DNA of 62,413 nucleotides from Bacteroidales bacterium. GTDB lineage: Bacteria > Bacteroidota > Bacteroidia > Bacteroidales > JAUNSR01. The position numbers were made by a program, and so were the translations under genes. Numbering within the stretch: position 1 is the first letter of the stretch; every line of letters begins with the position of its first letter. The DNA lies in contig JAVVPN010000006.1 in the NCBI GenBank assembly GCA_036655755.1, positions 1-62,413 of the forward strand, written 5' to 3'. Positions 1 to 62,413 of the stretch are shown one piece after another. The notes beneath the pieces were generated by a model. It was not told the DNA's origin and did no database searches. It saw only the letters and a program-made list of their open reading frames with translations.

Positions 1-148
1 TTCAAACTTGTACTACTTTGTCTATTATCTTAAATCTTTCAAAGAACTCTTTCTTATTAAAACCTTACCACTAAGGCTTTACACTCAAACAAGAAAATAT
101 CTCACATTTCTGATCAATCGTTTTCCTTTCGATTGCGATGCAAAAATA
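1..148 (-). promoter_or_regulatory. Probable promoter and 5' leader (boxA) of an rRNA operon lying beyond the left edge
   Basis: Minus strand has a TATTTTTG -7 box (141-148) followed by CATCGCAATCGAAAGG. Further on is AGTTCTTTGAAA (48-37, boxA-like) and then AAGTAGTACAAG, as I recall in Bacteroidales rrn leaders. The rRNA itself is not in the window. Confidence 0.65.
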
Positions 149-373
149 GAAGCATTTTTTTATTCCCACAAGCATTTCCTCACCTTTAAGATGTTAATAA
201 AAACTACACCATTATACTTCAATCAGTTAATCAATAAATTTTCTATCATTATTTTTAGATATCTCATCTTCCCTTTATTTCTCTGCGAACTAAACCTTTT
301 CTCTCTTGTTATTAATTTGAAATATATTTATCTCTTTCTTAATACATTCCGCATTTCTAAAACTTTAGAAACA

Positions 374-1663
374 ATGAAAAATAAATCCATTCATTCATTT
401 TTGCGACGACTTTTTGGTTATAAAACTCCACCCATTCCTAATCCGTATAATGATTTCGCTGATTTTGATAATCATTCCTGGATTTTTCGTGAACATGAAA
501 TTCACGAGCAGCTACCCTCTACTCATTTCAGAACTTCTTCTGAAAGCAAATTTGAACTTGGATATATTTTAACCCATTTATATTCAGCATCTCAAGAAGA
601 AGTAACCAATTTCACAATAAACGACAATGGTATACTGGATATTCTAACCGATCCAAATGCGATATGGCATTATAATCTCCTCGCCCCATTTCATTTTGAC
701 CAAGAAACCTCTCTCTCTAAACATATATTCTATACCTTACTATATCGACCCCACCCTATCGATAATCATTTTCATGATCAATCACAAATACATTCGGAAG
801 GAGCAATTATGTTACACTGCTACCCTACCGGGAAATACAAAGGACATACCTGTTATATCCAAATAGATATTTGTCTTCCTGTTTTTCCTAGTATTAACAC
901 CTCCTATCATAATTCAAAGCCGACAACTGCACTTCAGAGTTTTACCATTGCTTACGACTATAAACGTCCCTCACAGGCTTTAGCTGAATATAACTATATG
1001 AGAGAGTCTATTGATAATTATAATGATCTTAAGCTTTCCTCTCTTACTGAAAATGAATGGACCCTCCTTCAACATATCCATCCCCAATTAGGAAATGAGT
1101 TTTATTGGGGTAAGAAAGCATTTAATTCCAATCGCTATCTGGATGCCATTCTATATTTTAAAAATGTATATGATACTTTGAAAGACACGTGGTATAAAAA
1201 AGGACTGAATGCCAAAGAAATGTCATTATTAACGGAATGTTCTTATTTAATAGGGTATTCTTATAATGATCTTAAGCTTTATGATCAGGCTTATCATTAT
1301 CTTGAATTAGCAGGTCGCTCCAATAACAAATCTTATAAATACAAGAAAGAGTTTGTAAATTGCCTGGTTAATTCCAGAAATCTTCTTTCTATTATTTATA
1401 TTGATGATTATCTGCAAGATCTCAAAAATCTAACTGACAATAAAAAAAATGAAGAAGACCTCAATTTCTTCTATTTTCTCCTACGACGAAAGGCATACAT
1501 TTTAATCGAAATGGAGCAATTTGAAGATGCCGAATATATTCTGCACCGATTATTAGAGAAAGATCCCGATAATCTTATCATTCTGAAAGAACTTGCTTAT
1601 ATACAACACCAACGTAAAGAAAGTGCACCGGTGGCTCAAGAAAGAAACAAAAAAAATAATTAG
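374..1663 (+). CDS. Hypothetical protein with C-terminal TPR repeats
   Basis: ATG at 374 (MKNKSIH). C-terminal helical TPR-like repeats (FYWGKKAF...AILYF, AYILIEMEQFEDAEYILHRLLEKDPDN). The upstream in-frame extension to 8 overlaps the rrn leader and looks non-coding. Confidence 0.7.
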   Translation: MKNKSIHSFLRRLFGYKTPPIPNPYNDFADFDNHSWIFREHEIHEQLPSTHFRTSSESKFELGYILTHLYSASQEEVTNFTINDNGILDILTDPNAIWHYNLLAPFHFDQETSLSKHIFYTLLYRPHPIDNHFHDQSQIHSEGAIMLHCYPTGKYKGHTCYIQIDICLPVFPSINTSYHNSKPTTALQSFTIAYDYKRPSQALAEYNYMRESIDNYNDLKLSSLTENEWTLLQHIHPQLGNEFYWGKKAFNSNRYLDAILYFKNVYDTLKDTWYKKGLNAKEMSLLTECSYLIGYSYNDLKLYDQAYHYLELAGRSNNKSYKYKKEFVNCLVNSRNLLSIIYIDDYLQDLKNLTDNKKNEEDLNFFYFLLRRKAYILIEMEQFEDAEYILHRLLEKDPDNLIILKELAYIQHQRKESAPVAQERNKKNN

Positions 1664-1713
1664 AATAAAGAAAATATATTTTCTTTGCACCGATTTTTAC
1701 TAAAAATTTTTCT

Positions 1714-2343
1714 ATGAATGCTACTACATTCGTCAATATTATTGAAATAATCGGAACATTTGCATTTGCCATCAGTGGTATACGGCTTGCTTCCGCAAAA
1801 AAGTTCGATTGGTTCGGTGCTTATGTCGTTGGATTAACTACCGCGATCGGTGGTGGTACAATTCGTGATTTACTATTGGATCTAACACCTTTCTGGATGA
1901 CCAATCCCATGTATCTTATAGTTACAGGAATAGCTATGCTTGCTGTTATTCTATTTGGTCGCTATCTTATTCATCTTCATAATACGCTTTTCCTTTTTGA
2001 TACCATCGGATTAGGACTTTTTGTAGTGGTTGGTGTTCAAAAAAGCTTAATGGTAGGATTCCCTTATTGGGTAGCTATTATTATGGGTACAATAACCGGA
2101 GCTGCAGGAGGTGTAATTCGTGATATATTTATTAATGAAGAACCCCTTATTTTTCGCAAAGACATTTATGCCCTTGCTTGTGTAATTGGAGGGATTGTCT
2201 TCTGCCTGAGTGATCATTGGGGTTGGAATTACGTTATAAGCCAATTACTTTGTGCTGCTTTTGTTATTTTAAGCCGTATTATTGCCGTAAAATATCATTT
2301 AAGCCTTCCTGTATTACGAGGTGAAGATGACTATAAGAAATAA
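1714..2343 (+). CDS. Trimeric intracellular cation channel family membrane protein (UPF0126/YadS-like)
   Basis: Duplicated motifs GTFAFAISG...TAIGGGTIRDLLL and DTIGLGLF...TGAAGGVIRDI; about 7 TM helices. Confidence 0.9.
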   Translation: MNATTFVNIIEIIGTFAFAISGIRLASAKKFDWFGAYVVGLTTAIGGGTIRDLLLDLTPFWMTNPMYLIVTGIAMLAVILFGRYLIHLHNTLFLFDTIGLGLFVVVGVQKSLMVGFPYWVAIIMGTITGAAGGVIRDIFINEEPLIFRKDIYALACVIGGIVFCLSDHWGWNYVISQLLCAAFVILSRIIAVKYHLSLPVLRGEDDYKK

Positions 2344-2504
2344 TCATTTCTACTTAATCAATCGGGACAAATACAATACGCTCTTATTTTCACCTAAATC
2401 CAAAATATATTTTTTAATTAACGTATTACTATTAAAATATATTTTTTATCTTTCATATTCAAGTAGACTAAATTCATATTTTATTCATTTAAATCTATTT
2501 TATT

Positions 2505-2621
2505 ATGGGAAAAGGTGATATCAAAACCAAAAGAGGCAAAATCAGCAATCATAGTTTTGGAGTAAGAAGACCGTCTAAAGACTTGAGAAAAAAGATGGAT
2601 AAAGAAAAAAAGAATGAATAA
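2505..2621 (+). CDS. thx: 30S ribosomal protein bTHX (Thx), 38 aa, absent from the ORF track
   Basis: Translates to MGKGDIKTKRGKISNHSFGVRRPSKDLRKKMDKEKKNE*. The MGKGDxKxKRGKI...S(Y/F)GVRRP pattern is the Thx signature. It is followed by a strong terminator. Confidence 0.9.
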   Translation: MGKGDIKTKRGKISNHSFGVRRPSKDLRKKMDKEKKNE

Positions 2622-2644
2622 TCATTTTGAGACACATTCGGTAG

Positions 2645-2690
2645 AAACGTTATGATAGAATCATGATCTATCATAACGTTTTTATTATTT
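2645..2690 (+). terminator. Intrinsic terminator of thx
   Basis: Perfect 15-bp inverted repeat AAACGTTATGATAGA (2645-2659) / TCTATCATAACGTTT (2667-2681) with a T-rich tail. Confidence 0.8.
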
Positions 2691-2705
2691 AAAAATATAA
2701 GATAT

Positions 2706-3476
2706 ATGAATAGCAAAATTACGAAAACAGCTCTTATTACGGGAGCAACCTCTGGTATTGGCAAAGCAACTGCGATTCGCCTTGCCTCAGAAGGGTGGAG
2801 ATTGATTCTTACCGGAAGACGACAAGAGCGTCTGGATGATTTATGTAAATCTCTAAAAGAACTATATCAAACCGAAACTCTTCCATTATGTTTTGATGTC
2901 CAATCAGAAGAACAAACACGAAGTGCACTCAATATTTTACCAACAACATGGCAAAATATTGATTTGTTACTAAACAATGCCGGATTAGCCTCAGGATTAG
3001 AGCCTATCCAAACTGGCAGTATACTCGATTGGGATAAAATGATAAATACAAATATTAAAGGCTTATTATACGTTACTCGTCAGGTAGCTCCATTAATGAT
3101 CAGATATAAAAAAGGTCATATCATCAACATTGGTTCTATTGCAGGAAAAGAAGTCTATGCTAATGGTGCCGTTTATTGTGCAACTAAACATGCCGTCGAT
3201 GCGTTAAGTAAAGGGATGCGTATTGATATGGTCCAATATGGCATTAAAGTTACCCAGATTTGCCCGGGAGCAGTCGAAACGGAATTTTCAGAAGTACGCT
3301 TTCATGGCGATAAAGAGCGTGCCAAGTCAGTTTACACCGGGTTTACTCCGCTTACAGCAACCGATATTGCAGACACTATTGCCTATGTTGCAAACCTGCC
3401 AGAACATGTATGCATCAATGATTTAGTAATAATGCCAAAAGCTCAAGCCTCAGCTACTATTACGCATCGTCAATAA
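2706..3476 (+). CDS. SDR family NADP-dependent oxidoreductase (YdfG-like)
   Basis: TGATSGIG, NNAGLA, YCATK catalytic motif and PGAVETEFSEVRF. Confidence 0.9.
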   Translation: MNSKITKTALITGATSGIGKATAIRLASEGWRLILTGRRQERLDDLCKSLKELYQTETLPLCFDVQSEEQTRSALNILPTTWQNIDLLLNNAGLASGLEPIQTGSILDWDKMINTNIKGLLYVTRQVAPLMIRYKKGHIINIGSIAGKEVYANGAVYCATKHAVDALSKGMRIDMVQYGIKVTQICPGAVETEFSEVRFHGDKERAKSVYTGFTPLTATDIADTIAYVANLPEHVCINDLVIMPKAQASATITHRQ

Positions 3477-3491
3477 ATATGTTAGTATATT

Positions 3492-4757
3492 ATGAAATGG
3501 TTTAAAGAGTTACAACACAAACATCGTCAGGGAAAAGGAGTCTTTCAATTTTTACGCTTTATCGGTCCTGGCATATTAGTAACTGTAGGTTTTATTGATC
3601 CCGGCAACTGGGCAACCAATATTGATGCCGGCTCTTCTTATGGGTATCAATTACTGTGGGTGGTAACTCTTTCAACCATCATGCTCATTCTTCTACAGCA
3701 CAATGCAGCTCACCTTGGAATTGTAACCGGAAAATGTCTTTCAGAAAGCGCCACTGCTCATATACGCCCCCGTTATGCCCGCCCAATTCTTTCGACAGCT
3801 ATGTTAGCAGCTGTAGCAACAGCTTTTGCAGAACTATTAGGAGGGGCAATTGCACTACAAATTTTATTTAAACTCCCTATCATAATCGGCACAATAATTA
3901 TTCTATTAATCACCATTTTTTTTACTTTTTCAAATGCTTATTCCAGAATAGAAAAGATAATAATTTCATTTGTTTCTATTATTGGCTTTTCTTTTCTATT
4001 TGAACTCTTACTTATTAATACTGAATGGAAAACAATATTGCATGATTCTTTTGTACCCAGTATCCCGCATGGGGCATTATATGTAATATTAGGTGTATTA
4101 GGCTCAGTGGTCATGCCACATAACCTTTACCTTCACTCTGAGGTTATCCAAAGCCGACAATGGAACCTTGAAAATAAAGGAGTAATCAACCGTCAATTAA
4201 AATATGAATTTCTGGATACTCTTTTAAGCATGGGCATCGGATGGCTTATCAATTCCGCTATGATAGTATTAGCAGCTGCCGTATTTTTCGCAAATGGCAA
4301 AAATGTAAGTGATATTGCGGAAGCCAGTAATATTCTTACCCCATTTCTTGGAAAATTTGCATCTGTTATTTTTGCATTAGCTTTTCTATTTGCAGGCATC
4401 TCCTCCTCTATTACCGCAGCGATGTCGGGTGGTATTATTTTCGCAGGTATGTTTTCTGAAGCATATAATATTAAAGATGTTCATTCCAAAGCTGGAGCTT
4501 TACTTACATTAATTCCCGCTACTATTTGTATTTTCTTTGTTACTAATACATTTCAAGCTCTTGTTTTTTCACAAGTCATTCTAAGTTTTCAGTTGCCTAT
4601 AACTGTAATTCTATTAGTAATGCTTACCTCTTCACGCAAAGTAATGGGCGAATACGCTAATAAAGGATTAACGAAGGGGCTCCTTTGGGTTACAGCGATC
4701 TTTATTGCCATACTTAATATATGGTTATTCATAGAAACGATATTTAATGCACCTTAA
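3492..4757 (+). CDS. mntH: Nramp family divalent metal (Mn2+/Fe2+) transporter
   Basis: DPGNWATN and VMPHNLYLHS signature motifs; about 11 TM helices. Confidence 0.9.
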   Translation: MKWFKELQHKHRQGKGVFQFLRFIGPGILVTVGFIDPGNWATNIDAGSSYGYQLLWVVTLSTIMLILLQHNAAHLGIVTGKCLSESATAHIRPRYARPILSTAMLAAVATAFAELLGGAIALQILFKLPIIIGTIIILLITIFFTFSNAYSRIEKIIISFVSIIGFSFLFELLLINTEWKTILHDSFVPSIPHGALYVILGVLGSVVMPHNLYLHSEVIQSRQWNLENKGVINRQLKYEFLDTLLSMGIGWLINSAMIVLAAAVFFANGKNVSDIAEASNILTPFLGKFASVIFALAFLFAGISSSITAAMSGGIIFAGMFSEAYNIKDVHSKAGALLTLIPATICIFFVTNTFQALVFSQVILSFQLPITVILLVMLTSSRKVMGEYANKGLTKGLLWVTAIFIAILNIWLFIETIFNAP

Positions 4758-4860
4758 TTTGTCATTTCTAACTTGAATAAAACTTTTGACAGTTATTAGC
4801 GTTTGTTTTCCCCAACGTTCGCATTTCATTTACTAATTTTACCCCAGAATCAATAAATTA

Positions 4861-5238
4861 ATGATAAGAATGAAAATAATTAAATCCTTAGTGATTGCAT
4901 TAACTATAATACTTGGAATAAGCAGCTGCGCAGTGACAAAAGAAAGTTATCTGAATAAATTCGATACATTCGTAGAAAATGTAAAAGAAAACAGTTCAAA
5001 CTATAGTGAAAATGAGTGGCAAAAAACTGAAGAAAAATTCAGTAAACTCGCAGGGGCGGACTATAAAAAATTTGAATCCGACTTAACTATCCAGGAAAAA
5101 CTAAAAATAGCAAAACTCATAGGCCAATATCGTGCTATTCAGGTAAAAACAGGCATTAAATACCTCAAAGAAAATCTTGAAGATACACTGAATGAAACGA
5201 ATGATTTTATTGAAGATATAAAGAAAGAGTTAAATTAA
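4861..5238 (+). CDS. Hypothetical helical lipoprotein
   Basis: Signal peptide II ending GISSC; charged helical mature region. Confidence 0.75.
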   Translation: MIRMKIIKSLVIALTIILGISSCAVTKESYLNKFDTFVENVKENSSNYSENEWQKTEEKFSKLAGADYKKFESDLTIQEKLKIAKLIGQYRAIQVKTGIKYLKENLEDTLNETNDFIEDIKKELN

Positions 5239-5264
5239 TAACTCTTCCATATCATATTCACATT

Positions 5265-5302
5265 ATGCATACATTTCAAAAAGATTGATGTATGCATTTT
5301 TT
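5265..5302 (+). terminator. Probable intrinsic terminator
   Basis: ATGCATACAT (5265-5274) / ATGTATGCAT (5288-5297) followed by a T run. Confidence 0.55.
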
Positions 5303-5323
5303 ATCTATAAACTAAACCTACTT

Positions 5324-7090
5324 ATGAAAAAATCTTTACTCAGTTTTTCAGTATTTTTCCTGTTATGGTATTTAGCAGGACCTTGTTATGGACAAATCCC
5401 CGACAATTATTATCAGGCAGCTGTTGGGAAAAAGAAAGAGGCTTTAAAAACAGCATTATCCTCTATCATTAATAATGCAGGAAATGTGAGTTACGATGGA
5501 TTGTACACCGTTTATCGCAGTTCTGATATCCGCTCAGACGGTAAAGTTTGGGATATGTACTCAAATATCACCAATTATTCTTTTGGTCAAAACTGCGGTA
5601 GTTATAAAGTCGAAGGAGATTGTTTTAACCGCGAACATTCGGTCCCACAAAGTTGGTTTAGCAAAGCTTCTCCAATGGTATCTGATGCTTGGCACGTAGT
5701 ACCTACTGACGGAAAAGTCAATGGCATACGGAGTAATTATCCATTAGGCGAAGTTGGATCTATTAAAACCGCTTCAGCAAATAACTTTTCTAAATTAGGC
5801 AATTCCATTTCACCAGGATATAGCAGTACTGTTTTTGAGCCTAATGATCTATATAAAGGTGATTTTGCCCGAATGTATTTTTATATGGCTACCCGCTATC
5901 AAAATAAAGTTGGTTCATGGACAGGAGGTGTGTTTTCAAGTACTTATCCTCATTTACAACAGTGGACGCTTAATGTAATGCTTAAATGGCACCGTCAGGA
6001 TCCTGTCAGTCAAAAAGAAGTTGATCGGAATAACGCAATATACAAAAGCGGACAACGTAACCGAAACCCATTTATCGACTACCCTGATTTAGTAGAACTC
6101 ATTTTCGGAAATCGTCAGAGTGAAGCCTTTGATCCAGACAACTTAAACCCGGGGGAACCTGAGCCGGATGTTCCTGAATTTGAAATTCTGGCTCCTACAA
6201 ACATTACAGAGAAGACTTTTACAATAAACTGGGTGGCTCAGAAAGATGCTCAAGACTATGATTTAAAAGTATTTACACTTGAAAACAATTTAGGAGAAAA
6301 TGAACTAACCAACTTATTCGATGTAACATTCAGTTCTGCCACGTTGCCGACTGGCTGGAATAAAGACGGTTATACCGGATATGATGCTGGTAAAGGCTTC
6401 CGTTTGGCAAGTAAATCAGATAAAGGTACTATTATGCTACCTCCTGTTCAATCCGGAGAATACCAACTAATCATAAAATGGAAGGATTACAGTTCTGATA
6501 AATCAGATCTTTTAATTTATGCAGATACAGAACTAATCCGCACGATTAAATATATAGATTCAAATACCCGTATTGATACGGTTTCACTATCATTGGTTCA
6601 AACTAGTGTAGTTAAAATAGAAGCTAGCAAAACTAAACGCGTATATTTAAATCAGGTGATTCTAAATTCTGGCAGTTCTCCAAAAGAGGTCGTTTTACCA
6701 GACTATCCACGCCGTACCGGAAATGTTACCACATTCACCGTTGAAGGACTAAAAGAACTTACTGATTATTATTATCAACTAACTCCTGTTGTAAACGGAG
6801 AACTGATTTCTCCTTCAGCGGTAATGAAAGTAACTACTACTATTTCAAGTAATATCGGCAACACATACGAAGAAGATCAGATTATTTCATATGTTGACAA
6901 TAATCGTCTTTATTTACTGAATGCTCCTCATCACGCATCGATAAATATCATCGATATGTCAGGAAAAAAGGTTGCCTCTTATCGGGCAATCCAAGAGGAA
7001 GAAACATTTGCCTTACCAGCTAAAGGGATATATCTGCTAGAGATTACTCATCCATCTACCCATATTATCCGCAAAATTTATAACTATTAA
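5324..7090 (+). CDS. Secreted endonuclease I (EndA/Bsn-like) with FN3-like region and T9SS C-terminal sorting domain
   Basis: Signal peptide from MKKSLL (5324). Nuclease motifs NREHSVPQSWF, DAWHVVPTDGKVNGIRSNYP, KGDFARMYFYMATRY and QRNRNPFIDYP. CTD-like end LPAKGIYLLEI...RKIYNY. Confidence 0.88.
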   Translation: MKKSLLSFSVFFLLWYLAGPCYGQIPDNYYQAAVGKKKEALKTALSSIINNAGNVSYDGLYTVYRSSDIRSDGKVWDMYSNITNYSFGQNCGSYKVEGDCFNREHSVPQSWFSKASPMVSDAWHVVPTDGKVNGIRSNYPLGEVGSIKTASANNFSKLGNSISPGYSSTVFEPNDLYKGDFARMYFYMATRYQNKVGSWTGGVFSSTYPHLQQWTLNVMLKWHRQDPVSQKEVDRNNAIYKSGQRNRNPFIDYPDLVELIFGNRQSEAFDPDNLNPGEPEPDVPEFEILAPTNITEKTFTINWVAQKDAQDYDLKVFTLENNLGENELTNLFDVTFSSATLPTGWNKDGYTGYDAGKGFRLASKSDKGTIMLPPVQSGEYQLIIKWKDYSSDKSDLLIYADTELIRTIKYIDSNTRIDTVSLSLVQTSVVKIEASKTKRVYLNQVILNSGSSPKEVVLPDYPRRTGNVTTFTVEGLKELTDYYYQLTPVVNGELISPSAVMKVTTTISSNIGNTYEEDQIISYVDNNRLYLLNAPHHASINIIDMSGKKVASYRAIQEEETFALPAKGIYLLEITHPSTHIIRKIYNY

Positions 7091-7122
7091 TTATTCTAAA
7101 CAGCTATAAATAGTAGCGGATA

Positions 7123-7189
7123 ATTCTAAAATAAGAAATGAGCGTATTCGGAAGTTAATTCCTTATACGCTCATTTTTTATTTTAGAAT
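7123..7189. terminator. Bidirectional terminator between convergent genes
   Basis: 25-bp inverted repeat ATTCTAAAATAAGAAATGAGCGTAT / ATACGCTCATTTTTTATTTTAGAAT with one G-T pair. Confidence 0.85.
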
Positions 7190-7197
7190 GTCTTCAT

Positions 7198-7470
7198 TTA
7201 CATTACCTCAGTATCTAATGGTGCCGAATCGTCATATTTATCGCCTTGAATAGCTTTTGGTCCGGATGGCGAAATAGTTGCATTCGGATTTAACTGCCTG
7301 TATTTCTTCAACAGCTCATCTTCGGATAGCCCTGAATCATTAGGATTATTTATCAGATAAGTTTCAAGCCAATTACGATACTCGTAATATTCTTCCTCCT
7401 GATAAGGAATTCCACCGAAATTTTCTTGATCAACCCCGGCTTTTGCTTCATCTAATTTTTGTCCCTTCAT
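7198..7470 (-). CDS. Small acidic hypothetical protein
   Basis: 90-aa ORF directly downstream of 7507-8004 on the same strand, ending at the terminator; natural-looking composition. Confidence 0.7.
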   Translation of the reverse strand: MKGQKLDEAKAGVDQENFGGIPYQEEEYYEYRNWLETYLINNPNDSGLSEDELLKKYRQLNPNATISPSGPKAIQGDKYDDSAPLDTEVM

Positions 7471-7506
7471 ACGTTTATTCTTTATATCATATTACTAAGA
7501 GGATAG

Positions 7507-8004
7507 TTATTTTTTCTGAGTAATTACAGGTTCTGAAACAGGCTGTGCATGTGTATTCGTATTATAAAGTAACTGAGAATACAAAAGCTTATGACTATCC
7601 GCCTGCCATAATTCGAGTAATAGCGGACTCTTATGTTTAATTCCTTTTTTAATAACTCCTTCCAAATCGCTCTTATTCAATAATTCTAAAACAAGATCTT
7701 TGTCAGAAGGGTCAATATAAACTACACTTGGTTTTATTTGTTCCCCAGACTCTTTCACCTCATAATAATGAGTATTAAAAGTCAACATAACAATACCCCA
7801 CCCTACAATAAACAAACCGCCAAAAACGAGAATATAACAGGTCAGTTCATAACCTATCTCGGTCCATTTGTCAATTCCCCACCACATAAGCAATAGCCCT
7901 CCTATAATACATAGAATCGGGAATATAACTTTACGTTTCTTTTGGACAATCTGCCCTCCGCTTAACTCTTCGAGTGACTCGGAAATCCGTTTGTACTTAT
8001 CCAT
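7507..8004 (-). CDS. Hypothetical two-TM membrane protein (paralog of 14434-14928)
   Basis: Two hydrophobic helices, then YYEVKESGEQI...YIDPSDKD, matching FYYKSTGEQL...YFNPKDKN in the paralog. Confidence 0.8.
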   Translation of the reverse strand: MDKYKRISESLEELSGGQIVQKKRKVIFPILCIIGGLLLMWWGIDKWTEIGYELTCYILVFGGLFIVGWGIVMLTFNTHYYEVKESGEQIKPSVVYIDPSDKDLVLELLNKSDLEGVIKKGIKHKSPLLLELWQADSHKLLYSQLLYNTNTHAQPVSEPVITQKK

Positions 8005-8033
8005 TTAATTGAATATTATCTTTATATTGCTAT

Positions 8034-8057
8034 AACATTTAAGATGTTATTTAGTTC
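8034..8057 (-). promoter_or_regulatory. Putative ECF-type promoter GAAC-N16-TGTT
   Basis: Minus strand GAACtaaataacatcttaaaTGTT, 30 nt upstream of ATG 8004. Confidence 0.55.
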
Positions 8058-8137
8058 TGACAATTATTTTACCTATGCCCCAAATACTATCGCACTGATT
8101 ATTTGTTATTTAAATAATCAGTAAAAAAAAGAGGAAT

Positions 8138-9193
8138 ATGAGAAGACCTAAAAAAAATTTAAAAGAAAATGATCTGCTGATTGAAGAGGTCAGTTATACC
8201 GGTGAAATAGATAATCCAACCGAAATTCAGGTTATTTATTTTGACGCATCGAGCTGGAATGAAAAAAAACTTACCCCTAATTCATTACCCTCTTTTTCGA
8301 AAGAAGGAGTAACATGGATTCGAATCAATGGATTAAATAACGTTAAATGGATTAAGCAAATTGCCAATTGCATACAACTCCCTCAACTCGGACTACAGGA
8401 TGTACTACAGCCCCAGATTATTGCCCGTATTGAAACCTATAATGACCTGCTACAGGTAAACATGAAACATCATATTTTCCATGAAGATGGTAAAATTGAG
8501 ACCGAGCAAGTAACCTTAATTCTCGGAAAAGGCTTTGTGATCTCATTTCAGGAAACAGACAATCGTTTATTCGCTGATATTATTCGTGCTATAGAAATGA
8601 ATACTGTCAGACTACGATCTCGCGGTGCAGACTACCTGTTTCTACTTCTAATAAATCATTTACTGGCAATCTATGTGGAAAATATGAATAAACTAGAAGA
8701 CACTTATGACCGGATGGAAGATCAATTGCTCGATTCATATAATACAGATGAGAACTTTTTGAATCAAATGAAGATCGAAAGAGCTCGTTATCAGACAATC
8801 AAACAATCTATCATCCCCCTCAAAGATGGATTTTATAAAATAAGAGAAAATGAAGACGACTTGTTCTGCGAAAAAAATACAATTTACATCAATGCTGTAT
8901 ATGAACAATTTAATTACCTGACCCAATCATTGGAAGTCTGTCGTGAATCATTTGATGTTTTGGTAAATGTTTATATATCAAACAACGATTTACGTATGAA
9001 TGAGATAATGAAGCGACTCACCGTAATCACCGCAGTTTTCATTCCGCTGACATTTTTAGTGGGAGTATGGGGTATGAACTACGAACACATGCCTGAACTT
9101 AAATTACCATACGGATATCTGCTTGCCTGGTTTATCATGATACTGGTTGGAGTTTTTACATGGATATTCATGATCCGACGGAAATGGTATTAA
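8138..9193 (+). CDS. corA: Magnesium/cobalt transporter CorA
   Basis: C-terminal two TM helices with GVWGMNYEHMPEL (GMN motif). Confidence 0.93.
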   Translation: MRRPKKNLKENDLLIEEVSYTGEIDNPTEIQVIYFDASSWNEKKLTPNSLPSFSKEGVTWIRINGLNNVKWIKQIANCIQLPQLGLQDVLQPQIIARIETYNDLLQVNMKHHIFHEDGKIETEQVTLILGKGFVISFQETDNRLFADIIRAIEMNTVRLRSRGADYLFLLLINHLLAIYVENMNKLEDTYDRMEDQLLDSYNTDENFLNQMKIERARYQTIKQSIIPLKDGFYKIRENEDDLFCEKNTIYINAVYEQFNYLTQSLEVCRESFDVLVNVYISNNDLRMNEIMKRLTVITAVFIPLTFLVGVWGMNYEHMPELKLPYGYLLAWFIMILVGVFTWIFMIRRKWY

Positions 9194-9217
9194 ATTTAAT
9201 ATAGTAAGAACTAGTTT

Positions 9218-9586
9218 TTATTTCATAAATACAAAATATACTGCGGCCACCAAACAAGCAAAGGCAGCAAAATGGTTCCATTGCAAACTTTCGCCCTTAA
9301 AGAACACAACAGTAAATATGGTAAAGACAATCAAAGTGATCGCTTCTTGTATTACTTTCAACTGCATCAATGAAAACGGGCCTCCATTTTCACGAAACCC
9401 AAGTCGATTTGCGGGTACTTGAAAAATGTATTCAAAGAACGCAATTCCCCAGCTCAAAGCTATCACCGCAAATAAAGGCCATGCTTCAAACCATTTAAAT
9501 TCTTTCAATTTCAAGTGTCCATACCATGCGAAAGTCATAAAGACATTTGAAACAATTAATAATAAAATAGAATAAATACCCTGCAT
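9218..9586 (-). CDS. DMT family small membrane protein (DUF486-like)
   Basis: SNVFMTFAWYGHLK, SWGIAFFEY, QVPANRLG and QLKVIQE motifs; 4 TM helices. Confidence 0.88.
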   Translation of the reverse strand: MQGIYSILLLIVSNVFMTFAWYGHLKLKEFKWFEAWPLFAVIALSWGIAFFEYIFQVPANRLGFRENGGPFSLMQLKVIQEAITLIVFTIFTVVFFKGESLQWNHFAAFACLVAAVYFVFMK

Positions 9587-9612
9587 ACTTCTTAAAATTT
9601 ATTTTTCGGGCG

Positions 9613-9664
9613 CAAAAGTAACCTTATTTCAGGTAGCTTACAAAAAAGTTTATCTCTATATTTG
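9613..9664. promoter_or_regulatory. Divergent primary-sigma -7 boxes
   Basis: TACTTTTG on minus (9613-9620) and TATATTTG on plus (9657-9664), both matching the Bacteroidetes TAnnTTTG consensus. Confidence 0.7.
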
Positions 9665-9690
9665 GGTAGTTTAGTTAAAATTACTCTGAC

Positions 9691-10596
9691 ATGCAAACCA
9701 AGCCTCTTTTACTCTTTATATTTCTTTTTTCAATTCTCTCCTCATCATTCAGTCAAAACAAGAAGACTGAGCAAATGAGCGAAGAAGAATTATTTATTCA
9801 GCAGAATTTTCCGGTCAAATCTCCCGGTAAATGGAAACCGGGGGAACCTTTTATATATATCAGCCCCTCTCTAAATATTACACTTAAGCCGGAGAAACCG
9901 ATTCTAAACGATACAACGAATTACCAGAATCTCCTTTTTGAGTTTTCTCAATTTAAGCAACAAACTGACTGGAATGGCAATTCCACTTTAGATCTGATTT
10001 TTGAAGCTGACGGCAGAAAGTTTCGATTTGAAACCGCCAAAACTCTTGAGCAAATTTCAGACACCGGATACAATCCGCTGATAGCCGGACTTATATGGTT
10101 ACCCGAAATCGAGAAAGCCGATTCATTATTGAAAGGAAAAACCTTTTATATCCTTACGTCAGAATGGAAAAGTGACCAGGAAGAATTGCTTAAAGAAGCC
10201 CGGAAATTTGTAGCCGTAGAGATTGTTGCCGTAAAACCCGGCGACGAATACACTCCTGTAACCGTTATCTTTAAAAATCAGCAAGGTCATTTATTTTCGA
10301 TTGGCACTACGCTATCGGGCACTCTCAATGCGGCCTCTCGTTTTAAGTTTCACCGAATTTTTTCAGTCAGCGATCCTCGTCTAAAATACAAAGATATCAG
10401 TGATGAAAACTGGCAACTGATTACCGAAGGAAATTTAGCAAATGGGATGACCCAAGCCGAAGTTCGCCTTTCAATTGGCAAACCAACTGAAATAAACAGA
10501 ATTCCCACTTATTCGGGTCTGCGTGAACAATGGCTTTATAATAGCGGCACCATGATCTCTTTTCAGGATGGTCGTATTACAAATTTCCGAAAATAA
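9691..10596 (+). CDS. Exported hypothetical protein with C-terminal SmpA/BamE- or DUF2845-like domain
   Basis: Signal peptide; C-terminus GMTQAEVRLSIGKP...EQWLY...FQDGRI. Confidence 0.7.
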   Translation: MQTKPLLLFIFLFSILSSSFSQNKKTEQMSEEELFIQQNFPVKSPGKWKPGEPFIYISPSLNITLKPEKPILNDTTNYQNLLFEFSQFKQQTDWNGNSTLDLIFEADGRKFRFETAKTLEQISDTGYNPLIAGLIWLPEIEKADSLLKGKTFYILTSEWKSDQEELLKEARKFVAVEIVAVKPGDEYTPVTVIFKNQQGHLFSIGTTLSGTLNAASRFKFHRIFSVSDPRLKYKDISDENWQLITEGNLANGMTQAEVRLSIGKPTEINRIPTYSGLREQWLYNSGTMISFQDGRITNFRK

Positions 10597-10616
10597 TTTT
10601 TCTAATAAACAAAATT

Positions 10617-11285
10617 ATGCGCAAAGCAGAACGTTATAAGCACATTATAGAATGGTTCATCCGGAATATGCCGGATGCTGAAACAGAATTACATTATACC
10701 AATCCGTATGAATTGCTGGTGGCAGTGATTTTATCAGCACAATGTACAGATAAACGAGTAAATTTGATCACGCCCGAATTATTCCGGGCCTTCCCTACTC
10801 CACAGAAGATGGCAGACGCACCTGTTGATGAAATTTTTGAATACATCCGGTCTGTGTCTTACCCAAACAATAAAAGCAAACATCTTGTTGGCATGGCCCG
10901 TATGCTTGTCGATGAATTTAACGGCGAAATCCCATCTGACCAGAAAGAATTACAAAGATTACCCGGCGTTGGTCGTAAAACAGCTAATGTAGTCGCGTCC
11001 GTGGTATTCCATAAACCGGCAATGGCTGTAGATACCCATGTTTTCCGTGTATCAAACCGGATCGGATTAACAACCAATTCTCGGACACCCCTCGAAACGG
11101 AAAAGGAATTAATGAAATACATTCCGGAAGAATTGGTTGCCACTGCCCATCATTGGCTGATTTTACACGGAAGGTACATATGCATGGCCCGATCTCCCAA
11201 ATGCGAAATTTGCGGTATTTCGGAATGGTGCAAATCATATCCCCGCTTTATGAAAGAGCGTTTAAAGAAAATCCGTAAAAAATAA
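10617..11285 (+). CDS. nth: Endonuclease III
   Basis: LSAQCTD, HhH LPGVGRKTANV, VDTHVFRV and the 4Fe-4S motif CMARSPKCEICGISEWC. Confidence 0.97.
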   Translation: MRKAERYKHIIEWFIRNMPDAETELHYTNPYELLVAVILSAQCTDKRVNLITPELFRAFPTPQKMADAPVDEIFEYIRSVSYPNNKSKHLVGMARMLVDEFNGEIPSDQKELQRLPGVGRKTANVVASVVFHKPAMAVDTHVFRVSNRIGLTTNSRTPLETEKELMKYIPEELVATAHHWLILHGRYICMARSPKCEICGISEWCKSYPRFMKERLKKIRKK

Positions 11286-11333
11286 AAAAGCGATCTCCTT
11301 CTGATTTAACATGAAGGAGATCGCTTTTTTATT
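11281..11333. terminator. Bidirectional terminator
   Basis: AAAAAAGCGATCTCCTTC / GAAGGAGATCGCTTTTTT. Confidence 0.9.
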
Positions 11334-11350
11334 TATCGCAATAGCAGAGT

Positions 11351-11833
11351 TTAGCGTGCATTTTCAAGCAACCATGCATCCTGATACAAGTTGGCAGACG
11401 CATATTTTGCTTTAATACGGTCGCGTTCTTCCGAAGCCTGAGCTTTATCCGGATAGCTGGCCACAATTACACGAAACATTCCTTTTTCATTCTGAGCAAG
11501 AAAAGCATTAAAACCTTTCTCAATCATCTGATCTCTCAAAGCGGTAGCATTCGTCTTATTAATAAAGCTGCCAATTACCACGCTGTATTTTTTCAAGTTA
11601 TATGCATCCTCTGAATTCACAGCTGTTACTTTCTCTGTAGTCACGGCTGCTCCCGAATGTTTAGCGGACGGAGTTTTCAAAACCTGCTCCTCTTCTACTT
11701 CTTCTACAGCAGAAACCACTTCTTTTGGTTTTGCTTTTTCATAAGCAGCTTTATAAGCACTTTGTTTTGATTTACAAGAGCCGAATGTAAGCAACATCCC
11801 TGCTGCCATTACAAATGCAAATACTTTTCTCAT
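11351..11833 (-). CDS. SPOR-domain lipoprotein
   Basis: Lipobox FGSC; C-terminal YSVVIGSF...NA...FRVIVASY...DAWLL. Confidence 0.88.
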   Translation of the reverse strand: MRKVFAFVMAAGMLLTFGSCKSKQSAYKAAYEKAKPKEVVSAVEEVEEEQVLKTPSAKHSGAAVTTEKVTAVNSEDAYNLKKYSVVIGSFINKTNATALRDQMIEKGFNAFLAQNEKGMFRVIVASYPDKAQASEERDRIKAKYASANLYQDAWLLENAR

Positions 11834-11941
11834 CTTTTTATTAATAATTTATGTTCGTTTTCAACATCTATTCACTTACAAAAATAGTAATTATTTTACT
11901 TATTATAAAACAATATCATAGCTTTGTAAAAATCTTGAGTC

Positions 11942-12793
11942 ATGACAAGTTTAGAACATTCTACTCCTATCAAAGGGCAAATTATGCTGATTGAATCAAT
12001 CGATCAGCAAACCAAGTTGAAGAATGATGGATCCCTTTATAAATTCATTTGGGTTACAGAAGGTTCCTTACAAGGCGAAATTGATAATATTCCCTTTACG
12101 CTTCAACCTCAACAATTAATCACCCTAAGCCCCCATCATCATTTGAAAATTCAGCAGGTGACGGGGAAATATCGTGCACTCTTATTCGATAGTAATTTTT
12201 ATTGTATTTTCGGTCATGATGAAGAAGTATCTTGTAATGGCTTATTATTTACCGGGTCTTCCGAACATAAACAATGGCATCTTTCAGAAGAACAAAACCT
12301 CTTTCTTCGTGAAATCATAAATAAAATAGAAATAGAATTCAGCCAGCAAGACAATTTAAAAGAAGAGATGTTACGGATATTATTGAAGCAATTCATTATT
12401 TTCTGTACACGTTTAGCGCGCAAAAGCTTTACACCGACTCGGGTGAATGAAAAGAATCTCGAAATCATCCGCCAATTTCATGTTTTGATCGATCAGTATT
12501 TCCGTGAGAAACATATGGTACGGGATTATGCTGAATTATTAAATCGTTCGCCTAAGACATTATCAAACTTGTTTGCCACCGCCGGATTGCCATCCCCGTT
12601 GCGCATACTTCATACTCGGATAGAAGCAGAAGCAAAACGACTACTTATTTATACACAAAAAAGTGCAAAAGAAATAGCATTTATTCTTGGCTTTGAAGAT
12701 TTGGCGTCATTCAGCCGATTTTTTTCACATCAAACAGGAGAATCTATCACAGAATACAGAAATAAAAAGAAAAAAGATGAATCACAAAATTGA
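11942..12793 (+). CDS. AraC family transcriptional regulator
   Basis: C-terminal double HTH (YAELLNRSPKTLSNLF; KEIAFILGFEDLASFSRFF); FYCI...VSCNGLLF N-domain with two Cys. TAGCTTTG -7 box at 11919-11926. Confidence 0.93.
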   Translation: MTSLEHSTPIKGQIMLIESIDQQTKLKNDGSLYKFIWVTEGSLQGEIDNIPFTLQPQQLITLSPHHHLKIQQVTGKYRALLFDSNFYCIFGHDEEVSCNGLLFTGSSEHKQWHLSEEQNLFLREIINKIEIEFSQQDNLKEEMLRILLKQFIIFCTRLARKSFTPTRVNEKNLEIIRQFHVLIDQYFREKHMVRDYAELLNRSPKTLSNLFATAGLPSPLRILHTRIEAEAKRLLIYTQKSAKEIAFILGFEDLASFSRFFSHQTGESITEYRNKKKKDESQN

Positions 12794-13523
12794 GATCTGT
12801 GCAAATTCAACAGCTAGTTGTATTGAAGCAGAAAAAGGAGGAGCTTATCGAGTAGAGTTATGCGCTGCCATTCCGGAAGGCGGTACTACCCCGTCGTATG
12901 GCGAAATCATCACGGCGCTCGAAAATACGAATCTGAAGGTAAATGTAATTATTCGTCCCCGTGGTGCTGACTTTCTTTATTCTCGTATAGAGATTGACGC
13001 AATGAAAAAAGACATCCAAATGTGTAAATCACTGGGAGTTAATGGAGTCGTTTTCGGATGTCTTACCCCTGAGGGCGATTTACACATGGAATATATGCAA
13101 GAATTAATGACTGCTGCACAGGGATTATCGGTTACCTGCCATCGTGCATTCGATATGGCACGGGATCCTTTTGATTGTATGGAAAAATTGATTGAACTTG
13201 GTGTAGATCGAATTCTTACGTCGGGCCAACAAACTAGTGCCGAAAAAGGAATTCCTTTATTGAAAAAGCTGATTGAAAAAGCAAATAACCGAATCATCAT
13301 CATGCCGGGATGTGGAATTAATGAAGAAAATATTCAGAAAATAGCGCAAGAAACCGGAGCAACCGAATTACACATGTCACTTCGCTCTCGAATTGAGGGA
13401 GGTATGAAATTCCGTAATCCGGATGTATTGATGGGAGCTTCAGACATGTCTGAATTTTCATTTGACCAAACCGATGCCAATCGCGTCAAGAAAGCATGCC
13501 AAGCACTCGGTTATAATGATTAA
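12777..13523 (+). CDS. cutC: CutC family protein
   Basis: Start MNHKIEICAN at 12777. Motifs RVELC, GGTTPS, IRPRGADF, HRAFD, RILTSG and MPGCGI. Confidence 0.93.
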   Translation: MNHKIEICANSTASCIEAEKGGAYRVELCAAIPEGGTTPSYGEIITALENTNLKVNVIIRPRGADFLYSRIEIDAMKKDIQMCKSLGVNGVVFGCLTPEGDLHMEYMQELMTAAQGLSVTCHRAFDMARDPFDCMEKLIELGVDRILTSGQQTSAEKGIPLLKKLIEKANNRIIIMPGCGINEENIQKIAQETGATELHMSLRSRIEGGMKFRNPDVLMGASDMSEFSFDQTDANRVKKACQALGYND

Positions 13524-13534
13524 TTGATATAAAA

Positions 13535-13599
13535 GGAAGTATTGCCAACTAAAGTAGGAATATTGCTATTTTCAAACCATTAAAATGAGCTGATCTTTG
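13535..13599 (+). promoter_or_regulatory. Putative AraC-activated promoter (direct repeats plus a weak -7 box)
   Basis: GGAAGTATTGC (13535-13545) and AGGAATATTGC (13556-13566), with TATTGC cores 21 bp apart. Non-consensus -7 box GATCTTTG at 13592-13599. Confidence 0.5.
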
Positions 13600-13635
13600 T
13601 ATCATTAAAATACATCAATTAAATAACTGTACATT

Positions 13636-14226
13636 ATGAACAAGATCTCACACCTTTTTAATTCATTTCTGGAAATAGCAGCCTCATCCCAAAAATTAGG
13701 TATTAATTTAATTCGAATATCTATTCTGGTTATATTTGTTTGGATCGGCGGATTAAAGTTCTGGAATTATGAAGCCGAAGGTATTGTGCCTTTTGTTGCC
13801 AATAGCCCTTTCATGAGTTTTTTCTATAACAATTCGGCGCCCGAATACAAAGAGTATAAATTGAAAGAGGGCGAATTTAATGCTGAAAAGCACGAATGGC
13901 ATGTACAGAATAATACCTATGGATTTTCTCACGGATTGGGCATTCTTATCATGGCGATTGGTATTCTGACATTTCTGGGTATATTCTTTCCAAAAGTGGG
14001 TGTAGTTGGTGCTACTTTAGCCATCATTATGACTCTTGGCACACTTTCGTTTCTGGTAACTACTCCCGAAGTATGGGTGCCTGACCTTGGAAGCGGCGAG
14101 CATGGATTCCCGCTTTTAACGGGAGCCGGCAGACTTGTCATTAAAGATACCGCCATTCTTGCGGGTGCTTTGGTTGCACTATCCGACTCAGCCAAATCTT
14201 TACTTCAAAAGAAATCTGCTTATTAA
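13636..14226 (+). CDS. DUF417 family inner membrane protein (YkgB/RclC-like)
   Basis: WIGGLKF..YEAEGIVPFVANSPFMSFFY, TLSFLVTTPE and GRLVIKD. Confidence 0.92.
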   Translation: MNKISHLFNSFLEIAASSQKLGINLIRISILVIFVWIGGLKFWNYEAEGIVPFVANSPFMSFFYNNSAPEYKEYKLKEGEFNAEKHEWHVQNNTYGFSHGLGILIMAIGILTFLGIFFPKVGVVGATLAIIMTLGTLSFLVTTPEVWVPDLGSGEHGFPLLTGAGRLVIKDTAILAGALVALSDSAKSLLQKKSAY

Positions 14227-14355
14227 AAATTAATCCGACGCCTGTACTTCAGCGTGTTTCCCATGAAGCACAGATGTGTTCCCCAGGAGGGAATGACGGT
14301 GTCTAATAATTAATCTTTTAGTACTCATCCGGCATGAATGAGATGGGACTAATTT
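14227..14355 (+). ncRNA. Candidate structured ncRNA, possibly 6S/Bacteroidales-1-like
   Basis: GC-richer island between convergent genes. The ends pair (14227-14236 with 14346-14355, 9/10) and there are internal hairpins. The family resemblance is from memory only. Confidence 0.35.
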
Positions 14356-14360
14356 ATAAA

Positions 14361-14401
14361 ACAAAAGGGATGGATCAGATATGCTGAGACCATCCCTTTG
14401 T
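14361..14401. terminator. Bidirectional terminator hairpin
   Basis: AAAGGGATGG / CCATCCCTTT stem with an inner TCAG/CTGA pairing. Confidence 0.75.
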
Positions 14402-14433
14402 CGTAATATAATTACTAATGAAAATGATTGGTG

Positions 14434-14928
14434 TTATGCTCTTTGTTCATTCCATATTGCAGGTTGTACTGCTACAAACTGAAAAGGTACATATTCCATC
14501 GGTTGTGCCAACACACAATAATTTTGAGAAGTACAATACATGACTACCATGATTGCCGCGCGACTATTGGGTATTTGAGGTGGCAATAAATCGGAATCGC
14601 CTTTTATCAAGGCTTCTAATGCCCGATTCTTATCTTTAGGGTTAAAATAGAGTTCCTTGCGAATCAATTGCTCACCGGTAGATTTATAGTAGAACGCTTT
14701 TCTTGGCACTATTAATCCAACTGCTCCTGCTACAATAAAACTGAATCCAAGAACCCATAACCCGGTTACGAGGTTCATTTTATCCATCAATGCCGGAGAA
14801 TAGGCAAAGAATAAAGAGATAATACCTATTATAAAAAGCAAAATAAAGAGTGTCGGATTTTTTCTTTTACGAATTATTTGATCATTATCGTTACGGATAA
14901 GATCATCGATTGATACTATTTGGTTCAT
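14434..14928 (-). CDS. Hypothetical two-TM membrane protein (paralog of 7507-8004)
   Basis: Same length and topology as the paralog, with a shared KxxGEQ / YxxPxDK pattern. Confidence 0.8.
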   Translation of the reverse strand: MNQIVSIDDLIRNDNDQIIRKRKNPTLFILLFIIGIISLFFAYSPALMDKMNLVTGLWVLGFSFIVAGAVGLIVPRKAFYYKSTGEQLIRKELYFNPKDKNRALEALIKGDSDLLPPQIPNSRAAIMVVMYCTSQNYCVLAQPMEYVPFQFVAVQPAIWNEQRA

Positions 14929-15016
14929 AATATAAAGTATTTAGTAAGTCGTTTTTATTGAATATGAAATCGCTCCCATTTTAATAAATAGATTTATTAA
15001 AACAGAAAAGAATAAT

Positions 15017-15049
15017 AACGATGCTCCTGCCTTTAAAAGGAACAGCGTT
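15017..15049 (-). terminator. Terminator/attenuator-like hairpin between 15067-15483 and 14434-14928
   Basis: Minus strand AACGCTGTTCCT-N9-AGGAGCATCGTT, followed by ATTATTCTTTTCTGTTTT. Confidence 0.5.
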
Positions 15050-15066
15050 GAACATAAAACTGACTA

Positions 15067-15483
15067 CTAAATAATTAACCGACGTAAAGCATAAACATAA
15101 TATGCTTTAGGTGCACCCGGATGAGGATTTCCGGATAAGGGTTGAAGAAGATAAGGCCGTTTGGGTGAAGACTGACATATAAAACCGTCCTTCAATAAAA
15201 GCTTATTCAGATTAAGCAACGGACCGCCCGACAACAACCTGAAAGAGGTTGTATTGGTTTTCAGTCGTGGCAATAAAGGAAGATTAAAAAGGGTATTCTG
15301 GTAGCTATATAAAATTTCTTCCGTTGAATCGGGATAAGAAAAATGATTGGAAGAATTAAAGCCAGACTCTTCTTCTACAGATAAATTCTGTAGAAAAGCA
15401 ATCTGTCTTTCCTCATTTTTATAATATCCTGAAATCAGATATATGAGAAAGAAGAAAATAATATAGCAAGTCTTTTTAATCAT
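15067..15483 (-). CDS. Hypothetical protein with N-terminal signal/TM segment and C-terminal YYVYALRRLII motif
   Basis: 138-aa ORF with a hydrophobic N-terminus, low-complexity middle and Pro-rich stretch before the terminal motif. TACCTTCG -7-like box at 15504-15511. Confidence 0.7.
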   Translation of the reverse strand: MIKKTCYIIFFFLIYLISGYYKNEERQIAFLQNLSVEEESGFNSSNHFSYPDSTEEILYSYQNTLFNLPLLPRLKTNTTSFRLLSGGPLLNLNKLLLKDGFICQSSPKRPYLLQPLSGNPHPGAPKAYYVYALRRLII

Positions 15484-15622
15484 AATCTCCTATAAATACT
15501 TAACGAAGGTACATTCTTTAATGACTCATTATTCGTTATTCTGCTACTATTTATGTCCCATATTAATTAAATAACGTTAATCATATTTGACATCATGCAT
15601 ATAGCTATTTTATCTTTGCATT

Positions 15623-16012
15623 ATGGCAAAAAAGAAGATAGAAGTTAAAATGATTAGTTGGGGTATCTATACTCAATGGAATCGTAATTCGAAAGAACTC
15701 CCCCGTATTCAGAAATTCACACAACATATTCCGGCAACCATCGATATTGAATTCGGATATATCCTGCACATCACCGGCGCAAAAGGTGAACAGGTAGAAT
15801 TTATAATGAAACATCCCCCCTTTACGGATGAAAAAGGGGTAATACGGCCTGATTTCGAAGGGTCTTATTTTATCAATTCGAATGACTGGAAGTTTTTTCT
15901 GGGAGATACGATCTGGGCTCCCGTAGAAGATAAGTGCGGAGAATGGATACTGATCACTTATCTCCAGGGGAAAGAGATTGCCCGGAAAGTGTTTACGATA
16001 AAAACCGAATGA
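15623..16012 (+). CDS. DUF3859 domain protein
   Basis: MAKKK...SWGIYTQW...EFGYILHI...HPPF...NDWKFFLGDTIW..DKCGEW pattern. TATCTTTG box at 15611-15618. Confidence 0.8.
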   Translation: MAKKKIEVKMISWGIYTQWNRNSKELPRIQKFTQHIPATIDIEFGYILHITGAKGEQVEFIMKHPPFTDEKGVIRPDFEGSYFINSNDWKFFLGDTIWAPVEDKCGEWILITYLQGKEIARKVFTIKTE

Positions 16013-17929
16013 TTATTCTATGGTATCCGTCAGATCATATACTTTTCCTTGTGTTTCGATATGCTGATATAGTTTTTTATAAAAATGGTGATGCATCAAT
16101 GTGGCTGCATCACCCAGAATGATCAATTTCATACGGGCACGGGTAATGGCTACATTCATGCGACGCAAATCATTCAGGAATCCGATTTTACCCTCTTCAT
16201 TCCCTCTTACCATACTGATAAGAATCACGTCGCGCTCTTGCCCCTGAAAGCCATCAACTGTATTTACAGTGATCTGTTTTCGGAAACGACGAAAAAAAGG
16301 AGCGTGCTTGATCAATGAGCGCAAGTAATATACCTGCGATTTATATGGGGAAATAATTCCGAAATCAATACGCTCCTCCAGAATACGCTCTACTCCTGTA
16401 CGCTCCATATATTCGCGCAACAATTGAATCAACAGCTCTGCTTCTTTCTTATTTAACCGGCTCAACGAGTGCGAAGACTCCTCTTCCTTAAAATTCAAGG
16501 CCTCCGTATTATACCATACCATTGGATAATCGAGCGAAAGTATGGTGCGCTTCCCGATTTCAGGAGATGCCGACAACGCTCCGGCATAAAACCAATCGGA
16601 CGAAAATTGCATAATCGATTCGTGCATTCGATACTGCATCGTAAGTAAAGAAACGACTTCGGGCTTTAGCGTGGCTATGCGTTGCATCAAGGTTGTAGAT
16701 AACCCTTTCTTCGCCGCTTCGAAACATTTTACGGTTGGCGGTAACTGACAATGGTCGCCTGCCAGAATCACCCGGTCTGCTTTCTGTATGGCAATCCAAC
16801 AGGCAGCTTCGAGTGCCTGCGCTGCTTCATCTATGAATAATGTTGGAAAATGACGGTGGCTCAGTATCTTATTCGACGCTCCGACCAATGTAGAAGCAAC
16901 TACCCGGGTTTCAGAAAATATAGCATTTTCAATGCGTATTTCCAGTTCGGTAGCTCGGCTCCGTAATTTGTAAAGCCGGTTTCGCAACGACTCGTTTCGT
17001 TCGCTGCCTTTTCTTAACTGGCTCTGCCCCTCCCGGATTGCTTTTCGTATGCTCCATAATTCCGGATAATCCGGATGCGATTCGAAACGCCTTTCATAGG
17101 TCGATGAAAGCATTTTTTCATTTACACGCATCGGGTTGCCTATGCGCAATACATTAATACCTCGCTCCATCAGCTTTTCGGCAATCCAATCTACCGCCGC
17201 ATTACTTTGAGCACACACCAAGACCTGCGCTTCGCGATGCAGCGTTTCATAAACAGCTTCTACCAACGTGGTTGTTTTACCAGTACCCGGAGGGCCATGC
17301 ACTATTGCTACTTCGCGAGTCGTCAATACCTTTCCTACCGCAGCTTCCTGACTGCGGTTTAACCATGGAAGCCGTACCGGAAATTCATTCCGAAAACCGG
17401 GTTTGATAGAGCCTACCAATGTATCCCGTAAATAGGCGAGCCTGTTGCTTTTAGCTCCCATCACGGTATTGAGTGCGGCAAACATTGCCTGATAAGAAGT
17501 TTCATCAAAATAAAGCTGTACTCCCGGATCTGCTGCGCCTTGTATTTGCTGTAAGGCGGCTACTGAAGGTAATGATATGAGCATCTTGTTGGCATCCACG
17601 AAATGCACTTGCCCTACAAAATTGAAGTAACGAGGCTGGCCCCCCATATCACATTGAAAGAAACATACAGGTCGACCCGGCTCGAGTTCATGTTCGAATT
17701 CGGGATCACCTTGCCGCTCCACCTCAATCAATAACTGATTGAGCGAATTATGGAAAGACTTACCGATAGAAAGAGGATACCAGCATTTACCCTGGCGAAC
17801 ACGTTTTTCTATCCCGTCTAACTTCGTTTGTTTTAAATAGGTTTCTTTTTCAAATTCATATTCCATACGAAGTAAATCCACTTGCAACTGTAAATTCACA
17901 TTCGCAGGTTGTTGGGAGCTCTGCGTCAT
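16013..17929 (-). CDS. Superfamily 1 helicase, Upf1/IGHMBP2-like (AAA_11/AAA_12)
   Basis: HGPPGTGKTTT, CAQSNAAVD, IDEAAQ, GDHCQLPP, QYRM, ISPY, TVDGFQGQE and RRMNVAITRAR. Confidence 0.93.
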   Translation of the reverse strand: MTQSSQQPANVNLQLQVDLLRMEYEFEKETYLKQTKLDGIEKRVRQGKCWYPLSIGKSFHNSLNQLLIEVERQGDPEFEHELEPGRPVCFFQCDMGGQPRYFNFVGQVHFVDANKMLISLPSVAALQQIQGAADPGVQLYFDETSYQAMFAALNTVMGAKSNRLAYLRDTLVGSIKPGFRNEFPVRLPWLNRSQEAAVGKVLTTREVAIVHGPPGTGKTTTLVEAVYETLHREAQVLVCAQSNAAVDWIAEKLMERGINVLRIGNPMRVNEKMLSSTYERRFESHPDYPELWSIRKAIREGQSQLRKGSERNESLRNRLYKLRSRATELEIRIENAIFSETRVVASTLVGASNKILSHRHFPTLFIDEAAQALEAACWIAIQKADRVILAGDHCQLPPTVKCFEAAKKGLSTTLMQRIATLKPEVVSLLTMQYRMHESIMQFSSDWFYAGALSASPEIGKRTILSLDYPMVWYNTEALNFKEEESSHSLSRLNKKEAELLIQLLREYMERTGVERILEERIDFGIISPYKSQVYYLRSLIKHAPFFRRFRKQITVNTVDGFQGQERDVILISMVRGNEEGKIGFLNDLRRMNVAITRARMKLIILGDAATLMHHHFYKKLYQHIETQGKVYDLTDTIE

Positions 17930-17946
17930 ATTGCGTTGTTTTGGTA

Positions 17947-17997
17947 CAAAGATAAGGAGTAAGTAGCTTATATCTCAATCATAATTTTTTATATTTG
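17947..17997. promoter_or_regulatory. Divergent primary-sigma -7 boxes
   Basis: TATCTTTG on minus (17947-17954) and TATATTTG on plus (17990-17997). Confidence 0.7.
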
Positions 17998-18026
17998 CCT
18001 AATATTTTATTAACCGAAAAATCATT

Positions 18027-18674
18027 ATGATTATTAAAAGACTGAATACAGAAAGTGCTTCTATTGGAGAGATTGCCGCAATGATGGCTGACAAAACAAA
18101 CGGTCTGCAAACACTAAATGTTACTCAGATCAACTGGCCCGAAGCTTTCCCATACAAACCGGAAGTAAAAGTTCGTATTGCGCACAATAGCAATGAACTG
18201 CTGCTTCAATATGAAGTGGAAGAAAAATATACAATGGCAAACGTAACCGAAGATAACGGTGAGGTATGGACCGATTCGTGCTGTGAATGCTTTATTTCAT
18301 TTGACGAAACAGGATATTACAACCTGGAAACGACTTGCATCGGAAAAGCTCTTTTTGCATTCCGCCAAAGTCGTGAAAACGCGCATCATGCAGAACCGGA
18401 AATCATGCAGACAATTCGCCGCCACGCTTCATTGGGTACCGAGCCTTTCAGTGAAAAAGTGGGTGAAAACAAATGGAATTTGACGGTTGCCGTGCCGGTT
18501 TCTGCATTCTTCGGACATAAAATAGAGAAACTCGACGGAGTTGAAGCTCGTCTGAATGTTTATAAATGTGGGGATAAACTATCTGTACCACATTTCGTAT
18601 CACTTTATCCGATCAACTTTCCTAAACCGAATTTCCATTTGCCGGAGTTTTTCCAGGCGGTACGATTTGAATAA
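18027..18674 (+). CDS. Carbohydrate-binding family 9-like (DOMON-like) protein
   Basis: INWPEAFPYKP, VWTDSCCECF, YYNLE and NVYKCGD...PNFHLPEFF. Confidence 0.85.
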   Translation: MIIKRLNTESASIGEIAAMMADKTNGLQTLNVTQINWPEAFPYKPEVKVRIAHNSNELLLQYEVEEKYTMANVTEDNGEVWTDSCCECFISFDETGYYNLETTCIGKALFAFRQSRENAHHAEPEIMQTIRRHASLGTEPFSEKVGENKWNLTVAVPVSAFFGHKIEKLDGVEARLNVYKCGDKLSVPHFVSLYPINFPKPNFHLPEFFQAVRFE

Positions 18675-19399
18675 TGAAACGAATCATCATTATAGGAGCC
18701 ACTTCCGGTATTGGACTGGAAGTGGCTAAATTATATGTGGCCAAAGGATGGAAAGTAGGAGTAGCCGGGCGTCGGAATGATGCGTTACTGGAATTTCAGA
18801 CCATCGCTCCCTCGCAAATAGAGATTCAGGCTCTTGATATTACAAACGCGGATGCGTCTGATAAACTGCAGGAATTAATAGAAAAAATGGGCGGAGCTGA
18901 TCTGTTTCTTTTAAGTTCGGGCATCGGCTATCAGAATCCGGCATTGGATCCAACCATTGAACTGAATACGGCAGAAACCAATGTAACCGGATTTATCCGA
19001 ATGATCAATACGATCTATCATTTCTTCAAACAACAGAATAGAGGACATATCGCGGTGATTAGCTCTATCGCCGGTACAAAGGGTCTGGGGATTGCTCCTG
19101 CCTACTCTGCGACAAAACGTTTTCAGAATCATTATATAGAATCTTTATCCCAACTTGCGAATATGACAAAGGCGAATATCCGCTTTACAGATATTCGCCC
19201 CGGTTTTGTAGCTACCGCTATTTTGAAGGACAGATCTTATCCTTTATTAATGACTCCCGAACAGGTGGCCCAATGCATAGTATCTGCACTTGAGCAACAA
19301 AAGAAGGTGGTCATTATTGATTGGCGCTATGCAATTCTTGTTTTTTTCTGGCGATTAATTCCACGATCACTTTGGATAAAGCTGAAAGTAAAAAATTAA
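18674..19399 (+). CDS. SDR family oxidoreductase
   Basis: GATSGIG, SSIAG, YSATK and DIRPGFVAT. Confidence 0.9.
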   Translation: MKRIIIIGATSGIGLEVAKLYVAKGWKVGVAGRRNDALLEFQTIAPSQIEIQALDITNADASDKLQELIEKMGGADLFLLSSGIGYQNPALDPTIELNTAETNVTGFIRMINTIYHFFKQQNRGHIAVISSIAGTKGLGIAPAYSATKRFQNHYIESLSQLANMTKANIRFTDIRPGFVATAILKDRSYPLLMTPEQVAQCIVSALEQQKKVVIIDWRYAILVFFWRLIPRSLWIKLKVKN

Positions 19400-20023
19400 T
19401 TATATAATAAACCAGACTGCTGCAATATGCGATGCCGTACCTCCTAATACAAACAGATGCCAGACGGCATGGTAATATGGGGTACTCGTATCGCGTGAAT
19501 AAAAATAAGTGCCGATCGTATAACTGATTCCTTCTATCAGGATACACCATAATGCGATGGTAGGCATGTTTTGCCAAACCGATTTTGCGATAAAAACAAC
19601 CGACCAACCCATTGTCAGATATATTGCCAATGACAGACGCGGATATTTTCCTAAAAAGAAAATCTTATAAAAAGCTCCGATAAGGGCCATTCCCCACATT
19701 GCAGCGAACACACTCCAGCCTAATACCCCACCAATTGAACATAAAAGGATCGGTGTGTAAGATGCGGCTATCAAAACATAAATATTAATATGATCAAGAT
19801 AGCGCAAAGTCTGTTTCCATTTCCCCGGAAGCGTCCAGTGATAAATGGTAGAGGCCGAATACATCAGTAACATTCCGACAGAAAATATAATCACTCCCAG
19901 CAAACTTTGCCGGGAGGATGTCATCCCTTTCGCAATCAATAATCCTCCCGCTCCAAATGCCACGCCGATTCCGGCTAGGTGAGTAAGCGTATTTGCAATC
20001 TCTTCTTTTGTTTGTTTCAGCAT
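19400..20023 (-). CDS. Hemolysin III / PAQR family membrane protein
   Basis: EEIANTLTH, STIYH, LDHINIYVLIAASYTP, YLTMGW and HAVWHLFVLGG. Confidence 0.92.
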   Translation of the reverse strand: MLKQTKEEIANTLTHLAGIGVAFGAGGLLIAKGMTSSRQSLLGVIIFSVGMLLMYSASTIYHWTLPGKWKQTLRYLDHINIYVLIAASYTPILLCSIGGVLGWSVFAAMWGMALIGAFYKIFFLGKYPRLSLAIYLTMGWSVVFIAKSVWQNMPTIALWCILIEGISYTIGTYFYSRDTSTPYYHAVWHLFVLGGTASHIAAVWFII

Positions 20024-20080
20024 AAGGATAAAATATTTATTGCGTAAAGATAGTTCTTATCAAAAAAAATATGATGCTCC

Positions 20081-21955
20081 TTATCGAATCTCTATCTCAA
20101 TTCTTCCATTTTTAGTCTGAGGAGCTTTCAGATAACCTGTAAAGTTGGTAATCTCAGCCTCTTTCATCCATTCAAAAGCATTTCCTTCTTTATTGAGTAC
20201 ATACACATCTTGCAGAACCTGAGGTTTTAACAAATCACTGCTTGCCTGTAATTTTGTTTTTGCTCCCATGGTTGCCGAAGGTAGATGATTTTCGGCCGAT
20301 AATTGTTGTTTAGGAGCAGTTACAAATGTAACTTCGACCGATTCCTCCTGAGCAGGAAGGCGGAACAGATAAGCCGTATTTGATTTTGGAAGTAATGTTG
20401 ATGAAAGATGTTTCCGGGCTATCTTCTTCGGATTTGCCGACAAGCTTCTTTCATTAAGAGCATATAAATCATATGCTTTCAACTCCTTACCATCTACATA
20501 CATATGCTTGATATCGAAAGGAAATGAAATAATATAGAACTTGTTTGTTTCAAATTCGCGCTTTACCGATATGGTGTCAAAAACCGGTATCGGAGCAGTT
20601 CTGTCTCCAATCAGATCTGCCATTGCATTAGCCTGAATTGTTAGAGATCCGTCAACTCCCTTTAACATACAATTTTCATCGGTAAGGGGATTAAAATTGT
20701 CGGTAATATTTACGTTAATCCAATCTCTGCCATTGGTGAGCTCTTCTATTGAAAAGCGATCATAATCGATATGAAAATCCCAACCGCTCCCGTCAACACG
20801 ACGCTCGGTTAATGCACCGATTGTACGATCGGGCAATATGGTCATCGTAGAATAATCGCCGGTACCTTTACACAATGTCTTTCCGAATTGCCAACTGTCC
20901 GGATTACCCTCTTCATAACTGTAATACACGCATAGATTCTGGCGGTTTCTGTGTTCAAGCGTATTTGCGAATGAAAAAAGCATCCGATCCGTAGCATGCC
21001 CTAATGCAGTAGAAGTAAGCACTTTGATTTCGGCATTATTATTAACGGTTTCTACATCAGTACGCACCTGAGTTTCACCCCAACGATTCGTATCAAACGA
21101 ATAATAATTATATAAGCGGCCTATACGCTGTTGATAAGAAACACGACTGCTGATCATCAATTTCCCATCTGCCAACTCTTCCAGTTTAGCTTCATCGCCA
21201 TCATTGGCCGCACAATTCCCAAGTATCTTCCATGTTTTTCCTAAATCAGAAGATATGTAGGCGTAATTACATGTTCGCTTACCGGTATGCACATACATAG
21301 AGATAGCAAGACGACCATCCCGAAGCTGAAGTAATTTACCTGAAGGAGCAAAAACGGCTTTCCATTCTTTCGGATTTTCGCCATCTACCGTTTGACCACC
21401 CGTATAATTTACACCATAGAACGATTCTGTGATATTTTCCGGTTGTTTCCAGGTCAACCCTCCATCTTCACTCTCTACACGAACAATCTGCAAAACTTCA
21501 GAAGTACCGGGTTTACTCTCACCGATTCCGTACCCATGAGCACACAAAACAATAATTTTATTGCTTGCTTTATCAGCAACGACCACCGGGTCACTGTATG
21601 CATTTTGATTAATCGAAAAAGCTAACGTATTGCTTTGTTCTGAATTTTTTTTTGCAAGACCCATTACCAATGATTCTTCCGACCATGTCAGACCGCCATC
21701 CTTACTTCTTCTGCAGACGATATCAATCTGCTGATCTGAACGAACATCCTGTATAGAACTTCTTCGGTCGGAAAATGCCAGAATAGAGCCATCTTGACAT
21801 GTAATAATAGCAGGAATACGATAAACAGATTGCTGAGAAGTGGTTTCAAACAAGTCGGTTTTCTTTGGATAAGTAATGATTTGATCAGGAGTAGTTGCAA
21901 AACAGCATAATGGAAATAATAACGAAGCGAAGCTTATAGCTTTTTTAGATAACAT
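20081..21955 (-). CDS. GH33 sialidase-family protein, secreted
   Basis: Signal peptide, YRIP and SDRR. Asp-boxes SKDGGLTW, SEDGGLTW and SSDLGKTW. DE...SSR, RQNL and GDYS catalytic positions. Confidence 0.85.
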   Translation of the reverse strand: MLSKKAISFASLLFPLCCFATTPDQIITYPKKTDLFETTSQQSVYRIPAIITCQDGSILAFSDRRSSIQDVRSDQQIDIVCRRSKDGGLTWSEESLVMGLAKKNSEQSNTLAFSINQNAYSDPVVVADKASNKIIVLCAHGYGIGESKPGTSEVLQIVRVESEDGGLTWKQPENITESFYGVNYTGGQTVDGENPKEWKAVFAPSGKLLQLRDGRLAISMYVHTGKRTCNYAYISSDLGKTWKILGNCAANDGDEAKLEELADGKLMISSRVSYQQRIGRLYNYYSFDTNRWGETQVRTDVETVNNNAEIKVLTSTALGHATDRMLFSFANTLEHRNRQNLCVYYSYEEGNPDSWQFGKTLCKGTGDYSTMTILPDRTIGALTERRVDGSGWDFHIDYDRFSIEELTNGRDWINVNITDNFNPLTDENCMLKGVDGSLTIQANAMADLIGDRTAPIPVFDTISVKREFETNKFYIISFPFDIKHMYVDGKELKAYDLYALNERSLSANPKKIARKHLSSTLLPKSNTAYLFRLPAQEESVEVTFVTAPKQQLSAENHLPSATMGAKTKLQASSDLLKPQVLQDVYVLNKEGNAFEWMKEAEITNFTGYLKAPQTKNGRIEIEIR

Positions 21956-22090
21956 GCTTTTCTTAAGTTAAGGATTTGAAAAGGCTAAAATAAAAGTTTG
22001 TTTTAAAATAACAGAGCTAAACGACCATTAAATCGTATAAATTAACAAAATAATATTTATTATTCTCCCCTTTCGTTAGCGGTAAAGGCA

Positions 22091-22134
22091 TAAAAAAACT
22101 GCTCTGTATCTCATTTTTGACACAGAGCAGTTTT
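22091..22134 (-). terminator. Intrinsic terminator of the M13 peptidase gene
   Basis: AAAACTGCTCTGT / ACAGAGCAGTTTT with a T tail on the minus strand. Confidence 0.85.
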
Positions 22135-22156
22135 CCGTTTATTCAAACAATATTTA

Positions 22157-24205
22157 TTACCAAATAACCACGCGCTCTTGTGGAGCCCGATACATGGAAT
22201 CGGTTGGCTGAATATTGAATGCCTCATAGAAAGATTCGATATTCGGCAACGTACCGTTTACACGCCAGCGGCCCAATGAGTGCGGATCGATTTTTGTAAG
22301 ACGAAGAATTTCTTCATCGCGGATATTACCGGCCCAAAGGGTAGCATATGCCAGATAGAAACGTTGTGGGTTGGTAAAACCATCGATCATGGCGTTTTGT
22401 GTACCATTTTCGGCCAATGCTTTCTCTAATGCCTGATAAGCGATTACCAGACCACCCTGATCGGCAATATTTTCTCCCAACGTAAAACTTCCGTTGGCAT
22501 GCGTATCGCCCAATACACGGATACTATCAAACTGATTTACAAGAACCTGCGTTTTTTCGCCAAATTTAGCGGCATCTTCCGCGCTCCACCAATCGTTGAT
22601 ATTTCCATTTTTATCAAACTGACGACCCATATCATCGAATCCGTGTGTCATTTCATGTCCGATTACCACGCCGATAGCACCATAATTTACAGCATCGTCG
22701 GCATTCAGATAGAAAAATGGAGGCTGCAGGATGCCGGCAGGGAAACAAATTTCGTTGGACGACGGATTATAATATGCATTCACCGTTTGAGGACTCATAT
22801 GCCATTTGGCTTTATCAACCGGTTTTTCATTTTGTTCGATCATATAGTCCCAATCGAATTCATTCGATTTAACCACAGATGTCCAATAAGCATCTGCCGG
22901 ATTGATCCCCAGCTTTGAATAATCGCGCCATTTGTCAGGATAACCGATTTTAACGGTGAAAGCATTCAGTTTGTCGATTGCCGCCGATTTTGTCGAATCA
23001 CTCATCCACGCAAGGGTCTGAATACGTTCACCTAAAGAACCCTGCAAATTGCTTACAAGTTTAAGCATACGCGCTTTTGCTTCGGCAGGGAAATATTTTT
23101 CGACATACATTTGTCCTACCGCTTCTCCCAAGGCCCCATCCGTTGTTGCCAACGAACGTTTCCAGCGAGGCTGTTGCTCTTGTTTTCCCGATAATGTTTT
23201 TCCGTAGAAATCGAAATCGGCATCTGAAAATGCATCGCTCAAATAAGGAGCAGCCACATTGATTGCATTGAAGGCAAGATATTCTTGTAGCTGATCAACA
23301 GGAGTAGCATTGATAACCGCAACCATTTTCTTAAGAAATGGCACCTGCCCTACGCTGATCTCTTTTGCACCCGACAGACCGGCAGCCTGCAAATACTGAT
23401 CCCAGTCGATACCACTGAAATCCGATTTAAGCTGAGCGATACTCATCTTATTGTAATTACGGTTCGGATCGCGCAAATCAACTTGCGAATAAGAGTCCTG
23501 AGCCAATGCTGTTTCGAGTGCCAAAATATCATTGGCTGCTTTTTTTGCTTCTTCCGGAGATTTGCCGGCAAGCGTAAACAATTTCTCTATATATTGAAGA
23601 TAAGCGGCACGGATTTGCTGCATATTTTCATCTCCTTCAAGATAATAATCGCGCTCTTCCATCCCTAAACCACCCTGATAGGTCTGAAGCAAATTGATTG
23701 TACTGTTCTTCGGATCGGCATCTACATACGCATGAAAGAAAGCAGGAATACCTTGACGGTGCATTTTACCAAGCAGCGCTCCTAACTGCGATTTATCCTG
23801 AAGCTGTGCTATTGCATCCAATTGGGGTTGTAACGGTTGTAATCCCTCATTATTAAGACGGCTACTGTCTAACCCTGCATTGTAAAGATCTCCGATTTTC
23901 TGAGCAACCGATCCCATAGGATGTTTTTCTTTTCCCAAATCAGTAACAAGTTGACGTAACTGTTCACGGTTGTTTTCGCGCAGCTGATCAAACGATCCGA
24001 AACGAGCATACTCCGGTTTCAAAGGGTTTGCTTTCTGCCAACCTCCGGTAGCATAATCGTAGAAATCGTCACCGGGACGTACAGTTGTATCCAGGTTAGC
24101 CTGATCGATACCGCTGCCATTCGTTTGTACGGCGCGGGCCGCACATCCGGTAGTAGCCAATGCTCCGATCATTAAGGGTAAGTAAATCAATGTTTTCATT
24201 TGCAT
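22157..24205 (-). CDS. pepO: M13 family (PepO/neprilysin-like) zinc endopeptidase, lipoprotein
   Basis: Lipobox TTGC; VNAYY, GHEMTHGFD, GENIAD and DPHS..RWRVN. Confidence 0.92.
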   Translation of the reverse strand: MQMKTLIYLPLMIGALATTGCAARAVQTNGSGIDQANLDTTVRPGDDFYDYATGGWQKANPLKPEYARFGSFDQLRENNREQLRQLVTDLGKEKHPMGSVAQKIGDLYNAGLDSSRLNNEGLQPLQPQLDAIAQLQDKSQLGALLGKMHRQGIPAFFHAYVDADPKNSTINLLQTYQGGLGMEERDYYLEGDENMQQIRAAYLQYIEKLFTLAGKSPEEAKKAANDILALETALAQDSYSQVDLRDPNRNYNKMSIAQLKSDFSGIDWDQYLQAAGLSGAKEISVGQVPFLKKMVAVINATPVDQLQEYLAFNAINVAAPYLSDAFSDADFDFYGKTLSGKQEQQPRWKRSLATTDGALGEAVGQMYVEKYFPAEAKARMLKLVSNLQGSLGERIQTLAWMSDSTKSAAIDKLNAFTVKIGYPDKWRDYSKLGINPADAYWTSVVKSNEFDWDYMIEQNEKPVDKAKWHMSPQTVNAYYNPSSNEICFPAGILQPPFFYLNADDAVNYGAIGVVIGHEMTHGFDDMGRQFDKNGNINDWWSAEDAAKFGEKTQVLVNQFDSIRVLGDTHANGSFTLGENIADQGGLVIAYQALEKALAENGTQNAMIDGFTNPQRFYLAYATLWAGNIRDEEILRLTKIDPHSLGRWRVNGTLPNIESFYEAFNIQPTDSMYRAPQERVVIW

Positions 24206-24220
24206 TTATTTTTTGTGTAT

Positions 24221-24245
24221 AACATCATAACTGCGACTGAAGTTC
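24221..24245 (-). promoter_or_regulatory. Putative ECF-type promoter GAAC-N17-TGTT
   Basis: Minus strand GAACttcagtcgcagttatgaTGTT, overlapping the ABC-F 3' end just upstream of pepO. Confidence 0.5.
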
Positions 24246-26159
24246 TTCGAGTGCCATAGTATGCTCCATCCATTGATCGGTTGCAGCATCCAGTTCTCGC
24301 TTCAGATTACCGTGCTCTTCATAAAGCGCCACATCCGAGGCACCTTCGGGGGTTGCCAATTTCGCTTCGACGCCGGCTACTTTTTCTTCGATACGTGCAA
24401 TAGCCTTCTCTGAATCAGCGACAAGGCGCTCAATCTTACGAATCTCTTTTTGCACTTCGCGGCGAGCCTCATACGAAAGTTTACCCTCTGACTTTTGCTC
24501 TGGTTCAGCACTTTTTTCTTCGCATTTCTTACGTTCAAGTTCACGCAAGGTATCCATTTTTTTCTTTTCAAGAAACTCATAAATACCGCCAAGATGCTCT
24601 ACTACGCGCTGATTGCCAAATTCGTAAACCTTATCGACCAAACCATCCAGAAACTCTCGATCATGCGAAACGACGATTACCGTACCATCAAACTCTTTGA
24701 TAGCTTGTTTCAAGACATCTTTCGAGCGCATATCCAGGTGATTGGTAGGCTCATCGAGGATAAGCAGATTTACCGGTTCGAGTAATAAGCGAATCATAGC
24801 CAGTCGCGAACGTTCTCCTCCCGACAGGACTTTTACTTTTTTATCGGAGGCTTCACCACCAAACATGAAAGCACCCAAAATATCTCGTATTTTAGTTCGG
24901 ATATCACCGGTTGCTACACGGTCGATGGTATCAAACACGGTAGTTTCGCCATCAAGCATTTGCGCCTGGTTCTGTGCAAAATAACCGATTTTCACATTGT
25001 GACCCAGTTTCAATTCACCATCAAACGGAATTTCGTTCATGATACATTTAACCAGAGTCGATTTACCCTCGCCGTTCTTTCCGACAAAAGCAACTTTTTC
25101 ACCTCGACGGATGCGGAAAGTGGCATCTTTAAAGATAAGCTGATCACCATAACTTTTGGCTACATTTTCGGCTATTACCGGAAAATCACCTGAACGGGGA
25201 GCTGGTGGAAATTTGAGACTCAGACGGGAATTGTCGAGTTCATCTACCTCAACACGATCAAGCTTTTCGAGCTGTTTGATACGACTCTGCACCTGTACGG
25301 CTTTGGTCGCTTTGTAACGGAATCGCTCAATAAAATCTTCGGTGTCGGCAATTTGTTTTTGCTGATTTTCGAATGCTCGCTTTTGTTGCTCTAAACGTTC
25401 TTCACGAAGCACTACATATTTCGAGTAATTTACTTTATAGTCGTAGATGCGACCCAACGAAATTTCGATGGTACGGGTAGTTACATTATCGATGAACGCA
25501 CGGTCGTGCGACACCAATACTACCGCATTTGCACGGGTAGAGAGAAACGATTCGAGCCATTGGATTGATTCGATATCGAGGTGATTGGTGGGCTCATCGA
25601 GCAATAATACGTCGGGATGCTGTAGCAAAAGTTTTGCCAATTCGATACGCATACGCCATCCTCCGCTGAATTCTGATGTAGGCCGATCAAAATCAGATCG
25701 TTTAAATCCGAGTCCCATCAGGGTTTTCTCTATATCCCCCTGAAAGCTATTCCCCCCCATCATGGTCAGCTCTTCGTTTGCATGCGTCAGACACTCAATC
25801 AGATCATGATACGATTGAGATTCATAGTCGGTACGTTCCGCCAGCTCCTGCGTCATGTTGGCAATGCGCTGTTCGAGTTTAAAGATATGCTCAAAAGCAG
25901 TTTCAGCCTCTTCACGTACAGTCCGCGAATCATCATGCACCATTTGCTGTGGCAGATAGCCGATCGTAATTTCACGCGGAGCACTCACTCGGCCATGTGT
26001 AGGTTCTTGCAGACCGGCAATAATTTTCAACATCGTTGATTTGCCGGCACCATTTTTACCGACAAGAGCAATGCGGTCTTTCTTATTGATTACGTAGGTA
26101 ATATCGTCAAACAAGGGTGTTCCGCCAAACTCGACGGTTAAGCCTTCAATAGAGATCAT
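24225..26159 (-). CDS. ABC-F family ribosome-associated ATPase
   Basis: Start MISIEGL at 26159. Two ABC cassettes (GKNGAGKST, FSGGW, LDEPTNHLD; GKNGEGKST, LSGGE), no TM segments, C-terminal coiled coil. TACTTTTG box at 26240-26247. Confidence 0.93.
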   Translation of the reverse strand: MISIEGLTVEFGGTPLFDDITYVINKKDRIALVGKNGAGKSTMLKIIAGLQEPTHGRVSAPREITIGYLPQQMVHDDSRTVREEAETAFEHIFKLEQRIANMTQELAERTDYESQSYHDLIECLTHANEELTMMGGNSFQGDIEKTLMGLGFKRSDFDRPTSEFSGGWRMRIELAKLLLQHPDVLLLDEPTNHLDIESIQWLESFLSTRANAVVLVSHDRAFIDNVTTRTIEISLGRIYDYKVNYSKYVVLREERLEQQKRAFENQQKQIADTEDFIERFRYKATKAVQVQSRIKQLEKLDRVEVDELDNSRLSLKFPPAPRSGDFPVIAENVAKSYGDQLIFKDATFRIRRGEKVAFVGKNGEGKSTLVKCIMNEIPFDGELKLGHNVKIGYFAQNQAQMLDGETTVFDTIDRVATGDIRTKIRDILGAFMFGGEASDKKVKVLSGGERSRLAMIRLLLEPVNLLILDEPTNHLDMRSKDVLKQAIKEFDGTVIVVSHDREFLDGLVDKVYEFGNQRVVEHLGGIYEFLEKKKMDTLRELERKKCEEKSAEPEQKSEGKLSYEARREVQKEIRKIERLVADSEKAIARIEEKVAGVEAKLATPEGASDVALYEEHGNLKRELDAATDQWMEHTMALEELQSQL

Positions 26160-26258
26160 AAGTCGTTTATGTAAGTAATAATACACAGACAAGCATGTTT
26201 CCGGTATAATCAGCCGTGAAACATGCTTGTTTCTGTTTACAAAAGTAAAAAACTTTTC

Positions 26259-27206
26259 TTATAATGGGTATTCATCAAAGGCATAAAGCACCGTTGAAAG
26301 ATAACGTTCGCCCGTATCAGGAAGCAAAGCCACAATTGTTTTGCCTTCATTTTCGGGCAAACGGGCCAATTCGGTAGCGGCAAAAGCAGCGGCCCCCGAA
26401 GAGATACCAACCAACAAACCTTCCGTTTGTGCCAACTGGCGACTCGTACGGATAGCCTGATCATTTTCAACTTTAAAGATCAGATCAACCACATCCGAAT
26501 CGTAATTCTGCGGAATAAATCCTGCACCGATACCCTGAATCTTATGCGGCCCTGGTGCTTCGCCCGATAACACAGCCGAATCCGTCGGTTCAACCGCTAC
26601 GATACGGATATCCGGATTAAGCTCTTTCAGTCGCGATCCGACACCACTTACGGTACCCCCCGTGCCTACTCCCGCTACAAAAATATCAATCTTGCCGGAT
26701 GTGTCACTCCAGATCTCTTCTGCCGTGGTAGCCCGGTGTTTGGCAGGATTAGCCGGATTATTAAACTGCTGAAGAATAATTGACCCCGGAATCTCCTCTT
26801 TCAGCTCTTCCGCCTTAGCTATTGAGCCTTTCATACCTGTAGCCCCGGGTGTAAGCACCAGCTGTGCTCCCAATGCTTTCAGAAGATTACGCCGCTCCAT
26901 ACTCATCGTCTCGGGCATTGTCAGAATCAGTTTATAACCGCGCGAAGCGGCCACGAAAGCCAATCCCACGCCCGTATTACCACTGGTAGGTTCGATAATC
27001 GTACTCCCCTCTTTAAGCAATCCTTTCTGCTCGGCATCTTCAATCATTGCAAGTGCTACTCGGTCTTTCACACTGCCCGCAGGATTAAAATATTCAAGTT
27101 TTAATAATACCCGGGCTGCTAAATTTTCTTGTTCAATATATCTTGCAGGCTCTAATAAAGGGGTATTTCCCACTAATTCAGTAAGGCTCTTTACAATTTT
27201 ACGCAT
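26259..27206 (-). CDS. cysK: Cysteine synthase A
   Basis: NPAGSVKDR (PLP Lys), [25 protein letters not shown] and [10 protein letters not shown]. Confidence 0.96.
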
Positions 27207-27220
27207 AATTTTTTCTCAGG

Positions 27221-27937
27221 TTAAACTTTAATATCCATCAGGATCAGATGAGAAGTTTCTTCGCCACCTCCCTGAATTGCAATTACATCTACAGGATCAT
27301 CTTGCTGAATGATCTCCGCAAAATCGCCCTTAATATACACATGTTTTTCGATTCGCCCCTCTCCATTAACTACATATATTCCAACTTTTCGTCCGGCAAA
27401 CAAGTCGTAACGATAAACCGTATCCGGAGGCAAAATTAATTCGGTAATTCTCAACCCATTGATATGTGAAACCGGGGCATCGTCACCAAACAACTGACGC
27501 TCTATCACATCATTTACAATCTTCATGGGAAACTGGGCCGCATTAATTTTTAAAAAATCGGGCTCTTCTGTTCCTTTTAAAACTCCCTCCTCTGCAAACC
27601 AGAATTCAAAACCTTTAAAGTCGGGAGCTATATGCTTTACAACAGGGCTATTGGTAGCACCGGTCTGCATGATTACCATGTCATTTTCATGTATTCGCGA
27701 ATAATTTCCGATACGATCGCCGGTAATATGTCCCTGAGTCAAAACATAAATGTAAAAATCCATGGCCCCATTGCGATGAGTCGGGAAATAGATATCCTCT
27801 GTTACATAAGCCCATGACAAATAGCCGAACATTCCGGCATGGATAGTCGCCTCTTTTTGTTCTTTATCCGGATGATCTGATGCATGTAAATTCTGAGATG
27901 CCTGTTGGTAAGCCGGAATAACCTGAACTTTCATCAT
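27221..27937 (-). CDS. Divergent pirin-like bicupin
   Basis: FPTHRNGAMD..YVL...GDRIGN...MQTG...GFEFW aligns to the pirin N-domain, with most metal ligands lost. Confidence 0.65.
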   Translation of the reverse strand: MMKVQVIPAYQQASQNLHASDHPDKEQKEATIHAGMFGYLSWAYVTEDIYFPTHRNGAMDFYIYVLTQGHITGDRIGNYSRIHENDMVIMQTGATNSPVVKHIAPDFKGFEFWFAEEGVLKGTEEPDFLKINAAQFPMKIVNDVIERQLFGDDAPVSHINGLRITELILPPDTVYRYDLFAGRKVGIYVVNGEGRIEKHVYIKGDFAEIIQQDDPVDVIAIQGGGEETSHLILMDIKV

Positions 27938-27972
27938 AATCGCATTAATTTATAGGTGGTTATATAACTTAA

Positions 27973-27997
27973 AACACTTGATCTGTTCGGAGAGTTT
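27973..27997 (-). promoter_or_regulatory. Putative ECF-type promoter AAAC-N17-TGTT
   Basis: Minus strand AAACtctccgaacagatcaagTGTT, upstream of the pirin-like/cysK pair. Confidence 0.45.
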
Positions 27998-28021
27998 TTT
28001 AACATGTAAATTATAGCAAAA

Positions 28022-28049
28022 AAGAGGACGAAAATTAATTCGCCCTCTT
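28022..28049 (-). terminator. Terminator of the metal-uptake cluster
   Basis: AAGAGGACGAA / TTCGCCCTCTT hairpin with a T run on the minus strand. Confidence 0.65.
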
Positions 28050-28090
28050 CATTGTAATTTAGTATATCGCCTTAAATGATATTTTGAGTA

Positions 28091-28453
28091 TTAATGCTTA
28101 TGTTCTGATTTATGATCGTGCGAACAGTTTTCATGCGTCGCAGGAGCCTTTTCTCCTTCCGGAATAACGACTGCCTCTTTTCCGATTTTTTTGAAAGCAT
28201 CAATCAAAATTGAATCGTTCGTTTTACTTGTCTTGTAAGTAACTTCAACAGTCTGTGTTTTCAAATCACACTTCAGATCAGTTACTCCTTTTTCCCACGG
28301 AATATTTTTTTCGATGGTGTTTACACAACTTTGGCAATCCATTTCAACATGGAACGTTGTTTTTTTCTGTCCTTTTTTCTGCGCCATGGCAGGCACAATT
28401 GTTAGAAAACATACGAACAGAATACTGATAAGACGAAAATAAGTTGATTTCAT
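28091..28453 (-). CDS. Exported heavy-metal-associated (HMA) domain protein with His-rich tail
   Basis: Signal peptide, MDCQSC metal loop, tail HENCSHDHKSEHKH. Confidence 0.9.
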   Translation of the reverse strand: MKSTYFRLISILFVCFLTIVPAMAQKKGQKKTTFHVEMDCQSCVNTIEKNIPWEKGVTDLKCDLKTQTVEVTYKTSKTNDSILIDAFKKIGKEAVVIPEGEKAPATHENCSHDHKSEHKH

Positions 28454-28513
28454 ATATGTATAATATTTAATTGATTAGTTGTTTATTGTTTAACATCTAC
28501 GTCTTTTAGCGAA

Positions 28514-30736
28514 TTAATCTTTTTTCGGAAGCGACCATCGAACTCCTACATAGAATTTAGCTCCATGCATCGGTCCCCATACCATAGATGCATCAAAGCG
28601 GGAATCTTCACCCCATGGATTGGCTGCATCAATAATCGGATTCTTCTGTTTATAGCCGGTCAGGTTTTCACCCCCTACATAAATTGACCATGTTCGGAAA
28701 TATTTCGTAATCTGCGCATTCAAAGAAACATAGGAAGGGAATGTTGATGCCCAAAGCGCATCCGGCCCCGGATCCGGCATTCGGCCTTTACCGTTAAACT
28801 GACTGGTTACATCGAACTGCCATTTTTTCAAACGGGTCTGATAAGATGCCGTAATTAAACCTTTATAACGATTGGTAAGCGGCTTTTCGCGCAATACACC
28901 ATCATAGGTGGTTTTAGCATCGGTCCAGCGAAATGCACTTGTAAGCGTAAAACCACGGAAAAAAGGATAACTTACTTCTACTTGTGCATTCTGAGCATAA
29001 GAGCGTCCGTCCAGATTAGAAAAAGTTACCTGACGCGGATTTTCCAAGTTAGCTACTACCTGTTTCTGGAAATCGGTATAATACCACTCCATCATTAAAG
29101 ATAATGATTTATTGAATACCGGAATCGTAAAATGGGCGCTTGCCCCGTAATTCCAGGCTGATTCAAAGGGATCAAGATCGGATGCGAATACCATTTTGCG
29201 GCTACTTGCCAATAAATAGCTATTTTCAACCAATACATTGGCCGTACGGAATCCGCGTCCTACTGAAGCCCGCAAATTAAGCAATTCGCCAAATGGGGTG
29301 TATTTTACATGCAAACGCGGGGTAACAAACATGCCATGCTCTGTGTGAGCATCTGCGCGAATACCGGTCAAGAGTGTAAACTTTTCACTCGGGGTGAAGG
29401 TATATTGAGCATACACGCCTCCCACCGTTTCATAACGACGTAATTTCAGGTGATCAAGGCCCTCTGTTCGCGCATTGTTAAGTTTTTCATTATAATGATC
29501 ATAAACGACACTGGCTCCTGTACTGATTTTATGAACCGGAGTGAACTCTGTTTCAAATATCAGATTCGCATATACGTTTTTCTGATTTACATCATAGGTA
29601 GTATTTCCGAAATAAGAATCCTGATTATGATATGACCCAGACAATAGCAATGCTATGCTCGTATTTGATTCATGATTGAGGATATACCCGTTTTTCGTAT
29701 AAAACATTCCACGGTTAGTAGTGATGTCAATCTTATACGGATGTTCGATATGCTTGTCGTGTTTTGCAATCTGACCGCTTTCACGCTTTTCATGCAATAC
29801 ATTTGCAACTGCCTGAAAAATATAATTTCCTTTTTTATAATACCAGCGGTTCAATCCATTGAATTGTTCCGTCTTTGGCAAATCAAGAAATCCGTCATCA
29901 TTACTATCATGCTCGCCCAATTCGCGCGAATAGTGCAATAAAAGACCAGTAGAAAGATGTTCGTTTAGTTTTATATTGCCATCAACGTTGGTTTCGATTC
30001 GGCCGGCATCAGATGCAAACAGGTTTACAGATAGCGGATCTGATGTCTGAGGCTTCTTATACTCAATGTTGATTTGTCCGGTTAAAGCTTCATAGCCGTT
30101 TTTAACGGAAGAGGTCCCTTTCGAAACCTGAATACTTTCCATCCACGGACCAGGCACATAACTCAACCCATAGGGCGAAGCGGCTCCCTGCAAATTGGGC
30201 AGCTGTTCGGTAAGCATCTGAACGTATGTGCCTGCCAACCCCAATAATTTGATTTGCCGCGCCCCGGTGGCAGCATCACTATAAGAAACATCTACCGATG
30301 CATTCGTTTCGAAACTTTCTGCCAGATTACAACAGGCAGCCCGGCATAATTCATCATACGTAATCTTCTGAGTCTGCAGAGGTTCGATGCGCGAAGTGAT
30401 TGTACCGGCTTTACGCTGACTTACCACCACTTCACCCAACCGCACTTCTCCCCCCAATACCGCTTTTACCGGACGATTTGGATTCGTAACAACGAGCGTA
30501 TCGGTGGTATATCCGATAAAGCTGATTAGCAAACGATCGGTATTTGTAACAGATGGAATTTCAAAATTACCTTTTTCATCGGTAGTAGCGCCGACGGTAG
30601 TGCCTAGCCACCAAACATTTGCACCAGGAACCGGCTGCTTATTCGTATCCGTCACACTACCCTTTACAGGTGTATTTGCCATTGCGGCCATTGAACTTGC
30701 ACTTAGGCAAGCGAGTAAACATATTTGCTTAAACAT
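28514..30736 (-). CDS. TonB-dependent receptor, probable heavy-metal transporter
   Basis: Signal peptide, CarboxypepD_reg-like N-domain, plug with LCRAACCNLAESFETN, beta-barrel ending FYVGVRW. Confidence 0.92.
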   Translation of the reverse strand: MFKQICLLACLSASSMAAMANTPVKGSVTDTNKQPVPGANVWWLGTTVGATTDEKGNFEIPSVTNTDRLLISFIGYTTDTLVVTNPNRPVKAVLGGEVRLGEVVVSQRKAGTITSRIEPLQTQKITYDELCRAACCNLAESFETNASVDVSYSDAATGARQIKLLGLAGTYVQMLTEQLPNLQGAASPYGLSYVPGPWMESIQVSKGTSSVKNGYEALTGQINIEYKKPQTSDPLSVNLFASDAGRIETNVDGNIKLNEHLSTGLLLHYSRELGEHDSNDDGFLDLPKTEQFNGLNRWYYKKGNYIFQAVANVLHEKRESGQIAKHDKHIEHPYKIDITTNRGMFYTKNGYILNHESNTSIALLLSGSYHNQDSYFGNTTYDVNQKNVYANLIFETEFTPVHKISTGASVVYDHYNEKLNNARTEGLDHLKLRRYETVGGVYAQYTFTPSEKFTLLTGIRADAHTEHGMFVTPRLHVKYTPFGELLNLRASVGRGFRTANVLVENSYLLASSRKMVFASDLDPFESAWNYGASAHFTIPVFNKSLSLMMEWYYTDFQKQVVANLENPRQVTFSNLDGRSYAQNAQVEVSYPFFRGFTLTSAFRWTDAKTTYDGVLREKPLTNRYKGLITASYQTRLKKWQFDVTSQFNGKGRMPDPGPDALWASTFPSYVSLNAQITKYFRTWSIYVGGENLTGYKQKNPIIDAANPWGEDSRFDASMVWGPMHGAKFYVGVRWSLPKKD

Positions 30737-30874
30737 TTTCTTTTATCTAAAATTCAGCAAAGGAGAATGTGTCCAATATCATTGTATATTGTTTGACACA
30801 CCCTTTCGGAATTAACACACAAAATGATGGTTCATGCACCTAACATGAACTATCTTGGAGATAAAAAAAATGCT

Positions 30875-31381
30875 TTAAATCAGATAAACGGAGTATAAAG
30901 CCAGCTTATACCGGCCCGCTTCTTTAGGAATCGTAAATTGATATTTATCGGTCAAAGGGATTATGACCGGTTGAGGTTCGAAGTTGAATACCTGTATTTC
31001 AAAAGGTATGAATGAAAGGAATTGATGATAAAAATTATCTTGTTTTTGCTCAGGGCGTAATTGTAGGAAATCCGCACTCAGGCAATTATCATCATGATGA
31101 TGATTATGAAATCCGGGAGCAGTATGATCCTTACAATAATCATTTTCATGTACATGCCCCGCACAACATCCCTCCTTTGCCACTTCCGTTACTGAAGGAC
31201 AATGATGGTGTGATTCATAAATGGTTTCACAGTTTTCTTCCGCACAAAGCAAATCCATTTCCGATAGCATCAGAAGAATTTCCGAGCTACCGCAACAGTG
31301 CTGAATTTTACTTATCCCCATGGTTTCTACCAGAATAAGACTCAGCATAAAAACGGATATGATTTTCAAAAACTGTTTCAC
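30875..31381 (-). CDS. His/Cys-rich exported hypothetical protein heading the metal cluster
   Basis: GTG start 4 nt after the TATTTTTG box (31393-31386). N-terminal hydrophobic segment, then HCC, HHHC, CC..HVH, HNHHHDDNC; ends YKLALYSVYLI. Confidence 0.75.
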   Translation of the reverse strand: MKQFLKIISVFMLSLILVETMGISKIQHCCGSSEILLMLSEMDLLCAEENCETIYESHHHCPSVTEVAKEGCCAGHVHENDYCKDHTAPGFHNHHHDDNCLSADFLQLRPEQKQDNFYHQFLSFIPFEIQVFNFEPQPVIIPLTDKYQFTIPKEAGRYKLALYSVYLI

Positions 31382-31637
31382 ATCCCAAAAATAGCAATTA
31401 TTTGATAAATAAAAGCATTATTTCAGCTGATTTAAACATGTATATATCCTTCTGCAACAGAAACAGCGTCATTGATATTCATAGGACGGTAAAAACAGCC
31501 TTTAAGATACTTTGAAGGAGAAAAGCGTTTTCAAAAAAATGATAGTATATTTGTATTAATAAATATTACAGGAAATAGCGATTCCGGAATCGCTGTTTCG
31601 CGCAAAGAATTTTTATTATTAACCAAATACTTACTTT

Positions 31638-32492
31638 ATGAAACTTAATGTTGGTTTAGTTTCGATCTTAATGTTGCTCTCGCTTACATTGGCAGGATGT
31701 AAAAAAGAAACAAAATTGGTTGAAAATGACCTTCAGTTTACGGAATTTAAACTGGATAGTGTTTGTCATTTATTCAATGATACAGCAAAACCAAAATGTG
31801 ATTTCCAGATGACCATGCAATATCCTTCGGGATCGAAGGATCAGGAATTACTTAAATCCGTACAAAAAATCTTTATCGGAAGCTATCTGGGTGCACAATA
31901 TGCTTCCGAACAACCCCAAGCAGCTGCACGTTCTTATATGAAAGCTTACGTGGAGGATTATTTACAATTGGAAAAAGACGCCTCTATGTTCAATAACGCA
32001 GAAGAGGAAGGTTGGGGATTAGCCTCGTTCAACTATCAGGAAATTTCATCCAGCAAAGTGACGTTTAATGCAGGTGGCTTTGTAAGCTATGCAATAAGCA
32101 TGTACTCTTTTACTGGAGGTGCGCATGGAATGAATGGCACGAACAATCATGTTATAAACCTTGCTACTAAAAGTTTACTTACATTGGCGGATTTGTTCCC
32201 GGAAAATGTATTGCCCGAAGTAGGTTCGTTAATTATTAATCAAATCGCGCGCGACCGGAATTTCTCCGATCCTGCCCAACTGAATGAAGATGGCTTTTTC
32301 AGTATTGAAGACGTAGTGCCTACCGATAATTTCAGAATCGACGAAAAAGGAATTACCTGGGTATATAATCCCTATGAAATTGCGGTGTATGCTACCGGAC
32401 AAGTAGCTGTAACCCTTGATTGGGCGATAGTGAAACCTTATCTTCTGGAAGACGCGGTAGTCATGAATTTGGTAGAACTGACAGAAAAATAA
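31638..32492 (+). CDS. DUF3298/DUF4163 (RsiV-like) lipoprotein
   Basis: Lipobox LAGC; YSFTGGAHG, NF.IDEKGI..YNPYEIAVYA.G. TATATTTG box at 31546-31553. Confidence 0.87.
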   Translation: MKLNVGLVSILMLLSLTLAGCKKETKLVENDLQFTEFKLDSVCHLFNDTAKPKCDFQMTMQYPSGSKDQELLKSVQKIFIGSYLGAQYASEQPQAAARSYMKAYVEDYLQLEKDASMFNNAEEEGWGLASFNYQEISSSKVTFNAGGFVSYAISMYSFTGGAHGMNGTNNHVINLATKSLLTLADLFPENVLPEVGSLIINQIARDRNFSDPAQLNEDGFFSIEDVVPTDNFRIDEKGITWVYNPYEIAVYATGQVAVTLDWAIVKPYLLEDAVVMNLVELTEK

Positions 32493-32516
32493 AACCAACA
32501 ATTATCATTATATAAA

Positions 32517-33143
32517 ATGCAATTAATCGAGAAATATTTCCCGAATCTGACGGATGAGCAGAAAAAACAGTTTGATGCTTTATTTGAATTATACAGCGAC
32601 TGGAATGCCAAAATCAATGTCATTTCAAGAAAAGATATCGAAAATCTGTACTTACACCATGTATTGCACTCATTGGGTATCGCCAAAGTAATTCAATTCA
32701 AACCCGGCACTACTCTTATGGATGTAGGAACGGGAGGTGGATTCCCGGGGATTCCGTTGGCAATCTTGTTTCCGGAATGTCATTTCCATTTGGTAGACCG
32801 TATCGGAAAGAAAGTACGGGTTGCTCAAGAAGTGGCTCAGGCTATCGGGTTGCAGAATGTAACTTTCCGTCATTGTGGTGTGGAAGAAGAAAAAACGAAA
32901 TTCGATTTTATCGTAAGCCGTGCAGTAATGCCTTTGGGCGATCTGGTTAAGTTGGTTCGTAAAAATGTAAGCAAAGAACAACGTAACGGACTGCCGAACG
33001 GATTGATCTGCTTAAAGGGTGGAGAACTTCAGCATGAGATTCAACCTTATAAAAATACAGCCGTGCTGTATGATCTGAATGATTATTTTTCGGAAGACTT
33101 TTTTGATACTAAAAAGGCGGTGTTCGTTCAAATAAACGGATAA
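32517..33143 (+). CDS. rsmG: 16S rRNA m7G527 methyltransferase
   Basis: WNAKINVISRKD, HVLHSL, DVGTGGGFPGIPLAI, VSRAV and LKGG. Confidence 0.96.
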   Translation: MQLIEKYFPNLTDEQKKQFDALFELYSDWNAKINVISRKDIENLYLHHVLHSLGIAKVIQFKPGTTLMDVGTGGGFPGIPLAILFPECHFHLVDRIGKKVRVAQEVAQAIGLQNVTFRHCGVEEEKTKFDFIVSRAVMPLGDLVKLVRKNVSKEQRNGLPNGLICLKGGELQHEIQPYKNTAVLYDLNDYFSEDFFDTKKAVFVQING

Positions 33144-33145
33144 TT

Positions 33146-33784
33146 ATGGAAATCAAAAAATTTCAGTTTAATCCCTTCCCCGTAAACACCTATGTGGTGT
33201 GGGATAACGCTTCGAAAGAGTGTGCTATCATTGATCCGGGATGTTATTGGCAAGAAGAGCTCGACGAACTCCAGCAGTTTATAGCCGCGAATGGATTGTC
33301 TGTAAAATACATTCTGTTAACGCATCTTCATTTAGACCACGCGCTGGCTGTGCCGGCAGTGAAAAAACTATACGGAGCGCCTTTTATGGCAAATAAGAAA
33401 GACGCTTTCTTGCTGCAAAATGCAAAACAACAGGCGGCTTCTTATGGATTACGCTTGCAAGATGAGCCTATTGAAATCGACGGAGATATTCAGGAGGGCG
33501 ATATCTTCCATTTGGGTAACGAAGAGATTGAAGTGCTCGAAGTGCCAGGCCATTCGCCGGGTAGTGTTGTTTTTTATCTTCCACAAGATAAAAAAATGAT
33601 TGTAGGGGATGTTTTATTTCGCCAAAGTATCGGACGGACCGATTTGCCGGGTGGCAACCATCAGACATTGCTTGACGGAATTCAGAAAAAACTGTTCACT
33701 CTACCGTTGGACACGGTGGTTTATTCAGGACATGGACCGGAAACTTCTATTGGTTATGAAAAAGACTTCAATCCTTTTTTCTAA
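33146..33784 (+). CDS. MBL-fold metallo-hydrolase (glyoxalase II/YcbL-like)
   Basis: THLHLDH, PGHSPG, GDVLF..SIGRTD and SGHG. Confidence 0.92.
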   Translation: MEIKKFQFNPFPVNTYVVWDNASKECAIIDPGCYWQEELDELQQFIAANGLSVKYILLTHLHLDHALAVPAVKKLYGAPFMANKKDAFLLQNAKQQAASYGLRLQDEPIEIDGDIQEGDIFHLGNEEIEVLEVPGHSPGSVVFYLPQDKKMIVGDVLFRQSIGRTDLPGGNHQTLLDGIQKKLFTLPLDTVVYSGHGPETSIGYEKDFNPFF

Positions 33785-33895
33785 GAAACTATTCTTAAAC
33801 ATAATCTGATTCATCAAGGTTATCTGCAGGATTTTTATATTTGCTAATATAAGAATCCGACAGATAGCCTTTCTTTTTAATCTAATACATATATC

Positions 33896-36742
33896 ATGAA
33901 GACAGAGTACCTTGCGCCGCGTCATATCGGCATTACAGACCAGGACCTTCCTGAAATGTTGAAACACATCGGTGTTTCTTCGCTTAACGAACTCATACAC
34001 CAAACCATTCCTGAACAAATTCTGCTAAAAAAACCATTACACCTTCCGATACCGCTTTCGGAACGGGAATATCAGGAACATATTGCCGATTTGGCCGCCG
34101 AAAATAAATTGTACACCTCTTATATCGGCCAAGGATGGTATGATTGCCTTACTCCGGGTGTCATTTTACGAAATGTATTTGAAAATCCGGTATGGTACAC
34201 TTCTTATACGCCCTATCAGGCGGAAATTTCACAGGGGAGACTGGAAGCACTCATGAATTTTCAGACTATGGTGTGTGAATTGACCGCTATGGAACTTGCA
34301 AATTGCTCTTTACTCGACGAATCAACAGCCGGTGCGGAAGCTGCAACCATGATGTATAATCTGAGAAGTCGCGAGCAAATAAAGAATAATGCAAACAAAC
34401 TCTTTATTGACATCCATCTGTTTGAACAAACAAAAGCGGTGATTCATACACGGGCCCTGCCGCAAGGAATAGAAATTGTTACCGGCGATTTTGAATCGTT
34501 TGTTTTTACACCTGATATTTTTGGTGCAATCATACAGTACCCGAATAACAATGGAGAGGTAAAAGAGTATAAGTCATTTGTAGAGAAAGCCCATTTGGCA
34601 GAAGCAAAAGTGGCGGTGGCGGCTGATATTCTAAGTCTGGCTCTGTTAACTCCACCGGGAGAATGGGATGCGGATATCTGCTTCGGAAGCACGCAACGAT
34701 TGGGTATTCCGATGTTTTACGGTGGCCCGTCGGCAGCTTTCTTTGCTACCCGTGAATCTTATAAACGGAATATGCCGGGACGTATTATCGGCTTTTCGAA
34801 AGATACGTACGGAAAAGAGGCTTTACGCATGGCACTCCAGACCCGCGAGCAACATATAAAACGAGAAAAGGCTACTTCTAATATTTGTACGGCACAGGCT
34901 CTTTTGGCTACGATGGCCTCCTTTTACGGAGTATATATGGGTCCGGATGGATTAAAATCGATAGCATCACGCATTCATCGGTTAGCTTGTTCGCTTGCTA
35001 CCGAATTAGAAAAACAAGGATACAGACAACTGAATAATGCGTTTTTTGATACATTACACATCGCAACTCGTGGAGATTCGAATGAGGAAGTGCGCAAATT
35101 GATGGAGTCTAACCGGATTAATTTATATTATGCTCCGGATGGTAGTTTACAAATCAGTTTGGATGAAACCACGACTCAAGAGGATATCAATCTGCTGATT
35201 CAGTTGTTTGCCAAAGCAGCAAACTGCAGTATTTATTCGGACGAAACTTCGCTTGCAGAAGAGGTGCTCACGGAAGAGATGACGCGCAAATCTGCTTTCA
35301 TGCAACAACCGGTATTTAACGATTATCATACCGAAACCGAATTAATGCGTTATATCAAACGATTGGAACGAAAAGACATATCCTTGGCTCATTCTATGAT
35401 CCCGCTGGGCTCATGTACAATGAAGCTGAATGCAGCTGCCGAATTAATTCCACTTAATGATTTGCGTTGGGGCGGCATACATCCGATGGCACCTGCTGAT
35501 CAGGCAGCCGGCTATCAGCATCTTATTTTCAATTTAGGTAAATATCTACAAGAGATTACCGGCATGGATCATGTCAGTTTCCAGCCAAATTCGGGTGCAG
35601 GTGGTGAATATGCAGGCTTACGCACGATAAGAAGCTATCAGGAAAGTATCGGTGAAGGTGATCGGAATATCGTATTGATACCAGCTTCAGCACATGGCAC
35701 GAATCCCGCTTCGGCAGCACAATGCGGATATGATATCGTTGTGGTTAATTGTGATGCTCAGGGCAATGTAGATATGGACGACTTGAAAATAAAAGCAGAG
35801 CAATATAGCAGTCAATTAGTAGCCTTAATGATTACCTATCCTTCTACGCACGGGATTTTTGAGAAGGAGATCATCGCTTGTTGTGATTTAATTCATGAGC
35901 ATGGAGGCCAGGTATATATGGATGGCGCTAATATGAATGCTCAGGTTGGATTGACAAGTCCGGGATTCATCGGAGCAGATGTTTGTCATCTTAATCTGCA
36001 TAAAACATTTGCAATTCCGCATGGCGGCGGCGGCCCGGGCGTAGGTCCGATTTGTGCAAAAGCACATTTGGGTGACTATCTGCCCCATCATCCGCTTAGC
36101 GACGGCTCGCGGCTTGATACAGTTTCGGCTGCTCCTTACGGAAGTGCCGGAGTATTGGAGATTACCTACGGCTATATCCGAATGATGGGAGCTGAAGGCT
36201 TGACGCAAGCCAGCCGGATAGCGATTCTGAATGCTAATTATCTGGCCTCATTATTAAAAGATACATATGGCATCGTTTATACCGGATTCGGAGGCCGTGT
36301 CGGACATGAACTGATATTAGAGTGCCGCACATTGAAAGAACGCTCCGGTATCGACGAAACAGACATATCGAAGCGGTTAATGGACTTCGGCTACCATGCT
36401 CCTACCCTTTCATTTCCTGTACATGGTACATTGATGATTGAGCCGACCGAAAGCGAAAGTAAAAAAGAGTTGGATCGCTTTACCGAAGTGATGTTAATGA
36501 TTTATCAAGAGATACAGGAAGTCATGGATGGGAAAGCCGATACAAAGGATAATGTATTGAAAAATGCACCACATCCACAATACGAGGTGTGTGCCGATCA
36601 ATGGCAACATAGTTATTCACGCCAGAAGGCAGCCTTTGCGTTGCCTTGGCTCGAAGAAAATAAATTCTGGATAAACGTTGCCCGGATTGATAATGCGGGA
36701 GGCGACCGGAATCTGGTAGCACGCATCTGCAATTGCATGTAA
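33896..36742 (+). CDS. gcvP: Glycine dehydrogenase (glycine cleavage P protein)
   Basis: YTPYQAEISQGRLE, TREQHIKREKATSNICTAQ, PLGSCTMK and HLNLHKTF (PLP Lys). TATATTTG box at 33836-33843. Confidence 0.97.
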   Translation: MKTEYLAPRHIGITDQDLPEMLKHIGVSSLNELIHQTIPEQILLKKPLHLPIPLSEREYQEHIADLAAENKLYTSYIGQGWYDCLTPGVILRNVFENPVWYTSYTPYQAEISQGRLEALMNFQTMVCELTAMELANCSLLDESTAGAEAATMMYNLRSREQIKNNANKLFIDIHLFEQTKAVIHTRALPQGIEIVTGDFESFVFTPDIFGAIIQYPNNNGEVKEYKSFVEKAHLAEAKVAVAADILSLALLTPPGEWDADICFGSTQRLGIPMFYGGPSAAFFATRESYKRNMPGRIIGFSKDTYGKEALRMALQTREQHIKREKATSNICTAQALLATMASFYGVYMGPDGLKSIASRIHRLACSLATELEKQGYRQLNNAFFDTLHIATRGDSNEEVRKLMESNRINLYYAPDGSLQISLDETTTQEDINLLIQLFAKAANCSIYSDETSLAEEVLTEEMTRKSAFMQQPVFNDYHTETELMRYIKRLERKDISLAHSMIPLGSCTMKLNAAAELIPLNDLRWGGIHPMAPADQAAGYQHLIFNLGKYLQEITGMDHVSFQPNSGAGGEYAGLRTIRSYQESIGEGDRNIVLIPASAHGTNPASAAQCGYDIVVVNCDAQGNVDMDDLKIKAEQYSSQLVALMITYPSTHGIFEKEIIACCDLIHEHGGQVYMDGANMNAQVGLTSPGFIGADVCHLNLHKTFAIPHGGGGPGVGPICAKAHLGDYLPHHPLSDGSRLDTVSAAPYGSAGVLEITYGYIRMMGAEGLTQASRIAILNANYLASLLKDTYGIVYTGFGGRVGHELILECRTLKERSGIDETDISKRLMDFGYHAPTLSFPVHGTLMIEPTESESKKELDRFTEVMLMIYQEIQEVMDGKADTKDNVLKNAPHPQYEVCADQWQHSYSRQKAAFALPWLEENKFWINVARIDNAGGDRNLVARICNCM

Positions 36743-36753
36743 TTGCAAAATAG

Positions 36754-36797
36754 AAAAGCGGGTTTTAATGAGTTGCGGCTCATTAAAACCCGCTTTT
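36754..36797. terminator. Bidirectional terminator
   Basis: Perfect 19-bp stem AAAAGCGGGTTTTAATGAG / CTCATTAAAACCCGCTTTT. Confidence 0.92.
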
Positions 36798-36802
36798 TGT
36801 TT

Positions 36803-37402
36803 TTATTCTTTAAACCGTAACGATTCAACTTTAGACAGACGCGCTTTCAATCGCTCTAATTCAGAAGTACGGATGCGCAATGTCATTTCGCAATCCATAT
36901 CGAAATATTGAGAAATAATAGTCGGGCCATCCTCTTTTACGATTCGCATTACCTGATTTAAATAAGGATATTCAAAAATGATATAGATATCTTCTTCTAC
37001 CAGACATTCTATAATGTTATTATTGCGGATTGCATCGGCTGCCGCTTCGCGATAGGCTACAATAAGACCACTCGTTCCCAACTTAACTCCTCCAAAATAG
37101 CGAATTACAACAATCAGGATATTGGTGAGTTCAAATGAATTAATCTGTCCCAAAATCGGCTTTCCGGCCGTTCCGGAAGGTTCGCCATTATCATTCGAAC
37201 GAAATTCCGTACGCTCATGCCCAATCATATATGCCCAGCACACATGGCGGGCGTCATAATATTTCTTTGCATAATACTCGATTTGCTCTTTTGCCTCTTC
37301 TACCGTAAGCACCGGAACAGCAAAAGCAATAAACTTGCTCATCTTTTCCTTATAGAGCCCTTCTGATAAATCGGAAATTGTTTTATATACGTCTTCTTGC
37401 AT
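36803..37402 (-). CDS. YigZ/IMPACT family protein
   Basis: SKFIA, ARHVCWAY, DNGEPSGTAGKP and RYFGGVKLGTSGL; likely start MQEDVY at 37402. Confidence 0.92.
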   Translation of the reverse strand: MQEDVYKTISDLSEGLYKEKMSKFIAFAVPVLTVEEAKEQIEYYAKKYYDARHVCWAYMIGHERTEFRSNDNGEPSGTAGKPILGQINSFELTNILIVVIRYFGGVKLGTSGLIVAYREAAADAIRNNNIIECLVEEDIYIIFEYPYLNQVMRIVKEDGPTIISQYFDMDCEMTLRIRTSELERLKARLSKVESLRFKE

Positions 37403-37434
37403 AAACTTCACATAATTCATCACAAAAATAAGAA

Positions 37435-37473
37435 ATCCCCGGCAGAAAGCAAGTATGCAATTCTACCGGGGAT
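37435..37473 (-). terminator. Terminator of the glycogen operon
   Basis: ATCCCCGG / CCGGGGAT stem with a T-rich tail on the minus strand. Confidence 0.75.
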
Positions 37474-37498
37474 CTATTTCATCTATAGATCGATATTA

Positions 37499-40054
37499 TC
37501 AAAACCAACGTACGTACGCGAAATCCTGACGATGTGGAAGATCCGGATTTTTAGGATACATGCGGAATGCGTATTTAAACATACCGGCATTCATCAACGT
37601 ATAGTCTAGTTCATAATAGGATACCGAACCTTCGGTACGCACCATTTTCATCTCTTCTACATTAAACAGATCGGCTTTACCCTCTTTCATGTTGGTAACT
37701 ACAAATTCAATACCCACACAATTAGGCATATCTTTGCGGTCGATTGCTACCCGAATAGTATACTGTTCTCCTACATGAGGGTTCACCAATAATCCTTCCG
37801 GAATATTAACAGACAAAACATCTATTTCATTCCATTTTGAAGCAACATCTTCTTTCCATGCAGCAAGTTCTTTTGCCTTTTCAAAATTATTAGCCATTAA
37901 TAATTTCGAGCGTTTTCCCTCTTTATTATAGAATCGATCATAATAATCATTCAACATTCGCTTCATTGTAAAGCGTGGGGCTATTTTTGCAATCGAATGT
38001 TTGATATACTGTATCCATTCGGGCGAATATCCCTTACTGTTTTTAGCAAAATAAAGCGGAACGATCTGGTTCTCAAAGATAGAGTAAATCGTTTCAGCGT
38101 CTAACTGATCCTGATGCGACTGATCCTGATAAGTCCGCTTATCAGTCAAAGCCCAACCTGCACCTTCTACATATCCTTCGTACCACCAACCGTCGAGCAC
38201 AGAAAAGTTTAGAACACCATTCATTTCGGCTTTCTCGCCCGATGTTCCCGAAGCCTCCAACGGACGTGTAGGTGTATTCATCCAAACATCAACACCTGAA
38301 ACAAGTCTTTTGGCAACCTGCATATCATAATTCTCAACAAAGATAATTTTGCCCAGAAATTCAGGTCGTCGTGAAATTTCAACAATATGGCGAATCAATT
38401 CCTGACCACCGCCATCTGCCGGATGCGCTTTACCTGAAAAGATAAACTGTATCGGACGATCCGGATTATTCACAAGTTTAGCCAAACGATCTAAGTCAGT
38501 AAACAGCAAATGAGCACGTTTATAAGTAGCGAAACGACGGGCGAAACCTACCAATAGCGCATTCGGATTCACTTTATCGATTGTTTGAAGAATTTTCGAC
38601 GGATTTTCCTGTTTTTGGCTCAGCTTATCTTTAATTTCACTACGAATATAGTTTACAAGTTTGTTTTTCAACTCACGACGTATTTCCCAGATTTGCTCAT
38701 CTTCTACATCATAAATCGCACTCCACATTTTTTCGTTGTCCTGATTCTTAACATAATTAGCGCCAAAAATCTTTTCATATTCGTCTTTCCATTCAGAAGC
38801 AGCCCAGGTTGGCATGTGTACACCATTTGTTACATAACCCACATGCAACTCATCGGCAGCATATCCTTTCCAGATTGGCTGGAACATATGTTGCGAAACT
38901 TTTCCGTGCAACCAGCTTACCCCATTCACTTCCTGACAGGTATTGCAAGCAAACACACTCATCGAAAACTTCTCGTGCGAATCCGGATTTTCACGTCCGA
39001 GATTCATCAGATCCTGCCATGAGATACCTAATTTCTCAGGGAATTGCCCCATATATTTGCCAAACAACGATTCGTCAAAACTATCGTGCCCCGCTGGTAC
39101 AGGAGTATGTACCGTATACAAAGAAGACGCACGCACTACTTCAAGAGCCTGATCAAATGTCAGCTTATCTTTCTGAATATAATTCGCCAGACGTTGCGCA
39201 TTAATTAAAGCCGCATGTCCTTCATTACAATGATAAATATCTTTTTTAATACCCAGTTTATCCAATAACAGGATACCACCGATTCCTAACAGATACTCCT
39301 GTTTCATACGGTTTTCCCAATCACCGCCATAAAGCTGGAAGGTAATTGAACGGTCGTATTCACTGTTTTGCTCTACATCCGTATCCATCAGATAAAGCGG
39401 AATACGTCCCACATTTACACGCCATACGTTTGAATAAACAATACGATCATGAAACGGAACTTCCAGTAACACCGGACGTCCACTTTCATCCATTACCTGA
39501 TCAATGGGTAAATGGTTGAAATTCTGAGCCTCATAATTCGCCTCTTGATTTCCGTCGATTGACAAAGTTTGCGTAAAGTATCCATAGCGATAAAGAAATC
39601 CCACCGCCGTCATACGAACATTCGAGTCGCTCGCTTCTTTCAAATAGTCGCCAGCCAATACGCCTAACCCTCCCGAATAGATTTTCAAGCAATTCGCCAA
39701 GCCATATTCCATAGAAAAATAGGCAATTGAAGGGCGCTCCTGATCGGGGGTTTCATTTTTATATTCATGATAATCGCGACAAACTTTTTCAACTTTTCGC
39801 ATCATGTTCTGATCGCGTACGATCTCTTCCATGCGCTCATAGCTAATCATTTCAAGCATCATCACCGGATTACCTCCACTCTTTTTCCATTTTACCGGAT
39901 CAATTTCAGAAAATAACTCAGTTGCTTCAGAATTCCATACCCACCAAAGGTTACGTGCTAACTCTTCAAGACACGATAATTCGGCCGGTAATTTTGATTT
40001 TACAGTAATATCTCTCCAGATGGGTGTATTTGTATTACTTACCTGAACTTTCAT
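37499..40054 (-). CDS. glgP: Alpha-glucan (glycogen) phosphorylase, GT35
   Basis: [31 protein letters not shown] and [10 protein letters not shown] (PLP Lys). Confidence 0.95.
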
Positions 40055-40075
40055 AGTGATATATTTAGTATTGGA

Positions 40076-41734
40076 TTAAACATTTTTTTCTTCTTCCCGT
40101 TTTCGGGCAGTTCTTATTGCCTGATCATAGGCAGTTTCATAATAGCTGATAAAATTTTTCCATTCGGCATGAGAAGCCAATTCACGGGCGTGCGCTCTGA
40201 TTTTCAACATCTCGCCCGGAGGCATATAAGTTAATTCATGAAGAGTCGTAGCAATCCCTTTCACCACCTGATCACTGTTCGAATCAGTACGATGAATCAC
40301 CTTCACTCCCGATAAAATACTATTGCCGACTCCTTCCGATTCACACCATTTACCAAACCCTGACAAATCAGTTGTAACGGTTGGCACACCAAAGGCAATA
40401 CTTTCGAGTGGCGTATATCCCCATGGCTCGTAATAAGATGGAAAAACGGTAGCATCCATTCCGATTAATAGATCATAATAGGTCATATTCAGAATACCGT
40501 CATCCCCCTTCAAATAAGAAGGGACATAAACCACCTTTACTTTATCGGACGCATCATTTCGGAAACGTAACTCATGCAATCGATTCAATATTTGGTCATT
40601 CTGTGGATTATGAAGCGTATGCGTGATGATTGGGTCCGATAACGGATGCTGTATATAAGAAAGAGTGGATAATTGATGTTGCAGATCATGACGAGGCTCT
40701 GCTACCCATGCCGGAACAAGAATAAAAACAATTACTTCTTTATGGAGTTGTTCATGACGAAGTTGATCGAGCGCATTAATAAAGACATCGAGGCCTTTAT
40801 TCTTAAACTCGTAACGGCCGGCCGTTGCAACCAGAAATGCATCCTGGGTTGCGGTATAACCCACTAGTTTTTCCGTAAGATTCAATAAAGCGGCACGTGC
40901 TCTTTCTTGCAAAAGTGAATATCGTTCTTTTACCGGAACGAAATCTTCTTCGAAGCCATTCGGAGTAACCAATGGCATTCGTTCAAGCAATTGGTTGCTT
41001 TCGCGAGCGGTTATATCGCTTACCGTCGTAAAAGCATCCGCCTGATGAGCAGCTTGTTTTTCAATGGAATGTTTCGATTCCATGTTCAGTTCTTTTGCCA
41101 TTTGATCGCCAAAGTAGCCTTCCAGATAATCATATAGCGGTTTATTATTGCCGGCTATTGAACGACCGATTGATGTGGCATGCGTTGTAAAGACCGTCGC
41201 GATGTCCGGTTCGAATTTTTTAAGGAAAAGCAGTCCCATACCGGTTGTCCATTCATTAAACTGCGCAACCACCTTCTTATTCTTGCCTTCCCAGAAATGA
41301 TACAAACTCTGAGCCACCAAAGCCGCGCTGTATGCAAACATCGAAGCTTCATCGTAATCGCCATATGCATGTAGAGAATCTACACCATACCAATTCCACA
41401 TATTGGTATATACCTGATCTTTATGTGCATAATAAAGTTCGAAATCCACCAGGACAACCATCGGTTTACCGGGGATATTCCAATATCCTGTACGCACCTT
41501 CAATCCCTCCAGAAGAGCTTTCACCCGCCATTCGGGCAAGACATCAGCCGATTCTACAAATGTGGGATTTGGTGTATCTTTCCAGATATCCGGTCCTATA
41601 AAAACCAGATGATCACCAAACAATTCCTTTAAGGTTCTGGCTTTTGTTGATAAAACGGTATATATTCCTCCCACCAGATTACATACCTCCCAACTCACCT
41701 CTATCAAGTAATCGGGTTTCTCTAATTCATTCAT
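40076..41734 (-). CDS. Glycogen synthase, GT3 family
   Basis: EVSWEVCNLVGGIYTVL, FTTHAT, GRYEFKNKG and FPSYYEPWGYTPLE. TAAATTTG box at 41834-41841. Confidence 0.92.
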   Translation of the reverse strand: MNELEKPDYLIEVSWEVCNLVGGIYTVLSTKARTLKELFGDHLVFIGPDIWKDTPNPTFVESADVLPEWRVKALLEGLKVRTGYWNIPGKPMVVLVDFELYYAHKDQVYTNMWNWYGVDSLHAYGDYDEASMFAYSAALVAQSLYHFWEGKNKKVVAQFNEWTTGMGLLFLKKFEPDIATVFTTHATSIGRSIAGNNKPLYDYLEGYFGDQMAKELNMESKHSIEKQAAHQADAFTTVSDITARESNQLLERMPLVTPNGFEEDFVPVKERYSLLQERARAALLNLTEKLVGYTATQDAFLVATAGRYEFKNKGLDVFINALDQLRHEQLHKEVIVFILVPAWVAEPRHDLQHQLSTLSYIQHPLSDPIITHTLHNPQNDQILNRLHELRFRNDASDKVKVVYVPSYLKGDDGILNMTYYDLLIGMDATVFPSYYEPWGYTPLESIAFGVPTVTTDLSGFGKWCESEGVGNSILSGVKVIHRTDSNSDQVVKGIATTLHELTYMPPGEMLKIRAHARELASHAEWKNFISYYETAYDQAIRTARKREEEKNV

Positions 41735-41977
41735 AAGTTACTGTTTTAGAGAGAATCTGTTTCGACCTCTCGATTAACAGAAATCATCCCGGCTGCGGGA
41801 AGAGATCCGAAATTCAACACTGGGTTAAAGTCGCAAATTTAAAATAATTTACTTTAATTCAACCTTATGCCTGATTTATTTTAAGAAATGCTTCCTCAAA
41901 CGTTATAGAAAAGGCCTAGAGATGAAAAAGGAATATCCTAACAACCTATAAGTCAACGATATCCCTTTACTCTTCAT

Positions 41978-42190
41978 TCAGCTTTTCTGCTCAATCCGCT
42001 TTTTCAACTCATCATACTCTTCCTGAGTAATATCGCCCGTGGCTAATCGGTCTTTTAAGATTTGTAGCGCGTCTCTTTCTGCCGGATCCCAACCAGTTTT
42101 GTCAATCCGGTTTTTCGGACCATGCTTCTTGAGATAAATCAACAGACCTATTACTACTAATCCAAATAAGATAAAAAACAGCATTCCCAT
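41978..42190 (-). CDS. SHOCT-domain small membrane protein
   Basis: N-terminal TM helix; ALQILKDRLATGDITQEEYDELKKRI. Confidence 0.88.
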   Translation of the reverse strand: MGMLFFILFGLVVIGLLIYLKKHGPKNRIDKTGWDPAERDALQILKDRLATGDITQEEYDELKKRIEQKS

Positions 42191-42253
42191 ATCCGAAACA
42201 GATCTATTAGTTAATAAAAAGAAGTAAACTTACCTCCTTCTTCTGCTAGAAAT

Positions 42254-42278
42254 AACAAGCTACGACTCTTTAAAGTTC
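42254..42278 (-). promoter_or_regulatory. Putative ECF-type promoter GAAC-N17-TGTT
   Basis: Minus strand GAACtttaaagagtcgtagctTGTT. Confidence 0.55.
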
Positions 42279-42361
42279 ATCTGCGGTTAAGTCGTATATC
42301 TTACAAAAAATTTATTATATTTGTGTGTTGGATTTTACTATGAACTTAAAACTTATCAGTT

Positions 42362-42643
42362 ATGGCATCCATTAAATTTTTAAAGAAAGGGATATCTTCA
42401 ATGGCTAACGAATTGGCTATGGCATGTTTGTTATCAAAGGCAGAGCTTTCAGATACCGACGTACAAAAAGTAAATACGATTTTGGCTGAAATCTACAATT
42501 TTGAAGATACATACCGCATAAAAGCTCATTTGTATGCTCATGATAAAAACCGGAAAGAGATCCGCAAATATTATGACTCGCTGTATGATGAAATACAACA
42601 ACAGGCACAGGCGATTGTTGATCAAATCAAAACGTTGAACTAA
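42362..42643 (+). CDS. Small helical hypothetical protein
   Basis: 93 aa, starts MASIKFLKK; own TATATTTG box (42316-42323) and a downstream hairpin. Confidence 0.8.
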   Translation: MASIKFLKKGISSMANELAMACLLSKAELSDTDVQKVNTILAEIYNFEDTYRIKAHLYAHDKNRKEIRKYYDSLYDEIQQQAQAIVDQIKTLN

Positions 42644-42667
42644 TCATCTGCTTTTTATTTTTCATAG

Positions 42668-42718
42668 ATGTCATCCCAAACGCAGGGAATTATTCGCTCC
42701 GTTTAGGATGACATTTTT
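42668..42718 (+). terminator. Probable terminator
   Basis: ATGTCATCC-AAACG / CGTTT-GGATGACAT stem, then a T run. Confidence 0.65.
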
Positions 42719-42740
42719 AATTTACTTTTATCTCCTTCTT

Positions 42741-43301
42741 ATGCAACTGAAACAAAAAATCAGTAAATGGATTCTACACCTTTTCAACTGGAAAGTGATT
42801 GTAACCGTACCCAAACTTGACAAATCGGTAATTTGCGTTGCACCCCATACCAGTAACTGGGATTTTATTATCGGCAAACTAGGTTATACATCCGTAGGAA
42901 TGACTGCCCATTTCCTAATTAAAAAAGAATGGTTCTTCTTTCCTTTCAACCTGATATTCAAAACAATGGGAGGTATACCTGTTGAACGGAGCAGAAAAAC
43001 CAGACTTGTAGACCAGGTTGTGAATATGTTTAATCATTATCCGGTTTTCAATGTAGCAATCACCCCCGAAGGTACGCGCAAACGCAATGACCATTGGAAA
43101 AAAGGATTTTATCATATCGCATTGAAGGCAGGAGTACCTATTCAGCTCGCATATCTTGATTTTAGCCGTAAAGTAATGAGTATCGAAAAAATATTTATTC
43201 CTACCGGCGACGAAAAAGCAGACTTCGCTGTCATCAACGACTATTATAAAGATGTAAAAGGGCGTCATCCGGAGCAATTTGCTCTTCATAAGATCTCTTA
43301 A
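42741..43301 (+). CDS. 1-acyl-sn-glycerol-3-phosphate acyltransferase family protein
   Basis: APHTSNWD (HX4D), GGIPVER, TPEGTRK and KGFYHIA. Confidence 0.92.
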   Translation: MQLKQKISKWILHLFNWKVIVTVPKLDKSVICVAPHTSNWDFIIGKLGYTSVGMTAHFLIKKEWFFFPFNLIFKTMGGIPVERSRKTRLVDQVVNMFNHYPVFNVAITPEGTRKRNDHWKKGFYHIALKAGVPIQLAYLDFSRKVMSIEKIFIPTGDEKADFAVINDYYKDVKGRHPEQFALHKIS

Positions 43302-43311
43302 TCTTATCTTT

Positions 43312-44094
43312 ATGCAACAATTTACATTAGGTTTGATTCAAACCGATATTTTATGGGAGGATATATCCGGCAATTTAGCCCGGTTATATCCTCGTATTGT
43401 TTCTGCACAAGGGGTTTGCGATCTGATTATTTTTCCGGAGATGTTTACTACCGGTTTTTCAATGCACTCTGCCACGCTTGCGGAGCCTGTAGATGGCTTT
43501 ACCATCTCTACGCTTCAAGCCTGGGCCGACCAGACCGGTATCGCATTTTGCGGTAGTTTTATTTGCCGGGACGGCGATAAAACCTACAATCGCGCATTTT
43601 TTATCACTCCCATGCAACGTTTCTTCTACGATAAACATCATCTATTTAGGATGGGCAGCGAGCCGCTTCATTTCGATGCCGGCAAAGACGCATGCATCGT
43701 CTCTTATAAAGGATGGAATATTTCACTTCAGGTTTGCTATGACCTGCGCTTCCCCGTATGGTGCCGAAACGTAAACAACAACTATGATTTACAAATATTC
43801 GTAGCTAGCTGGCCCGCATCCCGACAATCAGCGTGGGATATCTTACTGCGAGCAAGAGCTATTGAAAATGAGGCTTACGTAGCAGGAGTAAACCGTGTAG
43901 GCTCGGATGGAAACGGAATCGAATACCGGGGCGGATCGGTCGTGGCTGATATGAAAGGTGAAATTATTGCGCAAGCAACGCCTGGCGAAGAAGGGATCAT
44001 CGTATGTACACTTCGTAAAGATTTGCTGAATAAATTCCGCGAAAAATTTCCGGCATGGCAGGATGCTGATTCCTTTGAGATTAAGCAAGTTTAA
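43312..44094 (+). CDS. Carbon-nitrogen hydrolase, omega-amidase YafV/Nit2-like
   Basis: FPEMFTTGF, YDKHHLF and VCYDLRFPVW (E-K-C triad); ARAIEN. Confidence 0.92.
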   Translation: MQQFTLGLIQTDILWEDISGNLARLYPRIVSAQGVCDLIIFPEMFTTGFSMHSATLAEPVDGFTISTLQAWADQTGIAFCGSFICRDGDKTYNRAFFITPMQRFFYDKHHLFRMGSEPLHFDAGKDACIVSYKGWNISLQVCYDLRFPVWCRNVNNNYDLQIFVASWPASRQSAWDILLRARAIENEAYVAGVNRVGSDGNGIEYRGGSVVADMKGEIIAQATPGEEGIIVCTLRKDLLNKFREKFPAWQDADSFEIKQV

Positions 44095-44165
44095 AAACAA
44101 CCTGCTTATAAATTTGTTTTATTAAGAGAGATAACAATATTAATTCAAATCAAATATTTTTCCGT

Positions 44166-44702
44166 ATGAAAAAATTATTTTATTCCGTATTATTCATTGG
44201 TGCATTGGGATTTATGACCGCTTGCGGTGGTAATCAGAAGAAATCTGAAGAAACCAAAGCTGAGCAAATGGCAAAAGAGATTGAACAAGCTGATGCCGCT
44301 AATTTGATTGGGGACTGGAATTTACAAACATTAAACGGAGTAGCTGTTCCACAAACAGAAGAAACACCTTATCTCACATTCAACATCAATGACAAGCGAT
44401 TGGCCGGAATGACCGGATGCAATCGCGTAATGGGTGATATTATCCTTAGCGATACAGATGCAGCAGCGATTTCATTTGATAAAATGGGATCAACTAAAAT
44501 GATGTGTCATAACGACTCGCTCGAATCTGTCGTTTTATCTACTTTAGCGAAAGTGCGTTCATACGCAGCTATCACTTGTAAAAATGTAAATGCAAAAACA
44601 AGTTGTATTGCTTTTTACGATGAAAATAAAAATGAATTAATGACATTACAGCAAGAGCCACTGGTGAATACAGAGTTCGAAAAAACTCCTGCTGAAAATT
44701 GA
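44166..44702 (+). CDS. META-domain (HslJ-like) lipoprotein
   Basis: Lipobox MTAC; W.L..LNG, GMTGCN and STKMMC. Confidence 0.88.
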   Translation: MKKLFYSVLFIGALGFMTACGGNQKKSEETKAEQMAKEIEQADAANLIGDWNLQTLNGVAVPQTEETPYLTFNINDKRLAGMTGCNRVMGDIILSDTDAAAISFDKMGSTKMMCHNDSLESVVLSTLAKVRSYAAITCKNVNAKTSCIAFYDENKNELMTLQQEPLVNTEFEKTPAEN

Positions 44703-44720
44703 AATTGACTTGCAGTAAAT

Positions 44721-44760
44721 AAAAAAAGGAACTATTCGCAAACGAATAGTTCCTTTTTTT
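44721..44760. terminator. Bidirectional terminator
   Basis: AAAAAAAGGAACTATTCG / CGAATAGTTCCTTTTTTT. Confidence 0.92.
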
Positions 44761-44803
44761 TATATGCGCAGCTACATGATTGGCCAACAGCCATAGTGCC
44801 ATC

Positions 44804-44893
44804 ATCTCGTCACGGCCGAGGAGGGATCTCTTCGCGCGCGAGATGAGTTGTTTTCACGGGCGCGAAGGAAACCCTTCACGCCCGTGACGAGAT
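44804..44893. repeat. REP-like palindromic array: four 12-bp units at 22-bp period inside 12-bp terminal inverted repeats
   Basis: Units at 44810, 44832, 44854 and 44876 (consensus TCACGSSCGTGA). Ends ATCTCGTCACGG / CCGTGACGAGAT. Confidence 0.75.
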
Positions 44894-44930
44894 AAACCAA
44901 TCAGTATGCCTTTATCTGTTTACAGATAGT

Positions 44931-46070
44931 TTAAGACATACGAGCTTTGTAATCCTGATAGCTGAATTCGCGGAACAGATCCAGCGAATCATCCTGACGC
45001 CAAATAGCAAGCGACGGATGAGAAATCCCGTTAAACATATTGGTTTTCACCACTGTATAATGAATCATATCTTCAAAAACGATACGATCACCTATGTTTA
45101 GCTCTTTTTCAAACGACCATTCACCTACATAATCACCACTCAGGCAACTGTTTCCACCCATGCGATAGGTAGGAAGCGTAGGGTTTGGTTCTACCGCTCC
45201 ACGGATTGCAGGCTTATAAGGCATCTCAAGACAGTCTGGCATGTGGCATGCAAATGAAACATCCAGAATCGCCGTTTTAATGCCATGATTCTCTACAATA
45301 TCTACGATGGTAGAAACCAGCTCACCCGTCTGCCATGCGAAAGCACTACCCGGTTCAAGTATTAACTGAAGATTTGGATATTTCGCGTTAAAGGCTTTTA
45401 AAAGGGTAATCAGATGTTCTGTATCATACCCTTTACGCGTCATCAGATGACCGCCGCCCATGTTCAACCATTTCAACTGCGATAGGTATTTACCGAATTT
45501 ACGATCCACCTCATTGAGCGTTTTTTCAAGATCGAACGACGATGATTCGCACAATGTGTGAAAATGAAATCCTTCAAGACCCGCCGGCAATGTGTCAGGA
45601 AGCTGCGATGCCAATACGCCAAAGCGTGTACCGGGAGCACATGGATTGTAAAGTTCGGTTTCAACTTCCGAATATTCAGGGTTAATACGCAATCCACAAG
45701 AAATTCCGGTTCCGCTTTTAAGCGTTTCAGGATAAAAACGCTCAAACTGAGTCAATGAATTAAACGTGATATGGCTGCTATATTTCATAAAAATCGGGAA
45801 ATTCTCTTCCGTATAAGCGGGCGAAAAAGTATGCGCACGACTGCCCATCTCTTCAAAAGCCAATTGGGCTTCGAAAACCGAGCTTGCCGTTGAGTAAGGA
45901 ATATACTCGCGTATGATAGGAAATGCCTTCCACATAGCAAAAGCTTTAAAGGCAAGGATAATATCAGCCCCCGAGCGATCTTTTACATCTTTAATCAACT
46001 CAAGGTTTTTACGGAGCTTCTCTTCTTCCAGTACATAACATGGAGAAGGAATCTGATTGAAATCTATCAT
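44931..46070 (-). CDS. nspC: Carboxynorspermidine decarboxylase
   Basis: LAFKAF (PLP Lys), LRINPE, YNPC, HFHTLCE, GGGH, EPG, CLSGD and MIHYT. Confidence 0.94.
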   Translation of the reverse strand: MIDFNQIPSPCYVLEEEKLRKNLELIKDVKDRSGADIILAFKAFAMWKAFPIIREYIPYSTASSVFEAQLAFEEMGSRAHTFSPAYTEENFPIFMKYSSHITFNSLTQFERFYPETLKSGTGISCGLRINPEYSEVETELYNPCAPGTRFGVLASQLPDTLPAGLEGFHFHTLCESSSFDLEKTLNEVDRKFGKYLSQLKWLNMGGGHLMTRKGYDTEHLITLLKAFNAKYPNLQLILEPGSAFAWQTGELVSTIVDIVENHGIKTAILDVSFACHMPDCLEMPYKPAIRGAVEPNPTLPTYRMGGNSCLSGDYVGEWSFEKELNIGDRIVFEDMIHYTVVKTNMFNGISHPSLAIWRQDDSLDLFREFSYQDYKARMS

Positions 46071-46084
46071 TTCGTAATATAGTG

Positions 46085-48424
46085 TTATTGTAATATATCA
46101 AATTTAGCAAACTTCAGCAACAACTGCTTGGTACCGACATTATCAAAAGTCACGGTTGCCTTGGTATTATCACCGCTTCCTTCAACCTTTTCAACCGTAC
46201 CAATACCGAATCGGTCATGACGGATCACGTTTCCGGCTTTTACACCAGCCTCTTGCCCACTACCAAACGTTGAACTACCGGCAGGAGTTGAGGAAACAGG
46301 TGATAGACGCTTCCCTCCCGAAACAGGAGCTGCAGCCGGAGTTACCCGAGATGCTGTTTTGTGCGCCGGATTAGAAGTAGAATATGGGGTATTGCTCTGT
46401 GTGCGGTTTTCGGAGAATCGACGCGCTTGTTGTTGCGCCTCCTCGCCAATGCGATTACCGGCAGGCAACTTCAAATAACGCTGATCGATATCCTGTAGAA
46501 AACGGCTCGGCGTGCATGGTTGCTGTTGTCCATTGCGGAAACGCATCCCCGCATACGACAAGGCACAGTTTTCTTCTGCACGAGTAATGGCGACATAAAA
46601 CAAACGGCGCTCCTCTTCTAAGCCTCCGGGCGTTTCTTTTGCCATCATTGAAGGAAAGAGATCTTCTTCGAGCCCTACGATAAATACATTCCGAAATTCA
46701 AGTCCTTTTGAGGCGTGAATGGTCATCAATGTAATTTTATCGCTATCAGCCTCTTTATCGTTATCCTGATCGGTAGCCAACGATACTTCACCCAGAAAAT
46801 CGGTCAGCGAAAGCGCCTCGTTACCCTCTTCCTGGCGGCCACTGACAAATTCAAAAATACCACTCAAAAGTTCCTGCACATTTTGCTGACGTGTCATTCC
46901 CTCTACCGAATTGTCACTTGTAAGTTCTTTGGTCATTCCGGAAGCACGCACAATAAAATCGGCTATTTCGAATGCATTCTTCGATTGATTGGCTTCGGCA
47001 AACTCTTCTATCATCTGCCGAAACGCAGCCAGTTTATTGGCCGTTCCCGAATTCACGTCCAAACCGTAACCGATCGGATTGCGTAAAACTTCAAACAGAC
47101 TGACATCATTACGAGAGGCGGCCAGTCCGATTTTAGAAACCGTAGTATCCCCGATTCCACGTTTGGGATAATTAATGATGCGCTTGAAGGCTTCTTCATC
47201 GTCGGGATTTGTTGTCAATCGTAAATAAGCAATGACATCTTTTACCTCTTTACGCTGATAAAAAGACAATCCTCCGTAAATGCGATAAGGAATGCTTCGC
47301 TTGCGAAGAGCCTCTTCGAGGATACGCGACTGCGCATTAGTACGGTAAAGAATGGCAAAATCACTAAAATGATAGCTTTTGGCTACACGCATTTCAGAAA
47401 TTTTATTGGCAATCAGATATGCCTCTTCGAAATCGGAAAAAGAAGCATATAAAGGAATCTGCGCTCCTTCCTGATTTTCGGAGAAAATATTTTTTTCGAT
47501 CTGCTCCTTATTCTTCTTAATCAAACTGTCGGCCGCCTTCACAATGGTCTGCGTAGAACGGTAGTTTTGTTCGAGCTTGAATATCCGGGTACCGGGCAAA
47601 CTGTTGCGGAAATTAAGGATATTCGCAATGTTTGCTCCCCTGAAAGAATAAATACTTTGGGCGTCGTCGCCAACCACACATACCCTGTTGTGTTTTTTTG
47701 ACAATAGCTCTACAATCAGATGCTGCGCCTTATTGGTGTCTTGATACTCATCGACGAGGATAAACTGGAAAAAATCCTGATATTTTGCCAACACGTCGGG
47801 ATGATCGCGAAACAGAATATTGGTATATAATAACAGATCGTCAAAATCCATTGCTCCTGCATTTTTACACCGATACCAATAACGCATATAAATCTGCCCC
47901 AACAACGGACGTCCGGCCTGCGAGTCGTATTTCTGCAACTCACCATTGGCGACGTACATTTCGGGGGTGATCAGGTGGTTTTTAGCGTTGGAAATCTGCG
48001 ATTGGATTGCACCTGGTTTATACGTCTTATCATCCAGTTGCATCTCTTTGATAATCGTTTTAATCAGGTTCTTTGAATCGGCGCTGTCATAAATGGTAAA
48101 ATCAGATTTGAATCCCAGTAATGAAGCATTTGCACGCAAAATCCGTGAAAAAATAGAGTGAAAAGTACCCATCCACAACTGACGCGCAGTATTATGACCC
48201 ACAACTTTGGCGATACGCTCTTTCATTTCGCGCGCCGCTTTATTTGTAAAGGTCAGCGCCATAATTCCATACGGAGGCAACCCTTGTTCTAATAAATAAG
48301 CAATTTTATAGGTAAGTACCCTCGTTTTACCGGATCCCGCTCCGGCTATTATTAATGAGGGACCATCATTATAGAGCACAGCGTTACGCTGACTTTCATT
48401 TAATTCCTGCAAAAACTTTTCCAC
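46085..48424 (-). CDS. pcrA: UvrD/PcrA ATP-dependent DNA helicase
   Basis: GTG start. AGAGSGKT, TFTNKAA, VDEYQDTN, GDDAQSIYSFRGA, HASKGLEF and EERRLFYVAITRA; C-terminal Tudor-like domain. TATCTTTG box at 48470-48477. Confidence 0.95.
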   Translation of the reverse strand: MEKFLQELNESQRNAVLYNDGPSLIIAGAGSGKTRVLTYKIAYLLEQGLPPYGIMALTFTNKAAREMKERIAKVVGHNTARQLWMGTFHSIFSRILRANASLLGFKSDFTIYDSADSKNLIKTIIKEMQLDDKTYKPGAIQSQISNAKNHLITPEMYVANGELQKYDSQAGRPLLGQIYMRYWYRCKNAGAMDFDDLLLYTNILFRDHPDVLAKYQDFFQFILVDEYQDTNKAQHLIVELLSKKHNRVCVVGDDAQSIYSFRGANIANILNFRNSLPGTRIFKLEQNYRSTQTIVKAADSLIKKNKEQIEKNIFSENQEGAQIPLYASFSDFEEAYLIANKISEMRVAKSYHFSDFAILYRTNAQSRILEEALRKRSIPYRIYGGLSFYQRKEVKDVIAYLRLTTNPDDEEAFKRIINYPKRGIGDTTVSKIGLAASRNDVSLFEVLRNPIGYGLDVNSGTANKLAAFRQMIEEFAEANQSKNAFEIADFIVRASGMTKELTSDNSVEGMTRQQNVQELLSGIFEFVSGRQEEGNEALSLTDFLGEVSLATDQDNDKEADSDKITLMTIHASKGLEFRNVFIVGLEEDLFPSMMAKETPGGLEEERRLFYVAITRAEENCALSYAGMRFRNGQQQPCTPSRFLQDIDQRYLKLPAGNRIGEEAQQQARRFSENRTQSNTPYSTSNPAHKTASRVTPAAAPVSGGKRLSPVSSTPAGSSTFGSGQEAGVKAGNVIRHDRFGIGTVEKVEGSGDNTKATVTFDNVGTKQLLLKFAKFDILQ

Positions 48425-48501
48425 TATAGGCTATTTTTTTGAAAGAATGACATTTTAGGCATTCCCATACAAAGATAAAAAATTTTTTTTGAGGTTTCTC
48501 A

Positions 48502-48526
48502 GAACAAAACTGAGTCCTTCTGTGTT
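48502..48526 (+). promoter_or_regulatory. Putative ECF-type promoter GAAC-N17-TGTT
   Basis: GAACaaaactgagtccttctgTGTT, upstream of sodB. Confidence 0.55.
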
Positions 48527-48605
48527 TAGAATATACAACAAGGATGATTATAACATTTTCCTTAAAAAACAGGAATAAGTTATTAAAGGATCAAAACTAT
48601 TGATT

Positions 48606-49187
48606 ATGAGATTTACATTGCCACCTCTTCCCTATCCGGAAGATTCATTAGAGCCTGCCATCAGCGCACGTACATTATCATTTCATCATGGTAAACATTT
48701 GGCGGCTTATATAGACAACACAAACAAGCTCATAGAGGGTACACGTTTCGAAAATGATGACCTTGAAACAATTGTACGCCATTCGGAAGGAGCTTTATTC
48801 AATAATGCAGCTCAAACTTGGAACCATATCTTCTACTTCGAATCATTCTCTCCTGAAAAAGGGATGACTCCTGAAGGTAAATTATTGGACGAAATTAAAA
48901 GAAGTTGGGGTTCATTTGAACAATTTAAAGAGGAATTTGTTAAACAAGGAGTAGCACAATTCGGATCAGGTTGGGTTTGGCTAATTAAAAATGCCAAAGG
49001 CGATTTGGAAATACTGAAAACCGGTAACGCCGGTACTCCGATCACACTGCAAGATGTAAAACCATTACTTACATTTGATGTGTGGGAACATGCCTACTAC
49101 CTCGATTATCAAAATCGCAGAGCCGATTCGTTAAAAGCCCTTTGGGATATAATCAATTGGCGAGTAGTAGAAAAAAGATTTGACTAA
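48606..49187 (+). CDS. sodB: Fe/Mn superoxide dismutase with Fe-type signature
   Basis: HHGKH, FNNAAQTWNH, FGSGW and DVWEHAYY. Confidence 0.93.
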   Translation: MRFTLPPLPYPEDSLEPAISARTLSFHHGKHLAAYIDNTNKLIEGTRFENDDLETIVRHSEGALFNNAAQTWNHIFYFESFSPEKGMTPEGKLLDEIKRSWGSFEQFKEEFVKQGVAQFGSGWVWLIKNAKGDLEILKTGNAGTPITLQDVKPLLTFDVWEHAYYLDYQNRRADSLKALWDIINWRVVEKRFD

Positions 49188-49272
49188 ATGCGTAATTCGC
49201 AAATAAAAATATAGTCGCGCGTGACGCGTAACTTTTCTAGCACTTTAAAATAAGCATAATGTGATGAATTCG

Positions 49273-49317
49273 ACAGAGAGCCATGCCTTGCGAAAGGGAG
49301 CTCTCTGTATTTTTTTT
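49273..49317 (+). terminator. Terminator downstream of sodB
   Basis: ACAGAGAGC / GCTCTCTGT stem with an apical CCTT-GCGA-AAGG, then a T run. Confidence 0.8.
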
Positions 49318-49442
49318 GTATCTACACCCCTATTAAAATCGATATCTTATCACCTAATATTCAATTATTTTACTATATTTAAGCAACATAACATTTAGTT
49401 ATTGAAGATTTTCTCTTTTACAAACCTTAAATTCTTCTATTT

Positions 49443-50531
49443 ATGAAAATAGGCATTCCTAAAGAGATTAAAAACAATGAAAACCGCGTATCTCTTACTC
49501 CTGCGGGAACACGCGCACTTACCGGTAAAGGACACATTGTTTATGTACAACATTTGGCAGGTAGTAACAGTGGATTTGCTGACGAGGAGTATATAAAAGC
49601 GGGAGCTCAGATCCTACCGGATATTGAGTCAGTTTATGCTATTGCCGACATGATTGTTAAAGTGAAAGAACCGATTGAGGCTGAATATAAACTGATCCGT
49701 CCGCATCAGCTAATCTTTACTTATTTTCATTTTGCATCCAGCAAAACATTGACAGATGCAATGGTAGCAAGTAAAGCAGTTTGTGTTGCTTATGAAACCG
49801 TAGAAAAAGATGATCATAGCTTACCTTTGTTGATACCTATGTCTGAGGTAGCCGGCCGAATGTCCGTACAAGAAGGAGCATTCTTTTTAGAGAAACCCCA
49901 TGGAGGAAAAGGTATATTACTTGGAGGCGTGCCCGGAGTAAAACCGGCGAAAGTATTGATTATCGGCGGTGGTGTGGTTGGTTATAATGCAGCAATCATT
50001 GCATCCGGAATGGGTGCAGATGTTATTATCTGCGATACATCCTTATCACGGTTGCGCCATTTGAGTGAAATACTTCCTAAAAATGTAGCTACCATGATGT
50101 CTTCCGAATATAATATTGCGGCAGAATTACCATATACAGATTTGGTTATCGGAGCAGTACTCATACCGGGAGCAAAAGCCCCTCACTTAATTACGCGCGA
50201 TATGCTCAAGCTTCTTCGCAAAGGTTCGGTGCTGGTAGATGTAGCGATCGATCAGGGTGGTTGCTTTGAAACTTCTCATCCGACTTCACATGATAATCCG
50301 GTATATGAAGTAGAGGATGTAGTGCATTATTGCGTAGCCAATATACCGGGAGCAGTGCCATTTACTTCAACTTTAGCACTTACAAATGCAACATTGCCTT
50401 ATGTTATCGAATTAGCAGAATTAGGCTGGGAAGAAGCTTGTAAAAGAAATCCTGAATTAATGCGCGGTTTAAATATCGTTGAAGGTGAAATCGTTTATAA
50501 GGGGGTAAAAGAAGCCTTCCAAACAGAATAA
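49443..50531 (+). CDS. ald: Alanine dehydrogenase
   Basis: IGIPKEIKNNENRV, VKVKEP, PMSEVAGR, IGGGVVG, DVAIDQGGC and HYCVANIPG. Confidence 0.96.
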   Translation: MKIGIPKEIKNNENRVSLTPAGTRALTGKGHIVYVQHLAGSNSGFADEEYIKAGAQILPDIESVYAIADMIVKVKEPIEAEYKLIRPHQLIFTYFHFASSKTLTDAMVASKAVCVAYETVEKDDHSLPLLIPMSEVAGRMSVQEGAFFLEKPHGGKGILLGGVPGVKPAKVLIIGGGVVGYNAAIIASGMGADVIICDTSLSRLRHLSEILPKNVATMMSSEYNIAAELPYTDLVIGAVLIPGAKAPHLITRDMLKLLRKGSVLVDVAIDQGGCFETSHPTSHDNPVYEVEDVVHYCVANIPGAVPFTSTLALTNATLPYVIELAELGWEEACKRNPELMRGLNIVEGEIVYKGVKEAFQTE

Positions 50532-50571
50532 TTTAACAGAGCCAGCTCTTATTTTTTTAATAATACAGACT

Positions 50572-50614
50572 CCGCGTTATTCCGATGAAATCATCTGCGA
50601 ATAACGCGGTTTTT
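50572..50614 (+). terminator. Terminator of ald
   Basis: CCGCGTTATTC / GAATAACGCGG followed by a T run. Confidence 0.8.
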
Positions 50615-50674
50615 ATATGCAGATCGAAAGGAATCGCTTATTTTTGTGAGTTCATTAAAAAAAAGAAAGATTCT

Positions 50675-51844
50675 ATGTTTTTTATAATATCTGTTATTGC
50701 CCTCATTTTACTTTCATTAGCCGGGAATTCCGTTTTTTACCTGAGCGCTAGCAAGCAACTGCGTAAAAATCGAATTTTCAGAACTATATGGGGAATCGAA
50801 ACCATTGGAGTAGCCCTTCTGCCCGTTATTTTGGTTTCACTTACCTTCTATACCGGATTATCTACCGATTCTCGAATCTTTATGTGGGGGGTGTTTCTCA
50901 CCCTTCTTTTTATCGTTCCTTTGATTTGTTTCATGATATATGCCCTCGTTGCGGTATTTCCGTTTAATCAGCGCATACGACGAGTCACCGCCGGCATAGG
51001 ATGGCTAATGATGGGAATTATTGCTTCTGCCATACTCTACGGAGGTATTGTAGGACGAAAAAAGATCGTTGTCGAAAAAGAAGTTATTTATACTTCACGA
51101 CTACCCGAATCATTCGACAAATTAAAAATCGTACAGATATCGGATCTGCATTTAGGAAGTATCCGCCATAATCCTGAATATATTCAGGCGATTGTTGATT
51201 CGGTCAATAACCAACATCCTGATTTAATTTTCTTTACAGGAGATTTAGTAAATAGCAAGGCAAGTGAGGCAGAACCTTTTCGTTCATTATTACATTCGCT
51301 AAAAGCCAAAGAGGGTGTTTACTCGGTATTAGGAAATCATGATTATGCATATTATCACCGCTGGAACTCCGAAGAGGAGCGACTTAATAATGTAGCGCAA
51401 TTAATCGCACTCGAAAAAAAGGCAGGCTGGGATCTTTTAAATAATGAACATCGAATATTATCACGAAATGACGATAGTATTGTTATTGCGGGGGTAGAGA
51501 ATTGGGGTGAAAAACGGTTCGGGCAGCAAGGAGATTTAAGCAAAGCTTTAACGAACATATCCGACTCCAGTTTTATCTTGCTATTGTCTCATAACCCAGT
51601 ACATTGGCGTAAAGAGGTGTTGCCTGAGACAAATGTAGATGTTACTTTTTCGGGACATACTCATGCCATGCAAATGCAGATAGGCAACTTCTCTCCCTCT
51701 GAATGGTTATATAAGGAATGGAGCGGTTTGTATCAAGAAAACAATCAATATCTATATGTAAACCGGGGAACCGGCTTCGTTATATTTCCGGCACGCATCG
51801 GTGCATATCCGGAAATTTCTTTCATTGAATTAAGACATAAATAA
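50675..51844 (+). CDS. Membrane-anchored calcineurin-like metallophosphoesterase (YkuE/YaeI-like)
   Basis: Four N-terminal TM helices; SDLH, TGDLVN, GNHD, LSHNP and SGHTH. Start MFFII at 50675, after TATTTTTG (50639-50646). Confidence 0.9.
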   Translation: MFFIISVIALILLSLAGNSVFYLSASKQLRKNRIFRTIWGIETIGVALLPVILVSLTFYTGLSTDSRIFMWGVFLTLLFIVPLICFMIYALVAVFPFNQRIRRVTAGIGWLMMGIIASAILYGGIVGRKKIVVEKEVIYTSRLPESFDKLKIVQISDLHLGSIRHNPEYIQAIVDSVNNQHPDLIFFTGDLVNSKASEAEPFRSLLHSLKAKEGVYSVLGNHDYAYYHRWNSEEERLNNVAQLIALEKKAGWDLLNNEHRILSRNDDSIVIAGVENWGEKRFGQQGDLSKALTNISDSSFILLLSHNPVHWRKEVLPETNVDVTFSGHTHAMQMQIGNFSPSEWLYKEWSGLYQENNQYLYVNRGTGFVIFPARIGAYPEISFIELRHK

Positions 51845-51846
51845 GT

Positions 51847-53973
51847 ATGAGCACAAATTTCAACACACTCATCTCAAAAACACTCAACATCAGCGAAAAG
51901 CAGATAGCCAATACGATCAAGTTATTGGATGAAGGGGCTACCATCCCTTTTATCAGTCGTTATCGAAAAGAAATGACCGGTGCGCTGGATGAAGTGCAAA
52001 TTGCAGCGATTAATGACACGCTCAATAAGTTGAAGGAGATTGAAAAACGAAAAAATACAATACTCTCAACCATTGAAGAACAAGGGAAACTGACGACGGA
52101 ATTAAAATCGCGTATAGAAACTACCTGGGATGCTACCGTTCTTGAAGATATCTATTTGCCATTTAAACCTAAACGTCGCACACGTGCCGAAATGGCCCGC
52201 GAAAAGGGTCTTGAGCCCCTTGCTACTTTTTTGATGTTTCAACAGGGGGCAGATCCGTTGCAGAAAGCAAATACATTTGTAAAAGATGGAATAAAAGATG
52301 CGGACGAAGCGTTGAAGGGTGCCCGTGACATTATTGCAGAGTGGGTAAATGAAGATGAAAAGTCGCGTAATAATATCCGTAATGTTTTCGCGCGCGAAGC
52401 TACAATCTCTTCTAAAGTAGTAAAAGGCAAAGAGGAAGAAGGTAGTAAATACCGTGATTATTTTGATTGGTCTGAACCACTGAAACGCTGTTCTTCTCAC
52501 CGAATGCTGGCGCTGCGCCGGGGTGAAAATGAGGGAATATTAAAAGTATCTATAGAGCCGGAAGATGAACATTGTATTGAAAGACTTGAACATCAATATG
52601 TAAAAGGTAATAATGCAGCATCGCAACAGGTTGCGGAAGCAGTTAAAGATGCTTATAAACGATTGCTTAAACCCTCTATTGAAACTGAATTTTCTCAATT
52701 ATCAAAAGAGAAGGCGGATGAAGAAGCTATTCGTGTGTTTGTAACCAATCTGCGTCAACTGCTGTTAGCCGCTCCGTTAGGACAAAAACGAGTGCTTGCA
52801 ATTGATCCGGGATACCGTACGGGATGCAAAGTTGTTTGTCTGGACGCACAAGGAAATTTGCTGCACAATGAAACAATTTATCCGCATGCGCCCCAAAATC
52901 AAACTTCTTTAGCGGCAAAAAAACTGTCGTCATTAGTTGAGCAGTATCAGATTGAAGCTATTTCAATCGGAAACGGAACGGCAAGCCGTGAAACAGAAGC
53001 ATTCGTAACCTCACTTCGATATGATCGGAAGTTACAGGTTTTCGTAGTAAGTGAGGACGGAGCGTCGATTTATTCGGCATCAAAAATCGCCCGCGAAGAA
53101 TTTCCGGAATATGACGTAACAGTGCGAGGTGCTATCTCTATTGGACGCCGGCTAATGGACCCCTTGGCAGAATTGGTAAAAATTGATCCGAAATCGATCG
53201 GTGTAGGTCAATACCAATACGATGTAAATCAAGCGCAATTAAAAAAATCGCTGGATCAGACAGTTGAGAACTGCGTTAATCAGGTGGGTGTAAATGTTAA
53301 TACAGCAAGTAAGCATTTGCTAACCTATATTTCTGGATTGGGCCCCCTATTAGCTCAGAATATTGTGAATTATCGGGCCGAAAACGGACCATTTAAAACT
53401 CGACGCGAACTATTAAAGGTACCTCGTATGGGTGAAAAAGCGTTCGAACAAGCAGCAGGGTTTCTTCGTATTCCGGGTGCATCTAATCCGCTTGATAATT
53501 CGGCTGTTCATCCCGAAAGTTATAAGATAGTAGAACAAATGGCAAAAGACCTGAATTGTTCGGTAAGTGAGTTGATTCGGGATAAAGAATTAAGATCAAA
53601 AATCAAGATAGAGCGTTATATAACAGATACGATTGGGTTGCCGACGCTACAAGATATTTTGAAAGAGCTCGAAAAACCGGGATTAGATCCTCGAGAACAG
53701 ATTAAAGTATTTGAATTCGATCCGAACGTACGTACGATTAATGATTTACGGGAAGGTCAGGTTTTACCGGGTATTGTTACCAATATTACCAATTTCGGTT
53801 GTTTTGTTGATGTCGGAATTAAAGAAAACGGATTGGTTCACATTTCTCAACTTGCCGATCGGTTCATTTCTGACCCAACGGAAATTGTTTCTATACATCA
53901 ACATGTAAACGTAAAAGTGCTTTCGGTTGATTTCGAACGAAAACGCGTACAGCTTACAATGAAAGAATTATAA
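51847..53973 (+). CDS. tex: Tex family RNA-binding protein (YhgF)
   Basis: GATIPFISRYRKE, IDPGYRTGCK, GNGTASRE, DPKSIGVGQYQ, HhH and a C-terminal S1 domain. Confidence 0.95.
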   Translation: MSTNFNTLISKTLNISEKQIANTIKLLDEGATIPFISRYRKEMTGALDEVQIAAINDTLNKLKEIEKRKNTILSTIEEQGKLTTELKSRIETTWDATVLEDIYLPFKPKRRTRAEMAREKGLEPLATFLMFQQGADPLQKANTFVKDGIKDADEALKGARDIIAEWVNEDEKSRNNIRNVFAREATISSKVVKGKEEEGSKYRDYFDWSEPLKRCSSHRMLALRRGENEGILKVSIEPEDEHCIERLEHQYVKGNNAASQQVAEAVKDAYKRLLKPSIETEFSQLSKEKADEEAIRVFVTNLRQLLLAAPLGQKRVLAIDPGYRTGCKVVCLDAQGNLLHNETIYPHAPQNQTSLAAKKLSSLVEQYQIEAISIGNGTASRETEAFVTSLRYDRKLQVFVVSEDGASIYSASKIAREEFPEYDVTVRGAISIGRRLMDPLAELVKIDPKSIGVGQYQYDVNQAQLKKSLDQTVENCVNQVGVNVNTASKHLLTYISGLGPLLAQNIVNYRAENGPFKTRRELLKVPRMGEKAFEQAAGFLRIPGASNPLDNSAVHPESYKIVEQMAKDLNCSVSELIRDKELRSKIKIERYITDTIGLPTLQDILKELEKPGLDPREQIKVFEFDPNVRTINDLREGQVLPGIVTNITNFGCFVDVGIKENGLVHISQLADRFISDPTEIVSIHQHVNVKVLSVDFERKRVQLTMKEL

Positions 53974-54073
53974 ATGCAATCGCCATAACTCGCCTAAGGC
54001 TGAGATATTCAACAGAAAATATATAAATGGCGCATTTTTATTTTAATATAAAAATAAGCAATACATAAATGAA
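53972..54073 (+). repeat. Dispersed leader element, copy 1 (full length)
   Basis: 69/83 ungapped identity to 59329-59411; ends at the folK-like start codon. Confidence 0.85.
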
Positions 54074-54446
54074 TCAGATTTTAATCAGTCTTGGCAGTAA
54101 TATGCCTTGTGGCAAAGGGAATATGGAATCTGCAATTAAGAAAATACGGGCAAAAGCGACTTTTGCCCGATTTTCTTCAATATATGACACCGATCCCATA
54201 GGGAAGCATAAACATGCCCGATATAAAAATTGTGTTGGCCAGATTCACTCTACCGAACCATTTGAATACTGGCACTCTTTTTTCAAGTCGCTTGAAATTG
54301 AAATGGGACGAAATGAATTGTTACGCGCCCAGGGGGATGTTCCTTTAGATATTGATATCGTAATCTGGAATGAAGATGTTATAAGGCCTCGGGATCTTAT
54401 GGCAGACTACCTGAAAGAAGGGCTACAAGAAATAGCTACACAATAA
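54069..54446 (+). CDS. folK: Short FolK/HPPK-like protein
   Basis: ISLGSN, SSIYDTDP, YKN, KSLE..MGR and LDIDI; lacks the usual C-terminal PHP segment. Confidence 0.75.
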   Translation: MNQILISLGSNMPCGKGNMESAIKKIRAKATFARFSSIYDTDPIGKHKHARYKNCVGQIHSTEPFEYWHSFFKSLEIEMGRNELLRAQGDVPLDIDIVIWNEDVIRPRDLMADYLKEGLQEIATQ

Positions 54447-54520
54447 TTGTAGGATTTTTACTATCCCGAATAGCAAATGTTGTAAGAGCTTAGCATCGAA
54501 TAACAGAACTGAAACGGCTT

Positions 54521-54545
54521 GAACAAGCATCCTAAGCTTATTGTT
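54521..54545 (+). promoter_or_regulatory. Putative ECF-type promoter GAAC-N17-TGTT
   Basis: GAACaagcatcctaagcttatTGTT, 30 nt before ATG 54576. Confidence 0.55.
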
Positions 54546-54575
54546 CTAATATTAAATGATTTAATGCAAATTATT

Positions 54576-55286
54576 ATGAAAGCGATATTAGAAAAAGCCA
54601 CACAACGAGGTCACTCCCATATTGACTGGATGGATGCATATTACTCTTTCAGCTATGGCGAATATAATAATCCGAATCGAATGAAGTTTGGAGCCTTACG
54701 ATTTTTGAATGACTTTACCATTGCTATAGACAAAAGTATCCGGATTAAAAATGCGCAGAATATTATTCTGGTTACCTTACCTTTAAAAGGGTCATTACAT
54801 CATTCCGATTCATATGGCCATGAAGATATGGTGCGTTGGGGACAAGCTCAGATTATGAATACAGGCACCGGAACTGTAACTAGTGAATATACAAATAAAA
54901 GTGAGCATCATTTGGTTGAATTCATACAGATCGGAATCATACCCAAAAAAATGGATACCGCCCCTGCTCATGAAATAATTGATTTTTCAGGAAGTCTGAA
55001 AGAACATTCATTTGTTACAATTATTGCGCCGCATGGCCCGGCGGCCGGCAAAATCGATCAGCAGGCCAGCATATCATTAGGCGAATTTCACCATGGCGAC
55101 TCCGTAGAATATAAATGTCACACTCCAGGCAACGGAGTTTTCGTTTTGTTATTGGGTGGGAGTATGGAATTATCGGGCTATCAAATGGATACAAAAGACA
55201 GTATCGAAATTACCGATTTTGATAAACTTGAATTCTCATTTAGCAAGAATAGCACTGTGCTCTTAATAGAAGTACCAATGCAATAA
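54576..55286 (+). CDS. Pirin-family (YhhW/YhaK-like) bicupin lacking metal ligands
   Basis: RGH...W...YSFS...YNNPNRMKFGALRFLND, PLKG.L.H.DS.G, QIMNTGTG and LLIEVPM; start MKAIL at 54576. Confidence 0.85.
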   Translation: MKAILEKATQRGHSHIDWMDAYYSFSYGEYNNPNRMKFGALRFLNDFTIAIDKSIRIKNAQNIILVTLPLKGSLHHSDSYGHEDMVRWGQAQIMNTGTGTVTSEYTNKSEHHLVEFIQIGIIPKKMDTAPAHEIIDFSGSLKEHSFVTIIAPHGPAAGKIDQQASISLGEFHHGDSVEYKCHTPGNGVFVLLLGGSMELSGYQMDTKDSIEITDFDKLEFSFSKNSTVLLIEVPMQ

Positions 55287-55301
55287 AACTAAATTACAAA
55301 T

Positions 55302-55348
55302 GTAAATCCTGAACAAGAGTGGTTATTTCACTCTTATTCAGGATTTAC
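55302..55348. terminator. Bidirectional terminator
   Basis: GTAAATCCTGAA.AAGAGTG / CACTCTT.TTCAGGATTTAC. Confidence 0.85.
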
Positions 55349-55371
55349 TTATTCACACAATTTTATCTGCG

Positions 55372-55845
55372 TTACTTCTTCAATAATACTTCATTGATTG
55401 CTTTCTTAAAGTCGGCTTTCGACATTGCCCCTTGCGCCATTTGTGGCTGCTCATTCATCGGAATGAATAATAAGGAAGGGATACTACGTATTCCAAAAGC
55501 GGCAGCTAAATCCTGTTCCTTCTCAGTATCGATTTTGTAGATATAGATTTCGCCATCATATTCAGCAGCTAATTCTTCCAAAATAGGTGAAATCATTTTA
55601 CAAGGGCCACACCATGACGCATAAAAATCAACAATTGCAGGTTTATCTCCCAGATATTTCCATTCATTGGGATTGGCTTCATAGTTTGCTACTTTTTTTA
55701 AGAACTCGTCTTTGGTTAAATGGATTGTCTTCATTTTATTCTCCTTTTCAATTTTATTTGATGCCTGATTATCGGATGTCTTTGCATTGCATGCGGTAAA
55801 TCCGAATGCGCCCAATATGGCCAGACTGATAAGAGTCTTCTTCAT
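55372..55845 (-). CDS. trxA: Thioredoxin with lipoprotein signal
   Basis: Lipobox FTAC; DFYASWCGPC and IRSIP. Confidence 0.9.
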   Translation of the reverse strand: MKKTLISLAILGAFGFTACNAKTSDNQASNKIEKENKMKTIHLTKDEFLKKVANYEANPNEWKYLGDKPAIVDFYASWCGPCKMISPILEELAAEYDGEIYIYKIDTEKEQDLAAAFGIRSIPSLLFIPMNEQPQMAQGAMSKADFKKAINEVLLKK

Positions 55846-55967
55846 TTGTATATAATTTCAAATTAATTTACTTTCCGACGGAAACTTTATACAAACATAA
55901 AAAGCTTTTATCACTAAAACAAGTTTCCTCAGGAAAATATTTTACATCTCTATTTATTTATCAATAT

Positions 55968-56720
55968 TCAACGTATAAAAACATACTCTGAATTAGATGA
56001 ATGTTCGGGTGAATACAAATAACCATCCCCTGTAAATTCTTTCACAGATTCAGTATCTATAATTTTCCGGTCAATAATATAACGTGCCATTAAGCCCCTC
56101 GCCTTCTTTACGGCCGGAGATACCGACCTTAATGAGCCATTGCGAAACTCCTTAAACGAAAGGGTGAGTATCTTACAATTTGCAAAACAAGTTGGATCAA
56201 TCAATTTAAAATACTCTTCAGAAGCCAAATTAAAAATCAATTCATTTTCATTTTCGTCCGCCAAAAACTTATTTACCGCTGGTTGCCAGTAGTCATATAA
56301 ATTCTTATATCCTTCTGGCTTCATCCGATTTCCAACATCCAACCGATATGGCTGAATCAGATCTCCCGCCCGTAAAATGCCATATAATCCTGAAAAAATA
56401 CGCAAATGCTTTTGTGCAAAAATAAGCGACTCATCATCTAATGTTAAGGCATTTAATGCAGTATATGCAGTACCTACATAAGCATAGATGGCAGGTATTT
56501 CTGCCGAAAAAGAGGTTCCGAATTGCTGATACATCTGAAAAGCCTGATGCAAAGTTGTACCTGAGGCTCCTAATATTTTACCTAACTCAGTTAAAGATAA
56601 CTCCTTGAGTAATTGGGCAAGTTGAGTTGTTTTTGTCAGTAATGCCGGTTGAGTAGCCGAAAATGCAGAAACCGGATTTGCTACCCGCATCTTTTTTGCA
56701 GGAGATAATAGTATTTTCAT
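55968..56720 (-). CDS. yaaA: Peroxide stress protein YaaA (canonical copy)
   Basis: LLSPAK, FSGLYGILR..DLIQPYRL, NLASEEY and KKARGLMARY. TATCTTTG box at 56776-56783. Confidence 0.92.
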   Translation of the reverse strand: MKILLSPAKKMRVANPVSAFSATQPALLTKTTQLAQLLKELSLTELGKILGASGTTLHQAFQMYQQFGTSFSAEIPAIYAYVGTAYTALNALTLDDESLIFAQKHLRIFSGLYGILRAGDLIQPYRLDVGNRMKPEGYKNLYDYWQPAVNKFLADENENELIFNLASEEYFKLIDPTCFANCKILTLSFKEFRNGSLRSVSPAVKKARGLMARYIIDRKIIDTESVKEFTGDGYLYSPEHSSNSEYVFIR

Positions 56721-56771
56721 TTATATATAATTTTATTTTTAACATTAAAGTATAAATGCGCCATTTATATA
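56714..56771 (-). repeat. Dispersed leader element, copy 2 (3' half only)
   Basis: 36/38 identity to 59377-59414; similarity continues to TATATATAAATGAAAA at the yaaA start. Confidence 0.85.
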
Positions 56772-56798
56772 TCTCCAAAGATAGCGAAACCAATAAAA

Positions 56799-56835
56799 AA
56801 ATCCCGAAACAATCATAAAGACTACTTCGGGATTT
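56799..56835 (-). terminator. Terminator between the two yaaA paralogs
   Basis: AAATCCCGAA / TTCGGGATTT with a T run on the minus strand. Confidence 0.75.
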
Positions 56836-56853
56836 CATCAGCAATTTAACTTA

Positions 56854-57630
56854 TTATTCATCCGCTGTTGTACGGGTATAAACCCATTCGTTATTATCAG
56901 ATACGTCTGTATTCAATTTGTATCCTTTCCATGACCATGATTTCAGATCGTCCAGCTTATCTACCTTGTTTTTAACAATATAATTTACCAATTCTGCTTT
57001 TGCCGACTCTGCATATTGAGGTAATTCTTTCCACTCTTCATCACGCCAGTCTTTAAATGTAACAGATGCAACCTTATATTTTTCAGTTAAGGCTTTTACT
57101 TCTATCGCCTTTAAAGTTTTATCGATACCAAGGTAAAGGACTTCGCCACCGGCATCTTTTGCATCTTTCATCAGTTGCTGAGTGAGCAGGTCTTTCCAAT
57201 AATCCAATACATCATCGGCACCCAAATCCCGCAAGCGCAGATTAAATACCAAGCGATAAGCCTTAATAACATCGAGCGGCCGCAATACTCCATAAAGCGC
57301 ACTGAGGATGCGGACATGCTGCTGAGCATAATGCAAATCTGTCGGAGTAAGTTTTTGAGGGGCCATCGTTTTATAGAGCTCATCATTAAAGGCGAATAAC
57401 GCGGGTTTAGGAGCTACCGACAAATCATCAAACTTCTGAAACTCTTCATAAATATGAGTTGCTTCGCCCTCACTGATCTGCATCTTCTCAGAAATTTCAT
57501 GTACCGACAAATTTCGCATCAAGGCAGCCAGAAATTCTGCTTCCATCTGAAAAATCGGAAGTGATGTATCTTCTTGCTGGCTAGCCACTGCCATATTCAT
57601 CTCTTTTGCCTGGGGAATAATCACTAACAT
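56854..57630 (-). CDS. Divergent, acidic YaaA-family paralog
   Basis: IIPQAK and ILSALYGVLRPLDVIKAYRL retained; NLAS.EY and KKARG motifs lost. Confidence 0.85.
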   Translation of the reverse strand: MLVIIPQAKEMNMAVASQQEDTSLPIFQMEAEFLAALMRNLSVHEISEKMQISEGEATHIYEEFQKFDDLSVAPKPALFAFNDELYKTMAPQKLTPTDLHYAQQHVRILSALYGVLRPLDVIKAYRLVFNLRLRDLGADDVLDYWKDLLTQQLMKDAKDAGGEVLYLGIDKTLKAIEVKALTEKYKVASVTFKDWRDEEWKELPQYAESAKAELVNYIVKNKVDKLDDLKSWSWKGYKLNTDVSDNNEWVYTRTTADE

Positions 57631-57658
57631 AGCCGTATTGTTTAAATTAAAATAAAAA

Positions 57659-57734
57659 TACCACGAACCTTAAGGGTTACAGATGTTTATAACCTATTGT
57701 ATAAACAAACTCTATATCCTGAAGGTTCGTGGTA
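57659..57734 (-). terminator. Long hairpin: rlmD terminator containing an ECF-type promoter
   Basis: Perfect 13-bp outer IR TACCACGAACCTT / AAGGTTCGTGGTA and inner 8-bp IR TGTTTATA / TATAAACA, with a T-rich tail on minus. GAAC-N17-TGTT at 57728-57704. Confidence 0.7.
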
Positions 57735-57762
57735 ATTAGTGGCTATATATCGTTGCCTCGTA

Positions 57763-59172
57763 TTATTTTAACTCAAGCAACACAACATTTTCTACATGAT
57801 GAGTATGTGGGAACATATCTACTGCCTGAACTTTCTTTACACGGTATTTTACATCCAACAAAGCTAAGTCGCGGGCCTGCGTAGCCGGGTTACAGCTTAC
57901 ATACACAATACGTTTCGGCTCAGCAAACAAAATAGCATTTACTACATCCTCATGCATTCCCGCACGTGGTGGGTCTGTGATAATTACATCCGGACGGCCA
58001 TGCTCATTGATAAAATCAAGCGTCAGGATATCTTTCATATCGCCGGCATAGAAAAGCGTATTATCAATTCCGTTGATCTGCGAATTGACTTTTGCATCTT
58101 CAATCGCCTCCGGCACATATTCGATACCTACCACTTTCGAAGCTTTCGAAGCAACGAAATTAGCAATCGTACCGGTACCTGTATACAAATCATATACCAA
58201 TTCGTTTCCTGTAAGACCCGCAAAATCGCGTGTTACAGAATATAGGATATAGGCCTGTTCCGAATTTGTCTGATAGAATGATTTCGGACCAATCTTAAAC
58301 TTAAGGCCTTCCATCTGTTCGAAAATATGGTCATTTCCTTTGAATACCAAAATATCCTGATCGGTAATCGTATCGTTACACTTCGAGTTGATTACATACA
58401 TCAGCGAAGTAATCTGCGGGAACATATCCGCGATATGCTGCAACAAGGCCTCGCGGGCAGCCTTATCTTCGTAATAAAATGCAACGATTAACATCAGTTC
58501 GCCCGTTGTCGAGGTACGCACAATCATATTACGCAAAAATCCTTCCTGATTACGCAAATCAAAGAAAGTATAGTCGTGCTCTAAAGCAAATGCACGGATT
58601 GCCAAACGAATCTGGTTCGAGATATCATCTTGCAACCAGCATTTATTAATATCCAATACTTTGTCGAAAGCTCCCGGAATGTGGAATCCTAAAGCATTCA
58701 TATGATCATATTCTACATTTTCACGTACTTCCTCGTGCGTCAGCCAACGTTTGTTTGAGAATGTAAACTCCAGTTTATTTCGGTAAAAACGAGTTTTCTC
58801 TGATCCTAGAATCGGCATGAATTCCGGAAGTTCAACCTTTCCGATACGACTCAGGTTATCAAATACCTGCTGCTGTTTAAATTTCAATTGCTCCTCATAC
58901 GGAAGGTGTTGCCATTTACAACCCCCACAAACCGTAAAATGCTCGCAAAACGGTTCTGTACGAAGTGGCGACAACTTATGAATTTTCATTACACGTCCCT
59001 CTGCAAATGAACGTTTCTGTCGATAGATCTGTAAATCAACAATATCTCCCGGCGCTACAAAAGGAACGAAGATCACCTTATCTTTCCAACGCGTAATCGC
59101 TTTTCCTTCGGCGGCTACATCCAATATCTCAATTTGCTCCACTATCGGAAGCTCTTTCTTTTTCCGTGCCAA
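57763..59172 (-). CDS. rlmD: 23S rRNA m5U1939 methyltransferase
   Basis: TRAM domain, CEHFTVCGGC, SFYQTN, DLYTGTG, DPPRAG, YVSCNPAT and DMFPHTHHVE. Likely TTG start (MARKKK) at 59172, after TAACTTTG (59213-59206). Confidence 0.94.
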   Translation of the reverse strand: MARKKKELPIVEQIEILDVAAEGKAITRWKDKVIFVPFVAPGDIVDLQIYRQKRSFAEGRVMKIHKLSPLRTEPFCEHFTVCGGCKWQHLPYEEQLKFKQQQVFDNLSRIGKVELPEFMPILGSEKTRFYRNKLEFTFSNKRWLTHEEVRENVEYDHMNALGFHIPGAFDKVLDINKCWLQDDISNQIRLAIRAFALEHDYTFFDLRNQEGFLRNMIVRTSTTGELMLIVAFYYEDKAAREALLQHIADMFPQITSLMYVINSKCNDTITDQDILVFKGNDHIFEQMEGLKFKIGPKSFYQTNSEQAYILYSVTRDFAGLTGNELVYDLYTGTGTIANFVASKASKVVGIEYVPEAIEDAKVNSQINGIDNTLFYAGDMKDILTLDFINEHGRPDVIITDPPRAGMHEDVVNAILFAEPKRIVYVSCNPATQARDLALLDVKYRVKKVQAVDMFPHTHHVENVVLLELK

Positions 59173-59328
59173 TGCTTGTTCAGTTTTAATAAGTACAAAA
59201 TCGCTCAAAGTTAAAAATTTTCTTCCGAATGAGTTGGCCATTTTCTAAAAAACAACCCGCTCTTATATTTTATTCAAATTCAACTTGCATAGGTTATCCA
59301 TTCTCCTATATTTGCGTATATGTCTTAA

Positions 59329-59433
59329 AAATGAAATCGCCATAACCCGCCTAAAGTTGAGATACCCAACATACGGTATATAAAGGGCGCATTTATACTT
59401 TAATGTAAAAAATAGATTATATATAAATGAAAA
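59329..59433 (+). repeat. Dispersed leader element, copy 3 (full length), in the ppdK 5' UTR
   Basis: Begins 15 nt after TATATTTG (59307-59314); homologous to copies 1 and 2. Confidence 0.85.
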
Positions 59434-59478
59434 ACTTACAACAATCTGCATCTAGTATTTACCATTGAAAATCTGTTT

Positions 59479-62199
59479 ATGAAAACCAAAAAAGTGTACA
59501 ACTTCGGCGATGGCCATGCCGAAGGAAGAGCGGACATGAAAAATTTATTGGGAGGCAAAGGGGCCAATCTTGCCGAAATGAACCTTATCGGCGTACCTGT
59601 CCCTCCCGGTTTTACGATTACGACAGAAGTTTGTACCGAATATAATCAACTTGGACAAGAGGCTATTATGTCATCCATTAAAGAAGAGGTTGAAAACGGT
59701 ATCAAACACATCGAATCAATTACAGGTACCATATTCGGCGATAAAAAGAACCCGTTGCTGGTTTCGGTTCGATCAGGTGCCCGCGTTTCCATGCCAGGTA
59801 TGATGGATACGGTTTTAAATCTGGGGATAAATGATGAAGCGGTCGAAGCGCTTACTATTAAGTCGGGAAATGCCCGTTTTGCCTGGGACTCGTATCGCCG
59901 TTTTATCCAAATGTATGGCGATGTAGTATTAGGAATGAAGCCTAAAAACAAGACTGATATTGATCCTTTCGAAGAGATTATCGAAACACTCAAAAAAGAA
60001 AAAGGGATAAAACTAGACAACGAACTTACCGTAGAAGATCTTAAATTACTGGTGCCTCGTTTTAAGGCAGCCGTAAAAGAGGTTACCGGAAGAGATTTCC
60101 CCGTAAATCCATGGGATCAGCTCTGGGGCGCCGTATGTGCCGTATTCGATAGCTGGATGAATGAACGCGCTATTTATTACCGCCGCATGAATCATATCCC
60201 CGAAGAATGGGGTACTGCAGTCAATGTGCAAGCAATGGTATTTGGCAACATGGGCGATTCCTCGGCAACAGGAGTAGCGTTTACGCGTGACGCAGCTACA
60301 GGCGAAGACATATTTAATGGCGAATACCTTATCAATGCGCAAGGCGAAGACGTTGTAGCAGGAATTCGTACTCCTCAACAAATTACAATCGAAGGATCTC
60401 GCCGCTGGGCTACCCTGCAAGGTATTTCGGAAGAGGATCGCAGGGCAAAATATCCATCTCTAGAAGAGACAATGCCTGAATGCGCACAAGATTTGATTCG
60501 TACGCAACAAAAACTTGAAGACTACTTCAAAGACATGCAAGACCTTGAGTTTACCATTCAGGAAGGTAAATTATGGTTATTGCAAACCCGCAACGGAAAG
60601 CGTACAGGAGAAGCAATGGTTAAAATCGCCATGGATTTTATGCGCAAAGGCGTGATCGATGAAAAAACGACCCTAAAACGGATGGAGCCGCAAAAACTCG
60701 ACGAATTGCTGCATCCTGTCTTCGATAAAAAAGCAATTAAAGCAGCAAAAGTAATTGCCAAAGGATTACCGGCCTCACCGGGTGCCGCTACTGGCCGGAT
60801 TGTATTTTTTGCAGACGATGCTGAAAAATGGGCTGACGACCAACAGAAAGTGATTCTTGTACGCATCGAAACTTCGCCCGAAGACCTCCGTGGCATGCAT
60901 GTGGCGCAAGGTATCCTGACTGCCCGTGGAGGAATGACCTCCCATGCGGCTGTAGTTGCCCGTGGCATGGGTAAATGTTGTGTTTCAGGTGCGGGTGAGA
61001 TCAAAATCGATTATAAGGCGAAAACAATCAAAATGGGCGATGACATTTACCATGAAGGAGATTGGATCTCGTTAAATGGTTCAACCGGAGAAGTCTATGA
61101 AGGAAAAGTGGGTACCATGGATCCAGAAATCAGTGGCGACTTTAAACTCTTGATGGATTTCTGCGAAAAATATACCCGCATGGATGTGCGTACCAATGCA
61201 GATACACCTCGCGACGCAGCCGTAGCACGTAAATTCGGAGCAAAAGGTATCGGCTTGTGTCGTACCGAACATATGTTTTTTGAGGGTGATCGTATTAAAG
61301 CGATGCGTGAAATGATTTTGTCAAAAACAGAACGTGGCCGACGCGAAGCGCTCAATAAACTATTGCCAATGCAACGCAGCGACTTTGCCGGCATCTTTGA
61401 AGCGATGGACGGTTATGGTGTAACGATCCGTTTACTCGATCCCCCTTTGCATGAATTTGTTCCTCATCAGTTAGCTACTCAAAAAGAGTTAGCTCAAGAA
61501 ATGGGCTTGTCGATCGAAGAGGTAAAAATGGCTTGCGACTCGCTCGAAGAGTTCAATCCGATGCTCGGACACCGTGGTTGCCGCCTAGGATGCACTTATC
61601 CCGAAATTACAGAAATGCAGGCCCGGGCTATCATTGAAGCGGCTCTCGAAACAAAAGCAAAAGGGTGCATTGTTAAACCGGAAATCATGGTTCCACTGGT
61701 AGGTGTAATTGAAGAATTGAAGCTACAAGCGTCCATTATTCATGAAACTGCCGAAAAAGTATTTAAAGAAAAAGGCGAACGCATCGACTATAAAGTGGGT
61801 ACAATGATTGAAGTGCCTCGTGCAGCCCTAACTGCCGATAAAATTGCAGAAGTAGCTGATTTCTTCTCATTCGGAACAAACGACCTCACTCAAATGACCT
61901 TTGGTTATTCGCGCGATGACGCCGGTAAATTCCTTAAAATTTATCATGAAAAAGGAATTCTCAAAACCGATCCGTTTGCAGCGCTCGATCAGGAAGGTGT
62001 AGGATGCCTTGTACGCTACGGGGTTGAAAAAGGACGTTCTACCAAACCGGGATTGAAAATCGGTATCTGCGGTGAACATGGAGGTGAACCCTCGTCGGTT
62101 GAATTCTGTAATCGCGTAGGTATGAATTACGTGAGTTGCTCTCCTTATAGAGTACCTATCGCGCGTGTGGCGGCGGCTCAAGCTGCGGTAGAGAATTAA
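59479..62199 (+). CDS. ppdK: Pyruvate, phosphate dikinase
   Basis: LLGGKGANLAEM, SVRSGA..SMPGMMDT, GGMTSHAAVVARG (phospho-His), GLCRTEHMF, FGTNDLTQ and GICGEHGG. Confidence 0.98.
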   Translation: MKTKKVYNFGDGHAEGRADMKNLLGGKGANLAEMNLIGVPVPPGFTITTEVCTEYNQLGQEAIMSSIKEEVENGIKHIESITGTIFGDKKNPLLVSVRSGARVSMPGMMDTVLNLGINDEAVEALTIKSGNARFAWDSYRRFIQMYGDVVLGMKPKNKTDIDPFEEIIETLKKEKGIKLDNELTVEDLKLLVPRFKAAVKEVTGRDFPVNPWDQLWGAVCAVFDSWMNERAIYYRRMNHIPEEWGTAVNVQAMVFGNMGDSSATGVAFTRDAATGEDIFNGEYLINAQGEDVVAGIRTPQQITIEGSRRWATLQGISEEDRRAKYPSLEETMPECAQDLIRTQQKLEDYFKDMQDLEFTIQEGKLWLLQTRNGKRTGEAMVKIAMDFMRKGVIDEKTTLKRMEPQKLDELLHPVFDKKAIKAAKVIAKGLPASPGAATGRIVFFADDAEKWADDQQKVILVRIETSPEDLRGMHVAQGILTARGGMTSHAAVVARGMGKCCVSGAGEIKIDYKAKTIKMGDDIYHEGDWISLNGSTGEVYEGKVGTMDPEISGDFKLLMDFCEKYTRMDVRTNADTPRDAAVARKFGAKGIGLCRTEHMFFEGDRIKAMREMILSKTERGRREALNKLLPMQRSDFAGIFEAMDGYGVTIRLLDPPLHEFVPHQLATQKELAQEMGLSIEEVKMACDSLEEFNPMLGHRGCRLGCTYPEITEMQARAIIEAALETKAKGCIVKPEIMVPLVGVIEELKLQASIIHETAEKVFKEKGERIDYKVGTMIEVPRAALTADKIAEVADFFSFGTNDLTQMTFGYSRDDAGKFLKIYHEKGILKTDPFAALDQEGVGCLVRYGVEKGRSTKPGLKIGICGEHGGEPSSVEFCNRVGMNYVSCSPYRVPIARVAAAQAAVEN

Positions 62200-62226
62200 A
62201 AGAATTATTAAAATAGAGCTTCTACA

Positions 62227-62281
62227 AGAACCGGCTGCAATCTGATTTTTAAAAGAATCAGTTGCAGTCGGTTCTCATTTC
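62227..62281 (+). terminator. Terminator hairpin after ppdK
   Basis: AGAACCGGCTGCAA.CTGATT / AATCAG.TTGCAGTCGGTTCT. Confidence 0.8.
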
Positions 62282-62413
62282 AGTCAAACAGCTTACTCAG
62301 CTTTATTCACAAAAAACTTGGCATTGTAAATTACAGACTCACAATACGCAACAAACTCATTTATATTTTCAATCAAGATTGCTTTCAATGCAATTAATTT
62401 GTATCTTTCATCA

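Follow-up and report, generated by a model that had tools for sequence, protein, structure and literature searches.

Three genes of one Bacteroidales genome, a folK-like gene, yaaA and ppdK, are preceded in the sense direction by similar leaders of about 100 bases, which raises the question of whether these leaders are a control region common to the three genes or copies of an element that spreads. The initial annotation of the window (the whole stretch of 62,413 nucleotides that was analysed) had left the choice between a shared cis-regulatory cassette and a small dispersed element that donates translation starts. The similarities on which it relied were reproduced on recomputation. Positions 53972–54054 and 59329–59411 align without gaps at 69 of 83 positions, and the reverse complement of 56734–56771 matches 59377–59414 at 36 of 38. 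Of the 8-3-8 palindromes, that at 56751–56769 is perfect, and those at 54022–54040 and 59379–59397 have one change apiece. The right end ATAAATGAA is common to all three copies, with ATGs at 54069 (+), 56720 (−) and 59427 (+), and TAnnTTTG boxes are present at 59307 (+) and 56783 (−).

The three copies differ in completeness and in their relation to the gene that follows. Copy 1 (53974–54073, plus strand; nhmmer model positions 2–101, E 1.1e-18) is full and runs from a left ATG to a terminal ATGAA. Its left ATG (53974) abuts the TAA stop of a Tex-like gene (51847–53973; Pfam Tex), its palindrome (54022–54040, plus strand; helix H3 below) has one mismatch, and the HPPK/folK-like gene (54069–54446; Pfam HPPK) begins with the terminal ATG of the copy (54069). 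Read from the sequence, the left ATG opens a dead-end mini-ORF, MQSP* (ATG, three codons and TAA), at 53974–53988 on the plus strand. The corresponding peptide is MKSP* in most copies of the repeat, and alignments A1 and A2 show a retained stop, either TAA or TAG. Copy 2 (56716–56775, minus strand; model positions 43–101, E 1.9e-9) holds the 3' part only, namely the palindrome, an A-rich tail and the terminal ATG, and this ATG (56720–56718) is the start of yaaA (55968–56720, minus strand), in which the Pfam YaaA domain begins at residue 1. Adjoining it upstream is TATCTTTG (56776–56783, minus strand), a −7 box of the Bacteroidetes type, for which the consensus from the Bacteroides literature is TAnnTTTG. 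Copy 3 (59331–59431, plus strand; E 7.2e-28) is full and lies within the ppdK 5' leader, beginning 17 nt 3' of the −7 box of the ppdK promoter, TATATTTG (59307–59314, plus strand), which is kept in sister species. The terminal ATG of copy 3 (59427) opens only a 13-codon upstream ORF, and ppdK itself starts at 59479.

Searches of the window's own 3.18-Mb genome (G000) gave 108 blastn matches and 98 copies by nhmmer (E<=0.01), so that the similarity of the three leaders lies far beyond chance. The likeness noticed in the initial annotation is thus real, while the restriction to three genes does not hold, the yaaA copy being one of 32 that retain the 3' part only. The remaining copies comprise 50 full ones, 11 with the 5' part only and five internal pieces. 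The 5'-part-only copies stop at the internal TATATAAATG, joined there to a gene, and not at an ORF. Every sense frame of the consensus contains a stop; the two ATGs share a frame that closes after four codons, and the terminal ATG has a TAA immediately before it. Tandem arrays of two to three units with a period of 94–97 bases are found in G000 and in the congeners G002, G005, G006 and G008. The repeat is genus-restricted. It was found in four of eight congeners, and in none of 32 genomes from other families or, with a covariance model, of 149 genomes of other genera within the order; it was likewise missing from 80 metagenome loci and 80 genome loci, and plasmids and phages gave no match. Contigs from four metagenome runs (X1, X3 and X4 among them) carry the folK-like copy and are interrupted at the remaining two; no strain-level differences in presence or absence were seen in these contigs.

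The position of the copies relative to genes is strongly biased. Among the 92 copies with a neighbouring ORF, 88 lie upstream in the sense orientation and four are antisense; six more have no neighbour. For the initial annotation, numerous copies that were randomly oriented or placed in 3' regions would have marked a plain repeat; the copies are indeed many, but their orientation is far from random. Of the 79 G000 copies that retain the right end, 60 have a terminal ATG that begins an ORF of at least 60 codons, and six further ones read into the next tandem copy; 11 copies in this genome are not at starts. In four other species the terminal ATG begins such an ORF in 31 of 52 terminal copies, the other 21 being elsewhere. 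Pfam domains begin near residue 1 in 20 of 22 downstream ORFs. All 60 start-site copies read ATGA(A/G), as against 37 % of genes in a crude ORF-based set. With the same crude set as the null, 819 of the non-genic ATGAR sites are at starts, 450 lie in 5' regions and the other 1230 lie elsewhere, whereas the copies are distributed as about 60, 11 and four. Many copies are located inside operons, 2–26 nt past the preceding gene. The downstream genes have no function in common, so that the question is not one of a three-gene regulon.

Filled and empty orthologous sites have been compared within the genus, and they show an insertion of about 96 bases exactly at an ATGA(A/G) start. G000 carries a copy at the smpB, thiC, nrdG, trpS, nfo and folK-like sites, all of which are empty in each congener that was compared. 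At the folK-like site of G002, G006, G005 and G003 the HPPK ATG follows the Tex stop directly or overlaps it, and the ppdK site is without a copy in G002, G005, G008 and G007. In the reciprocal comparison, 13 of 53 foreign loci could be compared with G000, and 12 of these are empty there, eight with clean start-codon junctions. One copy is located before the same gene in G000 and G002 (orthology judged from 24 of 25 matching N-terminal residues), which suggests that older insertions were inherited vertically. The word shared at the junctions varies from ATGA to ATGAAAT. These 4–7 bases do not seem to behave as a fixed-length target duplication, because the junction rule differs among sites: at the ppdK site and at that of copy C16 the empty site of the sister genome lacks ATGAA, and in a G005 gene starting ATGGAA the element's own ATGAAA is kept as two extra codons. 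Neither a flank alignment of 47 copies nor A2 shows any similarity between the left end (ATGAAATCGCC) and the right end in reverse complement. Terminal inverted repeats and a nearby transposase, the absence of which was remarked on in the initial annotation, were indeed not found.

Overall, the leaders are very probably copies of a non-autonomous, genus-restricted dispersed repeat of about 96–101 bases that inserts in a fixed orientation exactly at ATGA(A/G) start codons. The suggestion of a small dispersed element donating translation starts fits the roughly 98 copies, the patchy orthologous sites and the terminal ATG that serves most of the genes as start. Insertion keeps the reading frame of the gene, since the right end of the element, TATA(T/C)AAATGA, puts an ATG at the position of the gene's own ATG. 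The former start, now about 96 bases upstream, opens a four-codon ORF that stops at once, and an in-frame TAA immediately precedes the new ATG. Reinsertion at the ATGAA of an existing copy gives head-to-tail arrays, and ageing copies shed the 5' part and retain the start-proximal 3' part. The element is probably transcribed as the proximal part of the 5' leader from host promoters upstream, having no −7 box of its own. TAnnTTTG, the one promoter type searched for, occurs inside 0 of 93 copies, while such a box lies within 60 nt upstream of 18 of 93, compared with 0.028 expected per 60 nt, and the ppdK and trpS promoters are kept upstream of the insertion. Copies C107 and C16 lie outside the leader, since a −7 box is located 7–8 nt downstream of them.

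In kind the repeat is closest to the mycobacterial interspersed repetitive units (MIRU) and to REP2 of Neisseria. The MIRU were reportedly described by Supply et al. in 1997. In the available parts of PMC12548453 and PMC3184786, they are given as mobile units of 40–100 bp present in tens of copies, in the sense orientation and inside operons, inserted at start codons with minimal harm to genes, with filled and empty sites between species, a flanking direct repeat of about four bases, tandem arrays and no known partner transposase. The same portions describe an ORF running the length of the unit, its start and stop overlapping those of the flanking genes and coupled at −4. By description, therefore, MIRU and the present repeat share exact insertion at the start codon, sense orientation, placement in operons, tandem arrays, filled and empty sites and the lack of a known partner transposase. 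However, the present repeat has no unit-long ORF and carries instead a four-codon dead-end ORF and an A/T-rich untranslated tail, and it is AT-rich and found in Bacteroidales, whereas MIRU are GC-rich and found in Actinobacteria. REP2 of Neisseria, as far as the available part of PMC3184786 covers it, brings its own promoter and ribosome-binding site, occurs in 23–26 copies and marks co-regulated genes; there REP2 and the Borrelia repeats IR-A and IR-B are placed next to genes on the upstream side and supply an ATG and part of the 5' leader. On that description, the present repeat has in common with all three the lack of terminal inverted repeats, at least two predicted internal stem-loops, and the supply of an ATG and leader immediately upstream of genes. 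It differs from REP2 in lacking a −7 box, in its roughly 100 copies at unrelated genes, and in an insertion at start codons documented by empty sites.

The repeat also has a conserved predicted fold. In copy 3 (plus strand), helix H5 (59338–59343 with 59384–59389) encloses H1 (59346–59361) and H2 (59362–59379) in minimum free energy (MFE) folds, forming a putative three-way junction at 59338–59389; it is followed by H4 (59390–59429), in which the right palindrome arm (59390–59397) pairs with the terminal TATAAATG (59422–59429), ATG included. The pairing of CGCCAT with ATGGCG suggested for copy 1 corresponds to the outer helix H5 of this predicted fold. Across 103 copies, whose relation by descent inflates covariation statistics, paired cells amount to 94.8 % for H5, 79.7 % for H1, 91.1 % for H2 and 97.5 % for H4. 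Compensatory changes occur in two pairs of H4 (GC 51/AU 40 and UA 97/CG 5). Such changes are absent from the palindrome helix H3 (59379–59397 in copy 3), which is incompatible with simultaneous H2 or H4; when the right arm changes, it is the terminal segment, not the left arm, that carries the compensation. In H3 the changed positions can still form wobble pairs, though only on the sense strand (UG 56, GU 23). The fold would bring the ends of the element side by side, and may be required for propagation or for workable translation of the host gene.

The likeliest of the alternatives, although one of low probability, is that of a mobile translational switch, in which the repeat would be chiefly a leader-RNA device, a reading compatible with mobility. 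When H5 is formed, the right arm would be engaged in H4 and hide the AUG; opening of H5, for example by a ribosome at the four-codon ORF, a ligand or temperature, would let H3 form and free the AUG. Leader-peptide attenuators of the erm type, which are single-locus and drug-responsive, likewise place alternative helices behind a short upstream ORF, with one helix hiding the main start; the putative device would differ in riding on a dispersed repeat and in being thermodynamically a weak switch. The consensus can be read as a chain of mutually exclusive helices (H5, H3, H4), the mini-ORF and the 5' strand of H5 overlap, and the MFE fold contains H5 and H4 with the AUG paired in four of five full copies. 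The preserved H4 pairing and the strand-specific wobbles of H3 also speak for it. In the available part of PMC6847099, initiation in Bacteroidetes is tuned by structure around the start. Yet blocking nt 1–28 raises the predicted probability that the AUG is unpaired only from 0.22 to 0.38 (the gain exceeds 0.1 in 39 of 103 copies, and five show a fall). The fold does not single out RNA, because single-stranded DNA of either strand is predicted to take the same H5+H4 architecture (z-scores −3.4 to −4.5). The covariation, inflated by the kinship of the copies, lies between subfamilies, which points to selection acting on propagating source copies. Rfam gave no match at any copy (cmscan in E-value mode, 50000–62413), ARAGORN found nothing, and the downstream genes are functionally unalike.

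It is unlikely that the element is a plain MITE-like repeat that targets any ATGAA and is left at start codons by selection and deletion bias, copies persisting there because only there is imprecise deletion impossible. Classical MITEs, among them Correia, ERIC and RUP, are bounded by terminal inverted repeats, duplicate a target of fixed length and insert in either orientation. The present repeat has no inverted ends, inserts in one orientation and shows no clear duplication of fixed length, although it shares with them a small, non-coding, multi-copy and intergenic nature, frequent co-transcription and a tendency to break short-read assemblies. Insertion would disrupt a gene at 15,401 of the 17,900 ATGAR sites, decay favours the start-proximal part (32 copies against 11), and copies away from starts exist in G000 and in other species; survivorship instead of targeting could thus be a partial cause of the enrichment. 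The intergenic sites elsewhere, however, outnumber the start sites and hold about four copies against 60, the orientation is almost always sense, and, among the best-scoring matches, those closest to the consensus also appear to sit mostly at starts.

A non-autonomous relative of the palindrome-associated IS200/IS605 elements, moving as single-stranded DNA, inserting 3' of ATGAA and ending in the same pentanucleotide, is a still more doubtful reading of the repeat. With these elements and with REP/REPIN and their RAYT, the repeat shares the lack of inverted ends, hairpins (predicted here to be subterminal) and strictly oriented insertion beside a word of 4–5 bases; the apparent lack of a fixed duplication, the strong single-stranded DNA fold and a right end that recreates the target, from which tandem arrays are expected, also agree. 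Nevertheless, the Y1 HUH transposase (PF01797) and TnpB (PF07282) were found in 0 of nine genus genomes, of which four are only 71–77 % complete and one is 99 % complete, while PF01797 matched six of 14 control genomes. In addition, the left and right structures are unlike and some empty sites lack ATGAA. An IS110-type transposase and a reverse transcriptase occur in G005 only, where the far side of the sole IS110 gene carries no part of the element, and the distributions of DDE_Tnp_1 and rve do not match that of the element. None of the families searched fits its distribution, a point that also weighs against the main reading. G000 contains no multi-copy sequence of at least 300 bp that could be a parent insertion sequence, except one tandem duplication.

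A REP2-like cassette carrying its own promoter as well as a start codon is highly improbable; the position upstream of genes, the lack of inverted ends and the internal stem-loops fit it (available part of PMC3184786), but the −7 boxes belong to the host and the ppdK and trpS promoters are conserved 5' of the insertion. The least credible reading, which takes the palindrome for an operator bound by a dimeric DNA-binding regulator and the repeat for its regulon signal, agrees with the perfect palindrome of copy 2 and the location between promoter and start codon, but the repressor operator is not supported, with 8/8 Watson-Crick pairs in only 23 of 103 copies (0/26 in G005, 2/23 in G008), compensation in the terminal segment while the left arm is unmatched, functionally unrelated genes and many copies within operons.

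Beyond the dispersed repeat itself, the results would allow a mechanism of an undescribed kind, though this is improbable: ends juxtaposed by H5 and H4, with H4 co-evolving with the start-codon segment, may home to ATGA(A/G) starts without any of the transposases searched for (Y1 HUH, TnpB, IS110-type DEDD, DDE_Tnp_1, rve and reverse transcriptase), and about 100 genes may share a switch that sequesters the start codon. If the homing reading is true, it would mean a host-encoded or structure-guided integration system, or a route at the level of RNA. If the switch is true, about a hundred genes of this organism would be under one control.

The three similar leaders that the initial annotation had noticed in the window, upstream of a folK-like (HPPK) gene (copy 1), yaaA (copy 2) and ppdK (copy 3), are real. 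Recomputation reproduced the identities between 53972-54054 and 59329-59411 (69 of 83 positions) and between the minus-strand segment 56771-56734 and the ppdK copy (36 of 38), as well as the 8-3-8 palindrome, which is perfect at 56751-56769 and differs at a single position in both 54022-54040 and 59379-59397. The folK-like gene (54069) and yaaA (56720, minus strand) take their ATG from the terminal ATAAATGAA, which at ppdK provides an ATG ahead of the gene (59427). TAnnTTTG boxes are present at 59307 and 56783 as described, and the names given to the neighbouring genes agree with Pfam. The idea of a cassette linking three genes did not hold, as the leaders belong to a repeat family with 98 nhmmer matches in the window's own genome (G000). 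They are best explained as copies of a dispersed repeat that inserts at start codons and is restricted to part of one Bacteroidales genus. Neither Rfam (cmscan, E-value mode) nor ARAGORN gave a match at the repeat copies. Two other features of this region were recorded. Two YaaA-family (PF03883) genes lie in tandem on the minus strand (55968-56720 and 56854-57630), with a repeat remnant only at the start of the downstream gene. A long near-perfect hairpin at 55293-55357, between convergent pirin-like and thioredoxin genes, matches microRNA-like Rfam entries weakly (best E 0.41) and probably serves as a two-way terminator.

The ppdK copy used as a blastn query found 108 matches in G000. The nhmmer profile, built from 47 flanked copies and used with a cut-off of E<=0.01, divided its 98 matches into 50 full copies, 32 with the 3' part only, 11 with the 5' part only and 5 internal pieces. 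The true copy number is probably higher than 98, because several contigs end inside copies and a run of N interrupts one array. The interrupted tandem array is on contig C8 (45763-46092) and shows that the repeat limits the assembly. Self-comparison of the assembly revealed a single long repeat, a 3.2-kb tandem duplication on contig C11 (3888-7062 and 7077-10252) with 99.4 % identity.

Flank alignment placed the limits of the repeat, which begins ATGAAATCGCC and ends TATA(T/C)AAATGA(A), and confirmed the absence of inverted ends reported at the outset. The repeat is composed of two modules, each ending in TATATAAATG. The 5' module extends from the left ATG to the left palindrome arm, and the 3' module contains the right palindrome arm and the terminal ATG as well as an A-rich tail. 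Copies consisting of the 5' part only end exactly at the internal TATATAAATG and are fused there to a gene, which is the expected outcome of deletion between two direct repeats. The left ATG opens a mini-ORF of four codons that reads ATG-AAA-TCG-CCA-stop, the stop being TAA or TAG in all five species, and an in-frame TAA immediately precedes the terminal ATG. A permuted unit, in which the palindrome would represent two abutted inverted ends, was ruled out by the unique flanks of single copies, which are found at ATGAAAT and AAATGAA and not at the palindrome. Variants of the unit were also observed. In a subfamily of species G008 (loci L265, L266 and L267) the units reach about 109 nt, because their A-rich tail contains an insert of about 9 nt. 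On G000 contig C33 (16627-16670), the first 16 or so nucleotides of the repeat are joined to their own reverse complement as a perfect hairpin, an inverted duplication of the left end, and the next ORF downstream is antisense to it.

The position of the copies with respect to genes is strongly biased. With a crude gene set, 88 of the 98 matches in G000 were placed upstream of the following ORF and in its sense, 4 were antisense, and 6 had no neighbouring ORF on their contig. Among the 79 copies that bear a right end, 60 have a terminal ATG that opens an ORF of 60 codons or more (100 or more in 58). Of the others, 6 continue into the following copy of a tandem array, 1 meets a contig end, 1 has lost the ATG and 11, including the ppdK copy, open short ORFs of 4-33 codons. 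A Pfam domain begins near residue 1 in 20 of the 22 downstream ORFs tested, and therefore the terminal ATG is the true start. The downstream functions are unrelated and include SmpB, ThiC, TrpRS, an Nfo-type endonuclease, an NrdG-type activase, rubrerythrin, SusD, MlaD, GH3, an ECF sigma factor and others. All 60 repeat-opened genes start with ATGA(A/G); in the crude gene set as a whole, 880 of 2399 do so (37 %). Among the non-genic occurrences of ATGA(A/G) in G000, 819 coincide with ORF starts, 450 fall in the 150 nt ahead of a sense ORF and 1230 belong to neither class, and the repeat copies are distributed over these three classes as roughly 60, 11 and 4, the null counts being approximate since the gene set is crude. 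Sixty loci from four other species contained 86 matches, of which 31 lie at long ORFs, 21 before short ORFs and 27 ahead of a next copy; 6 have no right end and 1 has no ATG.

Comparison with other species of the genus (G001-G008) revealed filled and empty versions of the same sites. At the folK-like site, G000 has the repeat between the stop codon of Tex and the ATG; the site is empty in G002 and G006, in which the Tex stop is followed by 2 nt and then ATGAAT, and in G005 and G003, in which stop and start overlap as ATGA. Five further sites are filled in G000 and empty elsewhere: smpB (empty in G002, G005, G008 and G001), thiC (G002, G005 and G001), nrdG (G002, G006 and G005), trpS (G002, G005 and G008, with the promoter box upstream conserved) and nfo (G005, G001, G008 and G002). 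At all six sites the sister species have unrelated sequence right before the ATGA(A) start, and G000 has about 96 extra bases between the left ATGAAAT and the gene's own ATGA. In the reverse comparison of 53 foreign loci with G000, 13 were comparable and 12 of these were empty in G000. Clean start-codon junctions were seen at eight of the foreign loci, the best being L284, at which both flanks align. The analysis shows that the repeat inserts precisely and in one orientation at ATGA(A/G) starts with regeneration of the start codon, and that the old start is converted into a dead-end mini-ORF. It also shows tandem growth of the repeat and 5' decay of old copies.

Some copies are shared between species. 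One precedes a DUF4834 gene in both G000 and G002, orthology being judged only by 24 of 25 identical N-terminal residues, and the chorismate synthase site is filled in both G000 and G005; the family was therefore active before and after these species split. One oxidoreductase-subunit gene carries repeats of different subfamilies in G005 (L244) and G006 (L281) and is empty in G000, a pattern that reflects either recurrent insertion at one start codon or loss. No strain-level empty site was seen in contigs of four DNA runs over 53000-60500, which show no joint skipping the repeat and break at copies 2 and 3. The upstream DNA of the C107 site is not alignable between species. The trpS leader of G000 (L028, contig C20) also contains a hairpin-forming insert of about 33 nt that is absent in G002. 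The insert separates the promoter box from the repeat, whose left end at L028 1605 (minus strand) is about 40-75 nt further downstream, and it may be another small palindromic element.

Several junctions depart from this pattern. In G002, the closest species, ATGAA is missing from the places matching the ppdK leader and the C16 copy. In G005, a gene that starts ATGGAA in G000 retains the ATGAAA of the repeat as two extra codons. The word common to both junctions varies from 4 to 7 bases, and the C107 and C16 copies are located 7-8 nt upstream of a -7 box, i.e., outside the leader. Thus the repeat seems to bear ATGAA at both ends, one of which merges with the target where the target has ATGAA. 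A recombination core, microhomology or some other process may underlie this.

The same architecture was predicted for full copies folded as RNA and for either strand folded as ssDNA, the ssDNA z-scores being -3.4 to -4.5. The alternative pairing of CGCCAT with ATGGCG suggested by the initial annotation appears in both as helix H5, which encloses the small hairpins H1 and H2. Helix H4, predicted directly after H5, joins the right arm of the palindrome to the terminal TATAAATG and so takes in the start codon, and because H5 and H4 abut, the repeat's 5' tail would be brought next to its 3' end. In the set of 103 copies, drawn from five species, 97.5 % of the H4 cells are paired. Its model positions 65/94 are GC in 51 copies, AU in 40, GU in 4, UA in 1 and other in 6, and positions 63/96 are UA in 97 and CG in 5. 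The palindrome, H3, had been regarded as the core of the element; covariation analysis found two-sided changes at two pairs of H4 and left H3 uncompensated. H4 scored 0.084 for covariation; shuffles gave 0.057, with none of 500 reaching the H4 value, and slid partners gave no more than 0.038. Where H3, a competitor of H2 and H4, has changed, U-G or G-U pairs result; its score was not above shuffles (42 of 500) and the perfect palindrome is kept in only 23 of 103 copies. The 103 copies are related by descent, so the compensations are not independent events, and they separate subfamilies; they therefore point to selection on those source copies that propagate. In a stricter model, H5 would be opened by a ribosome on the mini-ORF, H3 would replace H4 and the AUG would be freed; its thermodynamic support is weak, the predicted unpaired probability of the AUG rising just from 0.22 to 0.38. 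The fold with H5 and H4 would be needed for spread, by bringing the ends together, or for continued translation.

The TAnnTTTG box does not occur inside the repeat in any of 93 copies. It occurs within 60 nt upstream in 18 of the 93, about 7 times the genome density, and many copies follow a co-oriented gene at a distance of 2-26 nt. Together, these three features suggest that the repeat is most likely transcribed from host promoters as a proximal leader, and it would be co-transcribed with the host gene. Initiation in Bacteroidetes has been described as Shine-Dalgarno-independent and favoured by A at -3 (PMC6847099). The tail of the repeat has A at -1, -2, -4, -6 and -13. It was rejected as an optimised initiation region in these terms, being only partly optimal with T or C at -3 (PMC6847099); its A/T-rich composition fits Shine-Dalgarno-independent initiation only in part.

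The repeat is present in four of the eight other species of the genus (G002, G005, G006 and G008). G005 and G008 have several dozen matches each, up to about 55, among the matches listed, with part of the candidates scored. It was not found in G001, G003, G004 and G007, two of which are 95 % complete, nor in any of 32 genomes of other families. A covariance model of the 103 copies was applied to 151 genomes of the order and detected the repeat in 2, which belong to this genus. Plasmid and phage collections gave no match. Orthologues of the neighbouring methyltransferase led to 80 metagenome loci and 80 genome loci, none of which contained the repeat; these relatives are all at most 76 % identical and include none at strain level.

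The search for a mobilizing enzyme covered the nine genomes of the genus, of which four are 71-77 % complete and whose assemblies may be missing plasmids. Y1 HUH transposase and TnpB were found in none of the nine, the distribution of DDE_Tnp_1 and rve does not follow that of the repeat, and an IS110-type gene and a reverse transcriptase occur only in G005. Some members of the IS110 family insert into repeats. The IS110 gene of G005 was rejected as the parent element; it adjoins a copy, but no part of the repeat lies on its far side. This single transposase gene (positions 1259-2708 of L232, G005 C2 216264-219698) is apparently split in two ORFs and directly follows a full copy and a partial 5' module of the repeat.

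Start-codon-inserting repeats have so far been known chiefly from mycobacteria (MIRU), and ATG-donating repeats are known from Neisseria and Borrelia. For MIRU, Delihas (2011, PMC3184786) has described filled as well as empty sites, direct repeats of four nucleotides and ORFs overlapping the neighbouring genes. The same source describes Neisseria REP2 and Borrelia IR repeats without inverted ends and with internal stem-loops, which lie immediately upstream of genes, supply the ATG and also bring a promoter and a ribosome-binding site (PMC3184786). MIRU is the closest known kind. In contrast to MIRU, the present repeat has no unit-long coupled ORF, and unlike REP2 it has no promoter; relative to both, it adds a covarying helix over the start codon. 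No description of the core sequence or of such repeats in Bacteroidales was found in the literature searched, supplementary files being outside its reach.

The repeat breaks short-read assemblies, and gene callers and searches for regulatory motifs can be misled by it. The many clean filled and empty pairs, the compensated subfamilies and the existence of carrier and non-carrier species make this a good system for finding the mobilizing machinery, and for studying how genes cope with 100 additional bases at the start. With this family, the lifestyle of the MIRU, Neisseria and Borrelia repeats is seen to arise in Bacteroidales, whose ribosomes ignore Shine-Dalgarno sequences.
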